NCBI GenBank assembly: GCA_964588985.1 | Contig: CAZPQW010000005.1 | Span: 102,681-166,680 of the forward strand | Source: an uncultured Solirubrobacteraceae bacterium | GTDB taxonomy: Bacteria; Actinomycetota; Thermoleophilia; Solirubrobacterales; Solirubrobacteraceae | Direction of reading: 5' to 3' | Length of the DNA stretch: 64,000 nucleotides | In this document: positions 1 through 64,000 of the stretch, piece after piece | Numbering within the stretch: the stretch's first letter is position 1 | How the letters are laid out: every line of letters starts with the position of its first letter | Translations under genes and position numbers: made by a program | Notes under the pieces: generated by a model | Seen by the model: only the letters and a program-made list of their open reading frames with translations | What the model was told of the DNA's origin: nothing | The model's database searches: none

Positions 1-1460
1 TCCTCCGCCGGCCGATCCGCCAGCTCGTGCCCGCGACCCTCGTGCGCGCGCGCCTGCACCAGCTCCCACCCCGGGCTTTCGCGTGTGTCCAGCAGCTTGC
101 CGGGATGGAAGTCCACGCGCGGGGTCACCGGGCGCGGCACGAAGTAGCCCAACGCCACCTGACCCGCGATCCGCTCCGCCGAGCCGAGCCGGCGCACGAC
201 GTCCTGCCCGCGCGGGTCCTGCTCGATCTGCTCCTGCAGCCGCTCGATCAGGTCGTCGATCAGCAGCGCCCCCTCCTCGCTCGAGGCGACCGCGCGCTTC
301 TGGTGGGAGACCATCCCGTGGAAGATGTCGCCGGTCGGATGCATGCCTTCGCCGCCGGTGCTCATCAGGCGCGCCATCAGCTGGCGTCTGCAGGTGACGT
401 GTGCGACCCACTCCGCACCGCACACCTGTACCGAGGTCATGCCCTCCAGGCCCGGCGCCGCCATCCAGTACGCGAGCGCGCGCATGTGCTGGGTGGGCAG
501 ATCGTCGCCGCGCACGAGCGGGAATTCGTCGAAGTCCTCGCGCTCGGTTGGGTAGATCACCACGCCGTCCTCGCGCCGGCGCAGCAGCCCTTCGCGCAGG
601 CCGCACGCGGTCAGCTCGGCCGCCTCGGAGAGGAAGTCCGACTCGAAGAACACGCGGTCGAAGGCGATTCCCAGCCGCTGCAGCGTCTTGCGCTGCCCCG
701 CGATCACCCACGCGCGCGTCTTGTACCAGAGCTCCAGCGCCTCGCGGTCCCCGGAGAGCACTCGCCGCAGCAGCTGGTCGGCGTCGTCGTCGCGCATCGT
801 CAGCTCGCGCGTGAGGGAGTCCTCGGGCTGCTCGGTGGAGCCACCGTTGAAGGATCGGCCCGCCGCGACGTACTCGGCGTAGCAGCAGCCCACGAAGTGG
901 TCGCTCTTCTCGTTGCGGTCCGGCCACGCCTGCGCGTGGCGGCCGCTCTTCATCACCCCGGCCATCGCCTCGCCCATGCTGCGCCCGGCGTCTGAGATCA
1001 GCGCGCGGCGCTCGACCTGGCCGCCGGCCTGGGTCAGGGCCGCGGCGAGCGCGTTGCCGATCGCGAGGTTGCGCAGGTGCCCGACGTGCAGCGCCTTGGT
1101 CGCGTTGGCGTCCCAGAACTGCACCGAGAAGCGTCGCCCGCGCGCGAGGTCGGAGAGCCGCTCCTCGCCGCTGTCGCCTTCCCGCAGCGCGGTCCCCTGA
1201 GTTTCGATCCAGTCGTCTGACAGCCGCAGCTCCACGCCCGCGTCGGTGCGCGTCGCGCGCTCTACCCACGGCTCGCGTTCGATCCGCTCGAGCGCGTCGA
1301 GCGATGCCGCGTCATCGCGCCAGACGGGTGAACGTGGGACGAGCTTGACGTCGAAGCGGGCGTTCGGACGCAGCGGCGTGCGGGCAGCCCACAGTCCGCC
1401 CGTCTCGCCCTGCTCGGGCAGTTCCTCGAAGTAGTCGAAAAGGTTGGTGGCCGTCAGCAT
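1..1460 (-). CDS. Divergent arginyl-tRNA synthetase paralog (class I aaRS), 3' end runs off the window
   Basis: Manual translation from ATG at 1460 is open to the window edge (486 codons; absent from the ORF track). MLTATNLF...SVQFWDANATKALHVGHLRNLAIG (HIGH motif), NEKSDHFVGCCY, LGIAFDRVFFESD, RGDDLPTQHMRALAYW, QVCGAEWVAH and FHGMVSHQKRAVASSEEG are collinear with ArgRS motifs. Confidence 0.9.
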   Translation of the reverse strand, partial: MLTATNLFDYFEELPEQGETGGLWAARTPLRPNARFDVKLVPRSPVWRDDAASLDALERIEREPWVERATRTDAGVELRLSDDWIETQGTALREGDSGEERLSDLARGRRFSVQFWDANATKALHVGHLRNLAIGNALAAALTQAGGQVERRALISDAGRSMGEAMAGVMKSGRHAQAWPDRNEKSDHFVGCCYAEYVAAGRSFNGGSTEQPEDSLTRELTMRDDDADQLLRRVLSGDREALELWYKTRAWVIAGQRKTLQRLGIAFDRVFFESDFLSEAAELTACGLREGLLRRREDGVVIYPTEREDFDEFPLVRGDDLPTQHMRALAYWMAAPGLEGMTSVQVCGAEWVAHVTCRRQLMARLMSTGGEGMHPTGDIFHGMVSHQKRAVASSEEGALLIDDLIERLQEQIEQDPRGQDVVRRLGSAERIAGQVALGYFVPRPVTPRVDFHPGKLLDTRESPGWELVQARAHEGRGHELADRPAE

Positions 1461-1468
1461 CTTGGTGA

Positions 1469-1488
1469 GGTCGGCGGTGGAGCCGACC
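1469..1488 (-). other. GC-rich hairpin between the tRNA 3' end and the aaRS start codon
   Basis: Minus strand GGTCGGC-tccacc-GCCGACC, 7-bp perfect stem. Confidence 0.6.
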
Positions 1489-1490
1489 GA

Positions 1491-1563
1491 TGCACCAGCC
1501 GGGGCTCGAACCCGGATCGACGGCGTTTAAGGCCGCTCCCTTAACCGATTAGGGCACTGGTGC
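1491..1563 (-). tRNA. Atypical tRNA, anticodon UAA (reads UUA), short variable loop, CCA not encoded
   Basis: Minus strand folds as a full cloverleaf: GCACCAG TG CCCT AATCGGTTA AGGG A GCGGC CT-TAA-AC GCCGT CGAT CCGGG TTCGAGC CCCGG CTGGTGC A (73 nt). U8, A14, G18G19, U33, purine 37 and TTCGA are all present. Confidence 0.93.
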
Positions 1564-1733
1564 TCAAAACCCGACAGCAACCAGCCGAGCTTCCGGTTTG
1601 GTTTGCGTAGTCGGGCTGCGGGGAGCACCATAAGGCTCGTCGTGGAGAACCGCACACTTCGAAAAACACCGGTAGGACAAGCCTCCAATACACAGGCAGG
1701 AAGGCCATTTTGAGCATGCACGAGGAGCAGCAC

Positions 1734-3137
1734 ATGTCTCTGTCTCTCCCCCCTGGCCCACGCATGCCGAGCGCGCTTCAGGCGCTCGGCTGGGCGCTGC
1801 GACCGCTGCCGTTCATGGAGCGCTGCAACAACCATTACGGTGAAATCTTCACCCTGCGCGTTCGTCGCGGTCGTCCCTGGGTTGTCCTCACGGATCCGGC
1901 GGATGTCAAGCTGCTGTTCACGACCGACGCGAGCGCGGTGCGCGCGGGAGCGGTCGCGGCCAGCCCGGTACTCGAGCCGCTGCTGGGCTCACGGTCGGTG
2001 ATGCTGCTCGACGAGCCCGAGCACATGACACACCGCAAGCTGATGCTGCCCGCGTTCCGCATCACGCGCATGAGCGCCTATGACAACCTGATCACCCGCG
2101 TGGCCCGTCGAGAGATCTCGAAGTGGCCGATCGGCGAGCCGTTCGCGCTGTGGCCGCGCATGCAGGCGATCACCACAGAGGTGATCCTCCGCGCCGTGTT
2201 CGGCCCTCTGGAGGAGCCCCGGTTGGAGCATCTGAGCGGCCTGCTGAGACAGATGACCGCGCAGCTGAACGATCCGCGCCGCCTGGCGATCCTGACCGCC
2301 GTGGGCCCGGGGCGACTCTCTCACAGCGAGCGACTTCGCTCGGTGATGCGCCCGGTGGAGAGCGCGGTGCTCGAGGAGGTGCGCCGACGGCGTGCTTCAC
2401 CCAACGGCGCAGCCTCGCAGGACATCCTCGCGATGCTCGAGCGCGCACACGACCAGGGTGGCTCGCCGATGGACGAGAAGCAGGTGCGCGACGAAGTCCT
2501 CACACTGCTCTCCGACGGTCCGACCGCCACCTCGCTCGCGTGGGCATTCGAGTGCCTCATGCGCCATCCCGAGAAGCTCGCCCGACTGCGCAAGGAGGCC
2601 CTCGCGGGTCGCGAGTACAGCTATGCGGACGCGGTCGCCAAGGAGACGCTGCGCCTGTGCCCGGTGGTGCCCCTGGTGATGCGCGAGCTGACCCAGCCGA
2701 TGCGCATCCGCGGCTACACGCTGCCCGCGGGAGTCATCGTCGCCGCGGGCGTTTACCTGATTCACCGTCGCGAGGACATCTATCCGCAATCGCGCACTTT
2801 CCTACCTGAGCGCTTCCTCGACCAGAACGCCCCCACCTACGCGTGGATTCCCTTCGGCGGAGGAGTGAGACGCTGCCTCGCGGCCAACTTCGCCCAGCTC
2901 ACGATCAGGCGAGTGATGCAGACCGTGCTCACCGAGGTGGACCTGCAGGCGGTCTCCACATCCGGATCCGAGCACGCGGCGAGAAGCTCAGTCGCGTTCG
3001 TCCCCAACGAGCAGGCGATGGCGATCGTCACTCGACGGATCGGATCTCCCACCGACGAGCGGCTCGAGGATCCGGTCGGCGACGAGACCGAGCGAGCCGA
3101 GGGTCGAGAATCCGGGGCCCTGGCCGAGGCCGGCTAG
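1734..3137 (+). CDS. Cytochrome P450 with atypical I-helix
   Basis: LPPGP N-terminus, ExxR (ETLR), PERF, heme motif FGGGVRRCLA. RBS GAGGAG precedes ATG 1734. Confidence 0.93.
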   Translation: MSLSLPPGPRMPSALQALGWALRPLPFMERCNNHYGEIFTLRVRRGRPWVVLTDPADVKLLFTTDASAVRAGAVAASPVLEPLLGSRSVMLLDEPEHMTHRKLMLPAFRITRMSAYDNLITRVARREISKWPIGEPFALWPRMQAITTEVILRAVFGPLEEPRLEHLSGLLRQMTAQLNDPRRLAILTAVGPGRLSHSERLRSVMRPVESAVLEEVRRRRASPNGAASQDILAMLERAHDQGGSPMDEKQVRDEVLTLLSDGPTATSLAWAFECLMRHPEKLARLRKEALAGREYSYADAVAKETLRLCPVVPLVMRELTQPMRIRGYTLPAGVIVAAGVYLIHRREDIYPQSRTFLPERFLDQNAPTYAWIPFGGGVRRCLAANFAQLTIRRVMQTVLTEVDLQAVSTSGSEHAARSSVAFVPNEQAMAIVTRRIGSPTDERLEDPVGDETERAEGRESGALAEAG

Positions 3138-4334
3138 CCCGGGCACCTGCAGCAGCGGGCGCACGCCGCTGAGCTCCAGGAATCGAGCCATGTTCACTTC
3201 TTCGCGTTTGTCGCCTTCCCAAAGCGGCCCGGTCACCCGTTCGATCTCGCGCCGCGCCGGATCGGACAGCAGACTGCGCAGCTGCTCGAGCAGATCGAAG
3301 CCGGTCGAGTTGATCACGTAGTCGTGGCGCGCCGTCTCGGCGCCCGCGACCGACTCGTAGTTGACGCACACCCCCTCGCCGTTCGGAGCGGACGCGATGC
3401 GCTCGACGCGCCCGAGCACGAAGCGACAGCGCTCGTCCCACGCGAAGCGCGCGAGACGCTCCGGCCCGAATACTCCGCGATCGGTGTGATTGATGAAGTC
3501 GCGACGCGTATCGACGCTGAGCGTCTCCCAGGCGACATTGTCGGGATTGGAGAAGACGCGATTCTCCAAGAAGCTCTCCAGCCGACTCAGAGGCAGATTG
3601 GAGGTGTACACCGATATGTACGCGTCGGGACGCAGGTTGCGCACGAATTCGATGCAGCTGAGCGCGCTCTCCCCGCCACCCACGATCGCGATGTCGGAGC
3701 TCTGCTCGACCGGCGCGTGCGCGATCGCGATGCGCCCGCTGTCGCAGTCGAGCACGCGCTGCGCGATCTGGGGATCATGGGGGATGCCGCGATTGACCCC
3801 GGGGCCGGTCAGCGCGAACGCCCCGCACGCGTACTGGGACGCGGCGGGCGCACCGGCGACGTCCACGATCCAGCGTTCGCCGTCGTCGCTCAGCGACAGT
3901 CGTGCGACACGCCCGTTGACGAGCGTCACTCCCTCGGTGGCGCGAGTGAGCACCCACGCAAGGTATGCGCCGTATTCGCGGCGCTGCACGGACGGTTCGC
4001 CGGCGTCCACCCAGCGTGAGTAGTCGCCTTTCTCGATCAGGTAGCGATGCCAGGAGAACGCCATCGACGCGATGTCCACTTCCGCTCCGGCGGAGCCGAA
4101 CGCGCATGCGCTCTGGTACGGGTAGCCGACGTCTTTGGAGGGGGTGATCGCGAGCACCTCCCTGCTCGTGGTGATGCCGTTTCCGTCGACCCACGCGGCC
4201 GCCGGCCCGGTCGCCTCGACGAGCGTCATCCTGATCGGACCCAGGCCGAGACTGTTGAGCACGTGCACCTTCATCGCGATCGCGGTGCCCTTGGCTCCGG
4301 CGCCGACGACGAGCAGGTCGGTGTTGTTCACCAC
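2988..4334 (-). CDS. Flavin-dependent lysine/ornithine N-monooxygenase (MbtG/IucD/SidA family)
   Basis: VVGAGAKG FAD motif, TPSKDVGYPY, IVGGGESA NADPH motif, TDRGVF and GQGPGF, collinear with mycobacterial MbtG. GTG start at 4334 or 4331 inferred. Confidence 0.88.
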   Translation of the reverse strand: MVNNTDLLVVGAGAKGTAIAMKVHVLNSLGLGPIRMTLVEATGPAAAWVDGNGITTSREVLAITPSKDVGYPYQSACAFGSAGAEVDIASMAFSWHRYLIEKGDYSRWVDAGEPSVQRREYGAYLAWVLTRATEGVTLVNGRVARLSLSDDGERWIVDVAGAPAASQYACGAFALTGPGVNRGIPHDPQIAQRVLDCDSGRIAIAHAPVEQSSDIAIVGGGESALSCIEFVRNLRPDAYISVYTSNLPLSRLESFLENRVFSNPDNVAWETLSVDTRRDFINHTDRGVFGPERLARFAWDERCRFVLGRVERIASAPNGEGVCVNYESVAGAETARHDYVINSTGFDLLEQLRSLLSDPARREIERVTGPLWEGDKREEVNMARFLELSGVRPLLQVPGLAGLGQGPGFSTLGSLGLVADRILEPLVGGRSDPSSDDRHRLLVGDERD

Positions 4335-4413
4335 GTCGCAGATCCTCCGGTCGAAGCTTGTCGTGCTCTCGTGCAAACGGCACGCCGAGTTATAGGGAGA
4401 AGGGCGACGTGGC

Positions 4414-4992
4414 TCAATGTGAGACCGGAACGCTCCCCCCGCAGGTCGGGCAAACCACCGTGTTCGCGTCGGCATCCGGCGTGGACGGATCGCTCCCGTC
4501 GTTTCCATCACCGGCTTTGAGCGCACGGCGGCGGCCGCGCAGTTCCGCGCGGAGGTCCGCGACCGACAGTTTGTCGGCGCTCGCTCGCGCCAGCCAGTGG
4601 TCCTGGATCGCGACATCCAGCGCCGCGACCGTCGCGTGGTGACTCCAGGAGAGATTCTCCCTACGTCGGGAGATGTCGAAGCGCGACGCGACGTACACCA
4701 TGTTCATCAGGGATTGGACGTCGTATCCGGTGAGCTTCACCGCTCTCGTGTAGCGCTCGCCGAAGCGCGCGTTGCCGTAGTTGATCCAGTCGCCCAGCCA
4801 CCATTGGCTGCAGCGACCGATCTCGCCGAAGCGACGCCCCAACGCCGACCACTCGGCCAGGCCGACCTCGCCGCCGGGAACCCAGCCCACCTGTGTCAGC
4901 TCTGGAGTAGTCCGCGCCGGCCTCACATGAGGTCGTTCACGCGCAGTCGCTTGCCCGGCACCGTCTGTCGTCTGTGACAAGGCGGAAGTCAC
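4414..4992 (-). CDS. LmbU-family transcriptional regulator
   Basis: WWLGDWINYG..RFGERY..A...TGYDVQSLMN..YVASRF..SRRRENLSWSHHA.VAAL signature. Strong RBS GAGGAGG before GTG. Confidence 0.85.
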   Translation of the reverse strand: MTSALSQTTDGAGQATARERPHVRPARTTPELTQVGWVPGGEVGLAEWSALGRRFGEIGRCSQWWLGDWINYGNARFGERYTRAVKLTGYDVQSLMNMVYVASRFDISRRRENLSWSHHATVAALDVAIQDHWLARASADKLSVADLRAELRGRRRALKAGDGNDGSDPSTPDADANTVVCPTCGGSVPVSH

Positions 4993-5184
4993 TAAGGGGT
5001 CCCCCTCCTCGTTGGACCCCGAACTTCGCAGCGGCCGCGGGCTTTGTCAATCAGCCTCGCGAGCGACCTCGGACGAGCGTCACGCCGACGCCGTGTTTTC
5101 CCTACAAATCAAGGGAATTCGGCACATGAGAGGCAGGATGCAATCGGAGACATGGGTGCGGATGTGAAGAGAGAGACATTTGAG

Positions 5185-6486
5185 TCAGTCGTTCGCGGTG
5201 ACGGTCTCGAGCAGCTCCGCGAAGCGCTCACGCGAGCGCGCGCGGCGCGTCGGCAGGTGTTCGCTCGGCACACCGTCCGCGGGTGGCGCGTAGCCGTTGA
5301 GGATGTGGCGCGCGACGGACTGGCGGTGCACCTCGTCGGGACCGTCGTAGATGCGCGCGGCGCGCGCGAAACGATACATCTGCTCGAGCGGCAGGTCGGT
5401 GGAGTAGCCGAGCGAGCCGTGCAACTGCAGCGCCCGATCGACCACGTCGTGGAGCACCTTCGCGCCGTAGAACTTGATCAGCGCGACGTCGGTGCGCGCG
5501 GCGCTCGCGCCCTGTGTGTCCATCACCCACGCGGCGTGCAGCGTCATCAGGCGTGCGGCCTGCATCTCGGCGGCGCTGTCGGCGATCCAGTTCTGCACGG
5601 TCTGCTTCTGCGCGAGCAGCGAGCCGTGGGCTTCTCTATATGTGGCGCGCTCGCACATCATGTCGAACGCGCGGCGCGCGACCCCGAGCCAGCGCATGCA
5701 GTGGTGGATGCGCCCGGGCCCGAGGCGGTGCTGGGCGAGCACGAAGCCCTCGCCCTCGCCGCCGAGCAGCGCCTCCGGGCCGACGCGCACGTCGCTGTAG
5801 AGGATTTCCGAGTGCCCGCCGTAGCCGCCGAAGTGCTCCGCGGGGTGCTCCATCGTGGGGACGTCGCGCACGATGTCGACGCCCGGCATGTCACTCGGGA
5901 CGATGAACATGGACGCGCGCTGCGACGGTCGCGCGTCGGGGTTGGTGACGGCCATCACGATCAGGAAGTCGGCGATCGAGCCGTTGGAGGAGAACCACTT
6001 CTTGCCGTCGAGCACCCAGCCGTCGCCGTCGCGCACCGCGCGCGTCTTCAGCTGCGTGGGGTCGGAGCCCGGCGTGTGCGGCTCGGTCATCGAGAACGCG
6101 CTGCGCAGGTCGCCCGCGAGCAGCGGGTGCAGCCAGCGGTCCTTCTGCTCGGGCGTGCCCGCCATAGCGAGGATCTCCGAGTTGCCGGAGTCCGGCGCGG
6201 CGTTGCCGAACGCGAGCGGCGCGATCGGCGAGGTGCCGAGGATCTCGTGCATCAGCCCGAGCTTCACCTGCCCCATCCCCTGGCCGCCGAGCTCGGGCGG
6301 CAGATGCGTCGCCCACAGCCCGCGCGCCTTGACCTGCTCCTGCAGCGGCGCGATCGCACGGCTGAGGCCATCGAGACCCAGCTCCGGCCAGATCGCCTCC
6401 AGCGGCCAGATCTCGGTGCGCACGAACTCCGCCATCCAGTCGAGCTGCTCCTGGTAGTCGGCGTCGGTGGAGAAGTCCCAGCTCAT
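5185..6486 (-). CDS. Acyl-CoA dehydrogenase
   Basis: FSMTEP..GSD, GKKWFSSNG, RLGPGRIHHCMR, RIYDGPDEVH. Start MSWDFST. Confidence 0.93.
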   Translation of the reverse strand: MSWDFSTDADYQEQLDWMAEFVRTEIWPLEAIWPELGLDGLSRAIAPLQEQVKARGLWATHLPPELGGQGMGQVKLGLMHEILGTSPIAPLAFGNAAPDSGNSEILAMAGTPEQKDRWLHPLLAGDLRSAFSMTEPHTPGSDPTQLKTRAVRDGDGWVLDGKKWFSSNGSIADFLIVMAVTNPDARPSQRASMFIVPSDMPGVDIVRDVPTMEHPAEHFGGYGGHSEILYSDVRVGPEALLGGEGEGFVLAQHRLGPGRIHHCMRWLGVARRAFDMMCERATYREAHGSLLAQKQTVQNWIADSAAEMQAARLMTLHAAWVMDTQGASAARTDVALIKFYGAKVLHDVVDRALQLHGSLGYSTDLPLEQMYRFARAARIYDGPDEVHRQSVARHILNGYAPPADGVPSEHLPTRRARSRERFAELLETVTAND

Positions 6487-6592
6487 GGCGTGGCGTCCTT
6501 TCGTTCGGGGCCTGGCGGTGCTGTGCCTGCAAGCGTACGTGCTATCAACCCAAGCGCAACGCTTTCCACCATCTCGAACAAGGAGCCGCCAC

Positions 6593-6988
6593 ATGAGCAC
6601 CACCGAGCAGCTGGTCACGGGCGTCGACTTCGTCTCTGTACCCACCGGCGATCTCGCCGCCTCCGTCGAGTTCTACGGCGACACGTTGGGCCTGCGCCGC
6701 TCGGTGTACATGCCCGACCGCAACTTCGCGGAGTTCGAGACCGGCAACCTCACACTGAGTGTCGTTCACGCGGAGAAGATGGGGATCCCGCACTGCGTGA
6801 ACCAGAACGCGATCGCGCTGCACGTCGACGACGTCGAAGCGACCCGCGCGACGCTCGAAGCACGCGGCGTGAGCTTCCAGGGAGACACGTTCGACACGAG
6901 CGTCTGCCACATGGCGTTCTTCACCGACCCCTACGGCAACGCGCTGATGCTCCACCACCGCTACGCACCGCGCAACCCCGAGTCCTAG
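6593..6988 (+). CDS. VOC/glyoxalase family protein
   Basis: DLAASVEFYGDTLGL, ALHVDDVEA, FFTDPYGNALMLH. Confidence 0.88.
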   Translation: MSTTEQLVTGVDFVSVPTGDLAASVEFYGDTLGLRRSVYMPDRNFAEFETGNLTLSVVHAEKMGIPHCVNQNAIALHVDDVEATRATLEARGVSFQGDTFDTSVCHMAFFTDPYGNALMLHHRYAPRNPES

Positions 6989-7052
6989 ACGCACCTACAC
7001 GTCGCCACCGCGCCCTTATATTGAGCGGATGGCTGGGCCCGGACCATTGGAG

Positions 7053-7868
7053 ATGTCGCTCCTGCCGGGAGCGCGCGAGCTGCTCGACGCGCACGCCGCG
7101 GCGCTGCCCCAGCGCGACGATCTTTGCGGCGCGTTCTGCGGCGCGCTGGCGCTGAGCGCGGCGGGGTTCCGCGAGCGCGGCGGGGAGCCCGTAGATCAGG
7201 ACGCGGTGGGGCTGGCCGCGGGGAGCATCGTGTCGACAGCCGGCGCGCGCGATCCGGGCACGCTCCCGCACGGCGAACCGGGCCGGCGCGACTACCGCCT
7301 GGCGATCCCCGAGATCGAGGACGCCGACGTGTCCGGCACGACGTGCTCGGGTGTGATCGACGCGATCGCGGAGCTCTCCGACGGCGCGCTGGAGGCGATC
7401 CCTTTCAGCGGCCCGTGGACGGCGGAGACGCTCGGCGGCCTCTACGACGTGGCCGCCGAGCTGAAGCGCCCGGTGACGTTGATCGCGAACTTCGCCACCC
7501 ACCACCTGTGGGGCGGGTCCGCTCGGTTCGACCAGCTGCTGGGCTATCTGCTCGACGGCGAGCGAGCAGGGCCTGAGCCGGACTGGCGCGTGGGCCACTT
7601 CGCGTGCGTGTTCGGACGCGTGCGCGGGCCGCGCGGGAACCTTTACGGCGTCGCCGACACCTACCCCGCGCTCGGCGACCATGGCGTGCACATGCAGCCG
7701 CAGGAGCGTCTCGCGGCGGCGCTCGAGCGGCGCGACATGCCGGCGGGCGGGATGATCGTGGTGGCGTTTGCCGACGACGCGGGCGCGATCCGCGCGGGCG
7801 CGGGCGCCGTGGGACTGAGCGAGGGCCTGTGGGACAACGGGACCGTGACGCAGGCGACGCTCGGGTGA
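7053..7868 (+). CDS. Hypothetical protein, possible papain-like (Cys-His-Asp) enzyme
   Basis: PQRDDLCGAF...VGHF...VADTYP spacing resembles C39/phytochelatin-synthase-like catalytic motifs. Its stop overlaps the next start (GTGA). Confidence 0.6.
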   Translation: MSLLPGARELLDAHAAALPQRDDLCGAFCGALALSAAGFRERGGEPVDQDAVGLAAGSIVSTAGARDPGTLPHGEPGRRDYRLAIPEIEDADVSGTTCSGVIDAIAELSDGALEAIPFSGPWTAETLGGLYDVAAELKRPVTLIANFATHHLWGGSARFDQLLGYLLDGERAGPEPDWRVGHFACVFGRVRGPRGNLYGVADTYPALGDHGVHMQPQERLAAALERRDMPAGGMIVVAFADDAGAIRAGAGAVGLSEGLWDNGTVTQATLG

Positions 7869-9178
7869 GCGAGCGGGAGCTCGTATCGCTCGTCTGCTGC
7901 GACCTCGGCGCGATCGTGCGAGGACGCTCGCTGTTCTCGTCCGAGCTGACCGAGGCCGAAGCGTCGGGCATCGGCTGGGTGCCGGCGAACCACGCGCTCA
8001 CGCCGCTCGGCCCGGTGGCGGAGACCAACCCGTATGGGTCGACCGGGGATCTGCGCCTGCTGCCCGACCCCGCCACCCGGGTGCGTGTGGAGGAGGGCCC
8101 CGGCGGTGGCGCGCTGGAGCTACTGCTGTGCGACATCGTGGAGACCGACGGGCGTCCTTGGGAGTGCTGCCCGCGGCAGTTCCTACGCGAGGCGCTGCGC
8201 GAGCTGGAGAGCGAGATCGGCGGCCGGCTCGTGGCGAGCTTCGAGCACGAGTTTCAACTTCTAGAGGACTCGTCCGCTGCGCTCCCGTTCTCACTCGAGG
8301 CGCAGCGACGTGGCGAGCCGTTTGCCACGCGCGCGATGGGCGCGCTCACACAGGCGGGCGTGGAACCGGAGCGGATATTCCCCGAGTACGCGCCGCACCA
8401 GTTCGAGATTCCGGTGGCGCCGGCGGAGGGCGTCGCGAGCGCGGATCGTTCGGTGGTGCTGAGGGAGGTGGTGCGCGAGGTCGCGCGCCGTGAGGGGAAA
8501 CGCGCGAGCTTCGCGCCGCTGCTCGACGTGGCGCAGGCGGGCAACGGCGTGCACATCCACCTGAGCGTGATCGACCGCGATGGCGCGCCGTTGTTCTACG
8601 ACCCCGTGCGTCGCGCGCACCTGAGCGAGACGGGCGAGCGCTTCGCGGCGGGCATCCTCGCGCACGCGCACGCGTTGACCGCGCTCACGGCGCCGAGTCC
8701 GGTGTCCGCCACGCGCCTCCAGCCGCACCGCTGGAGCGCGGGCGCGATGTGCCTGGCGGTGCAGAACCGCGAAGCGCTGCTGCGAATCCCTCCGCTCGTG
8801 GAGCTGGCGGGCGCGGACCCCGCTCGCCAGCTGCGCCTGGAGTACCGCGGCGCGGACGCGGCGGCGAACCCCTACCTGGCGCTCGGCGCGCTCGTGCGTG
8901 CAGGGCTCGACGGGGTGCGCTCGCAGATGCCCGCGCCGCCGATCCTCGACTGCGACCCGGCGGAGCTGGAAGGACCCGAGGTGGAGCGCTTCGGTGTGGG
9001 CTCGCTGCCGGACTCGCTGGAGGAGTCGATGCGGGCGCTCACCGAGAACGCGACCGCGCGCTCGTGGATGGGGTCGCTGCTGTACGAGGCGTACGTGAGC
9101 GTCAAGCAGGCCGAGATCGAGGCGGCGCGCGATGTCGACCTGAAGGAGCTGTGCGCGCGCTATGCCGCGATCTACTGA
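7865..9178 (+). CDS. Glutamine synthetase-like gamma-glutamyl ligase
   Basis: SFEHEF, EYAPHQFEI, GNGVHIHLS, NREALLRIP, LEYRGADAAANPY. Confidence 0.9.
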   Translation: MSERELVSLVCCDLGAIVRGRSLFSSELTEAEASGIGWVPANHALTPLGPVAETNPYGSTGDLRLLPDPATRVRVEEGPGGGALELLLCDIVETDGRPWECCPRQFLREALRELESEIGGRLVASFEHEFQLLEDSSAALPFSLEAQRRGEPFATRAMGALTQAGVEPERIFPEYAPHQFEIPVAPAEGVASADRSVVLREVVREVARREGKRASFAPLLDVAQAGNGVHIHLSVIDRDGAPLFYDPVRRAHLSETGERFAAGILAHAHALTALTAPSPVSATRLQPHRWSAGAMCLAVQNREALLRIPPLVELAGADPARQLRLEYRGADAAANPYLALGALVRAGLDGVRSQMPAPPILDCDPAELEGPEVERFGVGSLPDSLEESMRALTENATARSWMGSLLYEAYVSVKQAEIEAARDVDLKELCARYAAIY

Positions 9179-10352
9179 CGTCGTGCTCGAGCGGCTGCTC
9201 GAGGGGATCGAGCGAGAGAGTCCGCGCGCCGTGGAGCTGCGCCACCGGCTGCACTCAGGGCCCGAGTTGGCGGGCGCCGAGAAGCGGACCGCGGCGATGG
9301 TCGCGGCGGAGCTGCCGGTGGCGAGCGAGACGGCGGCGGCAACAGGGCTGCTCGCCCGGGTGGGACCGGCCGATGGCACGCCGATCGCGGTGCGCGCGGA
9401 GCTGGACGGGCTGCCGGTGCGCGAGCGCACGGGCGCGGCGTTCAGCGCGAGCGGCGAGACGATGCACGCGTGCGGGCACGATGTGCACATGGCAGCGCTT
9501 GTGGCGCTCGCCCGCGCCGCATACTCAATTGAGGAGGATCTACCCGCCCCGCTGCTCGCGGTGTTCCAGCCGAGCGAGGAGGTGCACCCCTCCGGTGCGA
9601 AAGCGCTCGTCGAGGGCGCGCTCGCGGACGCGGCGCCGAAGGCGGTCCTCGCCGCGCACGTCCATCCGGAACTGCCGTGGGGCGAGGTGGCGCTCGACCC
9701 TGGGGCTGTGAACGCGTCGTTCGACGGGTTCGAGATCGTCGTCGAGGGCGAGCCCTCACACGGCGCCTACCCGCACCTGGGACGCGACCCGATCCTCGCG
9801 CTCGCGCAGGTGGTGGTCGCGCTGCACGCGCAGGTCGCGCGGCGGATGGACCCGATGCATCCGACGGTGCTGACGGTGGGCGTGGTGGAGGGCGGGAGCA
9901 CGGAGAACGTGATCCCCGAGCGCGCGAGCGCGCGGGGCGCGCTGCGGTCGCTGCGGGCGGAGGACCGCCTGGCGTTGCGTGAGCTGGTTGAGGAGGTCGT
10001 GACGGGTGTGACAGCCGCGCACGGCTGCCGCGGCGGCGTGTCGTTCGTGGCGGGGGAGCCGGTGTTGGAGAACGACCCGCGCATCGTGGCGGAGGCGTGC
10101 GGGCTGCTCGCCAGTGCCGGCCTTGCACCAGCCCCCGAGTGGCGCTCGTGCGGGTCGGACGACTTCGCCTTCTTCGGCGCGCTCGCGCCGGTGGCGATGG
10201 CCTTCGTGGGGCTCGACGGCGCGGCGGGCTTTCGGTCGCGGCCGCTTCACCACCCGGAGCTGCTCCCGCCCGACGAGGCGGTTGATGCGATCGCGCGCGT
10301 GCAGGCTGTGCTGTATGTGGCGGCGGCGCACTCCTTGCGGCAAGCCGACTGA
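9162..10352 (+). CDS. M20 family amidohydrolase
   Basis: RAELDGLP, MHACGHDVH, FQPSEE, SHGAYPH, GSDDF. Confidence 0.92.
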   Translation: MPRSTDVVLERLLEGIERESPRAVELRHRLHSGPELAGAEKRTAAMVAAELPVASETAAATGLLARVGPADGTPIAVRAELDGLPVRERTGAAFSASGETMHACGHDVHMAALVALARAAYSIEEDLPAPLLAVFQPSEEVHPSGAKALVEGALADAAPKAVLAAHVHPELPWGEVALDPGAVNASFDGFEIVVEGEPSHGAYPHLGRDPILALAQVVVALHAQVARRMDPMHPTVLTVGVVEGGSTENVIPERASARGALRSLRAEDRLALRELVEEVVTGVTAAHGCRGGVSFVAGEPVLENDPRIVAEACGLLASAGLAPAPEWRSCGSDDFAFFGALAPVAMAFVGLDGAAGFRSRPLHHPELLPPDEAVDAIARVQAVLYVAAAHSLRQAD

Positions 10353-10377
10353 GCGCACCGCTGGCTACGATGAGGCG

Positions 10378-10926
10378 GTGCCCGATCGCCTGTACTTCAC
10401 GGACTCCGACGAGGCCAACGCGCTGATTGCGAGCGACCCGATGGCGCTGCTGATCGGCTTTAGCCTCGATCAACAGGTTTCGGTGCAGAAGGCGTTCGCC
10501 GGCCCGCTGACGATCCGCGAGCGCCTCGGCTCGATCGACCCGAAGGACCTGGCGGCAGCCGACCTCGAGCCGGTGTTCCGCGAGAAACCGGCTGTCCACC
10601 GCTTCCCGGGGGCGATGGCCAAGCGCGTGCACGACCTGGCGGTGCATGTGGTGGAGCGGTACGACGGGGACGCGGCGCGTGTGTGGGGCGACGCGAAGAA
10701 CGCGAGCGCGCTGCGCGCCAACCTCGAGGCGCTGCCCGGGTTCGGCGAGATGAAGGTGAAGGCGCTCGGGTCGGTGCTCGCCAAGCGCTACAAACTGGCG
10801 AAGGCCAAGAGCCTCGTCCCACCGCACCCCACCCTCGGCGACGTGGACTCGCCGCAGGCGCTGCTCGACTACCAGGCCGAAAAGCGCGCCCACAAGGCGG
10901 AGTGGTCGAAGCTCAAAGCGCAGTAG
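10378..10926 (+). CDS. HhH-GPD-type base excision repair protein
   Basis: DPMALLIGFSLDQQV, HRFPGAMAKRV, LPGFGEMK. GTG start inferred. Confidence 0.82.
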   Translation: MPDRLYFTDSDEANALIASDPMALLIGFSLDQQVSVQKAFAGPLTIRERLGSIDPKDLAAADLEPVFREKPAVHRFPGAMAKRVHDLAVHVVERYDGDAARVWGDAKNASALRANLEALPGFGEMKVKALGSVLAKRYKLAKAKSLVPPHPTLGDVDSPQALLDYQAEKRAHKAEWSKLKAQ

Positions 10927-12098
10927 CCATCGCGGCTCCTGACGCACCCGTCGACGCCCCCACGGGCATCGGAGCGTCGACGGGCCTGTTCATCGCTGCG
11001 CTGTTCGCGTTCATCGCGACCGGCGCGGCGCTGCCGGTGCTGCCCACGTACGTGCACGGCCCGCTGCACTCGGGGGACATCGCGGTGGGGATCGTGGTGG
11101 GCTCGTTCGCCGTCACCTCGGTGGTGTGCCGGCCGATCGCGGGGCGCCAGGCGGACAGGCGCGGACGGCGCGCGGTGCTCGTCGCGGGCTCGCTCGCGCT
11201 CGCGCTCGGCGGGCTGCTGTACATCTTCTCCAGCAGCGTGATCACACTGGTGCTCGCGCGGCTGATGGTCGGCGCGGGCGAGGGATCGGTGTACACCGCG
11301 GGCGCCACCTGGGTGGTGGACCTCGCGCCCGTCAACCGCCGCGGGCTCGCGCTCGGCATGTTCGGCCTCGCGGTGTGGGGCGGGCTGTCGCTGGGGCCGG
11401 TCGCGGGCGAGCTGCTGCGATCGAGCTCCGGCTATGACGCGGTGTGGATCCTGACCGCCGCCCTGCCACTCGCCGGGGCGGCGATCGCGGTGCGCCTGCC
11501 CGAACCGTCGCGTCCGCCGCAGTCCGGGCGGCCGATACCGCTGCTGCACTTCCCGCGATCGGCCCGCCGCCCGGCGTTCGCGCTGGCGCTCGCCAACATC
11601 GGCTACGCGGCGCTCGCGGGGTTCATCGTGCTCGACCTGCGCAAGCAGGGGATCGGCGGCGGCGCGACGGTGTTCACCGCGTTCGCGGTGTCGGTGTTCG
11701 CGAGCCGGCTGATCTTCGGGCGCGTTCCGGACCGTTTCGGAGCGCGTGTCACAGCCACCGGCGCCGGGCTCGTCGAGGCGCTCGGGCTGATCGTGATCGC
11801 GCTCGCGCACTCGCTGCCCGTGGCGCTGCTCGGAGCGATAGTCGTCGGCGCGGGCTTCTCGATGATGTTCCCCTCGCTCGCGCTGATGGTGGTAGACGAC
11901 GTCCACGACGAGCACCGCGGCTCGGCGATGGGCACTTTCACCGCGTTCTTCGACATCGGCGTAGGCGCGGGAGGTCCGCTGTCGGGGGCGACCGCGTCGC
12001 TCGCCGGCTACCCCGCGGTGTTCGTGCTCGCATCCGTCGCAGCGCTCGGCACCGCCGGACTCGCCGCCATGACGCCGCGCCGCCCTCCCGAGCAGTAA
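10902..12098 (+). CDS. MFS transporter
   Basis: Multiple hydrophobic helices, motif [11 protein letters not shown] and [10 protein letters not shown]. Start uncertain (GTG 10902 or a non-canonical start near 10929). Confidence 0.85.
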
Positions 12099-12132
12099 TT
12101 GCACATACAACTACCAGCGCTATGCTTCGCGC

Positions 12133-13182
12133 ATGGAACTGGGCCTCGCGACGTTCGCCGATCTCGCCAGCGGCGTGAGCCCGCGGCAGCGGATGCGCGA
12201 CCTGATGGAGGAGGTCGAGCTCGCCGACCAGCTCGGGCTCGACGTGTTCGCGATCGGCGAGCACCACCGCCCCGACTTCCTCGTCTCCTCTCCCGCTGTG
12301 GTGCTCGGCGCGGCCGCGGTGAAGACCGAGCGCATCCGCCTGTCGAGCGCCGTGACGGTGCTCAGCTCGGACGACCCGGTGCGCGTGTTCCAGGACTTCG
12401 CCGAGGTCGACCTGCTGTCGGGCGGGCGCGCGGAGATCATGGCGGGGCGCGGCTCGTTCACCGAGTCCTTCCCCCTGTTCGGCTACGACCTCGACGACTA
12501 CGACGACCTGTATGCGGAGAAGCTCGAGCTGCTGCTGGCGATCCGCGAGCAGACACACGTCACGTGGTCGGGACGCCTGCGCCCCGCGCTGGAGAACGCG
12601 GGCGTGTGGCCGCGGCCGGTGCAGGAGCCACTGCCGGTGTGGGTCGCGGTGGGCGGCTCGCCGCCGTCGGTGATCCGCGCCGGCTCGCTCGGCCTGCCGC
12701 TCACGATCGCGATCATCGGCGGGCAGCCGGCGCAGTTCGGTCCGCTCGTGGACCTCTACCGTGAGGCCGCGCGAGCGTCCGGCCACAACGCAAACCGGAC
12801 GCGCGTCGCGATAAACACCCACGCGTTCGTCGCCGACAGCAGCGCGCGGGCGGACAGCGCGTTCGCCTCCTCTTATCTATCGATGATGAATCGGATAGGC
12901 CGCGAGAGGGGTTGGCCGCCATCCGGCCGGCGGGAGTACGAAGCCCTGAGGTCTCCGACAGGGGCGCTCGCCGTCGGGTCGCCGGAGCAGGTGGCGGAGA
13001 AGATCCTCTACGAGCACGAGCTGTTCGGCCACGACCGCTACATCGCGCAGATGTCCGTCGGCGCGGTGGCGCACTCCGACGTGCTGCGCTCGATGGAGCT
13101 GTACGGCACGAAGGTCGCGCCGCTCGTGCGCGAGGAGATCGCCCGCCGCGGCGCCCATCCGGAAAAACCCGCGCTTACTTGA
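12133..13182 (+). CDS. LLM-class flavin-dependent oxidoreductase
   Basis: [41 protein letters not shown]. Confidence 0.92.
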
Positions 13183-13196
13183 TAAGAAGAGAGGGC

Positions 13197-14417
13197 ATGG
13201 CACTGATCCGCGCTGCCAGCCCTCTCAGCCGCGAGCTCCGGCGAGTGCTGCCCGAGCGGCCGTTTCACGTGCGCTTCTGGGACGGCAGCGCGGTCGAGGC
13301 GACGGAGCCCGACGCCCCGACGTTCTTCGTCCGGCGGCCCTCCGCGCTCGCGCACTTCCTCCGCGCGCCCGGATCGCTGGGGCTCGGCCGCGCGTACGTG
13401 GAGGACTCGATCGCGGTGGACGACCTCGACGCGGCGTTCCTCGTGGTGGACGAGTGGGAGCCGCCCGCGATCGGCAACGGCGACCGGCTGCGCCTCGGCC
13501 TCGCGATCGCCGCCGCGGCAGCGCCCGGCGGCATCCCGCGCCGCCCGAGCCTCGAGCTGATCCTGCGCGGCGGGCTGCACTCGATCGAGCGCGACAGGGA
13601 GGCGGTGCGCTACCACTACGACGTAGGCAACGACTTCTTCGCGCTGTTCCTCGACGAGTCGATGACCTACAGCTGCGGCATCTTTTCGCGCGGCGCCACC
13701 ACGCTCCAGGAGGCCCAGCGGGCGAAACTGGAGCTGATCGCGGGCAAGCTGAAGCTCGAGCCGGGGATGCGCCTGCTCGACGTGGGCTGCGGCTGGGGGA
13801 GCTTCGCGATCCACGCCGCCCGCGAGCACGGCGTGATCGTGACCGGCGTCACCATCTCGCCCTCACAGGCCGAGCTCGCACGCGAGCGAGTCGAGGAGGC
13901 AGGGGTCGCCGACCGCGTGGACATCCGCCTGTCGGACTACCGCGAGCTGCCCGGCGGCTCGTTCGACGCGATCTCCTCGATCGGCATGACGGAGCACGTC
14001 GGCGACAGCCAGATCGACCTGTACGCGAAGTCGCTGTTCAAGCTCCTGACGCCCGGCGGCCTGCTGCTCAACCACGCGATCGCCGCCCTCGACCCCGACC
14101 ACAACCCGCTCGAGGATCTGTTCTCGATGCGCTACGTGTTCCCCGACGGCGAGCCACTGCCGCTGTCGCGGATCCAGCTCGCGATGGAACGCGCGGGCTT
14201 CCGCACCCAGCACGTGGAGGGCTTCAGGGAAGACTACGCAACCACCCTGCGCCACTGGAGCGAGCGGCTGGACGAGCACCTGCCCGAGGCCGAGCGGCTC
14301 GCCGGAGCTGAGCGCACGCGCATCTGGCGGCTATATCTTCGCGCCGCGCGGCACGGGTTCGAAACGGCGCACACTGGCGTGTATCAGGTGTGTGTGAGGC
14401 GGCCGACCGCCGGCTGA
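13197..14417 (+). CDS. Cyclopropane-fatty-acyl-phospholipid synthase family SAM methyltransferase
   Basis: YHYDVGNDFF..FLDESMTYSC, LLDVGCGWG, ISSIGMTEHVG. Confidence 0.92.
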   Translation: MALIRAASPLSRELRRVLPERPFHVRFWDGSAVEATEPDAPTFFVRRPSALAHFLRAPGSLGLGRAYVEDSIAVDDLDAAFLVVDEWEPPAIGNGDRLRLGLAIAAAAAPGGIPRRPSLELILRGGLHSIERDREAVRYHYDVGNDFFALFLDESMTYSCGIFSRGATTLQEAQRAKLELIAGKLKLEPGMRLLDVGCGWGSFAIHAAREHGVIVTGVTISPSQAELARERVEEAGVADRVDIRLSDYRELPGGSFDAISSIGMTEHVGDSQIDLYAKSLFKLLTPGGLLLNHAIAALDPDHNPLEDLFSMRYVFPDGEPLPLSRIQLAMERAGFRTQHVEGFREDYATTLRHWSERLDEHLPEAERLAGAERTRIWRLYLRAARHGFETAHTGVYQVCVRRPTAG

Positions 14418-14459
14418 GCCCCCCGCCCGAACTCGCGCGCCGAACGTCGCACGGCGCTC

Positions 14460-15320
14460 AGTGCAGCTTCTTCGTTCCCTTTCTTCGCGTTGTGCTTGGG
14501 GCATCCGAACGGCGATCTTCGTGGTCTGTTTGATCACCGCCCCGTTTTGCCCGGTCAGTTCCGTCGGCATCTTCAACGGGGTCGCGTAGATGCTTCCGTT
14601 GGCGGCCGGCACCGGGTGGGGCCTTGCGGGCAACACGAGGTCGAAACTCGTGATCGGAGCGTCGGTGACGCTTCTGAAAATGCTCGATGTGATCCCGTTC
14701 TTTATGTGCGTCTACCCGACGCGCATCAGCGTGATCCCTTCGCCTTGGAGGACGATCTCCAGGTCAGGGAATGCCGCCCCCGCGCTCGAGACGAAGTAGG
14801 CCGGTCCTCGCAGCACGCTCTTCAGCACAGGCGTGATGGCCGTGCCCGTGCCGACCACCGAGGCCGCAGGACACGATGCCGGGTTACTCGCGAACACAGC
14901 TGCAAGACATGCTTTCTGCAACGTCGCCAATCGAGACGGCAGCTGCAGAGGCAGATCCACCTTGACTTTGCCGATGTTCGCCTGACCCGCCCCCGAGGTC
15001 ACCTTGACGTGGAGCGACGCCCCACGCGCTTTGCTCGTCTTAGCCCTCGTCTCTTCCGAGAACGTCGGCTTGAACGGAAGGTGCGAGCAGTTGGCGACCG
15101 CGAACGGAGCCGAGGACGACCACGGGTGCGCCTTCACCGCTGGAAAGCGTGCCGGTGATCGCCAGCTCGTTGCAGCTCGTGGGGTTGAAGATGAAGTTCG
15201 GCCGGTTGATCTCGACGTCCACCGTCTGATCTGCAACGGAACGCCGTCCAAGATGCTCGGCAGCGGGTCGCTCGCCACCGTGATCTGCGCCGTTCTCGGA
15301 TCGACACGCACCTCCATTCC
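14460..15320 (-). pseudogene. Degraded C-terminal fragment of a large secreted/surface protein
   Basis: One coherent sequence (SDPLPSILDGVPL / INRPNFIFNPTSC / FKPTF...LPSRLATLQKAC...FPDLEIVLQGEGIT / DAPITSFDL...TGQNGAVIKQTTKIAV) is split across frames, with an in-frame TAG at 14712 and no 5' part. Confidence 0.7.
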
Positions 15321-15357
15321 GGACCGGATCCGCCCGCGGGCCCGAAGGACTCGTTGG

Positions 15358-16548
15358 TCACTCCTCGTCAAACGTCCCCAGCGGATGGTTCTCGCTCACG
15401 AACTCAGCGAACAGCGGCACGGTGAAGTCAAGCTGGCCTCGACGCGGCGCCCAGATCAAACCCTTGTTGATGAGGGCGTCCCGGTGGATCGAGACCCCGC
15501 GCTGGTCCTTCGCTCCGTAGGCGTGGGCGATGTCTGCCGAGCGATACGGCGGACCCTCGACGGACGCCATCGCGGCGAGGTAGCGCTGCTCGGCGTCGGT
15601 TGCCAGCTGGAAGCGAGTGCCGAAGAAGTTGCGGGCCAGCGATTCCGAGACGATCTCGCGGACGGTGTCGACGTCGGCGGTGGTGATCGGAGAGGTCTCA
15701 GCATGGTTCCACAGCTCGAGGCCGTATTCCTGGATGAAGTACGGATAGCCGGCGGCTTCCTCCACGACCTGCAGAGCGGCGGGCTCCTCGTAGCTGACGC
15801 CGCGCGTGGCCGCCGGCGCGATCAGGGCGGAGCGGGCGGCGGGAGGGCTGAGACGACCGAGCTCGTGGTACTGGAATAGGCGATCGGCGTAGGGCTTGGC
15901 GGACATCAACCGAGTCTGCAGGTCCGGCAGGCCCGCAGCGACCATCGCCACGGGGAGCGAATTGCGGCTGACGGCCTGAAATGCGATGCACAGCGCGGCG
16001 AGTGAGGCGGAGTCGAGATTGTGCATCTCGTCAATCAGGAAGAGAGCGCCGGCGCCTGTCGTCTGGGCGACCTCACCGATCTCCTTGATCAGATCCGTGA
16101 GGTCCTGCTCCGGATCGCCCGAGTCGGCGATCCCGGTTGCGGCCTGGACGTCGAGCTTGAGCTGCACGCCCGCTGGCGCCACGATGCTGAACGCCTTGAC
16201 CACACCCAGTGCGCGATCTACACGGCTCTTGATCCGATGCTTGCGGCTCATCTCGCGCAGCAGGCGTGCGGCCATCCGCGCGAACGTGACACGGAAGTCG
16301 GGTTGGGATCCGACCTCTTGGACATCGGTAGTCGCCCACCCAGCCTCTGTTGCGAGCACATCCAGCTCCATCAGCAGCACCGTCTTGCCCACTCCACGCA
16401 GGCCCGAGTAGATCAGGCTACGCTCGTAGCGTTTGTCGGCGAGACGTTCGAGCAGAGATTGGAAGTTCTCCAGCTCGTCGCCGCGACCGCTGAGAGTCGG
16501 CGGCTTGCGCCCGGCTCCGGGGGTATAGGGGTTCTCGCGCTTCTGCAT
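15358..16548 (-). CDS. AAA-type ATP-binding protein with probable C-terminal winged helix
   Basis: NPYTPGAG..P..LSGR, Walker A GLRGVGKT, Walker B FLIDEMH, GYPYFIQEYG, C-terminal RDALINKGLIWAPRRG. Confidence 0.85.
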   Translation of the reverse strand: MQKRENPYTPGAGRKPPTLSGRGDELENFQSLLERLADKRYERSLIYSGLRGVGKTVLLMELDVLATEAGWATTDVQEVGSQPDFRVTFARMAARLLREMSRKHRIKSRVDRALGVVKAFSIVAPAGVQLKLDVQAATGIADSGDPEQDLTDLIKEIGEVAQTTGAGALFLIDEMHNLDSASLAALCIAFQAVSRNSLPVAMVAAGLPDLQTRLMSAKPYADRLFQYHELGRLSPPAARSALIAPAATRGVSYEEPAALQVVEEAAGYPYFIQEYGLELWNHAETSPITTADVDTVREIVSESLARNFFGTRFQLATDAEQRYLAAMASVEGPPYRSADIAHAYGAKDQRGVSIHRDALINKGLIWAPRRGQLDFTVPLFAEFVSENHPLGTFDEE

Positions 16549-16566
16549 TGGAGGCCACTTTCTGCA

Positions 16567-16672
16567 GCTTTCTATGGACCGATGATTACTCGCTAGAAAG
16601 CTATAGGGATTCGTCTGGCCGCTCAAGTCATGCAGCTGCCGAGGCTAGCCCCTATCAGGCTTTCTATGGACC
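16567..16672. repeat. 14-bp direct repeat pair with a partial inverted copy, upstream of the ATPase gene
   Basis: GCTTTCTATGGACC at 16567-16580 and 16659-16672. TAGAAAGC (inverted copy of the first 8 nt) at 16594-16601. Confidence 0.7.
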
Positions 16673-17059
16673 CTTCTTTACTTTAGAGAAAGACATAGAC
16701 TGCCCCCTGCTTCCCCGCATGCGCGCCGTGGCGGCGCACTGATCGTCGCTCGCGACCCGGTGCATTCGCACTGGTTCTCCACCGGCGGCGTCCTCGCGTA
16801 GGCTCCGCCCCAGCCCATGATTCGGCTCTAGGTCAACGGGAGCGCTCTCGAAGGACAAGCGCCCAAGCCAGACAGCCACGCTTGCAGCCAACAAGAGTAG
16901 TGTCGTCTCGGGGGTTGCCGGCGACTTGAACGCAAGCGCTACCACGGGCGGCAGTACACAGAATCCGACGCGCCCCGGTAGAAGTCGCCGATCTTCAACT
17001 CGATCGAGCAACTCCGTCTTGCGTGTCACTATCTTCGCTAGAAGAGTCGACACCCACAT
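16664..17059 (-). CDS. Hypothetical small membrane protein
   Basis: RBS GGAGG before ATG 17059 and two hydrophobic stretches. No recognisable family. Confidence 0.35.
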   Translation of the reverse strand: MWVSTLLAKIVTRKTELLDRVEDRRLLPGRVGFCVLPPVVALAFKSPATPETTLLLLAASVAVWLGRLSFESAPVDLEPNHGLGRSLREDAAGGEPVRMHRVASDDQCAATARMRGSRGQSMSFSKVKKGP

Positions 17060-17361
17060 GGCCAGCCCCCTCCAACAGATAAGCCTTCTGTAGATTTGTG
17101 GAAAAGAGAACGCTTCGACATACACGACCACCCTACTCAGCGCACCGATCATGGCGCACGCGAACCCCGCCTGCCGGCGAGTCGGAAGCGCACAGTGCGA
17201 TGCACGCCCCTCAACCCGTTGATCAGCAAGCTTAGGTGATTGTCGTAGCAGCATATTGCACTCAGATGAGTTTTGGTCGGACGACTTCTCGCGCAACCAG
17301 TTCTTGGTTTGCTTCAGGTTAGTTAATTAGGCCACTAACTAGCCACGGGCGGCCCTGCTAT

Positions 17362-17566
17362 CTAGTTAAGTGAAGCTAACTAACTAGTCATGCTTGTTTT
17401 AGTGTTAACCGGTTGTACTATTACTAGTTAAGTGAAGCTAACTAACTAGTCTTAGTCTTGCTTGTTTTGGTGTTAACCGGTTGTACTATTACTAGTTAAG
17501 TGAAGCTAACTAACTAGTCTTAGTCTTGCTTGTTTTGGTGTTAACCGGTTGTACTATTACTAGTTA
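17362..17566. repeat. AT-rich tandem repeat, 3 copies (62, 68, 68 bp) plus a partial fourth, internally palindromic
   Basis: Unit CTAGTTAAGTGAAGCTAACTAACTAGTCTTAGTCTTGCTTGTTTTGGTGTTAACCGGTTGTACTATTA starts at 17362 (shorter variant), 17424, 17492 and 17560 (partial). 24/68 GC. Confidence 0.95.
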
Positions 17567-18191
17567 GATACCAACTAGTCTCATTAAGACTCTTGTTGGC
17601 TTACAGTTAGACTCAAGATACTCTCGCAAACAACCGCGGGGGCCTCAGCGAGGGACGCTAAAGCTATTCCGCGACTTCCGTCAGCGTCGTCATCGCTAAG
17701 TGCGCCTTTTGATGCAATAGTGCCCCATGATTTCTACTATACGTATGCTACCCGCTCCGCGCAAGTCGAGTTTCTGACTTTCAAGGCCCGTCGCTAACGC
17801 AACCCCGGCCCCTACGCCTCAGCACTGGCCGTGCGTCCACTTTCGAAGCGGTGCCATGTCTCGTCCCGCCTCGGATCACCCCGCACGTTTCCGAGCGTGG
17901 CATGAACCCCCGCAAAGTCGATCTTGAGCTAATCCGCGCAAGAGGCGCGGTCATCAGCGGAGGAGCTGCTGCCAGCAGTTACGCACCGAGCAGCCGCGGT
18001 GGTATCTGGACTTGTTCTGCCTGGCGCGGTAGGGTCGAGTGCGACTGGGCCTCTTGAGTGCCGAGACTACTCGGCCCTATGTCCGCCGCGCTGCACATAC
18101 CCGGATAAGCGATGGGAAGGAACTTCGGATGCCCTTCACGCTCGAGCTGCACCCCCATGGGCCATCGCGCGCACCAGCTCCTCTCGCCTCG

Positions 18192-20099
18192 ATGCACACC
18201 CTCCTAGCCGCGGCGCTCGCCGTGCTCGCCTGCCTGCTGCTGCCCGCGTCGGCGACCGCGATTGCGCCCCCCGCGTTTGTAACCGAATGGGGCTCGCTGG
18301 GATCTGGTGAAGGGCAGTTCAATTTGCCCACCTTCATCGCGCTTGCGCCGAACGGAAGCGTATACGTCACGGACACAGACAACTACCGAGTCGAGGAGTT
18401 CGACCCTGACGGACACTTCGTCACCGCATGGGGAACGCGCGGGGAAGGACCCGGGCAATTCACCTACCCAGCGGGAATAGCCATAGGCCCTTCGGGTGAT
18501 GTGTACGTGGGCGACATCGACACCTCTCGGATCGAGAGGTTTAGTCACAACGGAGCATTCATTAGCGAGTGGGGCGAATACGGAGAAGGCCCAGGCCAGT
18601 TTGAGGGAGTTCTTGGGCTCGCTGCGGGCCCATCCGGCGACATCTACGCCGCCGACAAAGGAGACAACCGTGTGGAGAAGTTCAGTGCCAACGGAGTGTA
18701 CCTTGGCGAGTGGGGGCAGAAAGGCGAAGCTGCGGGAGACCTCAGTAGTCCAGTGTCGGTCGCGACTGACGCCCAAGAAAACGTGTATGTCACGAGCTAC
18801 GCCACATTTGGGATCCAGAAGTTCACCTCGACTGGACATTACCTGAGCCGCTGGGATCCCGCCAAAGGCGGCATCACGTTCGCAAACGGCCTCGCAGTGA
18901 GCGCGAGCGGGCAAAGCTATGTCGATACTCCCAACGACGTGATCGAGGAGTTCGGCACGACGGGGACCCCGCTCACAGAATGGGGCGAATACGGCGCTCA
19001 CCAAGGCCAGTTCGCCAACTCGCTCGGCCTGGCGGTCGACCCGGCGGCAGACGTATATGTGGTCGACCAGGGCAACAACCGAGTGGAGAAGTTCCGTTTT
19101 GATACCACGCCGAGCGTACTCACCGGCACGGGTGTGGCAAGCTCGACGACTACGGCGATGATCTCGGCGACTGTCAACCCGAACGGCGTTGAAGTAACGT
19201 CCTGCGAATTCGAATACGGTACGAGCACCAGCTACGGGTCGCGGATTCCGTGCGCTACGGCACCTGGGTCGGGTGAATCCCCCCTTCCAGTGAGTGCCGA
19301 GATCACGAGCCTCGCGCCGAACACCACGTACCACTTTAGGGTCGTGGCGAGCAACAGCGCAGGCTCGGGCGAAGGACTCGATGCCCGACTCACCACGCTA
19401 GGGCCCCCGGACTTCGGGCGCTGCGTCGCGGTGGTGGCAGAAAAGATCGGTGCCAAAACCGTTTACCACGGCGAGTTTACGACGCCCAAATGCACTGTGA
19501 CGAGCGTGAAGAAGGCTGGCAAGTACGAATGGGAAGCCGGCGTCGTGAACTCAGCCTTCATCCTCAAAGCTGGCGCGCTTGCGCTCTCCACACCATCCGG
19601 GCGCTCGGTCACGTGCGCCACCGAGAGCGGTGGCGGCGACTACCTCGGCAGCAAGGAAGTGGCCGACGTAACGCTGCGGTTCACGAAGTGCGCATCGCAG
19701 GGACAAAACTGCTCGACCGTTGGGTTCGTGGAAGGCGACGTGGAAAGCTCCCCGCTGGAAGGCAGCCTGGGATGGATCTCGCGCGCGGCGAAGACTGTGG
19801 CACTCGACCTCTATCCAGCCGGGAACAAAGGCACCATCCTCGAATACCGCTGCGGAGCGGAAGCAACGGTCATCGTGAGCGGCTCGGTGCTGGTAGGGCT
19901 GAAGACGGGCAAGATGCAGGTGTCGGAAACCCTCAAATACAAAGCCTCCCACGGCGTGCAGGGCATCCGACAGCTCGAAGGCGAGCCCGAAGACGTGCTG
20001 ATCGCGTCGACCGCAGGCCCCGCACCGGAAACAACCGGCCTGTCTGCGAACACGATCATGGTCGACGAAGAAGAAGTGGAGCTCAACCCAGACGCGTAA
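18192..20099 (+). CDS. Secreted NHL-repeat beta-propeller protein with Ig/FN3-like domain
   Basis: Signal peptide (LLAAALAVLACLLLPASATA), repeated WG..GEGPGQF..P.GIA....G.VYV.D..N.RVEKF, then LAPNTTYHFRVVASN. Alternative start 18129. Confidence 0.85.
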   Translation: MHTLLAAALAVLACLLLPASATAIAPPAFVTEWGSLGSGEGQFNLPTFIALAPNGSVYVTDTDNYRVEEFDPDGHFVTAWGTRGEGPGQFTYPAGIAIGPSGDVYVGDIDTSRIERFSHNGAFISEWGEYGEGPGQFEGVLGLAAGPSGDIYAADKGDNRVEKFSANGVYLGEWGQKGEAAGDLSSPVSVATDAQENVYVTSYATFGIQKFTSTGHYLSRWDPAKGGITFANGLAVSASGQSYVDTPNDVIEEFGTTGTPLTEWGEYGAHQGQFANSLGLAVDPAADVYVVDQGNNRVEKFRFDTTPSVLTGTGVASSTTTAMISATVNPNGVEVTSCEFEYGTSTSYGSRIPCATAPGSGESPLPVSAEITSLAPNTTYHFRVVASNSAGSGEGLDARLTTLGPPDFGRCVAVVAEKIGAKTVYHGEFTTPKCTVTSVKKAGKYEWEAGVVNSAFILKAGALALSTPSGRSVTCATESGGGDYLGSKEVADVTLRFTKCASQGQNCSTVGFVEGDVESSPLEGSLGWISRAAKTVALDLYPAGNKGTILEYRCGAEATVIVSGSVLVGLKTGKMQVSETLKYKASHGVQGIRQLEGEPEDVLIASTAGPAPETTGLSANTIMVDEEEVELNPDA

Positions 20100-20253
20100 C
20101 CCAGCGGCGAGGAGCTAAGCGTTCCCGGCGTGGATTCAGCCCAGCGCGATGGAAATCAGCCGCAATTGGGTCGCAAGATCAGGGTTCCGTGCCCAATGCG
20201 AGTTCCAGCTAGCAGGTGCTCTCTAAGAAGATGCCGACTTGCAGCGACTTCAG

Positions 20254-20300
20254 ATGGCGAGACCGGGACTCGAACCCGGGACACCACGATTTTCAGTCGT
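20254..20300 (-). repeat. att site: 47-bp duplication of the tRNA-Phe 3' half
   Basis: ATGGCGAGACCGGGACTCGAACCCGGGACACCACGATTTTCAGTCGT is identical to 27705-27751. Confidence 0.95.
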
Positions 20301-20385
20301 ACCGGAACTAGCCCTGAAAACTGTATATTTGCAGGGTGTTTGTGAATGTCAACACAAGCCAGTTGCCGCTTGGTTCCGGTGGTTT

Positions 20386-20423
20386 ACCGGGGGTTTTGGA
20401 CCACGGATGAGGGTCGTGGTCCA
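20386..20423. repeat. Putative integrase arm-type sites (left end)
   Basis: ACCGGGGGTTTTGGACCACG at 20386-20405 and inverted CGTGGTCCA at 20415-20423. Confidence 0.65.
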
Positions 20424-20607
20424 TAACCTTGGATGGCCCTGTCGGAGAACAGCCCATCAAGGCCTATGGCTGGACTCGCGGAGGTATACAGAGTTATACG
20501 AGGTTTATCGTGATCGCGTAAACCTCTAACTCGCAGAGCAGGCGTCGTGGAATCTACCCGGACCACGCCCGGATGCGTGGCGAGTGCTCTTTCTGGGTTG
20601 CCATGCC

Positions 20608-21789
20608 TCAGAAGGCGACAATGTATCTGGGGGTGAAGGGACGGTTGGTGGGACGTGCGGCGGCAACGCGGTCGATCCGGTAAGTGCGAGTTTCGCCCTG
20701 GCCGTTGACGGCGAGCAGCACGAGGTTGCCAGCGCGAGTGCGCCGGAGTTCATAGGGCTCGACTAGGCGGCGTCCTGGGTATCCCTCGGCGGGGCGGTAG
20801 TCGATCTCTACCTTCAGGCGGTTGGTGCCGGCATAGCGGATCAGCTCCAGGGGTGCGCCCTGTCGCCAGGAGGCGATCGCGTGTGGAGGGCGCCACGTAT
20901 CGAGTTGGTCTCTGGAGGGCGCGCGGCGAAGCCTGCGACGCGTCTGCGTGCCTGCGAGCCAGGCGAACACTTCCTCCAGCGCCTCCCAGAACATCTCGAA
21001 TGGGGGGAGCGGCCGCGGTAGCTGGTGGCCGAGCATGTTCTCCCACTCGCGCTCGATCTCCTGGGCGTAGGGCGAGGTGCGGATCGAGTCGGCGTCGGGG
21101 ACATTCACGCCGGCGTGGGCACACTTGGCAGCGAGGACCGTGCGTACGCGCTCGGCTCGGCCGATCAGGTCGGGGTGGCGGTGCATGTGTACGACGTCGT
21201 AGAGATCGCGCGGGCGACAGCGAGTAGCGAGCGCGCGCGTCTTCTCAGCTAGCAACTCCGTCGGTGAGTAGCACAGGACGCCGACGCCGGGGAGTGGCTG
21301 GTCGCTGTATGAGTGCACAATTATGCGGCGGTGCGGCCGTTCGATGAGCACCTCATCGCTGGTCAGATCGAACTTAAGCTTTGGGAGAGTCCCACGCGGG
21401 GCGTTCGGTCCGCGGTAGGCGATCCGCGCCTGTGTGGTGGGCTGGCCGCGTAGGTTGCGTCGCCGCGCGAATGTGCGCTGGTCGATCTCCAACTCGATGC
21501 CCGTTTCGCGCACGAGCCAGTCCGAGACTCTCTTGAAGATCTCGATCATCTCGTCGAGCTCCTCCGGGCCGCCGTCGACGACGGTGAAGTCGAGATCCTC
21601 AGAGAATCGGTAGGTCTCGTAGTAGCACTTGCGCAGGCAGGTACCGCCCTTGAAGATCCAGGTGTCGGCGAGCGCGGACTCTGCAGAGATCGCAGCAAGC
21701 ACCCAGCCGAGCACGTAGTCCTTCTCGATCACGCCGATGTCGAGTTGCCACTCGCCACGGAGTCGCATCAGCTCCTGCTTGGCGATCAC
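20608..21789 (-). CDS. AbiEii-family nucleotidyltransferase toxin with C-terminal WYL domain
   Basis: IEKDYVLGW, FKGGTCLRKCY...RFSEDLDF, ELLAEK, RPRDLYD. C-terminal EIDY...RRLVEPYEL...RTYRIDRV. GTGA overlap with the antitoxin. Confidence 0.85.
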   Translation of the reverse strand: MIAKQELMRLRGEWQLDIGVIEKDYVLGWVLAAISAESALADTWIFKGGTCLRKCYYETYRFSEDLDFTVVDGGPEELDEMIEIFKRVSDWLVRETGIELEIDQRTFARRRNLRGQPTTQARIAYRGPNAPRGTLPKLKFDLTSDEVLIERPHRRIIVHSYSDQPLPGVGVLCYSPTELLAEKTRALATRCRPRDLYDVVHMHRHPDLIGRAERVRTVLAAKCAHAGVNVPDADSIRTSPYAQEIEREWENMLGHQLPRPLPPFEMFWEALEEVFAWLAGTQTRRRLRRAPSRDQLDTWRPPHAIASWRQGAPLELIRYAGTNRLKVEIDYRPAEGYPGRRLVEPYELRRTRAGNLVLLAVNGQGETRTYRIDRVAAARPTNRPFTPRYIVAF

Positions 21790-22595
21790 GACGGCTCCTG
21801 CGGCTCGAGCACCACGTTGGCGCGCAGCCGCCATGCAGGCACGCGCGGCCCCATACGGGGCCCGTCGGGGTCAAGCAGCGAGATGCCGCTGGAGAGCTCC
21901 GCACGGCACGCCGCGATCAGCTCGGGGGCGCCCCAGCCCTGCGACTCCAGCAGGAAACCCAGGCGCTTAAGCACCGCGCGGTTGCCGAGCCGCAGCGCGT
22001 ACTCCACCAGGCGCTCACCCTCGTGCTCATCCAGATACGCCCGCAAGATCTCTGCGGCGTGGCGGATACCACCGCCGATTCGCGGTGCGTCGAGGATCTC
22101 CACTACCGTCCGTGCGGGGTCGGCGAACAGCATCCGCACCTCCTCCTGCCACGCTGTCTCCAAGCCCCACTCGAGCGTGTCCTCTGCTACGTGCATTAGT
22201 AGGTACTCGGCGTCCAGCAGGCTCGCCGTCGCGGCGCGCACACGCTGTGCGGTCTTCACGACCGTGGTGCGGAACACCTGCTCGGTCAGACCCCAGTGGC
22301 GCGCTGCCGTGAACCCGCTGAAGTAGCACGGCGACCACACCGCGCTCGCCAACACCAACGTGTCCTGTGACCAGCTTCGCGGAGGAGCCTCGACTGGCAC
22401 GGCGATATACAGGCCCCGCCGCACCCTACGCAGCCACCCCTGTTCCGCCCAATGCGCGAGCTTTCGCGCCGCGACCCTCGCGTCCACACCTAGCACGCGT
22501 GCGGCGATCTCTGGAGAGACAAACCTGCGATCGACAAGCACCGCCGACAATTCGGCACGTCCAGCGCCTGAGATTCCACGACCATCTTGCGTCAT
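21786..22595 (-). CDS. AbiEi-family (type IV TA) antitoxin / transcriptional regulator
   Basis: wHTH GWLRRVRRGLY, YFSGFTAARHWGLTEQV, ADPARTVVEILD, AVLKRLGFLLE. Confidence 0.88.
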   Translation of the reverse strand: MTQDGRGISGAGRAELSAVLVDRRFVSPEIAARVLGVDARVAARKLAHWAEQGWLRRVRRGLYIAVPVEAPPRSWSQDTLVLASAVWSPCYFSGFTAARHWGLTEQVFRTTVVKTAQRVRAATASLLDAEYLLMHVAEDTLEWGLETAWQEEVRMLFADPARTVVEILDAPRIGGGIRHAAEILRAYLDEHEGERLVEYALRLGNRAVLKRLGFLLESQGWGAPELIAACRAELSSGISLLDPDGPRMGPRVPAWRLRANVVLEPQEPS

Positions 22596-22738
22596 CAGAA
22601 AGCCAATAGTTCATTCGACATCGGATCTAGCGGCTACATGATAACCGACGACCGATACCATTGCACCAGAAACTTCATCTTGAAGGAAACTACCGGCCCA
22701 CCACTCCCGACAGCACGGTCTGTCCCTCAGCGATCCAC

Positions 22739-23878
22739 TTAGGTCACAAGTGGTCCCACCTCTACATAGCGGTCGAACCAGTCGAGGTAGTCAGCTACAC
22801 ACGCCGCGACATCCTCAGAGCGGGCCCAGAAATGCGTCGGAAGCTTGTCGCTGTCGAAGATCAGCTTCGTGCCCTCCTGCGCGGAGATCACCACTCGGCG
22901 TGGGCGGCCGAGAGCGTAGCCGAGCTCCATTGTGCAGTTGGGGCGCATGCCAGTGAGGTCGACGAGAACCACGCCGGCGCGATGCAGCCGCCGGAAGATC
23001 TCGACGTTCATGAACATGCTCTCTGGCGTGCCTAGACCCATCTGCACCGGCGCGTAGCCGCGCTCGGAGATAGCTGGGGTCACGACCTCCGAGAAGAACC
23101 ACTCGACCGCAGCGTGGTCGTGATTGCTCGGGTCGAGCAGTCGGACGTAAAACGCGCTCGGCGGCATCAGGTCTTCGAGCATCCGCACGGTCGCTTCGGC
23201 GAGCGAACTCGGGTCCGACTCGGCTTCTAGCCGGAGAGCCTGTAGACGAGCAGTGTCGCCACCGGCGCCTGGCGCCAGCCTGAATAGTGCGCCCGGATCG
23301 CCTAGAGCCTTCTCATGTAGCGCTCGGCTACCTCCAGAGCCATCGTCGTTGAAGGCGCCCAGCTGCGCCCACACGGGAACCACCGGCTTGCCGTCGCGCC
23401 AGTAGAGCTCGGCGAGATGCTCCACGCCAGCCCCGCCGCCGAGCACGACCAGGATGTCGCCATGGGAGAGCTGGCGCTCGCGGATGATGCCCGCCATACG
23501 CCACCCCGGCGGAGTCGTGACGAGCTCGAAGTCGCTCCGCGCACAACAACCCTCCCAGAGCTCGCGCCGGCCTGCAGGGATCCTGTCGAGCCCGCGCTGG
23601 CTGGCGACGCCGACGAACCGACGCGGTCGACGTGGCGGCCACCCTTCGGCTGGGTCGGGCAGCGCCGCGACACTCGCGAGCGCAGTCCAGTCGAATGTGG
23701 CCGGCAAGCCGGACTCGGAAAGCGGCTCGCCGCCGGCACCCAGCACGAGACCAGCTCCCCGGGCGGCGAGTCCGGTGGCGAGGCTGCTGACGAACGCGTG
23801 CGCCCGTGTGAGAAGCGCGGCATCGCATGTCGCCGCTGCGCTGCCCGTGAGGTGCACGCGTCGTCCGGCGAGGCTCAC
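22739..23878 (-). CDS. CBASS effector: SLOG-like domain fused to nucleoside 2-deoxyribosyltransferase-like domain
   Basis: N-terminal HLTGS...DILVVLGGGAGVEH...GKPVVPV. C-terminal VLVDLTGMRPNCTMELGYALG. Last gene of the CBASS operon, with GTGA overlap. Confidence 0.72.
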   Translation of the reverse strand: MSLAGRRVHLTGSAAATCDAALLTRAHAFVSSLATGLAARGAGLVLGAGGEPLSESGLPATFDWTALASVAALPDPAEGWPPRRPRRFVGVASQRGLDRIPAGRRELWEGCCARSDFELVTTPPGWRMAGIIRERQLSHGDILVVLGGGAGVEHLAELYWRDGKPVVPVWAQLGAFNDDGSGGSRALHEKALGDPGALFRLAPGAGGDTARLQALRLEAESDPSSLAEATVRMLEDLMPPSAFYVRLLDPSNHDHAAVEWFFSEVVTPAISERGYAPVQMGLGTPESMFMNVEIFRRLHRAGVVLVDLTGMRPNCTMELGYALGRPRRVVISAQEGTKLIFDSDKLPTHFWARSEDVAACVADYLDWFDRYVEVGPLVT

Positions 23879-24783
23879 GCTTTGCCTTCGTCCATCGCCG
23901 GCGAGGGCTCGAGTTCCGCGCACGCCGCGAGCAGATCCTCCGCAGTCAGCGCTCGCTCGGCGAATGCCCGGGCTACTGCCGCCGGGACAAGGCGTGTCTG
24001 GACGTCGGAATACGTGTAGCCGGGCCGCCCGTCGCGTGGACCCGTCGCCGCAACGAGGTCGTCGAGCGCATGATCGGCTATGTCGACGCCCCGCAGGGTG
24101 GCACGAAACAGTTCGCGGCGCTCCTGCTCAGACGGGCGATCGAACTCCTCGATCAAGGCCGCGCGCCGGATGACCGCAGGGTCGAGCGCTCCGAATCGGT
24201 TCGTGCAGAGCACGATCAGTAGACGCCCATTCAGTCGGCGGGCGTCGTCGATCTTCTGGATCACAGTGTTGACGCCGACACGGTCCTCGTGGTGAGCCCG
24301 CTCCGCGCCGCGGTTGAACGCGAGCGCATCGCCCTCGTCAATGATCAGCGTGACGAACCGGGTTCGGCCCGCCAGCTCAACCGCCTCGGCGAAGGCGTCG
24401 CCGATCAGCGTGCTCATCTCGCCCACATGACCGACGCCGCGAACGCGCGTCGAGAGCTTCAGTAGGAAACCATCGGAACCGAGCATTCGGGCAAGACCGT
24501 CCGCTGCTGCTTCAGCGCTCGCGGTCTTACCAGTGCCAACGTCACCGTGAAAAATCGCGAGGGGATAGCGGTCGGCGATCGCACCGAGCAGCCCAGGAGC
24601 TCCATCGTGGTAACGCCGAGCCCACGCCCGCAGCCCATCTGCGTCGGCGAGCAAGCGAAGCTGGGCGCCGAGACGACGAAAGCGAGCGTCGAAGCCAACG
24701 AGCCGGCCGGCGCGGTCGGCAAGAGTCTCGTCCGGTATCTCGAGTTTCAACTCAAGCGCGCCCTGCCCCTCTCCTGGACTCAT
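23875..24783 (-). CDS. cap6: TRIP13/Pch2-like AAA+ ATPase (CBASS Cap6)
   Basis: FHGDVGTGKT, KLSTRVRGVGHVGEM, IIDEGDALA, HHEDRVGVN, CTNRFGALDPAVIRRAA. Confidence 0.9.
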   Translation of the reverse strand: MSPGEGQGALELKLEIPDETLADRAGRLVGFDARFRRLGAQLRLLADADGLRAWARRYHDGAPGLLGAIADRYPLAIFHGDVGTGKTASAEAAADGLARMLGSDGFLLKLSTRVRGVGHVGEMSTLIGDAFAEAVELAGRTRFVTLIIDEGDALAFNRGAERAHHEDRVGVNTVIQKIDDARRLNGRLLIVLCTNRFGALDPAVIRRAALIEEFDRPSEQERRELFRATLRGVDIADHALDDLVAATGPRDGRPGYTYSDVQTRLVPAAVARAFAERALTAEDLLAACAELEPSPAMDEGKA

Positions 24784-25277
24784 TGGTAGCTCGTCCGCTC
24801 GAGGCCGTAGGCACGGCTAGGGTACCGACGGTCAATGGACCCGTTGAGAGCGCCGTAGCCCTCGAAGTTGCGATGGCCCCACCCCTTGAGGTGATCTTCC
24901 TCGAACTTCGTCTGCGTGGTAGTCGACAGCTGATCCCAACGCGCGTTGTATTCGACGTAGAGCTTCAGTACGTCGCCGTCCTCGTGGTCCCAATACATGT
25001 CTCCGGGCCGATCGGCGGACCATGCTCCCGCGCTCGTAGAAACGCGGTACACGGCTGCTTTCTTCACCTTACCCAGCGCGGATGCAAGCTGAATGTGCAC
25101 GGCGCCGAGGTACTCCTGCTCGGCGATGACTTTGACCTGCGCCGCCGTTTCCTCCACGTCCTGCCCAGTCCGCAGCCCGGTCCACTCACTCACGATTCTG
25201 AAATCCGCAACCCAGGAAGCGAACACGCGCTGAATATCTTCGCGGTTGTAGGTATGGGTGTTGCTGTCCGTCGCCAT
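24780..25277 (-). CDS. Bacterial HORMA domain protein (CBASS Cap7-like)
   Basis: About 165 aa between CD-NTase and TRIP13. Thr/Ser-rich N-terminus, EYLGAV, DRPG and C-terminal DRRYPSRAYGLERTSY resemble E. coli HORMA. Alternative GTG start 25289. Confidence 0.82.
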   Translation of the reverse strand: MATDSNTHTYNREDIQRVFASWVADFRIVSEWTGLRTGQDVEETAAQVKVIAEQEYLGAVHIQLASALGKVKKAAVYRVSTSAGAWSADRPGDMYWDHEDGDVLKLYVEYNARWDQLSTTTQTKFEEDHLKGWGHRNFEGYGALNGSIDRRYPSRAYGLERTSYQ

Positions 25278-25285
25278 CGCTCCGG

Positions 25286-26230
25286 TCACTCGATCGCGAA
25301 GCCCGGACCGAAGAGCTCCTTCCAGAGCTTCTCGGTCTCCCCTTTGAACTGAAGCCCCTGAGCGAGAGTCAGCGTCTCGTAGCCGGTGCGCGCAGCCGCG
25401 ACGAGCGCATCAAGCTCCCGCCTCGTGATGCGCGCGGCAACATTGTTCTCGGCGTTCGCGGGGTCGAGGATCACCACCGGGTCGTCGAAGGCCTCTAGAT
25501 TGCCCTCTCCCCAGGTCACTCCATTGGTGAGATCGCGCACAATGAACAGAAGCAGGCGGCGAAGTCCCTCTTCGAGTCCGCTTGCCGCGCCGTCGCGGTC
25601 GATCAGGTAGCTGCAAAGCAGCTCAAGATGAAACGACTGGACGCCAGCGAGCTCCTTCCAGTGGCGCCAACGCTTAGCCATGCGCAGGGTTGGAGCTAGG
25701 AATACGTCCTTTGCGGAGTGGCTGCGGAAGTGCTCGAGATGGACCTTGACGCTGGTCTTCACGCGGTCGCCGGTGCGAGAGTATTGGTAGCCGTAGTTCG
25801 CGTCGTCGTCGAGTGAGACGATCGGGACTAGATCGACCTCTAGACCGGTGCCCTTGAAGACGACCTCGAAGATGCGGTCGCCGGAGTCGTCGAAGTCGTC
25901 GGGGCTCTTCTGGGGATACGCGGCTTCGAGGAGCTGCTTGATCAGTTTCTGGAGGTCCGCGACGTCGAAGTTCTCGGGATCGTCGACCTCGAAGTAGACG
26001 CCGACGTCTCCGTCAACGGGTTTGCCCGCGCGCGGGCGGTTGCTTGTGCCCTTCTCCAGCGATCCGGCACGGCGGAACTTCTTGATTCTGTAAGCGCCGT
26101 CCTCGTGTACCTTCGCTTCGAGCTTCTCTAGCAGCCGTCCAATCTGCTTGCGGAGCTCGTTGCGCTGATCGCCTGGGAGGGCGAGCTTGCCGGCTACGTA
26201 GTCGCCCAGTTGTTTGTCCGTTAGCTTGAT
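25286..26230 (-). CDS. CBASS oligonucleotide cyclase (CD-NTase, CdnC-like), apparent ATC start
   Basis: The frame stays open 156 codons upstream of the ORF-track call: IKLTDKQLGDY...RAGSLEKGT...DGDVGVY...LEVDLVPI...SFHLELL...ILDPANAENNVA...WKELFG (314 aa). Confidence 0.9.
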   Translation of the reverse strand: MKLTDKQLGDYVAGKLALPGDQRNELRKQIGRLLEKLEAKVHEDGAYRIKKFRRAGSLEKGTSNRPRAGKPVDGDVGVYFEVDDPENFDVADLQKLIKQLLEAAYPQKSPDDFDDSGDRIFEVVFKGTGLEVDLVPIVSLDDDANYGYQYSRTGDRVKTSVKVHLEHFRSHSAKDVFLAPTLRMAKRWRHWKELAGVQSFHLELLCSYLIDRDGAASGLEEGLRRLLLFIVRDLTNGVTWGEGNLEAFDDPVVILDPANAENNVAARITRRELDALVAAARTGYETLTLAQGLQFKGETEKLWKELFGPGFAIE

Positions 26231-26820
26231 TGCTGATCACCACCGGGCCACTGCCACAGTCGGTTGAAGATTTCGGCCTGCTCGATTGCATCGTCGAGCG
26301 CGTTGTGGGTGTGCGGATGCGAAGCCTGCAACTCAGCGGGCAGGTCGTTGCGCCCGGCGTCGTCCATGATCACGTGCGCCTTCTGGTGGTACATCGTCTT
26401 GATGTCCAGCGCGCCTGAGAAGCCAAACGGCGACTCTCCTACGAACCGTACGAAGTACCAGTGCAGAAACATCCAGTCGAACACCACTGGGTAGCCGACG
26501 AGGACCGGCCGTGCACCCCCCGCCCGCTCGGCCTGGGCAGTGACCCAGTCGACTGCGTCACGCATTGCGGCTTCGGGCTCGGCTCCGTCTCGTGCAAGCG
26601 CCGCGCGATCGAGGCGTGCCGCCTTCAGCGCCGCCGGCTCGAAACGTGCGGCAATCGGCTTCAGCTCTCGATAGAGGGTCTGTTTGCTCGGAGCATGGCT
26701 CGTGAACGCCTCTCCGTCGAAGGTGGCGGCAACCGCTAGTCCGAAGGCGAGCATCGAGAATTCTCCCGGGATCGGGCCGTCGGCCTCAATATCAGCGGAT
26801 ATGTAAATGTCGGGCACCAT
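26221..26820 (-). CDS. DEDDh 3'-5' exonuclease (Cap18-like)
   Basis: SADIEADGPIPGEFSML, FDWMFL, LDIKTM, HTHNALDDA. First gene of the CBASS operon. Confidence 0.85.
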   Translation of the reverse strand: MVPDIYISADIEADGPIPGEFSMLAFGLAVAATFDGEAFTSHAPSKQTLYRELKPIAARFEPAALKAARLDRAALARDGAEPEAAMRDAVDWVTAQAERAGGARPVLVGYPVVFDWMFLHWYFVRFVGESPFGFSGALDIKTMYHQKAHVIMDDAGRNDLPAELQASHPHTHNALDDAIEQAEIFNRLWQWPGGDQQSS

Positions 26821-26964
26821 CGAGGGACCCTCTCTGGCGGCGAGCCTTTATAGGTCACGTAGCTGCGTATATACAGCGTTGCAGGGCGCTCGGACAGACG
26901 TTTCGCAAAGAGCGGGGTTGGGTGCGTAGCGGTCCCTTAAGCGTGTCCGGGACTCGCTGTAGGT

Positions 26965-27423
26965 TTGCCACGCGTGGACCCTGATCTTCAGCTCGCTGAT
27001 CCTGCCGAGATTGCCGTTGCCCAGGAGTACCTAAGCCTGAAGGAACGGATCGAGGAGGCCCGCACAAGAGCCGATCGACTGCGAACGCTCGCCGAGCATC
27101 TGGACGAGCAGGTCAGTCGGGACGAGCACATGCTCCACGACCTCGAAGGCACTCTCGGGCTAGCAGCACAGCTGCAGATCGAACAGCTAGATCGTGAGCT
27201 GGGGGGAAAGCGGCTACAAGAGATCGCGATCGCCGTTCTCGAGCGCGAGATACAACCGGGTCAAGCAGTCCACTACCGCGACTGGTATGCGCTGCTTTGC
27301 GCCGCTGGCTACCGCGCCCGTGGGAAGGACCCGCTGGCCAGCTTCCTGGCTCAGATCAACCGCGCCGAGCAAGTCGAGCCCATCGGTGGACGTTCAGGCC
27401 GCTACCGCCTTCGTGCGGCCTAG
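26965..27423 (+). CDS. Coiled-coil plus winged-helix protein, divergent from CBASS
   Basis: Heptad-rich N-terminal half. C-terminal AVLERE...VHYRDWY...GKDPLASFLAQINR...GRYRL resembles a HARE-HTH-like wHTH. Confidence 0.6.
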   Translation: MPRVDPDLQLADPAEIAVAQEYLSLKERIEEARTRADRLRTLAEHLDEQVSRDEHMLHDLEGTLGLAAQLQIEQLDRELGGKRLQEIAIAVLEREIQPGQAVHYRDWYALLCAAGYRARGKDPLASFLAQINRAEQVEPIGGRSGRYRLRAA

Positions 27424-27589
27424 CCTTGTCAACGCGCAATCACAATCGAACTGGGAACACCACGATTCGCGGACATGTTTCCTTTACGCCCAATCGAAGG
27501 GCATGTGCGCAGAAACCGCACAACCAAGCCAATTCCAAGCCTCGCAGCTGCATCCCTCCACGCAAAACAGAGCGCTCATTGGACCTTGA

Positions 27590-27621
27590 ACCGGGGGTTT
27601 TGGACCACGAATTGGACCACG
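27590..27621. repeat. Putative integrase arm-type sites (right end)
   Basis: ACCGGGGGTTTTGGACCACG at 27590-27609 and a tandem TGGACCACG at 27613-27621. Confidence 0.65.
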
Positions 27622-27705
27622 GGCACGAAAATGGCCCCAAAACGCGCCCGATAGGCTGACCGTAAGCACAACAAAAACCTAACTGTTAGCAGGCAAAACA
27701 GGAAA

Positions 27706-27778
27706 TGGCGAGACCGGGACTCGAACCCGGGACACCACGATTTTCAGTCGTGTGCTCTACCAGCTGAGCTATCTCGCC
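27706..27778 (-). tRNA. tRNA-Phe(GAA)
   Basis: GGCGAGATAGCTCAGCTGGTAGAGCACACGACTGAAAATCGTGGTGTCCCGGGTTCGAGTCCCGGTCTCGCCA, a canonical cloverleaf. Confidence 0.97.
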
Positions 27779-27819
27779 GCAGACCCGATCCTACCGGCTG
27801 AGCCGCGATCGGCCGAGCC

Positions 27820-28818
27820 TCAGCCGCGTTCCCAGGCTTCGAGATACGGCAGTGGATCGATCGGGTGCCCGCCGGCCGCCTGCCAGCCCCCGACCCAGAT
27901 CTCGAAGTGCAGGTGCGGTGCGGTCGCGTCGCCCGTCTGACCGACCTTGCACAGCGCCTGCCCGGCCGATACGGCCTGTTCGGCGCTCACCGCGAACGAT
28001 GAGGCCTCGCAATGGGCGAACATGAAGTCGAAGCCGACGGTCGTGTGCTCGACGATGTAGTAGCCGGCGCCACCGGCCTGATAGCTCGTGGAGAAGATCG
28101 TCCCTGCCATGGGCGCCACATCGGGCGTGCCTTCCGCCGCGAGCACGTCCTGCCCCTGGTGGATGTGCCCTTCACGCGGCGCGCCGAAGCGGTTTTCCGG
28201 CCCGCCAAAGCTGTGGATGCCCGCAACCGGGAACACGGCGCCGTCTGCGACCGTCTGGGCCGGGGTGAGCACGCCTGCTTCGATAGGAGCGGGCGTGGGG
28301 ACAGGTGCTGGTGGCGGAGCGGGTGCCGAGACCGTGAGGCTCGCCACGCCCGAGCTGTGCGCCTTGCGAAGCAGCGTCCCTCCGTGATGGTCGTGCGCTA
28401 TGACGCTCACCTGATAGCTCCCCGGCGAGAGGGTCGCGCCCGCCGGCCACCTCACGCTGAGCGTGCGGCCCGTGTGAGACCAGGCCAGCGTCGCCGTCGT
28501 CGCGACCGCATGCGTGGCGAGGTTCGTGACGAGCACCTGCACGTACACGGTCCCCACGCCCTTCTCGTCGATGCGGAGCAGCACCCTAGGAGGACGCCCG
28601 GAGATGGCGGTCTTCGGGACCACGAGTTTGCTCACGACCGGCCGCACAGACTGCACGAGCGGCACGCCGTACTCGCTGCCCCCTGCCAGCGGTGCGGACG
28701 GCGTAGGCGGCGCCTGTGCGCCGCCGGGCACGCCGCTCAGCGCAAGCGCAGGCGCCGTGCCACAGCACGCGGCGAGGGTCGTCAGGGCCACAAGCGCAGC
28801 CGAGCGGAGGAAGCTCAT
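27820..28818 (-). CDS. Secreted M23 family metallopeptidase
   Basis: Signal peptide, HQGQD (HxxxD), PHLHFE (HxH). Confidence 0.9.
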   Translation of the reverse strand: MSFLRSAALVALTTLAACCGTAPALALSGVPGGAQAPPTPSAPLAGGSEYGVPLVQSVRPVVSKLVVPKTAISGRPPRVLLRIDEKGVGTVYVQVLVTNLATHAVATTATLAWSHTGRTLSVRWPAGATLSPGSYQVSVIAHDHHGGTLLRKAHSSGVASLTVSAPAPPPAPVPTPAPIEAGVLTPAQTVADGAVFPVAGIHSFGGPENRFGAPREGHIHQGQDVLAAEGTPDVAPMAGTIFSTSYQAGGAGYYIVEHTTVGFDFMFAHCEASSFAVSAEQAVSAGQALCKVGQTGDATAPHLHFEIWVGGWQAAGGHPIDPLPYLEAWERG

Positions 28819-28918
28819 AGTGCGTCTCTCGGCGCACCGCGCCTACTTCAAGAGGGCTGTGAGACGAATTGCAAGGTTTGTCCAGCGCTGCGTAGGTTCG
28901 CGCGGGCGCGCGTCGCGG

Positions 28919-29848
28919 CTACCGCGCTTCGAATTCGGCGACGAGCGACTCGTACGTCAGTCGCAGGCCCTCCGCGATCGGCACCTGCGGGCGCCAGCCG
29001 AGCTCGCGTTCCGCGAGGCTCGCGTCGAGGCAGCTGTGCTCCAGCTCGCCGGGGCGCAGGTCCGCCAGATGCGGCTCGATCTGCTTGCCCGCGGCGCTGC
29101 TCAGGTCCGCCCAGATGCTCGCCACGTCGGTCTCCACGCCGGTCGCGACGTTGTACGTGCCCGCCTTGCCCGACGCGGCGAGCAGAGCACTGACGACATC
29201 GCCGACGTACACGTAGTCGCGCGTGGGCTTGCCGTGGCCGTAGAGCTTGGGGGTCTGGCCGGTGTGCAGGTGGTGGGCGAAGATCGCCACCACGCCGGCC
29301 TCGCCGTGGGGGCTCTGGCGTGGTCCGTACACGTTCCCCAGCCGGCACACCGCGTGCGGGATCCCGGACGACAGCGACCACGTGTTCACGTACGCCTCGG
29401 CGGCCCACTTCGACGCGCCGTAAGGGGACAGCGGCGCGGGGATGCGCTGCTCGTTGGTGGGCATCGGCGCGTCGTCTCCGTAGAGGGCACCGCCGGTGGA
29501 GGTGAAAACGACCGACGCCCCCACCTTGTTCGCCGACTCGACGACGTTGAGCGTGCCCCTCACATTGACATCGCAGTCGCGTCCTGGGTCCTCCACGGAG
29601 GCGACCACGCTCGCCTGCGCCGCGAGGTGGTAGATCGCGCTCGGGCGGACCTCCGCGATGAGCGCGTCGAGCGCCTGGAAGTCGACGATGTCGAGCTCGC
29701 GCAGGTGCGCCTCGGAGGCCACGCGCTCGGCTTTGCCGGAGGAGAGGTCATCGACGACGGTCACCGCGTAGCCGTCCGCGAGCAGCGCGTCGACGACGTG
29801 CGAGCCTATGAAGCCGGCCCCGCCGGTCACGATCGCGCTTGCTGTCAT
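28919..29848 (-). CDS. NAD-dependent epimerase/dehydratase (UDP-glucose 4-epimerase-like)
   Basis: TGGAGFIGSH, YGASK, GNVYGPRQ, RDYVYVGD. Confidence 0.92.
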   Translation of the reverse strand: MTASAIVTGGAGFIGSHVVDALLADGYAVTVVDDLSSGKAERVASEAHLRELDIVDFQALDALIAEVRPSAIYHLAAQASVVASVEDPGRDCDVNVRGTLNVVESANKVGASVVFTSTGGALYGDDAPMPTNEQRIPAPLSPYGASKWAAEAYVNTWSLSSGIPHAVCRLGNVYGPRQSPHGEAGVVAIFAHHLHTGQTPKLYGHGKPTRDYVYVGDVVSALLAASGKAGTYNVATGVETDVASIWADLSSAAGKQIEPHLADLRPGELEHSCLDASLAERELGWRPQVPIAEGLRLTYESLVAEFEAR

Positions 29849-29858
29849 GCGCGGAAAT

Positions 29859-31532
29859 CTATACGGACGCGGTCTGCGCGGCTGTGGTGAGGAGCCCTTC
29901 CACAGCCTGCACCGACTCGTCGATGCGCTCGAGCACGAGCATGCCGTCGCGCTCACGCGGCAGGTTGCCGCCCACGGCGGGGCCGCTCAGCACGACCGGG
30001 ATGTCCGGGTGGCTGGAGCGCAGGTCGCGCAGGGCGATCTCAACCGACTCGTCCTCGTCCGCCACGGTCGCACCGAGCACGACCAGATCGGGAGAGCGGC
30101 TCTCGATCATCGCGAGCAGGCGCTCGGCGGACAGCTCGGTGTCGAAAACGGTCTGGAATCCGGCCGCCGCGAGCTGGTCGTGGACCATCTGCAGCCCCAG
30201 CGTGTGGCGGTCGCCCTCGACGCCCGCGAGCAGCACGCGCTGGCGGGTCGGCTCGGTCCCGCCGGTCATGTAGCGGTAGAGCGTCGCGAGCACGCGGCGC
30301 GCGATCGTGCTCGCGCGGTGCTCGCGCTCGGCGTCGAAGTCGCCTGCTTCGGAGAGCACGCCGATGCGCCGCAGCGCCGGCCCGATCACCTCCGCGTGAA
30401 GCGTCGTCGGCGAGATGCCGTCCTCGATCGCGGTCGCGATCGCGCCCTCGGCCATCTCCGCGTCGCCGCGTTCGAGGGCCGTCGCAAACGTCTCCAGCGT
30501 GCTCTCGACGAGCGCCGCGGGGTCGGAGCGCAGCTGTGCGCGTGCGTCCGGTCCGGTGCGGCCGAGCACTTCCATGAACGCGTCGAGGAGCACCGGGTCG
30601 AAGTGGCGCCCGCGCTGTTCGCGCATCATCTGCACCGCGTCCTCCACGGGAAAGGCCTTGCGGTAGACGCGGTCGCTGGTGAGCGCGTCGAACACGTCCG
30701 CCACGGCCACGATCCGTCCCTCGATCGGGATCGCCTCGCCCTTGAGGCCTCGCGGATAACCGGTGCCGTCCCACTTCTCCTGGTGGCTCAGCGCGATCGT
30801 CGCGGCCATGTCGAGGATCGAGGATGACGAGCCGCGTACGAGCCTGTGGCCCTCCTCCGCGTGGGTCTCCACGATCGCGCGCTCCTCCGGCGTGAGCGGC
30901 CCGGGCTTCAGGAGGATCGCGTCGGGGATCGCCACCTTGCCGACGTCGTGCAGAGGCGCGGCGTGGCGCAGGCGCTCGCAGAAGTCCGCGTCCATGCCGA
31001 TGTGCTCGGCCAGCAGCACCGAGAAGCGTCCGATCCGCTCGATGTGCGCGCCCGTGTCCTCGTCGCGGAACTCGACCGCCATCGACAGCCGCTGCACGGT
31101 CTCCGCCTGCGCGATCTCGAGCTCCGAGAGAGCGCGTTTGAGCTCGCTCGTGCGCGTGTCGATCTCCTGCTCGAGCGCCTCGCGGCTGCCTTCGCCGAAG
31201 CGCCAGCCGATCCCCAGCGCGGAGCATGCAAGGGCGGCCAGGCAGCCGACGATGAGCGCGGAAGCGCCCGCGACGATCGCGCCCGCGATCGCTGCGACAC
31301 CCAGCAGCGCCCAGAACGTCAGCCAGAGCGCGGAGCGCCTGGGCTGCTTCGGAGGTGCTCCGTTGCCGTTGCCCGGGGAGTCGCCGTTCAGCTCCTCGAC
31401 CTCGTCGACGCTACGCATGAGCGCACCGAGACTCGTGGGCCAGCGAGCCGCGACGCGGTCCCGCGTGCGGGATCGCCTGGGCGCCCCCCGGTCGGCGGGG
31501 TGCTGAAGCAAGCTGGCTTGGATTGCGCTCAC
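29859..31532 (-). CDS. Membrane-anchored HD-GYP phosphodiesterase with C-terminal cobalamin-binding domain
   Basis: Two TM helices, LHDVGK, HQEKWDGTGYP, DVFDALTSDRVY, then cap helices ending EREH and a Rossmann domain with EGDRHTLG. Start uncertain. Confidence 0.85.
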   Translation of the reverse strand: MSAIQASLLQHPADRGAPRRSRTRDRVAARWPTSLGALMRSVDEVEELNGDSPGNGNGAPPKQPRRSALWLTFWALLGVAAIAGAIVAGASALIVGCLAALACSALGIGWRFGEGSREALEQEIDTRTSELKRALSELEIAQAETVQRLSMAVEFRDEDTGAHIERIGRFSVLLAEHIGMDADFCERLRHAAPLHDVGKVAIPDAILLKPGPLTPEERAIVETHAEEGHRLVRGSSSSILDMAATIALSHQEKWDGTGYPRGLKGEAIPIEGRIVAVADVFDALTSDRVYRKAFPVEDAVQMMREQRGRHFDPVLLDAFMEVLGRTGPDARAQLRSDPAALVESTLETFATALERGDAEMAEGAIATAIEDGISPTTLHAEVIGPALRRIGVLSEAGDFDAEREHRASTIARRVLATLYRYMTGGTEPTRQRVLLAGVEGDRHTLGLQMVHDQLAAAGFQTVFDTELSAERLLAMIESRSPDLVVLGATVADEDESVEIALRDLRSSHPDIPVVLSGPAVGGNLPRERDGMLVLERIDESVQAVEGLLTTAAQTASV

Positions 31533-31653
31533 CGAGAACTCTCGCGTCCTTGTCTGGTCCTTGGGTCATCTTGCGCTGCCCACTCCCATTCGACGTCACT
31601 ACCCGCAGTGTTGACGGGATCTCGGTGGAGGTAGACATATGTCCGAGCGAGAG

Positions 31654-32361
31654 CTAGTGGCCGCTCTGCAGCTGGTTGATGTTGACGGAGGTGGCCGGCG
31701 CCTTGATCGTCACCGGCTTGTTCCATCGGTCGAACACGATCTTGCCGCCGTCCGCGCCGGTCTTGACGAGCTCGATCGGGTAAGCCGCGCCGGTGGTCGC
31801 CACGTACAGGGTTCCACCCTTGGCGGAGTCGGTCACGCCCACGACCTTCTGGCCGTTGACCGTCGTTGTCCCCGCGCTCTTGAGCGTGCCGTGGGCCGCG
31901 AGCGTCGAGCCGATCAGCTTGCCGAGGTCGGTGAGCTGGGAGAAGGACGCGAAGTTGGCGTTATTGGCGGGCGCCTTCAGCCATTTTCCCTGCAGCAGCG
32001 TGGCCGCGGCCGAGCCGGCGAGGTGGGTGTAGAAGGCAGTGCTGCCGTTGATGTAGACGGCCTTGTCGACCTCGATCAGCTGCACGCTGAGACCTTCGAC
32101 GGCGATGTGCCCCTTGCCGCCCTTGCCCGCGACGAGTTCCATGTCGAGTGATATCGGCTTGCCGCCGCTGACAATTGAGCCCGCCACGTGCGCGCTCACG
32201 GCCGCCGCGGACGCCTTTTTCGCCGCTTCGACGATCTGCGTAGGCGTCTTCGAGGCGATGCCGTTGCCGGAGGAGGAGGATCCGCAGCCGGCGAGCAGCG
32301 GAGCTGCGATGGCAAGGAACGGCAGTAGTGCCCGGAGGGGCTTGAGTTGGAAACGATTCAT
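31654..32361 (-). CDS. Lipoprotein
   Basis: Lipobox LLAGC followed by a Ser-rich linker. Confidence 0.8.
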   Translation of the reverse strand: MNRFQLKPLRALLPFLAIAAPLLAGCGSSSSGNGIASKTPTQIVEAAKKASAAAVSAHVAGSIVSGGKPISLDMELVAGKGGKGHIAVEGLSVQLIEVDKAVYINGSTAFYTHLAGSAAATLLQGKWLKAPANNANFASFSQLTDLGKLIGSTLAAHGTLKSAGTTTVNGQKVVGVTDSAKGGTLYVATTGAAYPIELVKTGADGGKIVFDRWNKPVTIKAPATSVNINQLQSGH

Positions 32362-32465
32362 GGCGCGGACTCTAGCCACCCGGCCAGTCGTCTCCTGCAA
32401 CACGGCTTACAAGCCCGGTCTAAATGACAAGTGCATCGAGCCCCGTGCTACAGACGCGGCAGCGA

Positions 32466-33173
32466 CTATTCGTTGAGCCAGACCGCCACGCCACCGTGGT
32501 GGGAGCATGTCCCGCTACGCGATTCGCTGAAGCTGTAGGTGCCGTCTTCGCACCGTGCGGTAGCTCCCGCGGGCTGGGTCGGGCTTTCGTACGGTTTGCA
32601 GACGACGTTGCCAGCCGAGTTTTCGTAGGTGCCGTTGGGGCATGCGGCCTGCTGCTGAGCCTGTTGGTGTTCCCGCTTTTCGACGGCCTCGCGTTCTTTG
32701 CGTTCGCGCGTTTCGGCTTCGTGTTGACGCTTGGCTTCGGCGCGCGACGCACGTGCACGCGCGAGCGCCTCGAGCTCCGCCGCACTGTGGTGTCGGATGA
32801 CGTGGACGACACGGGTCGCAGGGGAGCGGCCACTCATCGTCGCTTCGACTTCGACCTGGTTGGACCCGATGTGGAGATGCAGCCGGTCGTGCCAGTGTCC
32901 GGAGTGGACCGTCGCTTCGGTGCCGTTGACCGAGATCGAGGCGCCCGTGGATGTGATCCCTGAGATCGTCGCTTCCGACGTAGATACGGAGTAGCTGCCC
33001 TGCGTCAGACGCAACGCAACAGGTACGACCTTCGCCTCGGTCGTGACAGGGCTTGTGCTGCCGATCGAGGTCGCTGTGGTTGTGCCCGTGCCGCTGCTGC
33101 CGCAGCCGGCGAGTGTTACCGCTGCAGCCAGTACGGCGCCGATCAGCGTTACGCGAGCGCGGAACTTCCTCAT
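32466..33173 (-). CDS. Lipoprotein with Ig-like and DUF3761-like domains
   Basis: Lipobox LAGC. C-terminal ATARCEDGTYSFSESRSGTCSHHGGVAVW. Confidence 0.8.
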   Translation of the reverse strand: MRKFRARVTLIGAVLAAAVTLAGCGSSGTGTTTATSIGSTSPVTTEAKVVPVALRLTQGSYSVSTSEATISGITSTGASISVNGTEATVHSGHWHDRLHLHIGSNQVEVEATMSGRSPATRVVHVIRHHSAAELEALARARASRAEAKRQHEAETRERKEREAVEKREHQQAQQQAACPNGTYENSAGNVVCKPYESPTQPAGATARCEDGTYSFSESRSGTCSHHGGVAVWLNE

Positions 33174-33252
33174 GACCTCTCCCCCAAGCGTCGTAGACCG
33201 GAGCAGACTAGCGGATTCCGAATTTTGGAACCCGAGCTTGCCGCCCGCCCCC

Positions 33253-34719
33253 TCAGACAGCCAGCGCGACGTACTTCGTCTCTAGGTACTCGCCGATTCC
33301 CTCGAAGCCGCCCTCGCGGCCGAACCCGGACTGCTTGACGCCGCCGAACGGCGCGGCGGGGTTCGACACGACACCCTGGTTGAGGCCGATCATGCCCGTC
33401 TCGATGCCCTCGCACACGCGGAACGCACGTTCCAGGTCGCGTGTGTACACGTACGCGACGAGCCCGTACTCGGTGCGGTTGGCCGCGGCTATCGCGTGCT
33501 CCTCGGTGGAGAACGTCGCCACGGGCGCCACCGGCCCGAAGATCTCCTCGGCGAACAGACGCGCCTCGCCGGGGACCTCGGAGAGGACGGTGGGCTCGAA
33601 GAAGTAGCCGGGGCCGTCGGCGTGCCCGCCGCCGAGCAGCACGCGCGCGCCGCGCGCGACGGCGTCGTCGACGAGCTCGGTGACCTTGTTGCGCTGCGCT
33701 TCGTCGACGAGCGGACCGATGTCCACGTCGGGCTCGGTGCCGCGCCCCACCTTCAGCTTGCCCATGCGCTCCGCGAGGCGCGTCGAGAACTCCTCCGCGA
33801 CGGACTCGTGCACGTGGAAGCGGTTCGCCGCGGTGCACGCCTCGCCGACGTTGCGCATCTTCGCGAGCATCGCGCCGTCGACCGCCGCGTCGAGGTCGGC
33901 GTCGTCGAACACGACGAACGGCGCGTTGCCGCCGAGCTCCATAGACACGCGCAGCACCTGCTCGGCGGACTGTTCGATCAGCGCGCGCCCCACCTCGGTG
34001 GAGCCGGTGAAAGACAGCTTGCGCGTGCGCGGGTCCTTGAGCAGCGGCGCGATCACAGCGCCGGAGCGCTTGGCTGTGATCACGTTCAGCACGCCGCCCG
34101 GCAGGCCCGCCTCCTCGAGGATCTTCGCGAGCGCGAGCATCGACAGCGGCGTCTGCTGGGCGGGCTTGACGACCATCGTGCAGCCGGCGGCGATCGCGGG
34201 GGCGATCTTGCGGGTACCCATCGCGGTGGGGAAGTTCCACGGCGTGATGAACACGCACGGCCCCACGGGCTGGCGCATGGTGAGGATACGTCCCTTGCCG
34301 GTGGTGTTGACCATGTAGCGGCCGTGTATGCGCACGGCCTCCTCGGAGAACCAGCGGAAGAACTCCGCCGCATAGGCGATCTCCGCACGCGACTCCGCGA
34401 GCGCCTTGCCCATCTCCAGCGTCATCAGCAGCGCGAGGTCGTCGGCCTGCGCGACGATCGCGTCGTACGCGCGGCGCAGGATCTCCCCGCGCTCGCGCGG
34501 CGGATATACGGCCCACTCCTTCTGCGCATCCGCCGCGGCATCCAGGGCGGCCATCGCGTCCTGCTCCTGTGCGTCGGCGACCTCGATCAGCGGCTCGGTC
34601 GTGGATGGGTCCTCGACGGAGAGCGTGCCGCCGCCGCTCGCGGCGCGCCACTCGCCCGCGATGTACAGCTCGGTGGGCACCTGCCCGAGCACCGCCCGCT
34701 CGCGCTCGACGCCAGTCAT
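33253..34719 (-). CDS. gabD: NAD(P)-dependent succinate-semialdehyde dehydrogenase
   Basis: ITPWNFP, FTGSTEVG, MELGGNAP, GEACTAANR, EEIFGP, PFGGVKQSGFGREG. Confidence 0.85.
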   Translation of the reverse strand: MTGVERERAVLGQVPTELYIAGEWRAASGGGTLSVEDPSTTEPLIEVADAQEQDAMAALDAAADAQKEWAVYPPRERGEILRRAYDAIVAQADDLALLMTLEMGKALAESRAEIAYAAEFFRWFSEEAVRIHGRYMVNTTGKGRILTMRQPVGPCVFITPWNFPTAMGTRKIAPAIAAGCTMVVKPAQQTPLSMLALAKILEEAGLPGGVLNVITAKRSGAVIAPLLKDPRTRKLSFTGSTEVGRALIEQSAEQVLRVSMELGGNAPFVVFDDADLDAAVDGAMLAKMRNVGEACTAANRFHVHESVAEEFSTRLAERMGKLKVGRGTEPDVDIGPLVDEAQRNKVTELVDDAVARGARVLLGGGHADGPGYFFEPTVLSEVPGEARLFAEEIFGPVAPVATFSTEEHAIAAANRTEYGLVAYVYTRDLERAFRVCEGIETGMIGLNQGVVSNPAAPFGGVKQSGFGREGGFEGIGEYLETKYVALAV

Positions 34720-34833
34720 CGTGCAGCGCTCAGGCGGTTGACATCACAGCCCGACCGGTACACCATGACCGATGCGCAACTCGAGCGCGACGATGGCCCG
34801 CTGCCCGTGTTGGGGTTTAGACAGGTGCGGCCC

Positions 34834-35910
34834 ATGACCTCAACCTACCACCGCGCGCGAGTTCCCAACCGCGCTGTGAGCACGACCGTCAGGCTGGCAG
34901 TTGGCGCCTTGGCGGCGCTCGCGCTGTGGGCCGCCCCGGCTGGCGCGTCGACGCTCGTGATCGAAGGCGCAGGAGACGGCCACGGCGTGGGCATGAGCCA
35001 GGACGGCGCGCTCGGCTACGCCCAGCACGGCTGGAGCTACCAGGCGATCCTCGCCCACTACTACACCGGCACCACGCTCGGCCAGGCGCCCGCGAAAGCG
35101 GTGATCCGCGTGCTCGTGGGCTCGAAGGTGGTGAAGGTGCCGCTCGAGCGCTACGTGCGTGGCGTGGTGGCGGCGGAGATGCCCTCCAACTGGCCGCTCG
35201 CGGCGCTCGAGGCGCAGGCGATCGCGAGCCGCTCCTACGCGCTCACCTCGCACGCCGGCGGCGCGCGCTTCGACGTGTACTCCGACACCCGCTCGCAGAT
35301 GTACGTGGGCGTGGCGGCGGAAACCGCGAGTACGAACGCCGCCGTGGCCGCAACCGCCGGCCAGATCGTCCTCTACAACGACAAGCCCGCCGCGACGTAC
35401 TTCTTCGCCAGTTCGGGCGGAATGACGGAGAACATCGAGGACTCGTTCCTCGGCGCGCAGGCGGAGCCGTGGCTGGTGGCGGTGCCGGACGCGTACGAAA
35501 CCCACACGTCCACGTGGAAGCACAGCCTGAGCTTCGGCGCCGCGGCTGCGCGTCTGCGCGGGCTCGTGAAGGGCTCGTTCCGCGGGATCGAGGTGCTCAA
35601 GCGCGGCGCCTCGCCGCGGATCGTCTCCGCGGAGGTGCTCGGCACGCGCGGCGTCACGCCGGTGAGCGGCCCCGAACTCGCGGGGCGCCTCGAACTGACG
35701 AGCACGTGGGCGTTCTTTAGCGTCAAACGCGGCGCGCACGTCAAGCGCGAGCCCGACCGCAGCGGGCAAGCCCCCAGCGCCGGGCAGCCAACGGGCAGCG
35801 CGCCTCCACCCCCCGTACAACCGCCGCCGCCCACCTCGCCCCAGGGCGGCGCGCCGGCACCGAGCGCGACGGTGTCCACCGCCGGCACCGGCGGCGCGGC
35901 GGCGGGCTGA
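34834..35910 (+). CDS. SpoIID/LytB domain protein
   Basis: GHGVGMSQDGA, LERYVRGVVAAEMP..WP..ALEAQAIASRSYA. Start uncertain (34765 or 34834). Confidence 0.88.
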   Translation: MTSTYHRARVPNRAVSTTVRLAVGALAALALWAAPAGASTLVIEGAGDGHGVGMSQDGALGYAQHGWSYQAILAHYYTGTTLGQAPAKAVIRVLVGSKVVKVPLERYVRGVVAAEMPSNWPLAALEAQAIASRSYALTSHAGGARFDVYSDTRSQMYVGVAAETASTNAAVAATAGQIVLYNDKPAATYFFASSGGMTENIEDSFLGAQAEPWLVAVPDAYETHTSTWKHSLSFGAAAARLRGLVKGSFRGIEVLKRGASPRIVSAEVLGTRGVTPVSGPELAGRLELTSTWAFFSVKRGAHVKREPDRSGQAPSAGQPTGSAPPPPVQPPPPTSPQGGAPAPSATVSTAGTGGAAAG

Positions 35911-35976
35911 TCGACCATCCGGCTGCGGGCGCGGAGCTATCGTGCGGAAATCCGCCGAGCTGCCGATAACCCGCTC

Positions 35977-36396
35977 ATGAGCGCTCGTCGCATCGCCGTC
36001 GCGCTTGCGTGCGCGGCCTCGCTCCTCGCGCCGGCGAGCTCGCTCGCCGCATCGTCGGTGGGTACGCACGAACAGATCGTGTGGGTTCGCCGTGCGGCGA
36101 CGAGGTTTGTCACCGCCGAGCTCACGCGCAACGGGGCGGAAGCGTGCGCGGTGCTGAACGCGCCGATGCGCGCCGTGAAGCACGGCACCAGCTGCGAACG
36201 GCGTTGGAACGCGAAGCTGACTGCGCTGCTGCGCAAGCACGGCGAGCGTGCGCACCTGCGCGCACAGCTGCACCAGATCGCCTCCGCGGCGGTGATCGTG
36301 CACGGCAACGTGGCGACGCTCGATCTGCCCAGCCCGTTGATCGCCGGCCCGAACCGCTTCCTGTGGACTGAAAACTGCTGGATGCTCGAGGGCTGA
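35977..36396 (+). CDS. Secreted hypothetical protein
   Basis: Signal-peptide-like N-terminus, abuts the next gene. Confidence 0.65.
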   Translation: MSARRIAVALACAASLLAPASSLAASSVGTHEQIVWVRRAATRFVTAELTRNGAEACAVLNAPMRAVKHGTSCERRWNAKLTALLRKHGERAHLRAQLHQIASAAVIVHGNVATLDLPSPLIAGPNRFLWTENCWMLEG

Positions 36397-37278
36397 TTGC
36401 CCTCGCCGCTGCTGATCGCGGACGTTCCGTGGCTGCTTTACCGCTCGTTCTTCGGGCTGCCCAAATCGATCACTGACAGCGAGGGCCGACCGGTGAACGC
36501 GCTGCTCGGCACGGTCAACGCGATCCTGTCGCTACTCGACTCCAAGCTTCCGCGCGCCGTGGTGGCGTGCCTGGGCGATGAGGCGGCGACCTACCGCGTG
36601 GAGCTCTACCCGGCGTATCACGCGCACCGCGACCCGATGCCGGCGGAGCTCGCCGCGCAGTGGGAGAAGGCGCCCGAACTGCTCGCCAGCCTCGGCTGGA
36701 CGGTGGCCGAGAGCCCGGGCCTGGAGGCCGACGACACGATGTTCTCGTTTGCGCTCGCCGAGCAGGAGAGCGGCGGCGAGGCGCTGCTGCTGAGCGGCGA
36801 CCGCGACATGTACGGCGCGGTCAGCGACCGAATCGCGGTGATCGACCTGCGCAAGGGCTCCGAGCAGATGGAGATCGGGCCGGCGGAGGTGCGAGAGCGC
36901 TACGGCGTCGAGCCCGAGCAGGTGCCCGACTTCATCGCCTTGCGTGGAGATCCCTCCGATGGGCTACCCGGCGCTCCGGGCATCGGCGCGAAGACCGCCG
37001 CGGAGCTGCTGCGCGCGCACGGAACGCTCGAGGGCGTGATGGCCGCGGCGAAGGCGCCCGACACGACGATGCGCCCGCGCACGGCCGCCGCCCTGAACGA
37101 GAACGAGGATCTGCTGGGAGTGTTCAAGCGGATCGCGACGCTCCAGCGGGTCGAGGTGCAGCCGCCGGCGGATCGCACCACCGACTTCGCGAACGGCGCA
37201 CGCGTCGCTGGAGAGCTGGGGATGCGGCGACTGGCGGAGCGGCTCGGCGCGCTTGCCGAGAGTCCCTCTACGGCGTGA
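36397..37278 (+). CDS. 5'-3' exonuclease / flap endonuclease family protein
   Basis: EADD, LSGDRD, LRGDPSDGLPGAPGIGAKTA. Confidence 0.9.
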   Translation: MPSPLLIADVPWLLYRSFFGLPKSITDSEGRPVNALLGTVNAILSLLDSKLPRAVVACLGDEAATYRVELYPAYHAHRDPMPAELAAQWEKAPELLASLGWTVAESPGLEADDTMFSFALAEQESGGEALLLSGDRDMYGAVSDRIAVIDLRKGSEQMEIGPAEVRERYGVEPEQVPDFIALRGDPSDGLPGAPGIGAKTAAELLRAHGTLEGVMAAAKAPDTTMRPRTAAALNENEDLLGVFKRIATLQRVEVQPPADRTTDFANGARVAGELGMRRLAERLGALAESPSTA

Positions 37279-38353
37279 ACTTCACGCTGATGACATCCCC
37301 ATCGGCCATCACGTAGTCGCGGCCCTCCAGACGGAGCGTGCCTCTGTCACGGGCGCTCGCGTACCCCCCCGCGTCGACTAGCTCGCGCCAGCCGATGACT
37401 TCAGCGCGCACGAACCCCTTCTGAATGTCCGTGTGGATCTGCCCGGCCGCGTGCCACGCGGTGAGCCCCTGGCGCAGGTGCCACGACTGGGCCGGCTTGG
37501 CCTCCCCGGCGGTGAAGAACGCGATCAGCTCGAGCAGCGCAAACGCCTCGCGCACCACTCGCTGAAGACCAGACTCGCTCACGCCGAGCTCCTCGCGCAT
37601 CGCGCTCGCGTCCTCGTCCTCGAGCTCCGCCAGCTCGGCCTCGATACGCGATGACACCGCCACCGCGCGCGCGCCGTGCGAGGCCGCGTGCTCGGCGATC
37701 TCCGCCGGCACCTCCTCGGAGCCCTCGTCGACGTTCGCCACGAACAGCACCGGCTTGCTCGTCAACGAGCCCAGGTCGCGCGCCGCGTTCGGCGCCTCCT
37801 CCGGCACCGGCACCGAGCGCGCCGGACGGCCGGCCTGCAGCGCCTCGATCACACTGCGCAGCCACGCCTCCTCGGCGATCAGCGCACGGTCTAGGCTGCG
37901 CGCCTGACGCGCCACGCGCTCCACGCGCCTTTCGGCCTGCTCGAGGTCCGCGAGGATCAGCTCCGTCTCGATCGTCTCGATGTCCGCCAGCGGATTCACG
38001 CGGCCCTCCGGGTGGATCACGTTCTCGTCTCCGTGCGCGCGCACCACGTGCACGATCGCGTCCGTCTCGCGGATGTTCGCCAGGAAGCGGTTGCCGAGCC
38101 CTTCGCCTTTGTGCGCCCCCGCCACGAGCCCCGCGATGTCGTGGAAGTCGACCGTGTCCCAAACGATCTCCGAAGCGTCCACCGTGCGCGCCACCTGCTC
38201 CAGGCGCTCGTCGCGCACCGGCACCACCGCCACGTTCGGCTCGATCGTCGTGAACGGGTAGTTCGCCGCCTCAGCGCCAGCTTTCGTCAGCGCATTGAAC
38301 AGCGACGACTTGCCCGCGTTGGGCATGCCGACGATGCCGATTCTGGTGCTCAT
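37268..38353 (-). CDS. ychF: Redox-regulated ATPase YchF
   Basis: GIVGMPNAGKS, ANYPFTTIEPN, DIAGLV.GAHKGEGLGNRFL, IHTDIQKGFVRAE, EGRDYVMADGD. Confidence 0.95.
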   Translation of the reverse strand: MSTRIGIVGMPNAGKSSLFNALTKAGAEAANYPFTTIEPNVAVVPVRDERLEQVARTVDASEIVWDTVDFHDIAGLVAGAHKGEGLGNRFLANIRETDAIVHVVRAHGDENVIHPEGRVNPLADIETIETELILADLEQAERRVERVARQARSLDRALIAEEAWLRSVIEALQAGRPARSVPVPEEAPNAARDLGSLTSKPVLFVANVDEGSEEVPAEIAEHAASHGARAVAVSSRIEAELAELEDEDASAMREELGVSESGLQRVVREAFALLELIAFFTAGEAKPAQSWHLRQGLTAWHAAGQIHTDIQKGFVRAEVIGWRELVDAGGYASARDRGTLRLEGRDYVMADGDVISVKFTP

Positions 38354-38877
38354 GCTGAGCCGCCCGGGCTCACGACGATGCCCTCGTCCACAAGCCATTT
38401 GGTGCAGCTGGCCATGTAGCCGTCGAGCTCTGCAATCAGCGTCCGCACCGCTGCGTGCAGCGCCTTCCAGCCCGCCGGCGGATAGGCATGCGCAAGCGTG
38501 TCACGCAACTCCTTGGCCTCCTGGAGGCGAACGGCCGAGTCCTGAGAGATGACCCCGAGCGCCGCGAGGCGCTCCCACGGGCTCCCACGAGCCTTGTCCA
38601 GCAGTCCGAGCCGCTGGCCCTCGGCAAGAGCGCGGGCCGCAAGCTCGTGCAGCCAGTTGATCAGCACCTCATACCCACGCTCGACCACCGCCACCTTGTT
38701 TCGCTCACGCGCGTCGGGCGAGCGCGCAGCCAGCAGAAACGCCGTCATATCGAAATCGGGATCGAACTCTTCGATGGCGACAAACAGCTGCTCTCGCGCG
38801 AAGGGAACAGCGTCGAGGATGGCGCCAAGCCTGCGCTGTCCTTTGGATAGACCCTCTCTCGAGTTTTCCGCCGACAC
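38350..38877 (-). CDS. HEPN (HepT-like) ribonuclease toxin
   Basis: RDTLAHAY matches Rx4HxY. Lies downstream of the MNT gene. Confidence 0.75.
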   Translation of the reverse strand: MSAENSREGLSKGQRRLGAILDAVPFAREQLFVAIEEFDPDFDMTAFLLAARSPDARERNKVAVVERGYEVLINWLHELAARALAEGQRLGLLDKARGSPWERLAALGVISQDSAVRLQEAKELRDTLAHAYPPAGWKALHAAVRTLIAELDGYMASCTKWLVDEGIVVSPGGSA

Positions 38878-38889
38878 CTGATGGCACGC

Positions 38890-39453
38890 CTAAGCCGCCG
38901 CGATCCGCTCGCGCGCTTCGGTCACGACTGCCCACGTGCGCGCCGCGGTCGCCCGATCTTCGCGCTCTGCAGCCGCGACGATCTCCGAGCGACGCTCCTG
39001 CAGGGATTCCCACAGCCCGTCACGATCGATCAGCACACGGCCCTCGCTCAAGACGTCGGCCAGCAGCGTCGGCATCGTCTCCGCATCCTCCAGCGCCACC
39101 ACGTCGACCGACCTGCCGAGTGCGCGCCGAAGACGCAGCCTCACCCCAGCCAGTACAAGCGGTGCGGGATTGCGATGAACGACCAACAGATCCACATCCG
39201 AGCGGTCGTCGTCCTCGCCGATGGCGGTGGACCCGAACAACACCGCCAAGCGAATCGCAGGCTCCGTGCGCAATGCCACCCGCAACCTGCTCAGCAGATC
39301 CCAGTGGAGGCCCAGATATTCCTCCTCTGCGTAAGAAAGCTCCAGCTGTCGACCCACACGGCGCCCGTGCAGTAGCCCGTCGTTTACATAGCGACGCAGC
39401 GTCCGCTCGCTACATCCCAGCTTCTCCGCCGATCTCGCAAGCGCTTGGCTCAT
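38890..39453 (-). CDS. HTH-fused minimal nucleotidyltransferase (MNT) antitoxin
   Basis: AEKLGCSERTLRRY HTH, LFGSTAIGEDDDRSDVDLLV (GSx10DxD), GRSVDVV. Confidence 0.82.
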   Translation of the reverse strand: MSQALARSAEKLGCSERTLRRYVNDGLLHGRRVGRQLELSYAEEEYLGLHWDLLSRLRVALRTEPAIRLAVLFGSTAIGEDDDRSDVDLLVVHRNPAPLVLAGVRLRLRRALGRSVDVVALEDAETMPTLLADVLSEGRVLIDRDGLWESLQERRSEIVAAAEREDRATAARTWAVVTEARERIAAA

Positions 39454-39526
39454 GCGTCCAGTATACGCATTGGTGTGTCCAGATCTGCAGATGAAGAAGG
39501 TCCCGCGCACGCCCTCGCGACACACC

Positions 39527-40135
39527 TCAGTCAGCCGGCCAAGGCGGGGTGATCTCGTCCATCTCCTCGCCGAGCCTCGCCATCTCCGCGCGATCTCTCG
39601 AATCTGCCGCCAGCCGTTGTGCCTCCTCCCGCAGCGCCACGCGCCCTCGCCGCCCCGCAAAGGCTCCCACCACGGAGCCCAGCACAGCCCCGGCCACCAC
39701 ATCTGAGGGGTAGTGCACCCCCAGATACAGCCGCGAAGCCGCCAGCCCCCCCGCGAGCCCATACAACCCACCCGCCGACACCCCCAGCCGCGAGTACGCG
39801 CAAGCCCCCGCAAACGACGTGGAAGCATGCGCGCTGGGGAAGCTCAGCTGCGTAGGCGTCGAGATCAGCGGCGGCAGGCCCGGAATCTCAGGCCGCCGGC
39901 GCCGGACGACGAGCTTTGTGAGCGTGTTCAGAGCAAACGCGCCCGCAACCGCACCCACCGCGCGACCCCACTCCGGCCGCCTTCGTCGGTCGAGCGCATA
40001 CCCGGCCGCCCCGATCGAGAACCACACCGCGCCGTGCTCCCCAAGCCGCGAGAACCGCGCCACAGCGCGCTCCACGCCCGGGGCGTGGCCGCGCGTGCGA
40101 GCCAGCCGCAGCAGCCGCTCGTCGAGATTGATCAT
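39527..40135 (-). CDS. PAP2 family phosphatase
   Basis: KLVVRRRRP, SFPSAHA, SRLYLGVHYPSDV. Confidence 0.88.
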   Translation of the reverse strand: MINLDERLLRLARTRGHAPGVERAVARFSRLGEHGAVWFSIGAAGYALDRRRRPEWGRAVGAVAGAFALNTLTKLVVRRRRPEIPGLPPLISTPTQLSFPSAHASTSFAGACAYSRLGVSAGGLYGLAGGLAASRLYLGVHYPSDVVAGAVLGSVVGAFAGRRGRVALREEAQRLAADSRDRAEMARLGEEMDEITPPWPAD

Positions 40136-40267
40136 GCCTTTGGTTGCTCCCAGGACGATCGTGGTCAAGCGAGGCAAGGACGCAGGAAGCGTGGCGTGCT
40201 TTGCACACGAGCGACCGCGACCGGGCCGGCGCCGCAGGACGCCGCATCGCGCCGGCCAGCGGTCGTC

Positions 40268-40480
40268 CTAGCCGAAGCCGACGCGGGAGTCGTCCCCCTC
40301 GGCACTGACGTAGACGACCTGCCCGATGTCCACGCGGACCGGCCCGTCCTCGCTCTGGAACTCGTGCCAGCCGCCGCTGCCGAGCTCCTCGTTGAGCTTC
40401 TTCAGGACCGCGTCGGTGAGGCGCATCGCCAGCACCTGGCCGCCCTGGAACCCGATCGTCACGCGTCGCGAGTCTGTCAT
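40268..40480 (-). CDS. Small hypothetical protein
   Basis: 70 aa, start overlaps the mce stop, GC-typical codon use. Confidence 0.7.
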   Translation of the reverse strand: MTDSRRVTIGFQGGQVLAMRLTDAVLKKLNEELGSGGWHEFQSEDGPVRVDIGQVVYVSAEGDDSRVGFG

Positions 40481-40899
40481 CAGTGCGCTCCCACTCCCGC
40501 CGCCGGCTCGACGATCTCGGTCAGCACACCCGCGGTGGCGCGGGGGTGCATGAAGGCCACACGCGAGCCGCGGATGCCGGTGCGCGGCTGCTCGTCGATC
40601 AGTTGCATGCCCGCCCGCTTGAGCGCCTCGAGCGTCGCGTCGATGTCGCTCACCTGGTAGGCCACGTGGTGCAGGCCCGGGCCGTTCTTGGCGAGGAACT
40701 TGCCCACGGGGGTGTCCGCCGACAGCGGCGCGAGCAGCTCCACGTGGTTCTCGCCCACGTCGAGCAGCACAGCCTCAACGCCCTGCTCCTCGACGACCTC
40801 GCGGTGCGCAACCTCGAGCTCGAAGCCGTCGCGGTACAGCTCCAGCGCGGCGTCGATCTCCTCGACCGCGACCCCGATGTGGTCGATGCGACTGAACAT
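40480..40899 (-). CDS. mce: Methylmalonyl-CoA epimerase
   Basis: IDHIGVAV, VELLAP, GPGLHHVAY, FMHPRATAGVLTEIV. Confidence 0.9.
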   Translation of the reverse strand: MFSRIDHIGVAVEEIDAALELYRDGFELEVAHREVVEEQGVEAVLLDVGENHVELLAPLSADTPVGKFLAKNGPGLHHVAYQVSDIDATLEALKRAGMQLIDEQPRTGIRGSRVAFMHPRATAGVLTEIVEPAAGVGAH

Positions 40900-40924
40900 G
40901 CGCCGCAGTCTATAGCCGTTCGCG

Positions 40925-42673
40925 TCAGTCCTCGTCCGAGGTGTCGGGGAGCCGGATCTGGCGGGGTCCCTGCGGCGGGAGCGTCGTGTGCGCGGTGGCG
41001 GCCACCACGCGCAGCCCCACGCCCGGGGCGCGCTCCAGGCGCGGCACGCCGTCCATGATCCGTTCGATCCCCTCGCGCTCCAGCACCTCGTTCTCGAGCA
41101 GCTCTTCCGCGAGCGCCTCCAGCTGCGGGCGGTGGGCGACGATCATCTTCTGCGCCGCGCGGCGGGCCTCCTCGATCAGCTCCTGGCGCTCCTCGTCGCG
41201 GATGCGCAGCGTGGTCTCCGAGAGCCGCACGTCGCCGTCCGGCGAGCGTCCCACACCGCCGGTGCCCATCGCGAAGTCGTGGACCATCGAGTGCGAGATC
41301 TCCGCCACCCGCTTGAGGTCGTCTGAGGCTCCGGTGGTGATCGCGCCGAACACCACCTGCTCCGCGACGCGGCCGCCGAGCAACACCGTCATGTAGTCGA
41401 GCAGCTCCTCGCGCGTCTTCAGGTAACGGTCCTCCGCGGGCAGGTTCAGCGTGTAGCCGAGCGCGCGCCCGCGCGGCACGATCGAGATCTTGTGCACGCG
41501 GTCGACCGACGGCAGCAGCTCGCCGCACAGCGCGTGCCCCGCCTCGTGGTAGGCCACCACGCGCTTCTCGTGAGTGTTCAGCACGCGCTTGGACTGCACG
41601 CCCGCGATCACGCGCTCGAGCGCCGAGTCGAAGTCCTGCATCTCCAACACCTTCGCGCCGCGCCTCGTCGCGAAGATCGCCGCCTCGTTGCAGATGTTCG
41701 CGAGGTCCGCGCCCGTCAGACCGCTCGTGTGCTGGGCCACCACACCGAGGTCCACGTCGCCCATCGGCTTGGTGCGCGTGTGCACCTGCAGCACGCCCAG
41801 CCGGCCTTTCACGTCGGGCGGCACCACGAACACCTGGCGGTCGAAACGGCCCGGGCGCAGCAGCGCCGGGTCGAGCTTCTCCAGCAGGTTCGACGCCGCG
41901 ATCACCACCACCCGCCCGCTGGAGGAGAAGCCGTCCATCTCCACGAGCAGCTGATTGAGCGTCTGGTCCTTCTCGCCGGAGATGTCCATCCCGCGGCGGC
42001 CGCCCACCGCGTCGAGCTCGTCGATGAAGATGATCGCCGGTTCGTGTTTGCGCGCGATCGCGAACAGGCGGCGGATACGCGCCGCGCCGAGGCCCGCGAA
42101 CATCTCCACGAACGACGCCGCCGACTGCGCGAAGAACTGCGCGCCCGACTCGGTCGCCACCGCCTTCGCCAGCAGCGTCTTGCCCGTGCCCGGAGGGCCG
42201 TGCAGCAGGATGCCCTTGGGGACCTTCGCGCCGAGCGCATGGAAGGACTTCGGGTCGCGCAGGAACTCCACGATCTCCTGCAGCTCCGCCTTCGCCTCGT
42301 CCACCCCCGCGATGTCCGCGAACGTGATCGCCTGGCCGGAGGACGGCTTGATCTGCTGCGGCTTGATGCGCGGCATCACCTTCAGCATCCGCCACATCAC
42401 CACTATGATCGCTACGAAGAACAGGATGCCGAACACCGGCTCCCAGTTGAGTGCCCATCCCTGCAGTTCCTGGGTGAAGGACTCCGCCGGCACCGCCGGC
42501 TGCTGCACGATCGAGTGGGTCACGAGCGGGTGTGTCACCGCGTGGCTGGCGACAGTGGCGGCGTGCTTCGCCGCGGCGTCGCTCGCCGCCACGACCGTTT
42601 CGTGCGTGTGTGCGACCGCAGACCCGCCTGCGGAAACCTTTGCTTCCGCCGTTGCTTCCTTGCTCATCCGCAC
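40925..42673 (-). CDS. FtsH-like ATP-dependent zinc metalloprotease (single TM)
   Basis: [34 protein letters not shown]. Confidence 0.92.
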
Positions 42674-42751
42674 ATCCTCTCCGCTGGCACCATCCTTGGC
42701 ATCTGCGCCGATTATGCGTGTTTGGGCCGCGCTTGTCGAGCGGCGACCGTC

Positions 42752-44083
42752 TCAGCCCAGGATTCGCACAGCCAGGTCTTCGAACAGCTTCGTCGCGAAC
42801 GCGAGGTCGCGAACGTCGATCCGCTCGTCCGCGCCGTGGACCAGCGGCGCGCCGTCGAGCAGCGACTGGTGGCGGTGGGGGAAGAACCCATACGCGACGC
42901 ACTCGGGGAACGCGAGGCGGAAGTGGCGCGAGTCGGTGAAGCCCGGGAGCACCACCGGCACGGCGCGCGCGCCGGGGTCCTGCTCGCCGATCCACGTGGA
43001 GATCGTGTCCATCAGCCGCGAGCTCACGGGCGAGCGGTTGCCGACGACCTTCTCCGTGAAGTCGATCCGCCAGTCGGCGCCGTCCTCCTCGCCGAGGACC
43101 TCCGCGATGCCCGCGCGCACCTCCTGCTCCCCCAGACCCGGCGGGACGCGGCAGTCGACTTTCAGCTCCGCGCGGTTGGGGATCACGTTGATCTTCTCCG
43201 ACGCCCTGATCCGGGTGGGGGTGAAGGTCACGCCGAACATCGGCTCGAACATCGTCGCCAGGCGCGGGTCCGCGGCGCGCAGCCGCGCCAGCGAGCCGTC
43301 GAGGTCGTCGGGGTCCTCGCCGAGCCCGCGCAGGAACGCGATCGGCTCGTCCGTCGGGCTGTGGGAGGGCTGGCGGGCGCCCAGGCGCTCGAGCACCGGG
43401 GCCATCTTCAGCAGCGCGTTCTCGCCCATGCTCGGCATCGACGCGTGCCCCGCCACGCCGTCGGTGCTGACGTTGAAGCGAAACACGCCCTTCTCCGCGC
43501 AGCACACGCCGTAGCAGCGCGTGCCTCCGTACTCGAACACCGCGCCGCCGCCCTCGTTCACGAGCAGGTCGCAGCGCACCTTCTCGGGGTGCGTCTCGGT
43601 GATCCACTGCGCGCCGAGCGAGCCGCCCGTCTCCTCGTCCACGACCGCCACGATCAGCAGCTCGCCGTGCGCGGGGCGCCAACCAGAGCGCGCGAGCGAC
43701 GCCGCCGCGGCGATCTCCGCGGCGACCTGCGACTTCATGTCGAGCGCGCCTCTGCCCCACAGGTAGCCGTCGGCGATCTCGCCCGACCACGGGTCGTGCG
43801 TCCAGTCGGCGGGGTCCGCGAGGACCGTGTCGACGTGGCCGAGATAACACAGCGTGGGTCCGTCGGCGCTCTTGCCGCGCAGCCTCGCCACGAGGTTCGG
43901 CCGCTCCGGCACCGCGCCGAGCAGCTCGCACTCGAAGCCCGCCGCGCTCAGGTGGCCGGAGAGGTACTCCTGCGCCGCGAGCTCGTTCCCCGGGGGGTTG
44001 ACCGTGTTGAAGCGGATCAGCTGCGCGAGCAGCTCCTCGGCCTCAGCCGATCGCTCCCCGGCGTCTGACCCGTTCGCGCTCAT
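42752..44083 (-). CDS. M20/M25/M40 family peptidase
   Basis: [32 protein letters not shown]. Confidence 0.9.
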
Positions 44084-45096
44084 GGCGCAGATCGTACGCC
44101 GATCTGAGCGGTCTCCTCGCGCGTGAGCGGGTAGTGGCACGCCGCCCTGGTACCGGACCCCTTGTCCTCGAGCGGCGGCTCCTGGTCGGAGCACAGCGGC
44201 CGGGCCTTCGGGCAGCGGGTGTGGAAGCGGCACGCGCTCGGCGGGTTCGCCGGGCTCGGCACGTCGCCGCTCAGCAGCCTGCGCTGCTCTCCGTGGCGCG
44301 AGGGGTCGACCACCGGGACGGCTGACAGCAGCGCGCCGGTGTAGGGGTGGCGGGGGAAGTCGTAGAGCTCGTCGCCGCCGCCGATCTCCACGATCTTGCC
44401 GAGATACATCACCGCCACGCGGTCGCACATGTGGCGCACCACCGACAGGTCGTGGGCGATGAACACCACCGTGAGGCCGAACTCGCTCTGCAGGTCGCGC
44501 AGGAGGTTCAGCACCTGCGCCTGGATCGACACGTCGAGCGCGGAGACGGGCTCGTCGGCGATCAGCAGCTTCGGCTTCAACGCCAGAGCGCGGGCCACGC
44601 CGATGCGCTGGCGCTGCCCGCCGGAGAACTCGTGCGGGTAGCGGTTGTAGTGCTCGGGGTTCAGCCCCACTGTCTCCATCAGCTCCTGCACCGCTTTGCG
44701 GCGCTCGCCCCTGCCCTCGTTGAGGCCGTGGATCGCGAACGGCTCGCCGATGATCGACCCGATCGTCTTGCGCGGGTTCAGCGACGAGTAGGGGTCCTGG
44801 AAGATCATCTGCATCTCGCGCCTCAGCGCCTTCAGGCGTGCTCCCTTCAGACGCGCGATGTCCTCGCCTTCGAAGCGGATCTCGCCGCTCGTCGCGTCGA
44901 GCAGGCGCATGATCAGCCGCGCGGTGGTGCTCTTGCCGCAGCCGGTCTCGCCGACTATGCCGAGCGTCTCACCGCGGCGCACGTCGAAGCTGACGCCGTC
45001 GACCGCCTGCACGGCGCCGGTCTTGCGCTGGATGATGACGCCACGCCTGATCGGGAAGTGCTTGACGAGGTCGCGCACTTCGACGAGTGCGCTCAC
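44080..45096 (-). CDS. Peptide ABC transporter ATP-binding protein (OppF/DppF-like)
   Basis: [35 protein letters not shown]. Confidence 0.93.
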
Positions 45097-46163
45097 GGCG
45101 TCACCGCCGGCAGACCCACCTCGGAGATCGCCTGCTCCGGCGTCCGTCCCTTGTGGAGCTCACCCCACAGTCGACGACGCACCTCGCTCTCGAGCAGGCA
45201 CGCGACGTGGTGCGTCGGCTCACCCGGAATCGACTGCAGCTCGGGGTCGATCCGCTCGTGGTCCGGCTGCGAGTAGGGGCAGCGCGGGTGGAAGTGACAG
45301 CCCGACGGAGGGTTGATCAGGCTCGGCGGGGTGCCTGGGATCGGCACGAGCTGCTCCTTGCGCGTGCCGCTCAGCGACGGGATCGAGTTGAGCAGGCCCC
45401 ATGTGTACGGGTGCTCGGGGCCGGCGAAAAGGAGTTCTGCCGACGCCGACTCGATGATCCGTCCGGCGTACATGACGGCGATGTCGTCGGCCATCTCGGC
45501 CACGACGCCGAGGTCGTGCGTGATGATCACGATCGCCATCCCGAGCTCGCGCTGCAGGCGCTCGAGCAGCGCGAGGATCTGAGCCTGCACGGTCACGTCG
45601 AGCGCCGTCGTGGGCTCGTCGGCGATCAGCAGCTTCGGCTCGTTGGCGAGCGCCATCGCGATCATCGCGCGCTGGCGCATGCCGCCGGAGAACTCGTGCG
45701 GGTACTCGTCCACGCGCCGCGACGGGTCGGGGATGCCGACGAGCCCTAGCAGCTCGATCGCGCGCGCTCGCGCCTGCGCCTTGGAGACGTCCTGGTGCAC
45801 GCGCACGGCCTCGATCAGCTGCGCGCCGACCTTGAAGAACGGGTGCAGCGAGGACAGTGGGTCCTGGAAGATCATCGCGATGTCGTTGCCCCGGATCGCG
45901 CGCATCTCACCGTCGGAGAGCGTCACGAGGTCCTTGCCCTCGAACACGATCCGCCCGGATACGTGCGCCCCCTGAGCGCGTGTCAGCCCGAGCGTCGTCA
46001 GCGAGGAGACGGTCTTGCCCGAGCCCGACTCGCCGACGATCCCGAGTGTTCGTCCGGCGTGGACCTCGTAGGTCACGCCGTCGACCGCGTGCACGACGCC
46101 GTCCTCGGTCCGGAACTCCACGCGCAGCTCCTCAACGCGCAGCAGCGGCTCGGCATCCGTCAC
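45093..46163 (-). CDS. Peptide ABC transporter ATP-binding protein (OppD/DppD-like)
   Basis: [33 protein letters not shown]. Confidence 0.93.
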
Positions 46164-47122
46164 GAGTACCTCACCCGCGGGTCGAGAAACGCGTAGGCGA
46201 TGTCCACGACGATGTTCGCGACGATCACGAACATCGACGCGAACAGCACCGTGCCCTGGATGATCGGGAAGTCCGCATGTGTGATCGCGATGTAGTTGAG
46301 GCGCCCGATGCCGGGAATGTCGAAGACCGTTTCGACGAGCACCGAGCTGCCGAGCAGGATCGCGATGTCGACTCCGAGCACCGTCACGATCGGGTTGATC
46401 GCCGCGCGCAGGCCGTGGCGCAGGACGACGCTGCGCTCGGACAGCCCCTTCGCGCGCGCCGTGCGAATGTAGTCCTCGCCCATAGTCTCGATCAGGGTGC
46501 CGCGGATCATCCGCGCGTAGACCGCCGCCGTGCCGGCGGCGACGACGAGCCACGGCATGATCAGCGACGTGAACCATTTGCCGGGTTCGGCCGTGAGGCC
46601 TACGTAGCTTCCGGCGCCGGGAAAGACGTGGACTTTGCCGATGTCCGAGGCGAAGAAGAACAGCACCAGCAGGCCAAGCCAGTATTCGGGAGCGGAAACG
46701 AGCACCAGCGATGTGCCCATCGTCGCGCGGTCGAGCTTCGAGCCGGCTCGCCTGGCCGAGATGATGCCGACGCCCAGGCCCGATACCAGCCAGACGACGG
46801 CGGCGCCGAGCACCAGCGAGATCGTCGCCGGCAGGCGGTCGAAGATCAGTTCCTTCACGGGCGCGTCCGAGTAGTAGCTGTAGCCGAGGTCGAAGTGCAG
46901 GAAGATGCCCTTCAGGTAGACCCAGAACTGCGCGGGCAGGGATTTGTCGAGGCCGAGGTCGTGGCGGATCTCGGCGATGATCTTCGGGCTCTGCAACCGC
47001 CCGGCCCTGAGCTTCGCCGGGTCGGCGGTGGGCAGGACGCGGAACATCACGAACAGCAGCGCCAGGACGATGACGAGCAGCACAACCCCCCACAGCAGCC
47101 TGCGAACGATGTAGCGCGTCAT
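46160..47122 (-). CDS. Peptide ABC transporter permease (OppB/DppB-like)
   Basis: YIVRRLL, DYIRTARAKGL, VETVFDIPGIG. Confidence 0.92.
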   Translation of the reverse strand: MTRYIVRRLLWGVVLLVIVLALLFVMFRVLPTADPAKLRAGRLQSPKIIAEIRHDLGLDKSLPAQFWVYLKGIFLHFDLGYSYYSDAPVKELIFDRLPATISLVLGAAVVWLVSGLGVGIISARRAGSKLDRATMGTSLVLVSAPEYWLGLLVLFFFASDIGKVHVFPGAGSYVGLTAEPGKWFTSLIMPWLVVAAGTAAVYARMIRGTLIETMGEDYIRTARAKGLSERSVVLRHGLRAAINPIVTVLGVDIAILLGSSVLVETVFDIPGIGRLNYIAITHADFPIIQGTVLFASMFVIVANIVVDIAYAFLDPRVRYS

Positions 47123-47182
47123 CGTCTGTCCCTCGGCATCGCTGGATTCCTGTTCCGGTTCGTGGGGAGCACGGAGCGGCCC

Positions 47183-47213
47183 CGAGGGGGCGGGCGCATG
47201 ACCCGCCCCCTCG
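47183..47213 (-). terminator. Intra-operon stem-loop after the substrate-binding protein gene
   Basis: CGAGGGGGCGGG-7nt-CCCGCCCCCTCG, 12-bp perfect stem. Confidence 0.6.
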
Positions 47214-47231
47214 CGCGCCGTCGAGCCGCGA

Positions 47232-49037
47232 CTACTTCAACGACGTGAACGAGTAGTCCCAGGTACCAGAGTTCCAGTACTGGTTGACGCCTTCGACGTC
47301 TTTGGACTCGATGTACGGTTCCTTCGCCCACTGGTAGGGGATCACGACGGCTTCTTCGACGAGTTCGCGGTCGATCTTCGCCCACGCTTCGCCGCGCGCC
47401 TTCGTGCCAACGACCTTCGCCGCCGCTTCCATCGCCGCGTTGATTTTCGGATGGTTGACGAGACCCCAGTTGGAGTTGGTGCCGTTCTTGACGATCAGGT
47501 TGCCGTTGAACGGAACGTTCAGCACCGCCTCCGGGTCGCCGAAGTCGGCGATCCAGCCGACGTTCGGGCAGACGTCGATCTTTTCGGTTACGACGCCGCA
47601 GTACTTCGAGTACATGACCGTGTGCTCGACCAGGTTTAGCTTCGTTTTGAAGCCGAGGCTCGTCAGCGTGTGGTTGACCGCTTCGGCGACGTTGTTCGCG
47701 GGGGCCGACGAGTCGCCGACGACCTGCAGCGTTTCCGATCCGGTGTACTTGCCGCTCGGATAGCCGGCGAGCTTCATGTACTTTTCGGCGACCGCCATGT
47801 CGCCGGTCGGGTGTTCGTTGTAGTCGACCTTCGGACCCGGATAACCGCCGGCTTCTTCGAAGCCGGCGATGCCGTTCCAGAGGAAGTGCGTCATCACATC
47901 GGCGACGGTCTTGCCGCCGCGCAGACGGTCGAGCGCTTCACGGTCGGTCGCCGCCCACAGCGCCTTGCGGAGGTTGACGTTCTTGAACGGCCCGGAGCTG
48001 TTGTTGATCGCGATGTAGCGGTCGCCCGCGCCTCCGCCCGCCGAGATCACGAGCTGGCTCGGGAACTGCTGGACGGCGAGCTTCACGATCGGCGCGGCCG
48101 GCGCGTCCGACTGAACCATCGCGCTGCCTTCGAGCACCTGGCGTCCGATCACATTGGTGTCGCCGCCGATCGTGATGTTGATCTGGTTCAGATAGGCCGG
48201 GCGATAGTCCGTGCTCGCCTTCCAGTTGGGGTTGCGTACGAGCGTCGCCGACTTGCCGGGCTGGTAGCCGGTCCCAAGCACCTTGCCCGCGGCGTTGGCC
48301 TTGAGCATGTACGGGCCCGACGCAACCTGGTAGTTGGCGTATTCGCTCGGTTTCTTGGCGTCGAACTTCGCGGCGTATTCCTTCGGCACCGGCGCACTCC
48401 ACGGCAGCACCATCGACGCCACCACGATCGGCGCTTCAGGCGCCGTCAATTTGATCTGGATCGTGTACTTGCCGGTCGCTTTGACGCCGGCGATCGGACC
48501 GCCGCTGGCGGTCTTCATGCCTTCGATCGCGCTCAGGTAGCCGAGGTAGTAAGGGTTGGCGACGTTCGGGTTGGCGATACGTTCGATCGCGTAGACGACG
48601 TCGGCCGCGGTAACTTCGCGGTTGACCGGCGGGCTGAAGTGAACGCCCTTGCGGATGTTGATCGTGATCAGCTTGTCCCCATTGCTGAGCTGCGCCGGGC
48701 CTTCGGCCAGGTCCGGGGTCGATTCCGAGAACGTGTTCGGCTTGTACGAGTAGAGCGAGCGCTGCGTGGCGTTCGTGATCTGGTAGTCGAGCTGGAAGTA
48801 GGCCTGCCCGGGGTCGAGGTGTTCGAAGTCCTCGCTCTGGGCCGAGTTCAGGACTCCACCCTGCTTTCCGCCCGTCAGCGACTCGTCCACCGGGTTTTTC
48901 ACGCCAGCGGGAAGCGAGCCCGAGGGCGTGCTGACACTCGAACTACCGCTGCTGCTGCTCGACGAGCCGCAAGCAGCCAGCGCCACCGCCAGCGTCAGCG
49001 CGACCGCCACCAGCAGAATCGTTCTCAGCGACCTCAT
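47232..49037 (-). CDS. Peptide ABC transporter substrate-binding lipoprotein (family 5)
   Basis: Lipobox LAAC, LDPGQAY, PDLAE, SGPYML, LVRNPNW. Confidence 0.92.
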   Translation of the reverse strand: MRSLRTILLVAVALTLAVALAACGSSSSSSGSSSVSTPSGSLPAGVKNPVDESLTGGKQGGVLNSAQSEDFEHLDPGQAYFQLDYQITNATQRSLYSYKPNTFSESTPDLAEGPAQLSNGDKLITINIRKGVHFSPPVNREVTAADVVYAIERIANPNVANPYYLGYLSAIEGMKTASGGPIAGVKATGKYTIQIKLTAPEAPIVVASMVLPWSAPVPKEYAAKFDAKKPSEYANYQVASGPYMLKANAAGKVLGTGYQPGKSATLVRNPNWKASTDYRPAYLNQINITIGGDTNVIGRQVLEGSAMVQSDAPAAPIVKLAVQQFPSQLVISAGGGAGDRYIAINNSSGPFKNVNLRKALWAATDREALDRLRGGKTVADVMTHFLWNGIAGFEEAGGYPGPKVDYNEHPTGDMAVAEKYMKLAGYPSGKYTGSETLQVVGDSSAPANNVAEAVNHTLTSLGFKTKLNLVEHTVMYSKYCGVVTEKIDVCPNVGWIADFGDPEAVLNVPFNGNLIVKNGTNSNWGLVNHPKINAAMEAAAKVVGTKARGEAWAKIDRELVEEAVVIPYQWAKEPYIESKDVEGVNQYWNSGTWDYSFTSLK

Positions 49038-49081
49038 AGGGGCGCCTCCTTTGTTTGTCGTGTGCAAGTCAGGGTGGGTCA

Positions 49082-50059
49082 CTACGCCCTCCGTGGGTTG
49101 AGCGCGTCGCGCAATCCGTCGCCGAGCAGGTTGAAGGCGAGCACCGTCAAGAGCAGCGCCGCGCCGGGGAAGATCATGTACCACCACGCCGTGTTGAAGG
49201 TCGGCGTCGCCGCCGCGATCATCTGGCCCCAACTCGCCGTCGGCGAGCGCACGCCGACGCCGAGAAACGAGAGCGACGCCTCGATCAGGATGTTCAGCGG
49301 GATCTGCAGTGTCGCGTAGACGATGATCGGTGCAACGAGGTTGGGGAGGATCTCGCGGAACATGATCCGCAGGTCCGACGCGCCGAGCGCGCGCGCCGCA
49401 TCGACGAACTCGCGCTCGCGCAGCGACAGCACGAGCCCGCGCACGATGCGCGCGAAGTACGTCCACGTCGCGAACGCGATCAGGAAGATGATCACGCCGA
49501 CGCCCGGCTGGAGGGCGCCGCCGACGCAGCCACGCACCGAGCAGGCGGCGCCGATGCCGAGACCGAACAGCAGGAGCGGGATCGACAGCGTCACGTCGAT
49601 GAGTAGGCGTGAGATGACCGTGTCGAGCCAGCCGCGGTAGTAGCCGGCGATCAGTCCGAGCGAGACACCGAGGATCATCGCGATCGTCGTCCCGACGACG
49701 CCCACCTCGAGCGACACCCTGGTTCCGTAGATCACGCGCGAGGCGATGTCCTGACCGAGCGGATCGACGCCAAACGGGTGCGCGCCGCTGGGGCCGGCCG
49801 GTTCGCCGAACGGGCCGGTCAGGCTCGGGTTCTGCGTGTACGGGCCGGGAAGGCCCAGCAGTTTGACCACGAGCGGCGCCGCGATCGCGACGATCACGAT
49901 GAACACGATGAACCCGCCGGAGACCATCGCGACCCTGTCTTTGCGCAGCCGGCGCCAGAACAGCTGCAGGGGCGAGCGCGCCGCGATGTCCCCACCGAGG
50001 TCGAGAAATTCGAGCCCGCCTCCTCCGGCGGGCAGGGCCTCAGCCCCGCCGATGCTCAT
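49082..50059 (-). CDS. Peptide ABC transporter permease (OppC/DppC-like)
   Basis: HPFGVDPLGQDI.SR..YG.R.SL, EFVDAARALGAS, ILPNL. Confidence 0.92.
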   Translation of the reverse strand: MSIGGAEALPAGGGGLEFLDLGGDIAARSPLQLFWRRLRKDRVAMVSGGFIVFIVIVAIAAPLVVKLLGLPGPYTQNPSLTGPFGEPAGPSGAHPFGVDPLGQDIASRVIYGTRVSLEVGVVGTTIAMILGVSLGLIAGYYRGWLDTVISRLLIDVTLSIPLLLFGLGIGAACSVRGCVGGALQPGVGVIIFLIAFATWTYFARIVRGLVLSLREREFVDAARALGASDLRIMFREILPNLVAPIIVYATLQIPLNILIEASLSFLGVGVRSPTASWGQMIAAATPTFNTAWWYMIFPGAALLLTVLAFNLLGDGLRDALNPRRA

Positions 50060-50202
50060 CTCGGCGAATCAGCCCGCTCGGGGCAAAGATGGGGGGACTT
50101 GGCAACTTCGTTCACGGGCACTATAGATTCGACAACCCCCGGGTACAACCTCCCCGGGTCGACGGGCGCTGGAGCCCGCCCGTATTGGGCGATACTCAAC
50201 GT

Positions 50203-51546
50203 GTGGATACCCTCTTTGGCGAGGATTCAGGCACCGATTCGATCATCCGAAAGCCGGGCGATGAGCGCGACGCCGAGGGCGCGCGACCGCTGGCGGTGCG
50301 CGTGCGCCCGGGCAGCCTCGAGGGGTTCGTAGGGCAGGCCCACCTGCTGGCCGGCGGATCGGCGCTGCGGACCGCGATCGAGCAGGGCCGCCCGCACTCG
50401 ATGGTGCTCTACGGGCCGCCCGGCTCGGGCAAGACGACGCTCGCGCGGATCGTCGCCGAGCATTCGGGAGCGGCGTTCGAGGAGCTCAGCGCGGTGCAGG
50501 CCGGCCGCGCGGAGGTGCGCGCGGTGATCGAGCGCGCCGCGCACCGCCGGGACACCTCCGGCGCGCAGACGGTGCTGTTCCTCGACGAGATCCACCGCTT
50601 CAACAAGGCCCAGCAGGACGCGCTGCTGCCCGCCGTCGAGGAGGGGCTGCTGACGCTGATCGGCGCCACCACGGAGAACCCCGCGTTCGAGGTCAACGGC
50701 GCGCTGCTCTCGCGCGTGCGCGTGTATGCGCTTCAGGCGCTCACCGCCGCCGACGTGGCGCTGATCCTGCGCCGCGCCGCGGAGGGCGCCTCCGTCGCCG
50801 TCGAGGAGGACGCGGTCGAGTTCCTCGCCGCGCGCAGCGAAGGCGACGCGCGCACCGCGCTCAACGCGCTCGAGCTCGCCGCAGCGACCGCCGCCGGCCA
50901 GCAGGAGCCGCGGGTGACGCTCGCGCGCGTGGAGGACGCGCTGCAGCGACGGGCGATCCTCTACGACAAAGGCGGCGACCGCCACTACGACTACATCTCC
51001 GCCTGGATCAAGGCCACCAGGGGCTCCGATCCAGACGCGTCGCTGTACTACCTCGCGGTGATGCTCGAGGGCGGCGAGGACCCGCGTTTCATCGTGCGGC
51101 GGATGGTGATCCTCGCCTCCGAGGACATCGGCAACGCGGACCCCGGAGCGCTGGAGGTGGCCGTCGCGGCGGCCGCCGCGGTCGAGCACGTCGGCCTGCC
51201 CGAGGCCCGCTACGCGCTCGCGCAGACGGCCATCTACCTAGCGCTCGCCCCCAAGTCCAACGCCGCCGGGGTCGCGCTGTCGGCCGCGCAGCGACACGTG
51301 CGCGAGCATGGCGCGGGAGCCGTGCCGAGCTGGCTGCGCTCTGGGGCACTGTCCGACCTGCGCTCCGTGGGGCAGGAGCGCGGCGACTACGACAACCCGC
51401 ACCGACGCCCCGGACACCTCTCCCCGCAGGAGCTGCTGCCGGATTCGGTCGCCGGCGCGCGCTTCTACGAGCCCGACGACGCCGAGGCGCCTCTCGCCGA
51501 GCGCCTGCGCGAGATCCGCCGGAGACGGGGCGTGGAGAGGCCATAA
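50203..51546 (+). CDS. rarA: Replication-associated recombination protein A
   Basis: [56 protein letters not shown] start inferred. Confidence 0.92.
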
Positions 51547-51556
51547 TCGGTCGCCC

Positions 51557-53161
51557 ATGAGCACCTCCGTCAACGAGCCGCAGGCGCGCGACGAGCTGAT
51601 CGCGCGAGACCCCGCCACGGGCGCGATCCTCGGCAGCGTCACCTCCACGGACCCCGCGCGCGTCGATGAGGTGGTCGCGGCGGTGGCGAAGGTGCAGCCG
51701 CTGTGGGCGCTGCTGCGCGTGCAGGATCGCGCGCGCTACATGCGCCGCATGGCGCAGTGCGTGATCGACGACTTCGACGAGCTGGGTGAGACGCTCGCGC
51801 GCGAAGGCGGCCGGCCGCGCGGAGAGATCGTCACACTCGAGCTGCTCGCCGCGATCGACGCGCTGATCTGGATCGCCGACGACGGCGCCGACGTGCTCGG
51901 CGGCCGGCGCGTGGGGATCAACCGCTCGATGGCGATCGCCAAGCGCGCGCGGATCGCGTACGAGCCCTACGGCGTGGTGGGGGTGATCGGCGCTGGCAGC
52001 GCCCCGTTCGCGCAGCCGCTCGGGCAGATCGCGGGGGCGCTGCTGGCCGGCAACGGCGTCGTCTTCAAGCCCGCCGCGCGCGCGTGCCTAGCGGGCGAGC
52101 GAATCGCGCGCGTGCTGGCTCGTGCCGGACTGCCGGAGGGGTTGGTGCGGATCGCGCACGGCGGAGCCGACGTGGGCGTGGCGCTCGCGCAGTCGCCCGT
52201 CCACAAGGTGCTGTTCACCGGCTCGCCCGCCGTCGGGCGCGTGGTCGCGCGCGCGTGCGTCTCGCGCGAGAAGGAGGTCACCGTCGAGCTCGGTGGCAAG
52301 GACGCGATGATCGTGCTCGCCGACGCGCAGCTGCCGCGCGCCGTCGCCGGAGCGCTGTGGGCGGGCTGCGCCGGAGCCGGCCAGGCGCGCGGCTCGGTCG
52401 AGCGCGTGTACGTGATGCGCGAGGTGTACGAGCGCTTCCTCGCCGAGCTCGTGCATGGCGCGCAGACCCTCACCGTCGGCGACCCCGCCAACCCGCGCGT
52501 GCAGGTCGGCCCGCTCGCCTCCGCGCGCCGGGTCGAGCACGTCGATGAGCTGGTGCGCGAGGCCATCGGGCAGGGCGCCGTGCTGCACTGCGGCGGACCG
52601 ACCGTCCCCGCCGGCTGCGAGGCGGGCGCGTTCTACGCTCCCGCCATCGTCACCGGCGCCACCAACGACATGCGCCTGATGCGCGAGCCGATCGACGGGC
52701 CGGTGCTCGCCGTCGTGCCCGTCGACACCATCGAGGAGGCGATCGCGCTCGCCAACGACAGCGACTACGGCCTCGGCGCGTCGGTGTGGACGGCCGACCG
52801 CTTCCGCGGCGTGCGGATCGCGCGCGAGTTGCACGCGGGGATGGTGTGGCTCAACGACCACCTGCCCGGGCCGACCGTGTCACGCGGACCGTGGGGCGCG
52901 GCCGCCGGCGGGGGGCTCGGGCGAACGCTCGGCCAGGCCGGGCTGCGGGCGTGCGCGCAGGAGAAGCTCATCACATGGGACCCGCCGGCGATGCGGGGCG
53001 TGTGGTGGGGACCGTATGACGGCGCGAGCGTCAGGGCCGCCCGCGCGATCGCGAAGATGCGCTCCGGACGCGACGCCGACCGCGAGCGCGCGTGGCGCGA
53101 AGGAGCCATCGCGCTCTCGCGAATGACCGCGCGCGCATTCGGGCGCGGGCTGCCGAAGTAA
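51557..53161 (+). CDS. Aldehyde dehydrogenase family protein lacking the catalytic Cys
   Basis: FTGS, ELGGKD, ANDSDYGL are present. GQARGSVER replaces GQxC and GAGSAP replaces PWNxP. Confidence 0.82.
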   Translation: MSTSVNEPQARDELIARDPATGAILGSVTSTDPARVDEVVAAVAKVQPLWALLRVQDRARYMRRMAQCVIDDFDELGETLAREGGRPRGEIVTLELLAAIDALIWIADDGADVLGGRRVGINRSMAIAKRARIAYEPYGVVGVIGAGSAPFAQPLGQIAGALLAGNGVVFKPAARACLAGERIARVLARAGLPEGLVRIAHGGADVGVALAQSPVHKVLFTGSPAVGRVVARACVSREKEVTVELGGKDAMIVLADAQLPRAVAGALWAGCAGAGQARGSVERVYVMREVYERFLAELVHGAQTLTVGDPANPRVQVGPLASARRVEHVDELVREAIGQGAVLHCGGPTVPAGCEAGAFYAPAIVTGATNDMRLMREPIDGPVLAVVPVDTIEEAIALANDSDYGLGASVWTADRFRGVRIARELHAGMVWLNDHLPGPTVSRGPWGAAAGGGLGRTLGQAGLRACAQEKLITWDPPAMRGVWWGPYDGASVRAARAIAKMRSGRDADRERAWREGAIALSRMTARAFGRGLPK

Positions 53162-53257
53162 CGCTACGCTTGACGCATGCCAGCCCAGGCCTATGCAGGC
53201 AAGGAGTGCGTCTGTCAGCTACGCAAGGGGATCTGCGACCAGAGCTGCGTGCAGGGG

Positions 53258-53920
53258 ATGCTCGATACCCCCTTCTACATCGCCTGCCTGAAGCTCACCG
53301 GCCGTCGTTGCGTGGTGATCGGCGGCGGGGAGATCGGGCTGGAGAAGGTCGAGGGGCTGCTCGCGTGCGACGGCAGGGTCACGCTGATCGCACCTCAGGC
53401 CGAGCCGGCGCTGGAGGAGTACGCGCGCGAGGGCTCGATCGAGTGGGAGCGGCGCCCGTACGCGGGCGCGAGCGACCTCGAGGGCGCGTTCATGGCGATC
53501 GCCGCCACGAACGACACCGACGTGAACATCGCCGTGTTCGACGACGCCGAGCGGCGGGCGATGCTCGTGAACATCGTCGACGTGCCGCCGCTGTGCAACT
53601 TCATCCTGCCCGCGATCGTGCGCAGCGGACCGCTCGCGATCGCGATCTCCACCGCCGGCGCCTCGCCGGCGCTCGCCAAGCGCATGAAGCGCGAGATCGA
53701 AGGCCAGTTCGGCGAGCCCTACGCGCGTCTCGCGGTGCTGCTCAACGAGGTTCGCGGCTGGGCCAAGGGCACGCTGCCCACCTACCAGGACCGCAAGGAG
53801 TTCTTCGAGGGGATCGTCAACGGCCAGCCCGATCCGGTGGCGCTGCTGCGCGAGGGCGACGATCAGGGCGTGCGCGATCTGATCGCGCGGGCGCAGAGCG
53901 CGCACGCGTTGCAGGTGTAG
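53258..53920 (+). CDS. Precorrin-2 dehydrogenase/sirohydrochlorin ferrochelatase
   Basis: [36 protein letters not shown]. Confidence 0.9.
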
Positions 53921-53933
53921 AGAGCACTCGAGA

Positions 53934-54607
<674 letters not shown>

Positions 54608-54611
<4 letters not shown>

Positions 54612-55300
54612 AGCCCACGGTCACGATGCGCGGCACGGTGGGAGCGCTGCTGCGCAAGGAGCTGCTCGTGGAGCTGCGCACGCTCGAGTCGATCCCCGGC
54701 ATGTCGCTGTTCGCGGTGAGCACGTTCGTGGTCTTCCACTTCGCGCTCAACCGCAACTCGATCGAAGGCGACACCGCCGCGGGGATCCTGTGGGTGACGC
54801 TGCTGTTCGCCGCGATCCTCGGCATCAACCGGCTGTTCGTCGCCGACGCCGAGCAGGGCGGCTTCGACGGCTTCCTGCTCGCACCCGTCGACCGCAGCGC
54901 GATGCTGATCGCCAAGGCGCTCACGCTGCTCGTCTACCTCGTGGTGCTCGAGCTCGTGGCCGTGCCCGCGTTCGCGCTGCTGCTGCTCGCCGCCCCGCTC
55001 GGCCCGGCGCTCCCACACCTGCTCGTGACGCTGCTGCTGGGCGACATCGGGGTGGCGGTGATCGGCACGCTCGTCGCCGCGCTGGCGGTGCAGACCCGCG
55101 CGCGCGACCTGCTCGGCCCGCTGCTCGCGCTGCCGCTGCTCGTGCCGATCGTGATCGGCGGAGCGCGGGCGAGCGCTCCGGCGCTCAACGTCGTGCACGC
55201 CTCCGGCCCGCCGGCGCGCTGGCTGTTGACGTTGGGCCTCTATGATCTGGTCTTCGGGCTGATCGCCTACGCCCTCTTCGATTTCCTCCTGGAGGATTGA
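54608..55300 (+). CDS. ccmB: Heme exporter permease CcmB
   Basis: KELLVELR, GILWVTLLFA, LLALPLLVP. Confidence 0.87.
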
Positions 55301-55309
55301 GTTAAACCC

Positions 55310-56083
55310 ATGTATGGCAAGGGCCTGCGTGCGCTGAGCATCTCCACCGTCGTCGCGATGGCGCTCGCGCTCGCGCTCGTGTTCTTCTACGCGCCGCTGG
55401 AAGCCGAACAGGGCTTCCTGCAGAAGATCTTCTACCTGCACGTGCCGCTCGCGATCGTCGCGCTGTGCGGCTTCGTGCTCGGCGGCCTGCTCGCGATCCA
55501 GCACCTGCGCACGCGCGAGGCGCGCTGGGATATGCGCTCCTACGTGGTCATCCACATGAGCCTGATCTTCGGCGTCGCGACGCTCATCACCGGCTCGATC
55601 TGGGCGAAGGGCTCGTGGGGGCACTGGTGGGTGTGGAGCGAGCCGACGCTCGTGTCGTTCCTGATCGTGTTCCTGCTGTACGCCACGTATCAGCCGCTGC
55701 GCTTCGCGATCGAGGACCCTGAGCGCCAGTCGCGCTACGCGTCCGTGTTCGCGGTCACCGCGGGCGCGTTCGTGCCGATGAACTTCATCGCCGTGCGCCT
55801 ATCCACGGCTTATTTGCACCCACGGGTGCTCGGCAGCAGCTCCAACCTCCCCGGGCCGATGAAACTCACGTTCATGGTCTCGCTGCTGGCGATCGCGCTG
55901 CTGTTCGCGACGCTGTGCAAATACGAGCTGACCGCCAAGCACACCCGCCAGCAGGTGCGTCAGCTGCGCCGGCGTCTGGCGGGCGATGGCGACGCGGCGC
56001 CCAGGCGCGGGCGCAGCGCCGTCCCGAGCCTGCAGGGCGTGACCGCGATGAGCGCACCCTCGAGCGGACGGACGGGCCTGTGA
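55310..56083 (+). CDS. ccmC: Cytochrome c biogenesis protein CcmC
   Basis: IFYLHVP, TGSIWAKGSWGHWWVW (Trp-rich motif), LHP. Confidence 0.88.
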   Translation: MYGKGLRALSISTVVAMALALALVFFYAPLEAEQGFLQKIFYLHVPLAIVALCGFVLGGLLAIQHLRTREARWDMRSYVVIHMSLIFGVATLITGSIWAKGSWGHWWVWSEPTLVSFLIVFLLYATYQPLRFAIEDPERQSRYASVFAVTAGAFVPMNFIAVRLSTAYLHPRVLGSSSNLPGPMKLTFMVSLLAIALLFATLCKYELTAKHTRQQVRQLRRRLAGDGDAAPRRGRSAVPSLQGVTAMSAPSSGRTGL

Positions 56084-56322
56084 TGGTCGCGCTCGTCCTC
56101 GGCGACACGCCCGCGCTACCGCTGCACACCGCGGGCAAGTACGTCGCCGCCGCCTACATCGTCGTGTTCGCGATCGTCCTCATCTACGTCGCCGTGATGG
56201 CGATCCGCCTGAGCCACATCGAGCGCGACCTCGGCGAGCTGCTCGAACTGTCGGAGCGCGACGAGCCGGCGCCCGACGCGGCTGCGATCGCGGCGCCCGA
56301 GCCGGAGTCCGTGCTGCCATGA
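56083..56322 (+). CDS. CcmD-like small membrane protein
   Basis: Single TM (YVAAAYIVVFAIVLIYV) followed by a charged tail, directly after ccmC. Confidence 0.65.
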   Translation: MVALVLGDTPALPLHTAGKYVAAAYIVVFAIVLIYVAVMAIRLSHIERDLGELLELSERDEPAPDAAAIAAPEPESVLP

Positions 56323-57677
56323 GCGAGCTACTGGCACTCGGCATCTCGCACAAGACAGCCCCCGTCGCCTTACGAGAGCGACTGGCGTTCACCGAGGCCG
56401 AGGCGGCGGAGTTCGCGTCCCAGGCCACCGCCACGCCGGAGGTGCGCGAGGCGGTGGTGATCTCGACGTGCAACCGCACGGAGATCTATCTCGTGGTGGG
56501 CGGGGCGGGCGGGCATCTAGTCCAGGCGGAGTCCGACGTGCTCGGGCTGCTCGCGAGCCGCGCCCACATCCGCCCGACGGAGCTCGCGGACGCGATCTAC
56601 TCGCCGCGCAACTGCGACGTCGCGCGCCACCTCTACAGGGTGACCGCCGGCCTCGACTCGATGATCGTCGGCGAGGCCGAGATCCAGGGACAGGTCAAGC
56701 GCTCCCACGAAGCGGCGATGCGCGCGGGCTGCACCGGGCCGCTGTCGAACCGCCTGTTCGCCGCCGCGCTCACGACGGGCAAGCGGGTGCGCTCCGAGAC
56801 GGAGATCGGCTCGAGCCGCGTGAGCGTCCCCTCGGTGGCCGTGGACCTCGCGCTGAGCGTGCTCGGGGGACTGGAGCAGCGCCACGTGGTGATCCTCGGC
56901 GCCGGCGAAACGAGCGAGCTGACCGCCCGCGCGCTCGCCGAGCAGGGGGCGGGCACGATGTTCGTCGCCAACCGCCACGCCGACCGCGCGCTCAGTCTCG
57001 CGCAGCGCTTCGGCGGCTCTGTGGTGGGCTTGGACAAACTCCCCGACCAGCTGCTGCTCGCCGACATCGTGCTGTCCTCCACCTCCTCGCCGCACCCGAT
57101 CGTCGGGCGCGAGGAGCTCGAGGTGGTGATGTCCGAGCGCGAGGGACGGCCGCTGCTCTTGATCGACATCGCGGTGCCGCGCGACATCGACCCCGGGTGC
57201 TCGGAGCTGGAGGGCGTGAGCCTGTATGACATCGACGACCTGCAGGCGGTCGTCGCGCGCAACCTCAACTCGCGCGTCGAGGAGACGCCGCGGGCGGAGG
57301 AGATCGTCGAGGAGGAGATCCACCGCTTCGCGCGCTGGCTCGGACAGCTCGACACGCTGCCCACGGTGAGCGCTCTGCGCGAGCACGGCAACACGATCGT
57401 GGAGCAGGTGCTGGCGGAGAACGCCGGGCGCTGGGAGTCGGCGTCGGCGCGCGACATCGCACGCGTCGAGGCGGTCGCAAGGGCGGTGATGAGCCGGCTG
57501 CTGCACGAGCCGACGATCCGGCTGCGCAGCCTCGGCGGAGACCGCGGCCACGCGAGCCTCGAGCTCGTGCGCGAGCTGTTCGGCCTGCAGGAGGACGTGC
57601 CCGGAGCGGAGGCGCCCGGAGCGGAGCTGGCGGAGGTCCACGACCTGCCAGTGGTGCGCCGCCGCCGCGAGCGTTGA
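56319..57677 (+). CDS. hemA: Glutamyl-tRNA reductase
   Basis: SHKTAPVALRE, STCNRTE, GLDSMIVGEAEIQGQ, GAGE, DIAVPRD. Confidence 0.95.
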   Translation: MSELLALGISHKTAPVALRERLAFTEAEAAEFASQATATPEVREAVVISTCNRTEIYLVVGGAGGHLVQAESDVLGLLASRAHIRPTELADAIYSPRNCDVARHLYRVTAGLDSMIVGEAEIQGQVKRSHEAAMRAGCTGPLSNRLFAAALTTGKRVRSETEIGSSRVSVPSVAVDLALSVLGGLEQRHVVILGAGETSELTARALAEQGAGTMFVANRHADRALSLAQRFGGSVVGLDKLPDQLLLADIVLSSTSSPHPIVGREELEVVMSEREGRPLLLIDIAVPRDIDPGCSELEGVSLYDIDDLQAVVARNLNSRVEETPRAEEIVEEEIHRFARWLGQLDTLPTVSALREHGNTIVEQVLAENAGRWESASARDIARVEAVARAVMSRLLHEPTIRLRSLGGDRGHASLELVRELFGLQEDVPGAEAPGAELAEVHDLPVVRRRRER

Positions 57678-58600
57678 TGCGGATCGGGACCCGGCGCAGC
57701 GCGCTGGCGCTCGCGCAGGCCAAGCTCGTAGCGGAGGAATTGGAAGCCCAAGGGCAGGGCGAGTGCGAGCTCGTCCCTATCGCCACCAGCGGCGACTCCG
57801 ATGCCAGCGTCCCCGCGCCCGACACGGACAAGTCGCGGTGGGTGGTGGAGCTGGAGGACGCACTGTCAGCCGGCAAGATCGACCTCGCTGTGCACTCGGC
57901 CAAGGATCTGCCCGGCGAGCTCGCGGAGGGGCTCGCGCTGCTCGGCTCCCCCGCGCGTGCGTCCGCGGAAGACGTGCTGTGCGGCGTGGCCGCATTGGAG
58001 CAGCTCGCGCAGGGCGCCCGGGTCGGCACGAGCAGCATCCGCCGCGTCGCGCAGCTTCGCGCCGCGCGCGAGGATCTCGACGTGGTCTCGATCCGCGGCA
58101 ACGTCGACACGCGCCTGGGCAAGCTCGCAAACGCGGAGGAAGGACTGGACGCGATCGTGCTCGCACGCGCGGGCCTGCAGCGCCTCGGCCGGGAAACGGA
58201 GATCGGCGGGGTGCTCGACGCCGAGCGCTTCGTGCCCGCGCCCGGCCAGGGGACCCTCGCGTTGGAGGGGCGGGCCGACGACGAGCGCGTCGCGGAAGCG
58301 GTGCTCGCGATCACCGACGAGCATGCGCTCGCGTGCCTGCTGGCCGAGCGCGCGCTCGCGCGAGAGCTCGACGCCAGCTGCCACACACCGCTCGGGGCGC
58401 ACGCCGTGCCCGGCGACGACGGCCGTCTGAAGCTGCGGGCCTGGGTGGGACTGCCGGACGGCTCGGCCTGGGTGGTCGACGAGCTGACCGGAGACGAAGA
58501 CGATCCAGAGGCGCTCGGGCAGAGCGTCGCCGAGCGCATGGAGCTAGCTGGCGCGAGTCAGATGCTCGAACATGCGGAGGAGATGGCAGCCCGGCCGTAA
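57677..58600 (+). CDS. hemC: Hydroxymethylbilane synthase
   Basis: IGTRRSALALAQ, AVHSAKDLP, GTSSIRR, RGNVDTRL, PAPGQG, ASCHTP. Confidence 0.95.
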   Translation: MRIGTRRSALALAQAKLVAEELEAQGQGECELVPIATSGDSDASVPAPDTDKSRWVVELEDALSAGKIDLAVHSAKDLPGELAEGLALLGSPARASAEDVLCGVAALEQLAQGARVGTSSIRRVAQLRAAREDLDVVSIRGNVDTRLGKLANAEEGLDAIVLARAGLQRLGRETEIGGVLDAERFVPAPGQGTLALEGRADDERVAEAVLAITDEHALACLLAERALARELDASCHTPLGAHAVPGDDGRLKLRAWVGLPDGSAWVVDELTGDEDDPEALGQSVAERMELAGASQMLEHAEEMAARP

Positions 58601-58631
58601 GTCCAGGGCGACGATTTCTGTGTGCTAGCCT

Positions 58632-58877
58632 GTGGCCATGCGACTGCACATAAGCCTTGATGACTCGCTCGTGGAACAGCTCGATCAGCGCGTCGGAAAG
58701 CGGCAGCGCAGCACGTTCATCAGCGAGACACTCCGGCGCGCGCTCGAGGACGAGCGGCGCTGGGAGGACATAGAAGCTGGTCTTGGAACTCTCGCGGACA
58801 GCGAGCATGAGTGGGATCGCGATCCTGCTGGCTGGGTGACGGCGCAGCGCAACAGCGACCCAGCCCGCGTCGGCTAG
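58632..58877 (+). CDS. Ribbon-helix-helix antitoxin (VapB-like)
   Basis: MRLHISLDDSLVEQLD...RSTFISETLR, upstream of the PIN gene. Confidence 0.8.
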   Translation: MAMRLHISLDDSLVEQLDQRVGKRQRSTFISETLRRALEDERRWEDIEAGLGTLADSEHEWDRDPAGWVTAQRNSDPARVG

Positions 58878-58880
58878 TAG

Positions 58881-59270
58881 TTGCCTCTGCTGCTCGACAC
58901 GACCGTCCTGATCGATGCACTTCGGGGTCGGCCGGCCGCGGAGCGCCTGCGAGGGCTAAGAAGCGGGGCGAACGTGCCGTGGATATGCGCCGTCAACGTC
59001 GAGGAGGTGCTGCGCGGTGCGCACAGCGACAAGGAAGCGCTGGTGATGCGCCTGTTGAGCGGATTTCACATGGCGCCGCTTGGTCGGAAGGAGGGCGAGC
59101 GCGCCGGACGCTGGCGTCGCGACTACGCCCGTAAAGGGATCACGCTTAGCCAGGGCGACTGCCTGATCGCGGCAGCCGCCGTGAGCATCGGCGCGCCCCT
59201 CGCAACAGGCAACCCCAAGCACTTCCCCATGCCAGAGCTCGAAGTCGAGCATTGGCCGGTCGGGGAATGA
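58881..59270 (+). CDS. PIN domain toxin (VapC-like)
   Basis: LLDTTVLID, DCLIAAAA, LATGNPKHF. Confidence 0.88.
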   Translation: MPLLLDTTVLIDALRGRPAAERLRGLRSGANVPWICAVNVEEVLRGAHSDKEALVMRLLSGFHMAPLGRKEGERAGRWRRDYARKGITLSQGDCLIAAAAVSIGAPLATGNPKHFPMPELEVEHWPVGE

Positions 59271-60745
59271 CCGGGACCGTGTTCCTCGTCGGCGCCGGCC
59301 CCGGCGACCCGGGCCTGCTGACCGCCCGTGCGCTCGAGCTGATCGCGACCGCCGACGTGATCCTCTACGACCGCCTGATCCCCAGCTCGGCGCTCGACGG
59401 CGCGCGCGCCGATGCGGAGCTGCTGTTCGTCGGCAAGGAGGGCGGCGGACCGTCCGTGCCACAGGACGAGACCGAAGAGCTGATGGTCGCGCGTGCGCGC
59501 GAAGGCAGGTCCGTGCTGCGCCTGAAGGGCGGCGACCCGTTCGTGTTCGGCCGCGGCGGAGAGGAGGCCCTCACGCTGCGCGCGGCCGGCATTGCCTTCG
59601 AGGTCGTTCCCGGCATCACCGCGGGCGTGGCCGCGAGCGCCTACGCGGGCATTCCCGTCACTCAGCGCGGAGTCGCGAGCGCGGTGGCACTGATCACAGG
59701 CCATGAGGACCCCGACAAGCCAGAGACCGCGATCGACTGGGATGCGCTCGCCGCGTTCCCGGGCACCCTCGTGCTGTACATGGGCGTGCGTCGCCTGCCG
59801 CACATCGCCGCGTCGCTGATCGCCGCCGGGCGCTCGCCGTCGGAGCCCGTGGCGGTGATCGAAAAAGGCACCCTCCCCGACCAGCGGCTGGTCAGCGCTA
59901 CGCTCGCGACGATCGCCGAGACCGTCCAGCTAGAGGGCATCCGAGCGCCCTCTATCACCGTGGTTGGTCCCGTGGCGGAGCTCGCCGAGGAGATCTCCTG
60001 GCTTGGCCCGCGTCCGCTGCGGGGGCGCACCGTGGCGGTCACCCGTGCACGCGCGCAGGCGAGCGGGCTGGCGCGCCGCCTGGAAGCGCTCGGCGCGAAC
60101 GTGGTGCAGACGCCCGCGATTCGCGTGCGCCCGCTCGACGGGCCGCCGCTCGACCCCTCGCCGTATGACCTGATCTGCCTCACGAGCCCCAACGGCGTGC
60201 ACGCGCTGTTCGACCGCCTCGCCGAGTCTGGGCTCGATGCTCGCTCACTCGCGGGCGCGACCGTCGCCGCGATCGGGCCCGGCACGGCGAGGGCGCTTGC
60301 CGAGCACGGGATCGCCGCCGACGTGGTGCCAGAGCGCTTCGTGGCGGAGGCGCTCGTGGAGGCGCTCGCGGACACGCCGGTCGAGCGCGCGCTAGTGGCG
60401 CGCGCGAGCGAGGCGCGCGACGTGCTGCCCGACGCGCTGCGCGCGCGGGGGGCCGAGGTCGACGTTCTGGCGCTGTACGAGACCGTCGCGGAGCCACTCA
60501 CGCCCGCGGCCCTGCGGGCGGCACGCGAGGCAGACTACGTGACGTTCACGTCCTCCTCGACGGTGCGCTTCTTCCTGCAGGCCGCCGGCGGAGATGCTGG
60601 CTTCTCGTCCGCCACGCGAATCGTCTCGATCGGGCCGGTCACGAGCGAGACACTGCGCGAACACGGCCTCCAGCCTCACGTCGAAGCCGAGCGCCACGAC
60701 ATCGACGGTATGATCGCGGCGCTCCTCATGGATACAACAGTCTGA
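59267..60745 (+). CDS. cobA: Uroporphyrinogen-III C-methyltransferase / uroporphyrinogen-III synthase fusion (CobA-HemD)
   Basis: LVGAGPGDPGLLT, RLKGGDPFVFGRGGEE, then VTRARAQ, TSPNGV, FTSSSTV, SIGPVT. Confidence 0.93.
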   Translation: MTGTVFLVGAGPGDPGLLTARALELIATADVILYDRLIPSSALDGARADAELLFVGKEGGGPSVPQDETEELMVARAREGRSVLRLKGGDPFVFGRGGEEALTLRAAGIAFEVVPGITAGVAASAYAGIPVTQRGVASAVALITGHEDPDKPETAIDWDALAAFPGTLVLYMGVRRLPHIAASLIAAGRSPSEPVAVIEKGTLPDQRLVSATLATIAETVQLEGIRAPSITVVGPVAELAEEISWLGPRPLRGRTVAVTRARAQASGLARRLEALGANVVQTPAIRVRPLDGPPLDPSPYDLICLTSPNGVHALFDRLAESGLDARSLAGATVAAIGPGTARALAEHGIAADVVPERFVAEALVEALADTPVERALVARASEARDVLPDALRARGAEVDVLALYETVAEPLTPAALRAAREADYVTFTSSSTVRFFLQAAGGDAGFSSATRIVSIGPVTSETLREHGLQPHVEAERHDIDGMIAALLMDTTV

Positions 60746-60752
60746 GCTGACG

Positions 60753-61592
60753 ATGGCGCGCGAAGGCACACTGCCACCTGTAATCACGTTCCTGTCCGAC
60801 TACGGTCACGACGACGAGTTCGTCGGCGTATGTCATGGCGTGATCGTGCGGCGCTGCCCCGACGCGCGCGTGATCGACCTCACCCACGTGGTTCCCCGAC
60901 ACGACGTGCGCAGCGGCGCGATCCTGCTTCGCGCCGCGCTGCCCTATCTGCCGCCGCGGGTGCACCTCGCGGTGGTCGACCCGGGCGTGAGCGCCGCGGG
61001 GCCGAGCGGGCGACGCGCCGTGGCGCTGCGCACCGTCGAGGAAGACAGGCTGCTCGTGGGGCCCGACAACGGGCTGTTGATGCCCGCCGCGGAGCGACTG
61101 GGCGGAGTGCTCGAAGCGGTCGACATCGGCGAGTCGCCCGAGTGCCTGCGGCCGGTTTCGCGCACGTTCCACGGCCGGGACATCTTCGCTCCGGTCGCCG
61201 CCGCGCTCGCGGCCGGCGAGCCGCTGACGTCCGTCGGCGAGCCCCTTCCGGTGAGCGCCCTGCGGCGCATGGGGATACCGTCGGCCGATCTCGGCGACGG
61301 CGTGCTCACCGCGCACGTGCTGCGCAGCGACACGTTCGGCAACCTGATCCTCAACGCGTCCAACGAGCAGCTGATCGAGCTGGGCGCCACGCTCGGCGAC
61401 ATGCTCACCGTGCGTCACGAGGGCGCGCGCCACAGGGCGTCCTACGTGGCGACGTTCGCCGACGTCACGCCGGGCGAGCTCCTGATCTACGAGGACGCTC
61501 AGCACATGGTCTCCCTCGCCGTCAACCGCGGCTCGGCCGCCCAGCTACTGGGCGCCGACCAGGACGACGAGCTGCTGATCCTGCCCGCGTGA
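60753..61592 (+). CDS. SAM hydrolase / chlorinase-fluorinase (DUF62) family protein
   Basis: ITFLSDYG, AVVDPGV, GPDNG, TFHGRDIFAP, DTFGNL. Confidence 0.88.
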   Translation: MAREGTLPPVITFLSDYGHDDEFVGVCHGVIVRRCPDARVIDLTHVVPRHDVRSGAILLRAALPYLPPRVHLAVVDPGVSAAGPSGRRAVALRTVEEDRLLVGPDNGLLMPAAERLGGVLEAVDIGESPECLRPVSRTFHGRDIFAPVAAALAAGEPLTSVGEPLPVSALRRMGIPSADLGDGVLTAHVLRSDTFGNLILNASNEQLIELGATLGDMLTVRHEGARHRASYVATFADVTPGELLIYEDAQHMVSLAVNRGSAAQLLGADQDDELLILPA

Positions 61593-62335
61593 GCGCGCTC
61601 GGGCACCCGCGACTGCACCTGCGCAGCACAGACTCGACGAACGAGCGCGCACGCGAGCTCGCGATCGCCGGCGCGCCGCACGGCACTCTCATCACGGCCG
61701 CCGAGCAGAGCGCCGGGCGCGGGCGTCAGGGCCGGCGCTGGTCGGCGCCCGCGGGCAGCTCGATCCTGATGTCGCTGCTGCTGCGCTCCCCGCCGCGGCT
61801 GCTGCCGCTGATGGCGGCCGTGGCGGTGTGCGACGCGGCGGGCGAGCGGGCGGGGATCAAGTGGCCCAACGACGTGGTCGTCGCACTTGAGCACACTGGA
61901 GCCGGCCCGGGCCTCGGCAAGCTCGCCGGCATCCTCGTGGAGGCGCGTCCGCAACAGGGCTGGGCGGTGCTGGGGATCGGCCTGAACGTGGCGGTCCGCC
62001 TGGAGGATTTGCCACCGGAGCTGCACCCCGACCGGATGGGCGCCAACGCGGTGAGCGGCCTGCCCGCAGCGACGATGGGCCTGGAGTCCGCGGATGTGGA
62101 GCCCACGCTCGCGGCGCTGATCGCGTCCCTCGAGCGACGACTGGCCGAGAGCGACGGTGCGATCCTCGAGGCGTGGCGTGCGCGCGACGCGCTCCGCGGG
62201 CGCGAGATCTCATGGAGCGAGGGCCGTGGTCTCGCCGATGGGATCGACGGTGAGGGCCGGCTGGTGGTTGCGCTACCCGGCGGAGGTCACACCGCGCTCG
62301 GCGCCGGTGAGATCCACCTCGAGAGCATCGGCTAG
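61589..62335 (+). CDS. birA: Biotin-protein ligase
   Basis: DSTN, AEQSAGRGRQGRRW, IKWPNDV, KLAGILVE, GIGLN. Confidence 0.92.
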   Translation: MSALGHPRLHLRSTDSTNERARELAIAGAPHGTLITAAEQSAGRGRQGRRWSAPAGSSILMSLLLRSPPRLLPLMAAVAVCDAAGERAGIKWPNDVVVALEHTGAGPGLGKLAGILVEARPQQGWAVLGIGLNVAVRLEDLPPELHPDRMGANAVSGLPAATMGLESADVEPTLAALIASLERRLAESDGAILEAWRARDALRGREISWSEGRGLADGIDGEGRLVVALPGGGHTALGAGEIHLESIG

Positions 62336-62342
62336 ATCAAGG

Positions 62343-64000
62343 CTAGGCCTGCTCGCCCGCGTGGTCGAGGTCGCGGTGCTCGAGCGCGTCCTGGACTTCG
62401 TGGCGGAGATCCTCCTGCGGGTCGGGCCTGGGGTCCTCGGGGCGCCCGCGCGAAAGCGAGGTCTCAAGCGGCGCCTGCGTGGCGGCTCCATTCGCCGCGC
62501 CGGACTGACCCGGCTTGGCGGCGCCTCCCTTACGGCGGCGGCGCGCGTTGCGTGCGCGCCGTTTGGGGAAGTTGCGCAGCAGCTCGCGCGCGAGCGCAGG
62601 GGGCTTGCGAGCCATCCGCGTGCGCGCCCCGCGCAGCGCCTCCTCGGCCTCCGGCGTGTGGGCGAGCGCAGCCGCGAGCAGCGCAGCCGCGAGGCGCCGG
62701 TCCTGCTTGCGCGCCGCGTGGATCAGGCGGCGAGCGTTGCGCGCGTGCGCGCCACCCGCCGAGTTCACGAGCAGGCCGAGCAGCCGCTTGGTCTCCGGCC
62801 AGCGCTGCACCGCGTACTCCTCGTGCACGTCGCGCGTGTACTCCGCGAGGCGCCAGATCCACGCGTTCGCCTGGTCGCGGCGGCCGATGCGGCGCTCGAC
62901 CATCGCGCGCAACATGATCTTGGTTGCCTCCTTGCGCTCCTCGCGCGGCCAGCCGCCGATGATGTCGATCGCCTCGTCGAACGCGTCCGGGTCGCGCAGC
63001 GCGGCGATGTCGGTCAGCGCTCGCAGCCGCAGCTGCGCGCTCTTGTTGCGCTTCACAGCGGTGATCAGGAAGCGGCTCTTGAGCTCGCCGGTGCGGTCGA
63101 AGTGCAGCATCGCGCGCGCCCTGCGCCATCCGTTCGGCGCCACGCGCGCTCCCGCGAGCGCCGCCCACAGGTGCTGCTCGCCGTAGTCGAGGTGCTCCAC
63201 CGCGATGCGCCACAGCTCGCGCTCGAACACCTCGAAGCGCCGCTCCTCCTCCGCGCACACGGGCAGCACGCGCCGCTCGACGCGCATCCTGCGTCCACGT
63301 CCTCGGCGGACGGGTCCCACGACGATCGCCCCTCCTCGATACACGTCGCGATCGAGCAGCGAGTGCAGCGTCACGACCGGGTCGTCGTGCTTGGTCGCGG
63401 GGTGGACGAAGTCGACCACCAGCCCCGCCTCCTTGCCCGGATGGCGGCGAGTCACACGGCCGACGCGCTGCTGGTAGATGCGCTTGGACGCCGTCGGCGC
63501 GAGGTGCACGCACACGGTCGCGCGCGGGCTGTTCCAGCCCTCGGCGAGCAGCTGCGCGTTGATCAGCACGTCGATGTCGCCGCGCTCGTAGCGCGCGAGG
63601 ATCTCCGCGAGCTCGCGCTTGGGGGTCTCGCCGGAGACCGCCTGCGCCTTCATGTTCTCCGCGCGGAACGACTCGGCGAGGTTGTAGGCGTGGCGCACTC
63701 CGGCCGCGTAGACCACGCCGGGCACGCCGTTGAAGCGGGTCTTGTAGAGGTTCGCGACCGCCATGTTGAACGGCTGCTGGTCGAGCAGTTTCGCGAGCTC
63801 GTCCTGGTCGAACTCGGTGTCTACCTCGCCGCGCCTGAGCGGCACCTTCGCGATCGTGCGCACGCCCACGCCGGGGGAGATGCGCACGCAGCGAAGCGGC
63901 GCGATCACGCCGCGCCGCGCCGCCTGCGCGAGATCGAAGCGCGAGGTCTGCGTCGGGAACAGGTCGGTCACGTGGCGTGCGATCAGCGCGCCGGTGGCGG
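62343..64000 (-). CDS. Superfamily II (DEAD/DEAH-box) helicase, 5' part outside the window
   Basis: LINAQLLAEGWNSP (motif V) and QQRVGRVTR (motif VI). The frame is open to the window edge. Confidence 0.82.
   Translation of the reverse strand, partial: ATGALIARHVTDLFPTQTSRFDLAQAARRGVIAPLRCVRISPGVGVRTIAKVPLRRGEVDTEFDQDELAKLLDQQPFNMAVANLYKTRFNGVPGVVYAAGVRHAYNLAESFRAENMKAQAVSGETPKRELAEILARYERGDIDVLINAQLLAEGWNSPRATVCVHLAPTASKRIYQQRVGRVTRRHPGKEAGLVVDFVHPATKHDDPVVTLHSLLDRDVYRGGAIVVGPVRRGRGRRMRVERRVLPVCAEEERRFEVFERELWRIAVEHLDYGEQHLWAALAGARVAPNGWRRARAMLHFDRTGELKSRFLITAVKRNKSAQLRLRALTDIAALRDPDAFDEAIDIIGGWPREERKEATKIMLRAMVERRIGRRDQANAWIWRLAEYTRDVHEEYAVQRWPETKRLLGLLVNSAGGAHARNARRLIHAARKQDRRLAAALLAAALAHTPEAEEALRGARTRMARKPPALARELLRNFPKRRARNARRRRKGGAAKPGQSGAANGAATQAPLETSLSRGRPEDPRPDPQEDLRHEVQDALEHRDLDHAGEQA

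Follow-up and report, generated by a model that had tools for sequence, protein, structure and literature searches.

A tRNA gene with anticodon UAA and an adjoining paralog of arginyl-tRNA synthetase (ArgRS) were found at one end of a gene cassette that is conserved in about 100 Solirubrobacterales loci. We tentatively propose, at somewhat less than even chances, that this dedicated synthetase/tRNA pair feeds an off-ribosome pathway. The pair and its cassette may thus serve an antibiotic-like pathway, or else bring a new amino acid into proteins. In the literature searched, no description of a tRNA and an ArgRS paralog combined with an aminophenylalanine-type cassette was found, in agreement with the preliminary description of this DNA, which knew of no system of such composition.

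Gene organization

The window is the whole 64,000-nt stretch analyzed (contig CAZPQW010000005.1, positions 102,681 to 166,680), from an uncultured Solirubrobacteraceae bacterium, a soil actinobacterium. Its left part contained the following features.

1..1460, minus strand: ArgRS-derived paralog, residues 1-486 of 557 aa; a further 213 nt lie left of the window, as far as G000:C5:102467
1491..1563, minus strand: dedicated class I tRNA, anticodon UAA (ARAGORN and Rfam)
1564..1709, no strand: divergent spacer of 146 nt between tRNA and P450
1710..3137, plus strand: cytochrome P450, core cassette member (PF00067, E 4.5e-53)
2988..4616, minus strand: flavin-dependent amine N-hydroxylase-like enzyme (PF13434/PF13454; PDB 4d7e)
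4414..4992, minus strand: LmbU-family regulator (NF038070, 122.5 bits against a cut-off of 125, E 1.7e-35)
5185..6645, minus strand: acyl-CoA-dehydrogenase-fold flavoenzyme (Pfam Acyl-CoA_dh_1/M/N)
6467..12098, plus strand: glyoxalase/bleomycin-resistance-like, DUF6885, glutamine-synthetase-like, M20 peptidase, HhH-GPD and MFS transporter genes (Pfam)

The paralog ORF starts with an ATG at 1460, exactly 30 nt 3' of the tRNA and on the same strand, and in full occupies G000:C5:102467-104140 in the source genome (G000). This confirmed the layout given in the preliminary description, with a complete UAA tRNA 30 nt upstream of the paralog, a divergent P450, and then the N-hydroxylase-like and LmbU-family ORFs (the last just under its cut-off); the rest of the synthetase was found to the left of the window, on the part of the contig that the preliminary description had proposed to search.

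Positions 1300-1900, which include the spacer, showed no match to a sigma-70-like promoter or an intrinsic terminator. The best PDB match of the P450 was 3dbg ('putative cytochrome P450', E 5e-31), and the protein was not near the carrier-protein-dependent amino-acid hydroxylases in PDB. The N-hydroxylase-like ORF matched 4d7e ('L-Lys monooxygenase', E 1.8e-63) over residues 100-518, and translation probably starts some 90-100 codons into the longest ORF. Every NCBIfam match of the acyl-CoA-dehydrogenase-fold ORF fell under its cut-off. The genes at 6467..12098 were common to the closest relatives only, none of them occurring at more than 10 of the 82 loci.

The left end of the window is one end of the conserved cassette. 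To the left of it were genes for a fused PabA-PabB (PabAB), a GNAT, an acetylpolyamine-amidohydrolase-like deacetylase and a chorismate-mutase-like protein (CM_2), and then a possible prephenate decarboxylase.

The ArgRS paralog and its private tRNA

The paralog scored far under the thresholds of the ArgRS families (PF00750, 27.9 bits; TIGR00456, 83.9 bits against a cut-off of 261.65). The family profile aligned with residues 132-603 of yeast ArgRS and with the N-terminal domain of 6ao8, and the paralog was as long as a full ArgRS, with tRNA-binding regions at both its N and C termini. HVGH, N119 and K122 were retained, and the residues lining the pocket were Q114/W116/D117/N119/Q324/A328/W351.

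The guanidinium binders are D118/Y313/D317 in E. coli ArgRS, equivalent to E148/Y347/D351 in yeast, and alanine mutants of both acidic arginine binders abolish arginine binding by the E. coli enzyme, according to PMC3956977. These positions aligned with Q114/Q324/A328, such that all three binders were lost, and yeast Q375 aligned with W351. This bore out the earlier claim of a remodelled amino-acid pocket. HVGH was invariant, and in 85 of 85 sequences of the UAA and AGU clades the triad was Q/Q/A(S,T); the single UGU-type sequence in the same alignment had N/Q/A. The homologs listed were 65-97% identical and mostly labelled Solirubrobacteraceae. A canonical argS (390 bits) and a long-arm tRNA-Leu(UAA), both of which the preliminary description had asked to confirm, were present elsewhere in the genome.

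At 1491-1563, ARAGORN called a tRNA of 73 nt whose anticodon is UAA and labelled it tRNA-Leu. It matched the Rfam tRNA model over its full length (65.2 bits against a gathering score of 29, E 1e-12), and its minimum-energy fold was a clean cloverleaf. The variable region was only 4 nt, which makes this a class I tRNA, unlike bacterial tRNA-Leu. The discriminator was A73, position 20 was U, and CCA was not encoded. The closest tRNA in its own genome was tRNA-Arg(CCU), and the private tRNA had neither A20 nor C35, which are identity marks of tRNA-Arg.

Across 35 distinct family sequences, 99.5% of the cloverleaf cells were paired and seven pairs showed compensatory changes, a level reached by none of 500 shuffles. 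The acceptor stem was fixed over the 34 UAA sequences, with one 6:67 swap and a G1.U72 in the AGU sequence. The T arm was nearly invariant, and the anticodon stem varied.

Distribution and anticodon variation

The pair was kept in 72 of 80 related loci on genome contigs, which indicated that the pairing was not due to chance and that, as first proposed, the tRNA and the paralog are a dedicated, co-inherited pair. Seven of the eight loci without it lay at contig ends, and the eighth (L059) had full flanks. On metagenome contigs, the adjacent tRNA was found in 16 of 19 family loci. Occurrence was patchy (4/101, 3/401 and 5/61 genomes sampled). Such patchiness resembles that of biosynthetic gene clusters, as do the LmbU-type regulator, MFS and glyoxalase-like neighbors in the source clade.

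The core genes were widely shared among 82 loci (PabAB 73, GNAT 73, P450 72, CM_2 71, HDAC-like deacetylase 70, N-hydroxylase-like flavoenzyme 53). LmbU (22 loci) and the acyl-CoA dehydrogenase (19 loci) are clade-specific neighbors outside the core; the inclusion of LmbU in the system by the preliminary description was not upheld.

One tRNA body carried three anticodons, UAA, UGU or AGU, depending on the clade. The preliminary description had asked whether a short-arm UAA tRNA is conserved beside the paralog; the tRNA was kept, but its anticodon was not fixed. All family tRNAs examined but two had the U33, 7-nt loop and A37 architecture. The exceptional loops were an 8-nt loop in L051 and a C-G-closed GCAA tetraloop that replaced the anticodon loop in genome G496. 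G496 had near-full-length matches for all eight cassette genes, those for the deacetylase, P450 and flavoenzyme covering about 79-92% of the source-genome ORFs. The tRNAs of distant paralogs had UCU or CCU anticodons. Within residues 401-557 of the paralog, none of 44 conserved columns differed between the UAA and UGU types. This, together with the exchange of anticodons on the same body, suggested that the anticodon seems to be dispensable for the paralog.

Gene content of the cassette

The simplest layout was seen in UGU-type relatives (L099-L108 and L094), in which a single collinear operon runs from the tRNA through the ArgRS paralog, PabA-PabB, GNAT, deacetylase, CM_2 and P450 to the flavoenzyme. 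The flavoenzyme followed the P450 in both collinear UGU-type loci that reached that far (L106 and L094) and in G496. In UAA-type loci the P450 adjoins the tRNA, and in the source genome the segment with the P450 and the flavoenzyme has the reverse orientation and lies across the tRNA from the other cassette genes.

The fused PabA-PabB scored just below the cut-off of TIGR01823 (417.8 against 442.55 bits) and above that of TIGR00553 (339.3 against 328.4 bits). The genome contained three chorismate-binding enzymes including this one, which is therefore an extra copy. The small AroQ-type mutase matched PF01817. The GNAT was a single domain of 146-182 aa, whose best matches, which were weak, were N-acetyltransferases of amino-acid-like antimetabolites. 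A 203-aa decarboxylase-like gene was found in 47 of the 82 loci; in the atlas it scored 0.96 against a PF00800 cluster named 'prephenate decarboxylase', which is taken as a lead only. A PapC-type dehydrogenase was absent from the cassette, and the one PDH_N gene of the genome was on contig C6.

The conserved partners (PabAB, GNAT, deacetylase, CM_2 and the possible decarboxylase) point to a residue of the 4-amino-4-deoxychorismate/p-aminophenylalanine family. The pair thus lies among genes for a non-standard amino acid, as had been proposed, but these left-side genes speak against the N-hydroxylated lysine or ornithine then suggested.

Codon usage

UUA was the rarest codon in the genome (105 of about 773,000), as anticipated. 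In cassette genes, the share of ACA among A-ending codons was 0.0079 at UGU-type loci, compared with 0.0615 at UAA-type loci (odds ratio 0.12), and the share of ACT among T-ending codons was 0.0103 at AGU-type loci, compared with 0.0251 (odds ratio 0.40), in comparisons of few, related lineages with crude ORF calls. In genome samples subject to the same limits, the frequency of ACA per 1000 was 0.43 and 0.28 for two UGU carriers, 1.00 for a UAA carrier of the same genus, and 1.21 and 1.13 for two non-carriers. The cassette genes thus avoid the codon that their own tRNA would read, which suggested that the ribosome can see this tRNA when it is charged. The avoidance was not universal over the wider paralog family, since AGA was common (5.0 per 1000) in distant UCU-type loci.

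TTA was not enriched in the cassette genes (0.13 per 1000). No cassette gene had a conserved TTA site (UAA-type) or ACA site (UGU-type), with at most four related loci sharing one. Of the TTA sites in the source genome, 12 were testable; none was TTA in homologs, which had a CTG or CTC Leu codon at eight of them. Ordinary tRNAs with the same anticodon coexisted with the private tRNA in three of three genomes checked.

Proposed function and alternatives

We infer the following course. PabAB and the CM_2 protein would convert chorismate to 4-amino-4-deoxyprephenate, on which, in the source clade, a possible BacA-like decarboxylase may act next, and the outcome would be an amino acid of the p-aminophenylalanine family. 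Its side-chain amine and ring would be the substrates of the P450, the N-hydroxylase and the GNAT/deacetylase pair. The paralog, keeping the ArgRS chassis and ATP motif but not arginine recognition, would charge its own tRNA with the new amino acid or a closely derived compound. Lacking A20 and C35, this tRNA would be insulated from the canonical ArgRS. The aminoacyl-tRNA would act mainly off the ribosome, as activated donor or carrier in the making of a product, with transfer by the GNAT or by the paralog itself, as in SbzA. This aaRS-like enzyme of class I, in which HIGH and KMSKS are retained, transfers Ile from Ile-tRNA to a metabolite (PMC6331615). As the charged tRNA could still enter the ribosome, its anticodon would be confined to very rare codons, and the matching codon would be purged from host genes.

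Several observations sit less easily with this off-ribosome pathway. No CDPS, FemX-like (double-GNAT) or LanB/PEARL-type transferase was recognized among the Pfam-scanned cassette ORFs, the P450 is not close to the carrier-protein-dependent hydroxylases in PDB, and the cassette has no PapC-type dehydrogenase. All cassette genes could be explained as synthesis and charging of an amino acid, with the ribosome as consumer as in pylTSBCD. The decodable 7-nt loop is mostly kept, although the anticodon bases seem to make no difference to the enzyme; were decoding merely a hazard, loop loss might be expected in more lineages.

The main rival, which we consider rather unlikely, is natural sense-codon recoding or programmed mistranslation, that is, pylTSBCD-like insertion of the p-aminophenylalanine-family residue at a rare codon (UUA here, ACA or ACU in other clades) in competition with normal Leu or Thr tRNA. 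The operon order of tRNA, synthetase and biosynthesis genes without a separate transferase among the scanned ORFs, the retained loop architecture and the reciprocal codon-specific avoidance in cassette genes and genome samples all fit it, and there is a precedent in the tRNAProX body, which carries AGC, AGU or AUU beside ProRSx and mistranslates in E. coli reporters (PMC10404621). On the other hand, G496 has an intact cassette with a tetraloop unable to decode, L051 has an 8-nt loop, and neither TTA enrichment nor a conserved target site was seen. The normal same-anticodon tRNAs would make the decoding ambiguous, and random substitution offers no evident benefit for an investment of eight genes. 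The preliminary description had left open insertion at UUA codons or a tRNA-dependent carrier: codon avoidance favors contact with the ribosome, but neither a TTA-rich or conserved-TTA target nor, among the Pfam-scanned cassette ORFs, a known transferase type was found. Its interpretation as a whole was partly supported.

The other explanations are less probable still. The paralog could be mainly a transferase or ligase with a pocket remodelled for the acceptor, passing an ordinary amino acid, charged by itself or by a housekeeping enzyme, to an aminophenyl-type compound with SbzA-like amide formation (PMC6331615). An ArgRS-derived ligase would keep its tRNA cofactor, because ArgRS-type enzymes require tRNA for substrate activation (PMC3956977), and the acceptor stem with its G1-C72 and C2-G71 pairs is fixed. 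We regard this as improbable: with the different anticodons of the clades, an anticodon-reading housekeeping synthetase would load different amino acids in clades that have the same cassette, the tRNA lacks the long arm needed for Leu and the A20 and C35 needed for Arg, and codon avoidance implies that the carried residue differs from the normal meaning of the codon. Modification of the tRNA instead of charging of its 3' end, or an RNA acting as a regulatory decoy, is very improbable. Such modifying paralogs are known, as GluQRS, which attaches glutamate to an anticodon base of tRNA-Asp and is described as having no anticodon-binding domain (PMC9437257). The present paralog, unlike GluQRS, has full ArgRS length with both tRNA-binding regions, and the anticodon loop, which varies and in one case is missing, cannot provide a fixed site of modification. 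Least credible of all is a spare LeuRS-charged tRNA-Leu(UAA) that decodes a rare codon in the manner of bldA, next to an ArgRS duplicate that is drifting or antibiotic-resistant. The ARAGORN label, the rarity of UUA and A73 agree with it. The tRNA, however, is class I and nearest to tRNA-Arg, sister lineages have Thr anticodons or a tetraloop on the same body, the genome already has a canonical long-arm tRNA-Leu(UAA), both acidic arginine binders are lost, and a seven-gene pathway is inherited along with the pair.

Comparison with known systems

The pylTSBCD cluster is a portable, patchily distributed unit of a tRNA gene, its dedicated synthetase and amino-acid genes, with a stop-codon anticodon and conserved in-frame targets in known genes. 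The present cassette shares the tRNA-first order, own synthetase, biosynthesis genes and patchy portability. It differs in its varying sense anticodons, in the class I ArgRS family of its synthetase, and in that no conserved target codon was found. The PapABC pathway provides p-aminophenylalanine in chloramphenicol and pristinamycin producers. A fused PabA-PabB and a small AroQ-type mutase beside tailoring oxygenases are common to both; here the PapC-type dehydrogenase is missing from the cassette, a possible non-aromatising decarboxylase occurs in the source clade, and activation would be by an aaRS/tRNA pair and not by an NRPS adenylation domain.

The nearest likeness in the tRNA is ProRSx/tRNAProX (tRNAProA, ProT and ProN) of Streptomyces and Kitasatospora, in which an aaRS paralog also lies beside a tRNA of parental body with a foreign sense anticodon (PMC10404621, PMC9437257). 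Lineage-dependent anticodons including AGU, high-GC actinobacterial hosts and a coexisting normal isoacceptor are further likenesses. ProRSx is reported still to use proline and to have no biosynthetic genes beside it, whereas here the pocket is rebuilt and a seven-gene amino-acid pathway is attached; the parent is ArgRS/tRNA-Arg and not the proline pair, and one lineage has lost the anticodon loop. Mistranslation has been demonstrated for ProX and is a hypothesis for the present system. CysRS*/SelC* of Desulfobacterales likewise couples a diverged aaRS paralog to its own tRNA with the normal pair also present, but is reported to use a standard amino acid for UGA decoding with its own elongation factor (PMC9437257); no factor gene was seen here.

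SbzA, VlmL/VlmA, DhpH, PacB, CDPS and PEARLs share with this cassette an aaRS-like enzyme in a small-molecule cluster and aminoacyl-tRNA as activated donor (PMC12945691, PMC6331615), and SbzA both charges and transfers (PMC6331615). The available text of a 2026 review on such aminoacyl-tRNA-dependent natural-product enzymes contains no 'arginyl', 'anticodon', 'tRNA gene' or 'aminophenylalanine'. According to the accounts available, these enzymes use housekeeping tRNAs (PMC12945691, PMC6331615), whereas the present cluster brings its own tRNA.

Organization of the locus

The window (G000:C5:102681-166680) and the sequence beyond its left end, which lies downstream of the paralog, belong to contig C5 of the source genome (G000; 3.41 Mb, 95.9% complete). 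The features of the locus were as follows:

G000:C5:97927-98535, 203-aa protein
G000:C5:98532-98822, CM_2 chorismate-mutase-like protein
about G000:C5:98819-99787, HDAC-fold deacetylase
about G000:C5:99778-100293, small GNAT
overlapping the paralog by 4 nt, fused PabA-PabB aminodeoxychorismate synthase (PabAB), 726 aa, with GATase, Anth_synt_I_N and Chorismate_bind in one ORF
G000:C5:102467-104140, minus strand, start at window 1460, ArgRS paralog ORF of 557 aa, 30 nt downstream of the tRNA
window 1491-1563, minus strand, tRNA(UAA) of 73 nt, called by ARAGORN and matching Rfam RF00005 over its full length
window 1710-3137, plus strand, P450, divergent from the tRNA
window 2988-4616, minus strand, flavin N-hydroxylase-like gene (PDB 4d7e, PF13434)
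window 4414-4992, minus strand, LmbU-family ORF (NF038070, 122.5 bits; cut-off 125)

The preliminary description had placed a tRNA(UAA) and an ArgRS paralog 30 nt apart on the same strand, and this was confirmed by ARAGORN, Rfam and the ORF calls. The P450 and amine N-hydroxylase neighbours that it had named were borne out by profile and PDB matches; the LmbU match fell just under its cut-off. A canonical argS and a long-arm tRNA-Leu(UAA), which it had left to be looked for elsewhere in the genome, were both present, the former on contig C4 (390.1 bits with TIGR00456) and the latter, a normal tRNA of 87 nt, on contig C1.

The flavoenzyme aligned with PDB 4d7e ('L-Lys monooxygenase') at E 1.8e-63, residues 100-518 on chain positions 3-413, covering the whole catalytic core, and with PF13434 at E 2.2e-10. 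The P450 and flavoenzyme genes are convergent, and their longest-ORF calls overlapped by 150 nt at the 3' ends (window 2988-3137). A promoter and terminator scan of window 1300-1900 gave no matches. An ordinary tRNA-Phe(GAA) was also present (window 27706-27778, minus strand).

The ArgRS paralog

The paralog scored 27.9 bits with PF00750 and 83.9 bits with TIGR00456 (argS), below the curated cut-off of 261.65. A 60-member family profile aligned end to end with residues 132-603 of yeast ArgRS, including the C-terminal anticodon-binding region, and also with the N-terminal domain of a bacterial ArgRS (6ao8 23-180). Judged by sequence alignment, on which all our statements on its domains and pocket are based, the paralog retains the ArgRS domain order (N-terminal domain, Rossmann core, C-terminal anticodon-binding domain). 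The class I HIGH motif was kept as HVGH in 60/60 aligned family members, and the preceding lysine, K122, was nearly invariant. In some ArgRSs, a lysine before the HIGH motif substitutes for an absent KMSKS.

The amino acid pocket appeared to be rebuilt. In E. coli ArgRS, the guanidinium group is held by D118, Y313 and D317, and arginine binding is abolished in the D118A and D317A mutants (accessible part of PMC3956977). The corresponding positions in the paralog were Q114, Q324 and A328 (S or T in some) in 85/85 sequences of the UAA and AGU clades (loci are typed by the anticodon of the tRNA beside the paralog); the sole UGU-type sequence in that alignment, from locus L094, had N114. The position of the main-chain binder Q341 (yeast Q375) was occupied by W351, and N119 was retained. 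With HVGH kept and the guanidinium binders lost, the paralog looks catalytically competent, yet unable to bind arginine in the known way.

The private tRNA and its anticodon

With the Rfam tRNA model, the tRNA(UAA) scored 65.2 bits (gathering score 29), and its minimum-energy fold was a clean cloverleaf. Its variable region of 4 nt gives it a class I body; the long variable arm of bacterial tRNA-Leu (class II) is absent from this 73-nt molecule, while the tRNA-Leu genes of the genome are 84-88 nt long.

Over 35 distinct sequences of the family, the cloverleaf was kept with 99.5% of cells paired and compensatory changes at 7 pairs. None of 500 shuffles reached this level, and slid controls gave 31-51% pairing. 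The acceptor stem (GCACCAG/CUGGUGC) was fixed in the 34 UAA sequences; the AGU sequence had a swap at 6:67 and G1.U72, and further 6:67 swaps occurred in additional UGU-type relatives. All 35 sequences of the alignment had A73, and the T arm showed little or no variation; variation was seen in the D and anticodon stems.

The closest tRNA within G000 was tRNA-Arg(CCU). C35 is an Arg identity element of tRNA-Arg, and position 35 of the private tRNA was A or G. The D-loop base after G18G19 was U20, invariant or nearly so, in place of A20, the major Arg identity element (PMC3956977, accessible part). The private tRNA lacks both elements, and canonical ArgRS should therefore ignore it.

The preliminary description would have counted homologous loci that lack the tRNA, or that have random anticodons, against its proposal. 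The tRNA was kept: one with the same body was present in 72/80 genome loci, and of the eight loci without it, seven were cut by contig ends and one (L059) had full flanks. The anticodon varied, being UAA, UGU or AGU. The 80 genome loci contained UAA in 67, AGU in four and an 8-nt 'UAAA' loop in one. Among 19 family loci on metagenome contigs, UGU was found in 12, UAA in one and no tRNA in three; the remainder were distant paralogs with other tRNA bodies (UCU in two, CCU in one). Two further genomes, G446 and G518, had UGU, and G506, of the same genus as G446, had UAA. Genomes G071, G446, G496, G506 and G518 may overlap the genome loci, and the counts were kept per set and not summed.

In genome G496, the anticodon loop was replaced by a C-G-closed GCAA tetraloop, in a tRNA of 72 nt with a discriminator G. 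Near-full-length matches to all eight cassette genes were present in this genome, those to the deacetylase, P450 and flavoenzyme covering about 79-92% of the G000 ORFs.

In the paralog tree, the UCU type formed the outgroup, a UGU locus was basal, UAA made up the main clade and the AGU clade was nested within UAA. In the AGU clade (L046, L050, L054 and L057), each locus had two paralog copies, 76% identical and alike in their pocket residues. The tRNA(AGU) lay next to the second copy alone, and no second tRNA was found within 10 kb at these loci.

Co-variation of the anticodon-binding domain with the anticodon was considered and rejected. In the C-terminal domain (residues 401-557), 0/44 conserved columns differed between the UAA and UGU types, and the AGU copies differed at two columns each. 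This suggested that the paralog, as it seems, does not read the anticodon bases.

A second kind of ArgRS-paralog/tRNA unit was seen at L092, L093, L109 (genus g41), L115 and L236 (genome G521). These UCU-type paralogs were 33-39% identical to the sequence P0001 and differed in the pocket (D114, C116, H324 and V328). The order, examined in L092, L093 and L109, was tRNA(UCU), paralog, one or two methyltransferases and an ATP-grasp L-amino-acid-ligase-like gene; the tRNA(UCU) is without A20 and has G1.U72. AGA was common in these loci (5.0 per 1000 in L092, L093, L109 and L115 pooled), so this unit may work differently from the cassette.

A separate 96-97-nt tRNA-like gene, reported by ARAGORN as '???', occurred at G000:C27:31243-31339, in G071 (L193) and at G446:C1:1736055-1736150. 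It was conserved across genera, had a four-base anticodon 'ggag' in G000 and G071, and scored 65-67 bits with the Rfam tRNA model in G071 and G446. It may be tRNA-Sec-like or another odd tRNA.

Distribution of the cassette

The best 120 of 2,308 protein matches of the paralog were 65-97% identical, mostly from Solirubrobacteraceae metagenome bins, and 445-587 aa long (at least 551 aa in 115/120). Clustering of the homologues at 50% gave 202 representatives with E <= 1e-30. The gene was present in 4/101 genomes of the family, 3/401 of the class and 5/61 of a sister family, a patchy distribution.

Table. Genes found beside the paralog, as number of loci out of 82.
PabAB: 73
GNAT: 73
P450: 72
CM_2: 71
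Deacetylase (HDAC-like): 70
Flavoenzyme: 53
203-aa gene: 47
LmbU: 22
Acyl-CoA dehydrogenase: 19
GlnA-like, DUF6885, M20: each at most 10

Relatives on metagenome contigs had a collinear operon of tRNA, paralog, PabAB, GNAT, deacetylase, CM_2 and P450 (L094, L099-L101, L104, L106 and L108). The flavoenzyme followed the P450 in L106 and L094, the two UGU-type loci that reach that far.

Other genes adjoined the cassette at some loci. A MurD2-like ligase (Mur_ligase_M/C) and a MurL-like UDP-MurNAc-L-Ala-L-Glu epimerase (423 bits with NF041275; cut-off 700) followed it in G000 (C5:95191-97900; L003:2191-4900), a pair common to 15-17/82 loci. Xanthomonads are known to use an alternative route to peptidoglycan D-Glu, and we take this pair to be that route, here in an actinobacterium. 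The cassette often closed with a PQQ-like beta-propeller of about 534 aa (32/82 loci, plus L094 and L237); the G000 homologue of this protein lay 58 kb off on the same contig (C5:42753-44174).

Operon partners and the probable amino acid

PabAB scored 339.3 bits with TIGR00553 (pabB), above the cut-off of 328.4. The best NCBIfam match of the CM_2 protein was TIGR01803 ('CM-like'), at 65.5 bits against a cut-off of 73.35, and its sequence does not tell the substrate. PabAB and a mutase make up the first half of the p-aminophenylalanine route in the producers of chloramphenicol and pristinamycin. A PapC-type prephenate-dehydrogenase-like enzyme was absent from the cassette. G000 has two other chorismate-binding enzymes, and its single prephenate-dehydrogenase-type (PDH_N) gene lies outside the cassette, on contig C6. 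The 203-aa protein had no match in Pfam, NCBIfam or PDB; its atlas neighbours included a 'prephenate decarboxylase' PF00800 cluster (score 0.96), which we treat as a lead only.

The best PDB matches of the deacetylase orthologue in L046 were acetylpolyamine amidohydrolases (E 5.5e-33). Such a deacetylase and a lysine-hydroxylase-like flavoenzyme would fit chemistry on a distal side-chain amine. The preliminary description had named N6-hydroxylysine and N5-hydroxyornithine among the amino acids to be tried. We set N-hydroxy-Lys/Orn aside because the conserved partner genes, PabAB and CM_2, belong to the chorismate pathway.

An amine N-hydroxylase with an N-acetyltransferase is the usual route to siderophore hydroxamates, and HDAC-fold enzymes are inhibited by hydroxamates. 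One might speculate that the HDAC-fold deacetylase processes, or self-protects against, an aryl-hydroxamate residue.

Pfam searches of the cassette ORFs scanned gave no aminoacyl-tRNA-using transferase (FemX-like double GNAT, CDPS or LanB/PEARL); the only GNAT found was a single domain of 146-182 aa. The P450 was rejected as a carrier-bound amino-acid hydroxylase, its best PDB matches being 3dbg ('putative cytochrome P450') and CYP120, CYP51 and CYP4 types. The aspartate-to-nitrite pathway for diazo chemistry was dropped because the cassette ORFs scanned matched no lyase family.

Codon usage

A normal tRNA with the same anticodon coexisted with the private one in 3/3 genomes checked, Leu(UAA) in G000 and G071 and Thr(UGU) in G446. 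UUA was the rarest codon of G000, with 105 occurrences in about 773,000 codons; the next rarest was seven times as frequent.

Orthologous cassette genes were specifically depleted in the codon that the local tRNA would read. The share of ACA among A-ending codons was 0.0079 in the UGU type, compared with 0.0615 in the UAA type (odds ratio 0.12; Fisher p 2e-11), and 0.0652 in the AGU type. The share of ACT among T-ending codons was 0.0103 in the AGU type, compared with 0.0251 in the UAA type (odds ratio 0.40; p 0.006), and 0.0413 in the UGU type. Across whole AGU-type loci the ACT depletion was not specific, the specificity being confined to the cassette genes.

The ACA pattern recurred in genome samples of about 0.2-0.4 Mb each from five genomes of one family at similar GC3.

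Table. ACA per 1000 codons in genome samples.
G446, UGU carrier: 0.43
G518, UGU carrier: 0.28
G506, UAA carrier, same genus as G446: 1.00
G419, non-carrier: 1.21
G470, non-carrier: 1.13

For TTA, a comparison of UAA carriers with non-carriers had 5-15 codons per sample, too few to tell. These codon comparisons cover few and related lineages with crude ORF calling, and depletion does not fix the direction of cause. An extra tRNA charged with the normal amino acid of its codon would give no reason for avoidance. This suggested that the private tRNA carries something else and reaches the ribosome.

The preliminary description had given insertion at UUA codons as one of two options and had pointed to small ORFs enriched in TTA; in the cassette, neither enrichment nor a TTA-bearing target was seen. 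The cassette families had 0-0.45 TTA per 1000 codons. Nine of the gene families were compared for conserved TTA (UAA type) or ACA (UGU type) sites, and none was present, any one site being common to no more than four loci, which were related. Of 94 TTA sites in G000, 12 were comparable with homologues and none of the 12 was TTA there, a comparison of low power outside the cassette; the homologous codon was CTG or CTC (Leu) in 8/12. In G000 only, TTA was the last sense codon of PabAB (residue 726), at the junction with the GNAT gene (G000:C5:100290-100295).

Possible fates of the charged tRNA

We propose that a dedicated, ArgRS-orthogonal synthetase/tRNA pair would serve an amino acid of the p-aminophenylalanine family made by the operon partners. 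As to the charged tRNA, we tentatively favored its use off the ribosome over insertion at a sense codon, at somewhat less than even confidence. This preference came from a tetraloop lineage whose cassette is intact, an enzyme that appears indifferent to the anticodon, and a patchy distribution resembling that of gene clusters, in this clade with regulator, exporter and resistance-like genes nearby. A precedent is SbzA, an aaRS-like enzyme that both charges and transfers (PMC6331615, accessible part), and the paralog itself may be an aaRS-like transferase. With such use, UAA would be a local optimum; every single-base neighbour would read stop or a codon at least 8 times commoner.

The main rival, deliberate insertion of a new residue at a sense codon by the ribosome, appeared rather unlikely to us. 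In full, it would make the locus a natural, horizontally mobile code-expanding cassette that places a p-aminophenylalanine-type residue (possibly N-oxygenated or N-acetylated) at the rarest codon of the host by means of an ArgRS-orthogonal tRNA, and this version we hold equally doubtful. Lineages would have shifted the assignment among ACA, UUA and ACU and rid their genomes of the cognate codon. In favor of this rival are an operon logic resembling that of pyl, the failure of the scanned cassette ORFs to yield a separate transferase, and the retention of a decodable loop almost throughout the family, together with the avoidance of the cognate codon, the sole indirect sign of ribosomal incorporation. 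It also has a precedent in tRNAProX, of which one body occurs with AGC, AGU or AUU beside ProRSx (PMC10404621, accessible part). The conserved in-frame target codons that a pyl-like system would have in its client genes were seen at no cassette site and at 0/12 genome sites.

If the tRNA is used off the ribosome as we favor, the locus would be a biosynthetic cluster equipped with a tRNA of its own to serve as acyl carrier. One could then observe in nature how a tRNA is kept insulated from translation, by anticodons for rare codons, by the purging of those codons and, in the end, by losing the anticodon loop. If it recodes, nature would have its own version of the engineered '21-amino-acid bacterium', which reportedly makes and encodes p-aminophenylalanine. 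Synthetic biology would in either case gain a class I pair that is orthogonal by nature, and the uncultured Solirubrobacterales would offer a lead to new chemistry.

Comparison with known systems

Genetic-code change draws on dedicated synthetase/tRNA pairs as its raw material, and to our knowledge very few natural ones are known. These include pyrrolysine, ProRSx/tRNAProX and CysRS*/SelC*. The pair described here combines ArgRS descent, a predicted loss of arginine recognition, a probable pathway to a non-proteinogenic aromatic amino acid and a codon footprint that tracks the anticodon.

The literature searched (subscription papers and supplements being outside its reach) yielded neither this cassette nor any ArgRS paralog that has its own tRNA. 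Term look-up likewise gave neither in the accessible parts of a 2022 review of aaRS paralogs (PMC9437257) and a 2026 review of aminoacyl-tRNA-dependent natural-product enzymes (PMC12945691).

Like pyl-type code-expansion cassettes, the locus unites a tRNA, its dedicated synthetase and genes for amino-acid biosynthesis, but conserved in-frame target codons were not found. With ProRSx/tRNAProX, it shares an aaRS paralog beside a tRNA of parental body and a foreign anticodon that varies between lineages; the parental amino-acid specificity is kept there, whereas here the arginine-binding residues appear to be lost. It differs from aminoacyl-tRNA-dependent natural-product pathways in that the cassette ORFs scanned included no recognized aminoacyl-tRNA-using transferase. 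The PapA-type fused aminodeoxychorismate synthase is shared with the PapABC pathway, but the PapC-type enzyme is not. We doubt that the system is categorically new; the nearest known kinds are aaRS-paralog/tRNA pairs and aminoacyl-tRNA-dependent pathways.

Follow-up and report, generated by a model that had tools for sequence, protein, structure and literature searches.

An arginyl-tRNA synthetase-derived enzyme and its private tRNA as a probable dedicated pair for a non-arginine, cluster-made amino acid in Solirubrobacterales

The window, that is, the whole stretch of 64,000 nucleotides analyzed here, originated from an uncultured Solirubrobacteraceae bacterium and starts within a gene for a paralogue of arginyl-tRNA synthetase (ArgRS), named ArgRSx, which is accompanied by a gene for a tRNA with the leucine anticodon UAA, named tRNAx. 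A canonical ArgRS (P0003) is encoded elsewhere in the same genome. The locus raised the question of which amino acid is handled by such an enzyme, and what purpose is served by a tRNA of its own.

3-1460, minus strand: ArgRS-derived synthetase gene ArgRSx, first 486 codons (open reading frame and translation).
1491..1563, minus strand: tRNAx, a 73-nt class-I tRNA with the anticodon UAA (ARAGORN; Rfam RF00005).

The whole ArgRSx protein consists of 557 residues, and its gene extends 213 nt past the window start (genome G000, contig C5, L001:1285-2958, minus strand). The match of Pfam PF00750 was confined to residues 109-174, and the ArgRS equivalog model TIGR00456 gave 84.4 bits, which was below the cut-off of 261.65. 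The N-terminal domain, described as divergent in the initial annotation, was found to be so in sequence: neither Arg_tRNA_synt_N nor DALR_1 of Pfam matched ArgRSx, whereas both matched the canonical ArgRS of the same genome, though the predicted fold still aligned with ArgRS. The AF2 model (pLDDT 86.8) and the Foldseek search revealed the three-domain ArgRS architecture. The best Foldseek matches were the full-length ArgRS structures 1bs2 and 1f7u_A (E ~1e-19, TMq 0.70-0.71), with 585-591 aligned columns. By sequence, the best match in the PDB was the Thermus-type ArgRS 1iq0.

The residue equivalences were assigned by aligning the ArgRSx family profile to yeast ArgRS 1bs2 using HMMER. The following segments were compared with the canonical enzyme:

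1077..1127, minus strand: remodelled amino-acid loop, the kept lysine and HIGH, residues 112-128, SVQFWDANATKALHVGH (alignments).
465..500, minus strand: helix matching the yeast Tyr347/Asp351 helix, residues 321-332, LPTQHMRALAYW (alignments).
396..431, minus strand: residues 344-355, VQVCGAEWVAHV, with E350/W351 (alignments).
267..317, minus strand: KMSKS-equivalent loop without lysine (…KRAVASSEEGA), residues 382-398 (comparison with canonical ArgRS).

It had been proposed from inspection by eye that these motifs, apart from HIGH, were altered in ArgRSx, and the alignments agreed with this at every motif. The E(Y/F)SSPN-type loop, located at the expected place, reads SVQFWDANATKALHVGH in ArgRSx and LVEFVSANPTGPMHVGH in P0003, with Q114, W116, D117 and N119 corresponding to Glu148, Ser150, Ser151 and Asn153 of the yeast enzyme, respectively. 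The HIGH motif of the class-I Rossmann core (residues 125-128, yeast 159-162) was retained, and H125, G127 and H128 were invariant in 13/13 paralogs together with N119, R327, E350 and W351. The Tyr/Asp helix reads LPTQHMRALAYW versus EYTYFAPDIAYH; the equivalents of Tyr347/Asp351 were Q324/A328 in the MAFFT alignment and T323/R327 in that of HMMER, a one-residue shift between the aligners, and no acidic residue was present in the helix in either register. In the third motif (VQVCGAEWVAHV versus IDVWGADHHGYV), E350 and W351 replace D-H of the bacterial or Q-Q of the yeast enzyme (Gln374 and Gln375), at the place where the exchange of Gln for Trp had been noted by eye. The KMSKS-equivalent was lost (GMVSHQKRAVASSEEGA versus LVRSGERAQMSKRSGEF), with lysine absent from a loop that was disordered in the model (pLDDT <50 for residues 387-396). 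In these alignments, the arginine-pocket residues Glu148, Tyr347, Asp351 and Gln375 of the yeast enzyme had no identical counterparts in ArgRSx.

The lysine upstream of HIGH (K122) was retained in ArgRSx. In the Thermus-type ArgRS, such a lysine compensates for the absent KMSKS. ArgRSx shares the lysine three residues before HIGH with 1iq0 and with metagenomic 'MVE(F/Y)SSPNTNKPLHLGH' ArgRS, but in those enzymes the Glu and the Ser-Ser-Pro-Asn loop are kept, and a neighbouring tRNA is mostly missing. The key substitutions were invariant across the homologs (13/13; W116 in 95/95 clade members), the dN/dS values were 0.14-0.55 in 15 pairs, which indicated purifying selection, at least 544 relatives were present in genome contigs, and the reading frames were intact. 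Since the substitutions were conserved and under purifying selection, they did not represent decay.

The tRNAx gene is located 30 nt upstream of the ArgRSx start and matched Rfam RF00005 with 65.2 bits (E 5e-14). The identity of canonical tRNA-Arg is determined by the anticodon C35 and A20. tRNAx has U20 instead of A20, and the discriminator is A73; its D-loop reads AAUCGGUUA, while the canonical tRNA-Arg printed from the genome (4/4) have A20 after G18G19, in accordance with the earlier remark on the missing A20. Neither A20 nor anticodon position 35 appears to be needed by ArgRSx for the recognition of tRNAx. In an alignment of 47 distinct homologues, 99.4% of the cells in the cloverleaf were paired, and compensatory changes were observed at 10/21 pairs, a result matched by 0/500 shuffles. 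The cloverleaf is normal with respect to G18G19, the T-loop, U33 and A37. The T-stem pairs 49-65 CG, 50-64 CG and 51-63 GC were present in 45/47 distinct sequences, from which a value of about -10.3 kcal/mol was estimated by Table 2 of PMC3239215, corresponding to an ordinary-to-tight EF-Tu binder on that scale. The anticodon loop was invariant in 76/76 UAA-type tRNAx, with compensatory turnover in the neighbouring stem. In the UGU type, position 32 was mostly a purine, and 31-39 was unpaired in 4/47 distinct tRNAx sequences; by sequence, both features look relaxed for a decoder. An ordinary 87-nt tRNA-Leu(UAA) is also encoded in the genome of the window, and a normal class-II tRNA-Leu(UAA) was kept in 5/6 carrier genomes examined. 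When tRNA-Thr(UGU) of G000 was used as the query for its counterpart in the UGU-type genomes, the 15 loci fetched all proved to be tRNAs for Met, Ala, Lys or Val.

Further, the inheritance of the pair was followed. A tRNAx-type gene occurred in 105/115 loci encoding ArgRSx or its near relatives, with the anticodons UAA, UGU, AGU and UCU in 76, 19, 6 and 4 cases, respectively. In 60/79 genome loci, tRNAx was positioned 10-171 nt upstream of ArgRSx on the same strand. The paralogue and a foreign-anticodon tRNA share one locus, the canonical ArgRS being encoded elsewhere in the genome. Three anticodon changes were sufficient on the protein tree of 96 rows, 91 of which had a known anticodon. Between the enzymes of two sister subclades, UAA with 5 rows and UGU with 4 rows, 23 differences were fixed; none of these tracked the anticodon across clades, and S521 was a weak candidate.

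A wider ArgRS-like family of ~200 clusters at 50% identity was also analyzed. It has in common with ArgRSx the changes of Tyr to Q/E/H, Asp to A/R and Gln to W and the E-x-x-S-x-N loop, and it mostly retains 'xKSSxG' at the KMSKS-equivalent loop. Its members adjoin an A20-less tRNA(UCU), and AGA codons of the respective genomes align with Arg; a search of G143 and G169 for another tRNA(UCU) gave none. The wider family probably still uses arginine, and it suggests a second, unrecognised type of ArgRS that serves an A20-less tRNA-Arg(UCU). The search of 400 other genomes of the phylum gave 0 members at E 1e-40, a count uninformative about the range of the family, as only 3 candidates were scored per genome. 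Because most of the pocket changes are common to the wider family, the comparison with canonical ArgRS alone is not proof that arginine binding was lost. The features specific to the ArgRSx clade are W116 (Cys is the commonest residue there in the wider family), V352, Q/N/Y at position 114 and the loss of Lys from the 'KSS' loop. D117 is conserved except in the UGU clade, which bears G.

The pair was always located within a gene cluster conserved in Solirubrobacterales, which are soil actinobacteria. The cluster encodes aminodeoxychorismate synthase (PabAB), an AroQ chorismate mutase, a prephenate-decarboxylase-like (PDT-like) protein, a lysine-N6-hydroxylase-like N-oxygenase, a GNAT, a deacetylase and a P450. 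In 79 loci, ArgRSx and PabAB were recorded 79 times each, P450 in 74, GNAT and deacetylase in 70 each, the N-oxygenase in 64 and the PDT-like protein in 54; the gene set was retained though the order varied between families. The part of the cluster upstream of tRNAx includes:

1710..3137, plus strand: cytochrome P450, divergently transcribed (Pfam p450, E 4.5e-53; 74/79 loci).
2988..4616, minus strand: flavin N-monooxygenase, lysine N6-hydroxylase-like (Pfam PF13434; 64/79 loci).
4414..4992, minus strand: LmbU-family-like transcriptional regulator (NCBIfam NF038070, 122.5 bits, cut-off 125).

The LmbU-like regulator was present in 22/79 loci, and its association was limited to the window's own genus-level clade. 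The N-oxygenase aligned over residues 100-518 with PDB 4d7e, 'L-Lys monooxygenase' (E 1.8e-63). Its true start is probably near 4330, because the relatives align from about residue 94-118. The chorismate mutase matched Pfam CM_2 (E 1.5e-19), the deacetylase resembled acetylpolyamine amidohydrolase, and the acetyl-CoA loop of the GNAT was near-canonical. PabAB orthologues of at least 63% identity were found in carrier genomes only, and a separate PabAB of ~50% identity was present in at least three carriers (G196, G193 and G187). For the PDT-like protein (~207 residues, PDT/BacA-like), sequence searches of Pfam, NCBIfam and the PDB gave nothing. Its nearest named Atlas cluster was 'prephenate decarboxylase', and its best PDB fold match was prephenate dehydratase 3mwb, for a moderate model of pLDDT 69 with 1/5 models well ahead. 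The profile scans of cluster ORFs, which covered a part of the ORFs of all loci, recovered neither an aminoacyl-tRNA transferase nor a cupin, and they gave no sign of RiPP or YcaO genes.

Because of this set of enzymes, the cluster points to a route via 4-amino-4-deoxyprephenate to a Phe-like amino acid. The PapABC route, which includes a PapC-type dehydrogenase, yields p-aminophenylalanine. As in PapABC, a fused PabA/PabB adjoins a small chorismate-mutase-like enzyme, but the PapC-type dehydrogenase is replaced by the PDT/BacA-like protein, and the N-oxygenase, GNAT, deacetylase and P450 go beyond PapABC. Small-molecule clusters typically contain a P450, an N-oxygenase, a GNAT and an LmbU-like regulator, as this one does, which counts against ribosomal reading. 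The likeness of the N-oxygenase to lysine hydroxylase fits the N-N bond pathways (PMC12376268).

A shift of specificity towards another amino acid had been put forward in the initial annotation. The conserved substitutions, the tRNA with neither an Arg anticodon nor A20 and the biosynthesis cluster favored it; the argument from the lost residues was weakened, as most of them are also missing from the wider family, found beside tRNA(UCU) where AGA is Arg, and as K122 was kept. With its place inside a cluster for amino-acid biosynthesis, the gene nevertheless has a changed amino-acid specificity as its likeliest reading.

The codon usage was then compared. In the cluster genes of UAA-type loci, TTA occurred at 12 distinct sites, and the column was Leu-majority at 1/12 of these, versus 639/958 for the control rare Leu codons (TTG, CTA and CTT) of the same genes (Fisher 5.3e-5). 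TTA was found at columns of at least 90% Phe in 2/12 sites versus 4/958 controls (p 0.002). These sites were deacetylase 264 (L069) and PabAB 486 (L115), so that the Phe-column signal consists of two codons, each from one metagenome-assembled genome. In the AGU/UGU-type loci, TTA was placed at Leu columns in 3/5 sites. In six non-cluster genes of G000, Leu-majority columns were recorded at 4/6 TTA sites (two of them at 12/13 and 11/13) and at 42/55 control codons; therefore, UUA is still Leu in housekeeping genes.

The ACA:ACT ratio of the cluster genes was 0.24, 1.96 and 3.5 in the UGU-, UAA- and AGU-type loci, respectively, and that of the flanking genes was 0.23, 1.84 and 3.5; the ratio tracks the anticodon in a pattern of three phylogenetic data points. 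The cognate codons were not rarer in the cluster than in the flanks (TTA, p 0.62; UGU-type ACA, p 0.41; AGU-type ACT, p 0.60), and no conserved in-frame cognate codon marking a target gene was found. A PQQ-propeller lipoprotein was considered as an insertion target and rejected, being without a conserved cognate codon. At linker site 219 of PabAB, TTA was present in three related loci (two of the UAA type and L048, where the contig does not include the tRNA), and five related loci of the AGU type had ACT at this site. This covariation may be due to chance, because the linker is variable.

We proposed that ArgRSx and tRNAx are a dedicated pair for a non-arginine amino acid made by the cluster, and we consider this likely. 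The fold, the conservation, the co-inheritance of the pair, the cluster and the codon-column statistics were established directly. ArgRSx and tRNAx would descend from a second, translation-type ArgRS serving an A20-less tRNA-Arg(UCU). The pocket would have been remodelled in the ArgRSx clade, the tRNA anticodon would have come to match a rare sense codon (anticodon UAA in the window, UGU or AGU in the sister lineages), and the pair would have become fixed within a cluster making a non-standard amino acid. ArgRSx would bind tRNAx by its conserved arms (acceptor, D and T) instead of A20/C35, and the cluster-made amino acid would be activated by ArgRSx and then esterified to tRNAx. During expression of the cluster, EF-Tu and the ribosome would accept the charged tRNAx, which would read UUA and compete there with the normal tRNA-Leu(UAA). 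In this sequence of events, we infer the aminoacylation, the amino acid used and the ribosomal use of charged tRNAx.

The full proposal, in which the amino acid loaded by the pair is made by the cluster, is probably Phe-like and is read by the ribosome at UUA during cluster expression, falls somewhat short of an even chance in our judgment. Its most specific form, a natural switchable code extension in Solirubrobacterales by a Phe-like residue at the rarest sense codon, UUA, or at ACA/ACU in sister lineages, seems rather unlikely; the amino acid would derive from 4-amino-4-deoxyprephenate and would possibly be N-oxygenated or acetylated. With Sec and Pyl as the two earlier non-standard amino acids inserted during translation, it would be the third, and the first one at a sense codon. 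To our knowledge, no ArgRS-based pair is in use for code expansion, and a pair loading a cluster-made amino acid would offer a ready-made synthetase-tRNA pair on this scaffold. If the ribosome reads charged tRNAx, a sense codon would have been captured naturally for a new amino acid, and the growth of the code while the old meaning persists would become directly testable.

Alternatively, aminoacyl-tRNAx may serve solely as an activated intermediate of a small-molecule pathway, a tentative reading that we regard as the main rival and as quite possible. A hydroxylamine, for example N6-hydroxylysine, would receive the aminoacyl group, leading to N-O or N-N chemistry as in hydrazine synthetases or valanimycin, and ribosomal reading would be collateral, with the damage limited by an anticodon directed to rare codons. 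According to PMC2034488, tRNA is required for amino-acid activation by ArgRS, GluRS, GlnRS and class-I LysRS; as ArgRS-type enzymes need bound tRNA, a recruited ArgRS copy would have had to bring its tRNA. Such a pathway is also favored by the match of the N-oxygenase to 4d7e, by the core of hydrazine synthetases, reported in PMC12376268 as a lysine N6-hydroxylase with a class-I aaRS-like enzyme, and by the P450, GNAT, deacetylase and LmbU-like regulator usual in metabolite clusters. The Leu meaning of TTA in housekeeping genes and the relaxed look of the UGU-type anticodon loops agree with it as well. However, the general profiles applied to cluster ORFs picked up no cupin and no VlmA-like or Fem-like transferase, and no enzyme residue clearly co-varies with the anticodon. 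tRNAx retains all features of a decoder, including the EF-Tu-friendly T-stem, unlike tRNAs with non-translational roles, for which weak T-stems have been discussed. Neither the invariant UAA-type anticodon loop (76 copies) beside stem turnover nor TTA at two Phe columns is what a pathway intermediate would lead one to expect. We know of no pathway of secondary metabolism with a private tRNA as its cofactor or carrier, so a role restricted to metabolites would provide the first known one, as well as a new enzyme type beside lysine N-hydroxylases.

ArgRSx could also have remained arginine-specific, with Arg deliberately misplaced at UUA, ACA or ACU. The nearly identical pocket of the wider family, which probably charges Arg onto tRNA(UCU), the conserved acidic residues E350 (13/13) and D117 (outside the G-bearing UGU clade) and the precedent of an aaRS paralogue with a mis-anticodon tRNA, ProRSx/tRNAProX (PMC11415595 and PMC9437257), speak for such mistranslation. 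It is improbable all the same: the strict linkage to a seven- or eight-gene amino-acid pathway in 79/79 loci would be left unexplained, the changes W116 and V352 at pocket positions are invariant and clade-specific, an Arg-charged tRNA moved off AGA would cause harm with no evident gain, and Arg would be a poor substitute at the two Phe columns. Self-immunity by a resistant ArgRS against a cluster-made ArgRS inhibitor, as in tiarin clusters, is very improbable, even though inhibitor clusters can hold a resistant ArgRS and immunity GNATs, as described in bioRxiv 10.64898/2025.12.02.691738, and a GNAT is present here. The partner tRNA has no Arg anticodon, ArgRSx is far under the ArgRS equivalog cut-off, RiPP and YcaO genes were not seen among the ORFs scanned, and a normal ArgRS is available in the genome. 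The service of ArgRSx to host tRNA-Arg is unlikely given its pocket, score and private non-Arg tRNA. Finally, a decaying duplicate beside a tRNA by chance has a practically negligible probability; the weak match to the ArgRS family models, and nothing else, favors it against the purifying selection, the abundant relatives, the intact frames and the joint inheritance of ArgRSx with the tRNA and the cluster.

In the openly accessible papers, nothing was found that described a cluster of this kind with an ArgRS-like enzyme and its private tRNA. The pyl cassette consists of tRNA-Pyl, PylRS and pylBCD. Both systems bring a private tRNA, a synthetase and amino-acid-making genes together in one conserved locus. 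However, pyl uses the amber codon, and the ArgRSx system is built on the ArgRS scaffold with the sense anticodons UAA/UGU/AGU and a competing tRNA-Leu(UAA); moreover, marked target genes, unlike in pyl, were not found for ArgRSx/tRNAx, and the insertion is putative here. In the valanimycin pathway (VlmL/VlmA), the SerRS VlmL works with the housekeeping tRNA-Ser, alongside a dedicated transferase. The aaRS paralogue and N-hydroxylase in one cluster are alike, and the supply of aminoacyl-tRNA to N-O/N-N chemistry is putatively shared, but tRNAx is private and a transferase was unrecognised among the cluster ORFs scanned.

Hydrazine synthetases (PMC12376268 and PMC2922099) combine a lysine N6-hydroxylase with a cupin-MetRS-like enzyme. 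They resemble the ArgRSx system in the clustering of a lysine-N6-hydroxylase-like enzyme with a class-I aaRS-like enzyme and in variable pocket residues. They differ in the MetRS-like scaffold, the fused cupin and the lack of a tRNA gene, whereas the scaffold here is ArgRS-like, a tRNA gene is present and a cupin was not found among the ORFs scanned. As described in PMC11415595 and PMC9437257, the Streptomyces ProRSx/tRNAProX is a paralogue with a tRNA bearing the anticodon of another amino acid and coexists with the canonical enzyme. The co-encoded mis-anticodon tRNA and the clade-dependent anticodons, AGU among them, are shared with ArgRSx/tRNAx. ProRSx reportedly keeps its proline specificity, with no linked biosynthesis genes, whereas ArgRSx has a remodelled pocket and is fixed in a cluster.

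A diverged ArgRS paralogue (ArgRSx) and the private tRNA beside it (tRNAx) were found in a gene cluster composed as follows:

3-1460, minus strand: ArgRSx reading frame, extending past the window edge
1491-1563: tRNAx, 73 nt, anticodon UAA, 30 bases upstream of ArgRSx
Downstream of ArgRSx, same operon: PabA/PabB fusion (PabAB)
Downstream, same operon: GNAT
Downstream, same operon: acetylpolyamine-amidohydrolase-like deacetylase
Downstream, same operon: AroQ chorismate mutase, 95 aa
Downstream, same operon: prephenate dehydratase (PDT)-like protein, 207 aa
Upstream of ArgRSx, divergent: P450
Upstream, divergent: N-monooxygenase, matching 'L-Lys monooxygenase' 4d7e at E 1.8e-63

Based on all analyses, it was concluded that ArgRSx and tRNAx probably form a dedicated synthetase-tRNA pair for a non-arginine amino acid made by the cluster. 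No description of such a system was found in the literature searched.

The window corresponds to positions 102681-166680 of contig C5 in the source genome (G000), where the full ArgRSx was a 557-aa protein (P0002); a canonical ArgRS of 593 aa (P0003) was also encoded on contig C4. The two shared just 36% identity over 105 residues flanking the HIGH motif, the Pfam PF00750 match on ArgRSx was limited to aa 109-174, and its argS equivalog score was 84.4 bits at a cut-off of 261.65. An AlphaFold model built from a 48-row alignment (pLDDT 86.8, pTM 0.89) best matched the full-length ArgRS structures 1bs2, 1f7u_A, 2zue and 1iq0 (E ~1e-19), with CysRS and MshC ranking behind them (E ~1e-6).

The initial annotation had claimed that ArgRSx kept HIGH and lost the arginine-pocket residues and the KMSKS equivalent, and had inferred a shift in specificity. 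All four motif changes were indeed found by comparison with canonical ArgRS. The changed sites aligned with yeast Glu148, Asn153, Tyr347/Asp351 and Gln375; the register of the Tyr/Asp helix differed by one residue between two aligners, and the helix contained no acidic residue in either. HIGH, R327, E350 and W351, and also K122 and N119 were invariant in 13/13 paralogs, and pairwise dN/dS was 0.14-0.55 (15 pairs). Relatives were numerous as well: with 8000 candidates scored in the protein-cluster search, 2308 proteins matched at E ≤ 1e-3, the best 120 of them with 65-97% identity, and at least 544 relatives were confirmed in genome contigs among at least 600 matching stretches. The chance that ArgRSx is a decaying duplicate was therefore considered negligible. 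The best 79 of these confirmed loci all came from Solirubrobacterales MAGs, and the gene was present in 13 of 201 genomes sampled evenly from Solirubrobacterales.

An exhaustive search yielded 2196 relatives at E ≤ 1e-3, including 202 at E ≤ 1e-30. ArgRS-like relatives outside the ArgRSx clade are called the wider family here (proteins P0137-P0272); examples were located on the following contig stretches:

L027:9124-10848, minus strand
L028:4990-6690, minus strand
L134:5752-7542, plus strand
L157, gene near 6181

About 100 full-length representatives (30-40% identity) had in common the motifs F-C-D-P-N-x-T-K-A-L-H-x-G-H, P-T-(Q/E)-H-x-R, G-x-E-W and x-K-S-S-x-G, and their Glu148 equivalent was hypervariable. 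The genes adjoined tRNA(UCU), or tRNA(CCU) instead in L135, and A20 was absent from all four tRNA(UCU) sequences examined (L027, L028 and two more). A SAM methyltransferase often came next (directly 3' in L028, L134 and L157), and a large ABC-F ATPase was sometimes nearby (960-980 aa, adjacent in L027 and L134). No second tRNA(UCU) was found in genomes G143 and G169 using the canonical tRNA(UCU) of G000 as the query, and AGA codons aligned with Arg in their wider-family loci; the relatives are thus probably, judging from sequence, a second kind of true ArgRS, and may represent an unrecognised type dedicated to AGA decoding. Most of the 'lost' residues are therefore family traits. A changed specificity of ArgRSx was plausible, but the residues alone did not show it. 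Specific to the ArgRSx clade were W116 (95/95, with Cys in 52/102 of the wider family), V352, S215, V234, T248 and R296, Q, N or Y at position 114, and the absence of the loop lysine. In two metagenome contigs (L204, L205), six tandem tRNA-Arg genes (GCG twice, UCG, CCG, CCU, UCU) preceded a canonical Thermus-type ArgRS.

tRNAx had no long variable arm and was therefore not a leucine-type tRNA; an ordinary 87-nt tRNA-Leu(UAA) was also present in G000. Its Rfam score was 65.2 bits, and its closest class-I relative inside the genome was tRNA-Arg(CCU). A tRNAx-type gene occurred in 105 of 115 loci with ArgRSx or near relatives (UAA 76, UGU 19, AGU 6, UCU 4). Among the best 79 genome loci, 60 had it 10-171 nt ahead of ArgRSx in the same orientation, and nine had it ~5.7 kb off on the opposite strand; six had an AGU copy (Conexibacteraceae/Baekduia type), and four, all short or cut contigs, had none. 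Across 47 distinct sequences, 99.4% of cloverleaf cells were paired, and compensatory changes were observed in 10/21 pairs, which 0/500 shuffles matched. The acceptor stem, D-loop and T-arm were near-invariant, with U20 and never A20, as had been noted for the window copy. The anticodon stem varied by compensation, the anticodon loop being fixed inside each anticodon type. Three anticodon changes sufficed on a 96-row ArgRSx tree, and no ArgRSx residue clearly tracked the anticodon.

Two other tRNA calls by ARAGORN in G000 were atypical and may be false or else intron-bearing genes: a 'tRNA-???' of 97 nt at C27:31243-31339, whose anticodon was given as four bases (ggag), and a 94-nt 'tRNA-Arg(gcg)' at C4:150012-150105. 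Among the 48 tRNA calls of this 96%-complete assembly, tRNA-Glu was represented by the CUC type only, and tRNA-Glu(UUC) was not found.

The 79 loci contained PabAB (79), P450 (74), GNAT (70), the deacetylase (70), the N-oxygenase (64) and the PDT-like protein (54), many misses lying at contig ends; a second cluster family had the same gene set in changed order. The PDT-like protein had no sequence-family match; its nearest named Atlas cluster was 'prephenate decarboxylase', and its moderate model was closest to prephenate dehydratase 3mwb. Orthologues of the cluster PabAB (63% identity or more) were restricted to genomes with the ArgRSx cluster (carriers), at least three of which had an additional separate PabAB of ~50% identity, as tallied with the unpublished genomes G175 and G036 included. 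Enzyme family membership points to a route that would start from chorismate and pass through 4-amino-4-deoxychorismate and then 4-amino-4-deoxyprephenate, ending in an amino acid; either this product or lysine would be the substrate of N-oxygenation and of an acetylation/deacetylation step. A PQQ-type β-propeller lipoprotein gene (L054:16487-18184, minus strand, and homologues) accompanied clusters of each of the three anticodon types. Of the 171 loci searched, 53 had it next to or within the cluster, and every one of these was a cluster locus; in AGU-type loci it was flanked by the chorismate mutase gene and the tRNA gene.

It was further considered what charged tRNAx might be used for. That the ribosome reads it at UUA when the cluster is expressed was judged a serious possibility, somewhat short of even. 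In favour of this, the decoder anatomy of tRNAx was complete, none of the cluster ORFs scanned was recognised as an aminoacyl-tRNA transferase, and the T-stem was CG, CG, GC in 45/47 distinct sequences, for which a published T-stem table gives a predicted ~-10.3 kcal/mol (PMC3239215). The cluster genes of loci with a UAA-type tRNAx (237,988 codons) contained 24 TTA codons, and TTA occupied 12 sites. A Leu majority was seen at 1/12 of these sites versus 639/958 for TTG+CTA+CTT (p 5.3e-5), and 2/12 fell in ≥90%-Phe columns versus 4/958 control codons (p 0.002), both with small counts and non-independent relatives; at the latter two sites all other loci had Phe (85/85 and 92/92). Where tRNAx is not a UUA reader, 3/5 TTA sites were at Leu columns. 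The ACA:ACT ratio tracked the anticodon in cluster and flanking genes alike. However, in six other G000 genes 4/6 TTA sites were at Leu columns, in two of which Leu made up 12/13 and 11/13, control codons behaving alike (42/55), and tRNA-Leu(UAA) was kept in 5/6 carriers examined. Cluster and flank showed no codon difference, no target gene marked by a conserved cognate codon was found, and the anticodon loops of UGU-type tRNAx looked relaxed, all of which argues against ribosomal reading.

A purely metabolic carrier role of charged tRNAx, in analogy to the hydrazine synthetases (PMC12376268) and to valanimycin, was judged only slightly less likely than ribosomal reading. Arg-mistranslation by the pair was considered improbable, and a function of ArgRSx as immunity highly improbable.

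In the PabAB interdomain linker, columns 216 and 219 (e.g. L079, L050, L052) held 10 of the 11 ACT codons of AGU-type cluster genes, in five related loci, and site 219 was TTA in three related loci (UAA-type L050 and L052, and L048, with its tRNA off the contig). These sites might serve to sense tRNAx, or the pattern may have arisen by chance, the linker being variable.

Just beyond the window start (L016:11195-13892, contig C5), a MurD-type ligase adjoined a MurL-like UDP-MurNAc-L-Ala-L-Glu epimerase (NF041275, 424.7 bits, under the cut-off of 700), which suggests, at the level of sequence, that peptidoglycan synthesis in G000 adds L-Glu and then epimerises it. Within the window, GC content was 0.573 at 16001-18000 versus 0.66-0.73 in the rest, and this segment may be a foreign island.

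Follow-up and report, generated by a model that had tools for sequence, protein, structure and literature searches.

The gene at positions 1491-1563 of the 64,000-nt stretch of DNA analysed here (the window) encodes a tRNA with a leucine-type anticodon, UAA, on a body with a short variable region. It lies directly upstream of a divergent arginyl-tRNA synthetase (ArgRS) paralog, here called ArgRSx. This locus raises the question of what kind of tRNA this is, which enzyme it serves and where its amino acid goes. The relevant features, with gene calls based on ORF/GC3 heuristics, are listed below.

1-1460, minus strand: ArgRSx, first 486 codons of a 557-aa divergent ArgRS paralog (PF00750, TIGR00456, alignment to 1bs2)
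1461-1490, minus strand: spacer of 30 nt between the tRNA and ArgRSx, upstream of the ArgRSx start codon (coordinates)
1491-1563, minus strand: class I tRNA, 73 nt, anticodon UAA (ARAGORN, Rfam, covariation in homologues)
1564-1709, no strand: divergent intergenic region, 146 nt, between the tRNA/ArgRSx operon and the P450 gene (ORF list)
1710-3137, plus strand: cytochrome P450, 475 aa, conserved cluster member (PF00067, E-value: 4.5e-53)
2988-4616, minus strand: FAD N-hydroxylase resembling L-lysine N6-monooxygenase, 542 aa, conserved cluster member (PDB 4d7e, PF13434, PF13454)
5185-6645, minus strand: acyl-CoA-dehydrogenase-fold flavoprotein, 486 aa, accessory neighbour (PF00441, PF02770, PF02771)

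Form and origin of the tRNA

ARAGORN identifies a 73-nt tRNA on the minus strand with anticodon taa, and assigns the isotype Leu from the anticodon. The gene matches RF00005 over the full model (positions 1-71; 65.2 bits, gathering score 29, E-value: 6.7e-12), and the cloverleaf is its minimum-free-energy fold (-31.1 kcal/mol). Fold energy alone discriminates weakly (z = -1.87; equally stable folds in 8 of 200 shuffles). Read on the minus strand, the anticodon loop has 7 nt with U33, the anticodon UAA and A37, the elbow and core positions U8, A14, A15 and G18G19 are present, the T loop begins with TTCGA and the T stem is G/C throughout. The variable region has 4 nt, the discriminator is A73, positions 10 and 25 form a C:G pair and CCA is not encoded. 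The original prediction had described just such a UAA anticodon on a short-variable-loop body with each of these universal translation features in place, and ARAGORN, Rfam and the minus-strand reading bear it out.

Stem cells are 99.5% paired in 35 distinct homologues, with changes on both sides at 7 of 21 pairs (as high in 0/500 shuffles). A wider set of 26 sequences has 98.7% stem pairing and compensatory pairs at 10/21; the T-loop TTC and G18G19 are invariant (26/26), and acceptor pairs 1-5 and A73 are almost invariant among the homologues. This stem pairing, together with the compensatory changes, indicates that the tRNA is under selection. On this covariation a pseudogene or decayed duplicate was rejected, and the claim that the tRNA is intact despite its anticodon/body mismatch stands.

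The five other tRNA-Leu genes of the genome are all 84-88 nt long, so the short-arm body is an exception within this genome; a canonical 87-nt tRNA-Leu(UAA) is encoded at C1:258520-258606. With a 4-nt variable region, the tRNA at 1491-1563 does not have the long variable arm of class II tRNA-Leu. The original prediction had allowed for the case that short-arm tRNA-Leu(UAA) might be standard in this lineage regardless of the synthetase gene. Among 81 family genomes sampled, the full-length tRNA was found only in two (G000 and G071), both with an ArgRSx of at least 67% identity, and it was absent from all 78 family genomes without any ArgRSx match. An ordinary tRNA-Leu was rejected in view of the body class, this genome distribution and the anticodon variation among homologues described below.

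Two identity elements mark a tRNA-Arg, A20 of the D loop and C35 of the anticodon. Both are missing here, as had been stated (position 20 is U and position 35 is A), and the tRNA does not qualify as a canonical tRNA-Arg; in the genome's own tRNA-Arg genes (ACG, CCG, UCU and CCU), that position of the D loop is A. The nearest class I tRNA in the genome is tRNA-Arg(CCU), with 53/73 identical positions (alignment score 23, versus at most 15 for the others) and likewise a 4-nt variable region. The ArgRS paralog begins 30 nt downstream, and more distant ArgRSx paralogs adjoin tRNAs whose anticodons, UCU and CCU, are those of arginine. These features make a tRNA-Arg origin of the body plausible, which had been a guess in the original prediction.

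The synthetase paralog and its conserved operon

The ArgRSx gene extends 213 nt beyond the window start (C5:102467-104140). The protein scores just over the cut-off for the catalytic domain PF00750 (28.2 bits; cut-off 23.3) and below the equivalog cut-off of TIGR00456 arginine--tRNA ligase (83.9 bits; cut-off 261.65). The family profile aligns with yeast ArgRS 1bs2 (residues 71-554 to 104-603; E-value: 1.2e-28). In a 60-sequence family alignment, H125, G127 and H128 are invariant and K122 is at least 90% conserved, and the HIGH residues H125 and H128 and the upstream K122 are retained in 96/96 core ArgRSx proteins. In ArgRS, a lysine upstream of HIGH compensates for KMSK.

The pocket is different. 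In E. coli ArgRS, the guanidinium group is held by D118, Y313 and D317 and the main chain by N123 and Q341 (PMC3956977). In the 96 core ArgRSx proteins, the equivalent of D118 is Q (82), Y (8) or N (6), that of Y313 is Q in all 96, and that of D317 is A (79), S (15) or T (2). The N123 equivalent is N and the Q341 equivalent is W, each in 96/96. A canonical ArgRS is also encoded elsewhere in the genome, and it has E, Y and D at the three guanidinium sites. By this comparison the amino-acid pocket of ArgRSx is rebuilt, with all three guanidinium-binding residues replaced and the catalytic motifs kept.

Since the 30-nt spacer contains no terminator-like site, the tRNA and ArgRSx are likely co-transcribed. 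Neither terminators nor promoters were recognised between 1300 and 1900 (0 sites resembling either), the consensus scan being uninformative for this phylum, and no sigma-70-like consensus was found in 1564-1709. No T-box or other known RNA near the synthetase gene came up in the window at the Rfam gathering threshold. The operon is small, with seven genes and one tRNA. Its order is tRNA, ArgRSx, a fused GATase/aminodeoxychorismate synthase (PabAB), a GNAT acetyltransferase, an HDAC-type deacetylase and a type II chorismate mutase (CM), and the P450 and the lysine-N-hydroxylase-like flavoenzyme are adjacent to these. In four of the five operon junctions, one gene's stop codon overlaps the start codon of the next, and the operon is predicted to be translationally coupled.

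PabAB scores above the cut-off of pabB TIGR00553 (339.3; cut-off 328.4), the chorismate mutase has the CM_2 domain (E-value: 1.5e-19), the deacetylase matches HDAC (E-value: 5e-44) and the GNAT domain is also matched. Some GNAT proteins, such as TacT/AtaT, are aminoacyl-tRNA acetylases. Such a role for this single-domain GNAT (171 aa) was rejected as being without sequence support, its best PDB match being an uncharacterised GNAT (E-value: 2.8e-6). The N-hydroxylase is similar to PDB 4d7e, 'L-Lys monooxygenase', over residues 100-518 (E-value: 1.8e-63), and the best NCBIfam match of the P450 is the RiPP P450 ApyO at 128 bits, far under the cut-off of 525. A putative BacA-like prephenate decarboxylase is present in about 60% of loci. 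Two genes downstream of the operon, geneD (457 aa), which resembles a MurL-type epimerase, and its neighbour with Mur-ligase Pfam domains, were treated as housekeeping genes and not as cluster members. Aminoacyl-tRNA-using families (Fem/FemX-type, CDPS, PEARL/LanB and L/F-transferase) were not found by Pfam in the seven conserved proteins; the only candidate users of the charged tRNA in the cluster appear to be ArgRSx itself and the GNAT.

This arrangement is conserved. Related core loci (104) were collected from Solirubrobacterales MAGs and soil metagenomes; all relatives are MAGs or metagenome contigs. The same tRNA body is present in 96 of them, with compensatory stem changes, and seven of the eight loci without it have flanks too short for the tRNA position of their clade. 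In the 72 loci whose flanks each span at least 5.5 kb, the tRNA is found in 70, PabAB in 72 and GNAT, HDAC, CM and P450 in 71 each. The N-hydroxylase is found in 53 of the 72, often being located past the flank, and the acyl-CoA-dehydrogenase-fold flavoprotein in 13. The tRNA may lie directly upstream of ArgRSx (with a spacer of 7-160 nt), about 3.2 kb upstream, or on the opposite strand some 4 kb or 5.7 kb downstream, and it is always inside the cluster despite at least five gene rearrangements. It persists, with compensatory changes, in loci whose ArgRSx proteins have diverged to about 50% identity. None of 400 genomes from other Actinomycetota matched at E <= 1e-40 (three candidates scored per genome); a 1.8-billion-protein library contains 202 ArgRSx representatives at E <= 1e-30.

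Judged by this distribution, the tRNA appears to be the private partner of ArgRSx, and the pair is conserved together with the operon. Because the tRNA partners an altered ArgRS copy within a conserved operon, the two look like a natural orthogonal synthetase/tRNA pair. A search of the main texts of openly accessible literature for a published ArgRS-like/tRNA pair in a biosynthetic cluster found none. The conserved biosynthetic operon and the lost arginine-binding residues, along with the clade-switching anticodon described next, go beyond the original prediction as read from the homologous loci.

Anticodon switching and codon use

The anticodon is UAA in 73 loci (and in one more called as the four-letter 'taaa'), UGU in 18 and AGU in 4. 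It is clade-specific and strictly kept within clades, and has switched at least three times on the ArgRSx tree (FastTree). Co-evolution of enzyme and anticodon was rejected, as 0/557 ArgRSx positions track UAA versus UGU under a strict criterion (at least 90% per group) that weak covariation could escape. Across the family, the anticodon seems to carry no fixed meaning. As it is kept within clades though ArgRSx shows no sign of reading it, selection would act via decoding, which fits avoidance of common codons and, equally, a real decoding role.

No sense codon is used less than TTA (0.13-0.16 per 1000). A genome of the same genus, where neither ArgRSx nor the tRNA was detected, has 0.113 TTA per 1000, and genomes with the system have 0.126 and 0.131; purging of TTA by the system was rejected, no difference being seen with this one control genome, of which 0.6 Mb was examined. 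ACA occurs at 0.46 per 1000 in UGU-type loci versus 3.32 in UAA-type loci and is the most depleted single codon in the former (log2 -2.8). All 11 UGU-type loci of more than 1500 codons have ACA at or below 0.7 per 1000. This depletion could mean that the charged tRNA reaches ribosomes.

In 518 ortholog pairs (197,343 columns, 39% of G071), 0 of 13 aligned TTA codons are common to G000 and G071, and in 8 of these 13 columns the other genome has a different Leu codon (CTN); in two loci, TTA stands at a Leu of ArgRSx itself. On these grounds, UUA probably still reads as Leu. The cluster genes of the window contain no in-frame TTA and the cluster no small TTA-bearing ORF. Across 80 loci there is no conserved TTA site, and the sporadic occurrences inspected are frames through the tRNA gene, the ArgRSx Leu in the two loci and one closely related locus pair. 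The idea of a precursor peptide or conserved codon was rejected for want of a small in-frame-TTA ORF and because the TTA codons are sporadic.

Proposed role of the pair and its alternatives

With moderate confidence, we propose that the amino acid loaded by ArgRSx is not arginine but probably a product of the pathway, and that on this tRNA it forms an activated intermediate on the way to a specialised metabolite. The tRNA would be a functional gene descended from a rare-codon tRNA-Arg and the dedicated substrate of ArgRSx. Because ArgRS-type enzymes need tRNA for amino-acid activation, the tRNA would have to be kept. ArgRSx would esterify to it a non-arginine amino acid, the best guesses being the cluster's product of the 4-amino-4-deoxychorismate/prephenate branch or an N-hydroxylated lysine-type amine. 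The aminoacyl-tRNA would then be spent as an activated ester, possibly by ArgRSx itself. The anticodon would have no coding assignment and, placed on the lineage's rarest codon (UUA here), would limit accidental incorporation into proteins.

Hydrazine synthetase chemistry is the aminoacylation of a hydroxylamine and is tRNA-independent. Those enzymes are MetRS-like/cupin proteins, whereas ArgRSx is of the ArgRS lineage and a cupin domain was not found; what they share with this cluster is a class I aaRS-derived enzyme alongside a Lys/Orn N-hydroxylase (in part 10.1101/2025.08.22.671884). Precedents for the proposed use of the ester are SbzA (IleRS-like) and AcmF (AlaRS-like), by which amino acids are moved from aminoacyl-tRNA to metabolites (PMC6331615, PMC12945691). 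These too are class I/II synthetase paralogs in biosynthetic clusters with HIGH-type motifs retained, but they use the cell's normal aminoacyl-tRNA and a proteinogenic amino acid (PMC6331615, PMC12945691). A cluster-encoded tRNA is unmentioned in the 2026 review, which has 0 instances of the terms 'tRNA gene', 'dedicated', 'ArgRS' and 'arginyl' (PMC12945691). Extra tRNA paralogs reserved for a non-ribosomal pathway are known from staphylococcal tRNA-Gly, the one class of non-proteogenic tRNAs that is well studied (PMC7826273). These paralogs receive glycine from the normal GlyRS and still have a glycine anticodon, and loss of the T-loop TTC lets them evade EF-Tu and the ribosome (PMC7826273), whereas the ArgRSx-linked tRNA has moved its anticodon to a rare codon and has an intact T loop and G18G19 elbow.

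Several observations count against a carrier role. The tRNA retains all EF-Tu/ribosome features (G18G19, T-loop TTC, U33, A37), the seven conserved proteins include no aminoacyl-tRNA-using family by Pfam, the anticodon is kept within clades, and UGU-type loci show a strong, specific ACA depletion.

The main alternative, of clearly lower probability, is that the charged tRNA serves the ribosome: ArgRSx would charge arginine, another standard amino acid or a non-canonical one from the pathway, for delivery by EF-Tu at UUA (ACA/ACU in sister clades). Such use would amount to deliberate mistranslation, as with ProRSx/tRNAProX, or to a pyrrolysine-like cassette for a sense codon. The intact translation features, the anticodon kept within clades without matching ArgRSx changes and the ACA depletion all suit ribosomal use. 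So does ProRSx/tRNAProX of Streptomyces and Kitasatospora, the sole described devoted pair of this type: as here, a paralogous synthetase is co-encoded with a devoted mismatched-anticodon tRNA, and the anticodon varies by clade, with AGU in both systems (PMC11415595). In both, a canonical synthetase coexists (PMC11415595; PMC10404621). The differences are that ProRSx is a class II ProRS and ArgRSx belongs to the class I ArgRS lineage, that the rebuilt ArgRSx pocket makes the ancestral amino acid an improbable cargo, and that the ProRSx anticodon-binding domain is reported changed while no enzyme/anticodon covariation was seen in ArgRSx (PMC11415595). The ArgRSx pair also sits in a biosynthetic operon, and none is described for tRNAProX in the passages of PMC11415595 consulted. 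Insertion of an amino acid at a non-cognate codon in the ProRSx style is not favoured by the indirect evidence from TTA alignment and TTA frequency given above.

The resemblance to pylT-pylS-pylBCD is that a tRNA, its own synthetase and amino-acid-making genes share one transferable cluster (in part PMC3941956). The pyrrolysine synthetase lineage is unrelated to ArgRSx, and Pyl reads a stop codon at conserved target-gene positions, whereas the codon here is a sense codon that changes between clades; no dedicated codon at conserved positions is seen, with 0/13 TTA shared and none conserved in cluster genes. Ribosomal use is further opposed by the 8/13 TTA codons that face CTN Leu, the similar TTA frequency in the same-genus genome, the want of in-frame TTA in cluster genes or of a small TTA ORF, the 80 loci without a conserved TTA site and the coexisting canonical tRNA-Leu(UAA). 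At least three anticodon switches in one operon would demand re-coding of all targets, and the GNAT/deacetylase, P450 and N-hydroxylase neighbours indicate small-molecule chemistry. The specific version in which the rebuilt ArgRS and private tRNA form a cassette for ribosomal incorporation, at the rarest sense codon (UUA; ACA/ACU in sisters), of a non-canonical amino acid that the cluster makes is improbable. That amino acid would come from 4-amino-4-deoxychorismate/prephenate and be of the p-aminophenylalanine type, the cassette would be horizontally patchy and the near-absence of ACA in UGU-type lineages would be a footprint of reassignment.

A role in self-protection or regulation is distinctly improbable. 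A toxic amino-acid analogue would be N-acetylated by the GNAT and freed by the deacetylase, and ArgRSx and the tRNA would act as resistant or discriminating synthetase, sensor or bldA-like regulator, with no part as a biosynthetic carrier. The operon does contain this GNAT and deacetylase pair, and acetylation-based self-protection occurs in amino-acid antimetabolite and puromycin pathways. Synthetase copies in clusters are often resistance genes, the logic by which SbzA was discovered (PMC6331615), and tRNA-directed editing genes mark clusters for non-canonical amino acids (PMC13149037). A resistant ArgRS would, however, retain the arginine-binding residues, all three of which are gone in 96/96, and would act on the usual tRNA-Arg species instead of a private tRNA whose anticodon does not belong to arginine; the canonical ArgRS is encoded elsewhere, and no cluster gene has a conserved TTA for a regulatory tRNA to gate.

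An ordinary or degenerate gene (a LeuRS-charged minor tRNA-Leu isoacceptor, a decaying duplicate or a tRNA-like integration site) deserves almost no credence: the ARAGORN label is Leu, and both A73 and the A15:U48 pair would suit recognition by LeuRS, but the other tRNA-Leu genes are all long-armed, conservation is compensatory down to about 50% ArgRSx identity, the 78 genomes without an ArgRSx match have no copy and homologues carry threonine-type anticodons.

Host-orthogonal natural synthetase/tRNA pairs are very rare, the known cases being Pyl, Sec and ProRSx, and genetic-code expansion is built from such pairs. The ArgRSx family is large (104 close loci examined and 202 representatives in the protein library), and its tRNA bears at least three anticodons without a visible change in the enzyme; anticodon-blind recognition is a property sought by engineers. 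If the pair feeds ribosomes, it would be a new natural code variant and the sense-codon counterpart of the pyrrolysine system. If, as we propose, the charged tRNA goes into a metabolite, the cluster would be the first of its biosynthetic kind that we found to bring its own tRNA, and would show how a pathway can exploit the tRNA ester of a non-proteinogenic amino acid while translation is spared.

The UAA tRNA and its synthetase-like neighbour

ARAGORN predicts two tRNAs in the window, one of which adjoins ArgRSx, a divergent ArgRS paralog:

1491-1563, minus strand: tRNA, anticodon UAA, 73 nt
27706-27778, minus strand: ordinary tRNA-Phe(GAA) (Rfam 73.6 bits)

The UAA tRNA matches the Rfam tRNA model end to end (65.2 bits; gathering score 29), and its minimum-free-energy fold is the cloverleaf, with an unremarkable folding energy (equalled by 8 of 200 shuffles). 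The original prediction described a Leu anticodon on an intact body with a short variable loop, possibly derived from tRNA-Arg, and the gene bears this description out. The variable region is 4 nt, the 7-nt anticodon loop, U33, A37, U8, A14, A15, G18G19 and A73 are all present on the minus strand, the T loop is standard with an all-G/C T stem, and U20 (not A) and A35 (not C35) are as listed there. The assembly (3.41 Mb, 68% G+C; 48 ARAGORN tRNA predictions) also has, by ARAGORN, five tRNA-Leu genes with long arms, one of them a canonical 87-nt tRNA-Leu(UAA), and the short-arm UAA tRNA is therefore an extra gene. Three odd ARAGORN calls appear to be spurious predictions in G+C-rich sequence: two of 'tRNA-Arg(gcg)' (contigs C4:150012-150105, 94 nt, and C39:15065-15142, 78 nt) and a 97-nt tRNA with a four-base anticodon (C27:31243-31339).

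The ArgRSx ORF begins 30 bases downstream of the tRNA on the same strand and extends beyond the window (557 aa in full, from the contig). It is a remote ArgRS relative (PF00750, 28.2 bits; TIGR00456, 83.9 bits versus a cut-off of 261.65); a normal ArgRS is also encoded in the genome, on contig C4. The genes behind ArgRSx form a tightly packed operon, delimited by GC3 profiled frame by frame and by overlapping start and stop codons, with gene calls from ORF and GC3 heuristics. Two further genes lie on the far side of the tRNA:

Operon: fused glutamine amidotransferase/chorismate-binding enzyme (PabAB), 726 aa (pabB equivalog 339.3 versus cut-off 328.4)
Operon: GNAT acetyltransferase, 171 aa
Operon: HDAC-type deacetylase, 320 aa
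Operon: type II chorismate mutase, 96 aa
1710-3137, far side: P450
2988-4616, far side: flavoenzyme (N-hydroxylase), matching L-lysine monooxygenase structure 4d7e (E-value: 1.8e-63)

The P450 and N-hydroxylase ORFs are convergent and overlap by 150 nt (2988-3137), each with a C-terminal tail past its domain match. A 203-aa operon protein has no match in a Pfam search; its language-model neighbours include BacA-type prephenate decarboxylases, which serves as a lead only. Aminodeoxychorismate synthase and chorismate mutase open the p-aminophenylalanine branch in chloramphenicol and pristinamycin producers. The ArgRSx cluster encodes a small-molecule pathway. Directly after the operon, upstream of the window (contig C5:95191-97888; 7191-9888 of extracted locus L087), lies a MurL-like epimerase (Atlas score 0.98) adjoining a protein with Mur-ligase Pfam domains. 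tblastn detects the epimerase in 13 of the 72 loci that have 5.5 kb or more on each side, and the two proteins are read as housekeeping neighbours.

Linkage, conservation and origin of the tRNA

With each species represented by one genome, a scan yielded 247 stretches encoding ArgRSx relatives, the best 80 of which are all from Solirubrobacterales MAGs; searching metagenomes with a profile built from distant members added more loci. A tRNA of the same body is found in 96 of the 104 non-redundant core loci (ArgRSx at least 50% identical to that of the window), and seven of the eight tRNA-less loci end short of their clade's tRNA position. The eighth, L055 (13,638 nt; ArgRSx 6001-7638), is the sole one with full 6-kb flanks; no family tRNA is detected by ARAGORN or blastn within 6 kb on each side, and its ArgRSx is on a long branch. 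In the 72 loci whose flanks both reach 5.5 kb or more (the relatives are without exception MAGs or contigs, with 6-8 kb flanks limiting neighbour counts), the tRNA is present in 70, PabAB in 72, the GNAT, deacetylase, mutase and P450 in 71 each, the N-hydroxylase in 53 and the BacA-like protein in 42. Gene order is clade-dependent: the tRNA lies just upstream or approximately 3.2 kb upstream of ArgRSx or, in other clades, downstream on the opposite strand at a distance of approximately 4 or 5.7 kb. It is inside the cluster in every arrangement.

A close ArgRSx (at least 67% identical) is encoded by 2 of 81 sampled genomes of the window's family, with a 36% relative in a third, and exactly those two have a full-length tRNA match. 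Two further family genomes have partial matches only (76-79% identity), which are probably unrelated tRNAs. This co-occurrence contradicts the alternative raised with the original prediction, in which such short-arm tRNAs would be usual in the lineage whether or not the synthetase gene is present. With three candidates scored per genome, the ArgRSx profile (E-value of at most 1e-40) finds none in 400 other genomes across the phylum.

In 35 distinct sequences with UAA or AGU anticodons, 99.5% of stem cells are paired and 7 of 21 pairs are changed on both sides; in a set of 26 that includes UGU forms, the values are 98.7% and 10 of 21 compensatory pairs. This covariation is reached by 0 of 500 shuffles in both sets, and slid controls pair at 31-51%. 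Judged by this pattern, the tRNA is maintained by selection, and there is little to recommend an ordinary or decayed tRNA gene. Acceptor pairs 1-5, A73, the D loop, the T arm and an unusual C10:G25 pair are near-invariant and likely constitute the ArgRSx identity set.

Among the genome's class-I tRNAs, tRNA-Arg(CCU) is closest and shares the 4-nt variable region, and outgroup ArgRS-like genes (33-39% identity) adjoin tRNAs with UCU or CCU anticodons. The simplest reading is that the cluster tRNA descended from a rare-codon tRNA-Arg. Loci L088 (G041:C3:384000-402000; 6248-10991), L111, L112 and L120 hold such genes in other contexts, beside tRNAs of related build with the arginine anticodons UCU and CCU; the L088 context includes two methyltransferases and an ATP-grasp L-amino-acid ligase. 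When the L088 genome was searched with the canonical tRNA-Arg(UCU) of the window's genome, the hits were CCU, Met and ACG tRNAs, with no second UCU tRNA, so the L088 neighbour may be the sole AGA decoder of that cell. The ArgRS-like gene of metagenome locus L110 (7889-15279) belongs to the outgroup (37% identity) and is accompanied by a UAA tRNA from the same tRNA family; a PabAB homologue (46%) and a chorismate mutase (41%) are also there, arranged differently. This suggests that the aminodeoxychorismate-branch link predates the core ArgRSx family.

Amino acid pocket, anticodon and codon usage

A 60-member family profile aligns to the catalytic and C-terminal domains of yeast ArgRS (E-value: 1.2e-28), and the HIGH motif and preceding Lys are retained in 96 of 96 core ArgRSx. 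Arginine-binding residues are named in the available text of an E. coli structure paper (PMC3956977).

Residues of 96 core ArgRSx sequences at E. coli arginine contacts
D118, guanidinium contact: Q 82, Y 8, N 6
Y313, guanidinium contact: Q 96
D317, guanidinium contact: A 79, S 15, T 2
N123, main-chain contact: N 96
Q341, main-chain contact: W 96

The canonical ArgRS of the genome has E, Y and D in the D118, Y313 and D317 columns. From these residues, ArgRSx looks no longer arginine-specific. The disappearance of both acidic residues, together with the new invariant Trp, suggests a neutral and possibly ring-bearing substrate side chain.

Within the collinear operon, the anticodon is UAA at 73 loci, UGU at 18 and AGU at 4. 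One further family tRNA, L047:2716-2788, is read by ARAGORN with 8 nt in the anticodon loop ('taaa') and one base fewer in the D loop, which may be genuine variation or a homopolymer error in a long-read MAG. In a FastTree phylogeny of 106 ArgRSx sequences (after removal of duplicate loci and of proteins outside 500-700 aa), the AGU type forms one clade and the UGU type two, with two UAA loci sister to one UGU clade, implying at least three anticodon switches. None of 557 ArgRSx positions splits UAA- from UGU-type loci (90% level, UAA sisters kept with UAA), and ArgRSx is probably blind to the anticodon. Each clade nonetheless keeps one anticodon, although the stem under it is free to vary, so decoding is the most likely route by which selection acts on the anticodon.

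Of all sense codons in the genome, TTA is the rarest by a wide margin (0.16 per 1000 in 2034 long ORFs; 0.13 after trimming the first 20 codons). Single-base neighbours of the UAA anticodon would read stop or sense codons, and the tabulated sense neighbours (TTG, CTA, ATA, TTT and TCA) are each used at roughly five times the TTA rate or more. TTA is at 0.113 per 1000 in a same-genus control (97% complete; 0.6 Mb of it analysed) that yielded neither ArgRSx nor the tRNA, versus 0.126 and 0.131 in two system-bearing genomes; UUA was thus already rare and not purged by the tRNA.

UUA recoding was assessed against the first 1.6 Mb (39%) of G071, a system-bearing genome of the same genus (ArgRSx 67% identical), using 518 ortholog-like pairs (197,343 aligned columns). 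None of the 13 aligned TTA codons is shared, and 8 face CTG, CTC or CTT. TTA encodes a Leu of ArgRSx itself in two other loci. Neither an in-frame TTA nor a small TTA-bearing ORF was found in the window's cluster. The lack of shared codons and the Leu-type usage argue against a site-specific, Pyl-like meaning of UUA; statistical incorporation at a low level is compatible with these data.

Proposed role of the ArgRSx/tRNA system

A literature search found no ArgRS-like/tRNA pair in a biosynthetic cluster, though subscription journals or supplementary files could hold one; the words ArgRS, arginyl, 'tRNA gene' and 'dedicated' are absent from the available part of a 2026 review of aa-tRNA-dependent enzymes. 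The system is a variant, not a member, of two known kinds, the devoted synthetase/tRNA pair and the synthetase-like enzyme in a cluster.

The model narrowly favoured is that the private tRNA is a carrier, holding a non-proteinogenic aminoacyl ester for the pathway. Delivery of the charged tRNA to the ribosome is a doubtful alternative, with three points in its favour. The tRNA retains all translation features, unlike the staphylococcal non-proteogenic tRNA-Gly, which has not kept them all (available text of PMC7826273), and ProRSx/tRNAProX is a precedent (available text of PMC11415595). ACA is also depleted in UGU-type loci, at 0.46 per 1000 (20/43,072 codons) versus 3.32 (731/220,095) in UAA-type loci, but these are only two or three related clades and a lineage effect may be responsible. 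ACA is the most depleted codon in this comparison (log2 -2.8; next ATA, -1.6) and is at or below 0.7 per 1000 in every UGU locus exceeding 1500 codons (11 of 11). Relative to UAA-type loci of similar G+C, the UGU-type metagenome loci L091-L121 use ACG less and ACC more. A protective or regulatory role of ArgRSx and its tRNA is improbable.

The carrier model is as follows. ArgRS-type enzymes activate their amino acid only with tRNA present, a requirement that would account for the retention of a tRNA by a pathway built on a recruited ArgRS. No Fem, CDPS, PEARL or L/F-transferase family was detected among the conserved cluster genes. The cluster N-hydroxylase brings to mind hydrazine-synthetase logic, which is hydroxylamine aminoacylation, and the GNAT/deacetylase pair suggests, by analogy, an N-acetyl protecting step. 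As described in the available text on SbzA (PMC6331615) and AcmF (PMC12945691), synthetase-like enzymes can themselves move an amino acid from aa-tRNA to a metabolite. Housekeeping enzymes would ignore the private tRNA, and its anticodon for an almost unused codon would allow a non-proteinogenic aminoacyl ester to be held without corrupting translation.
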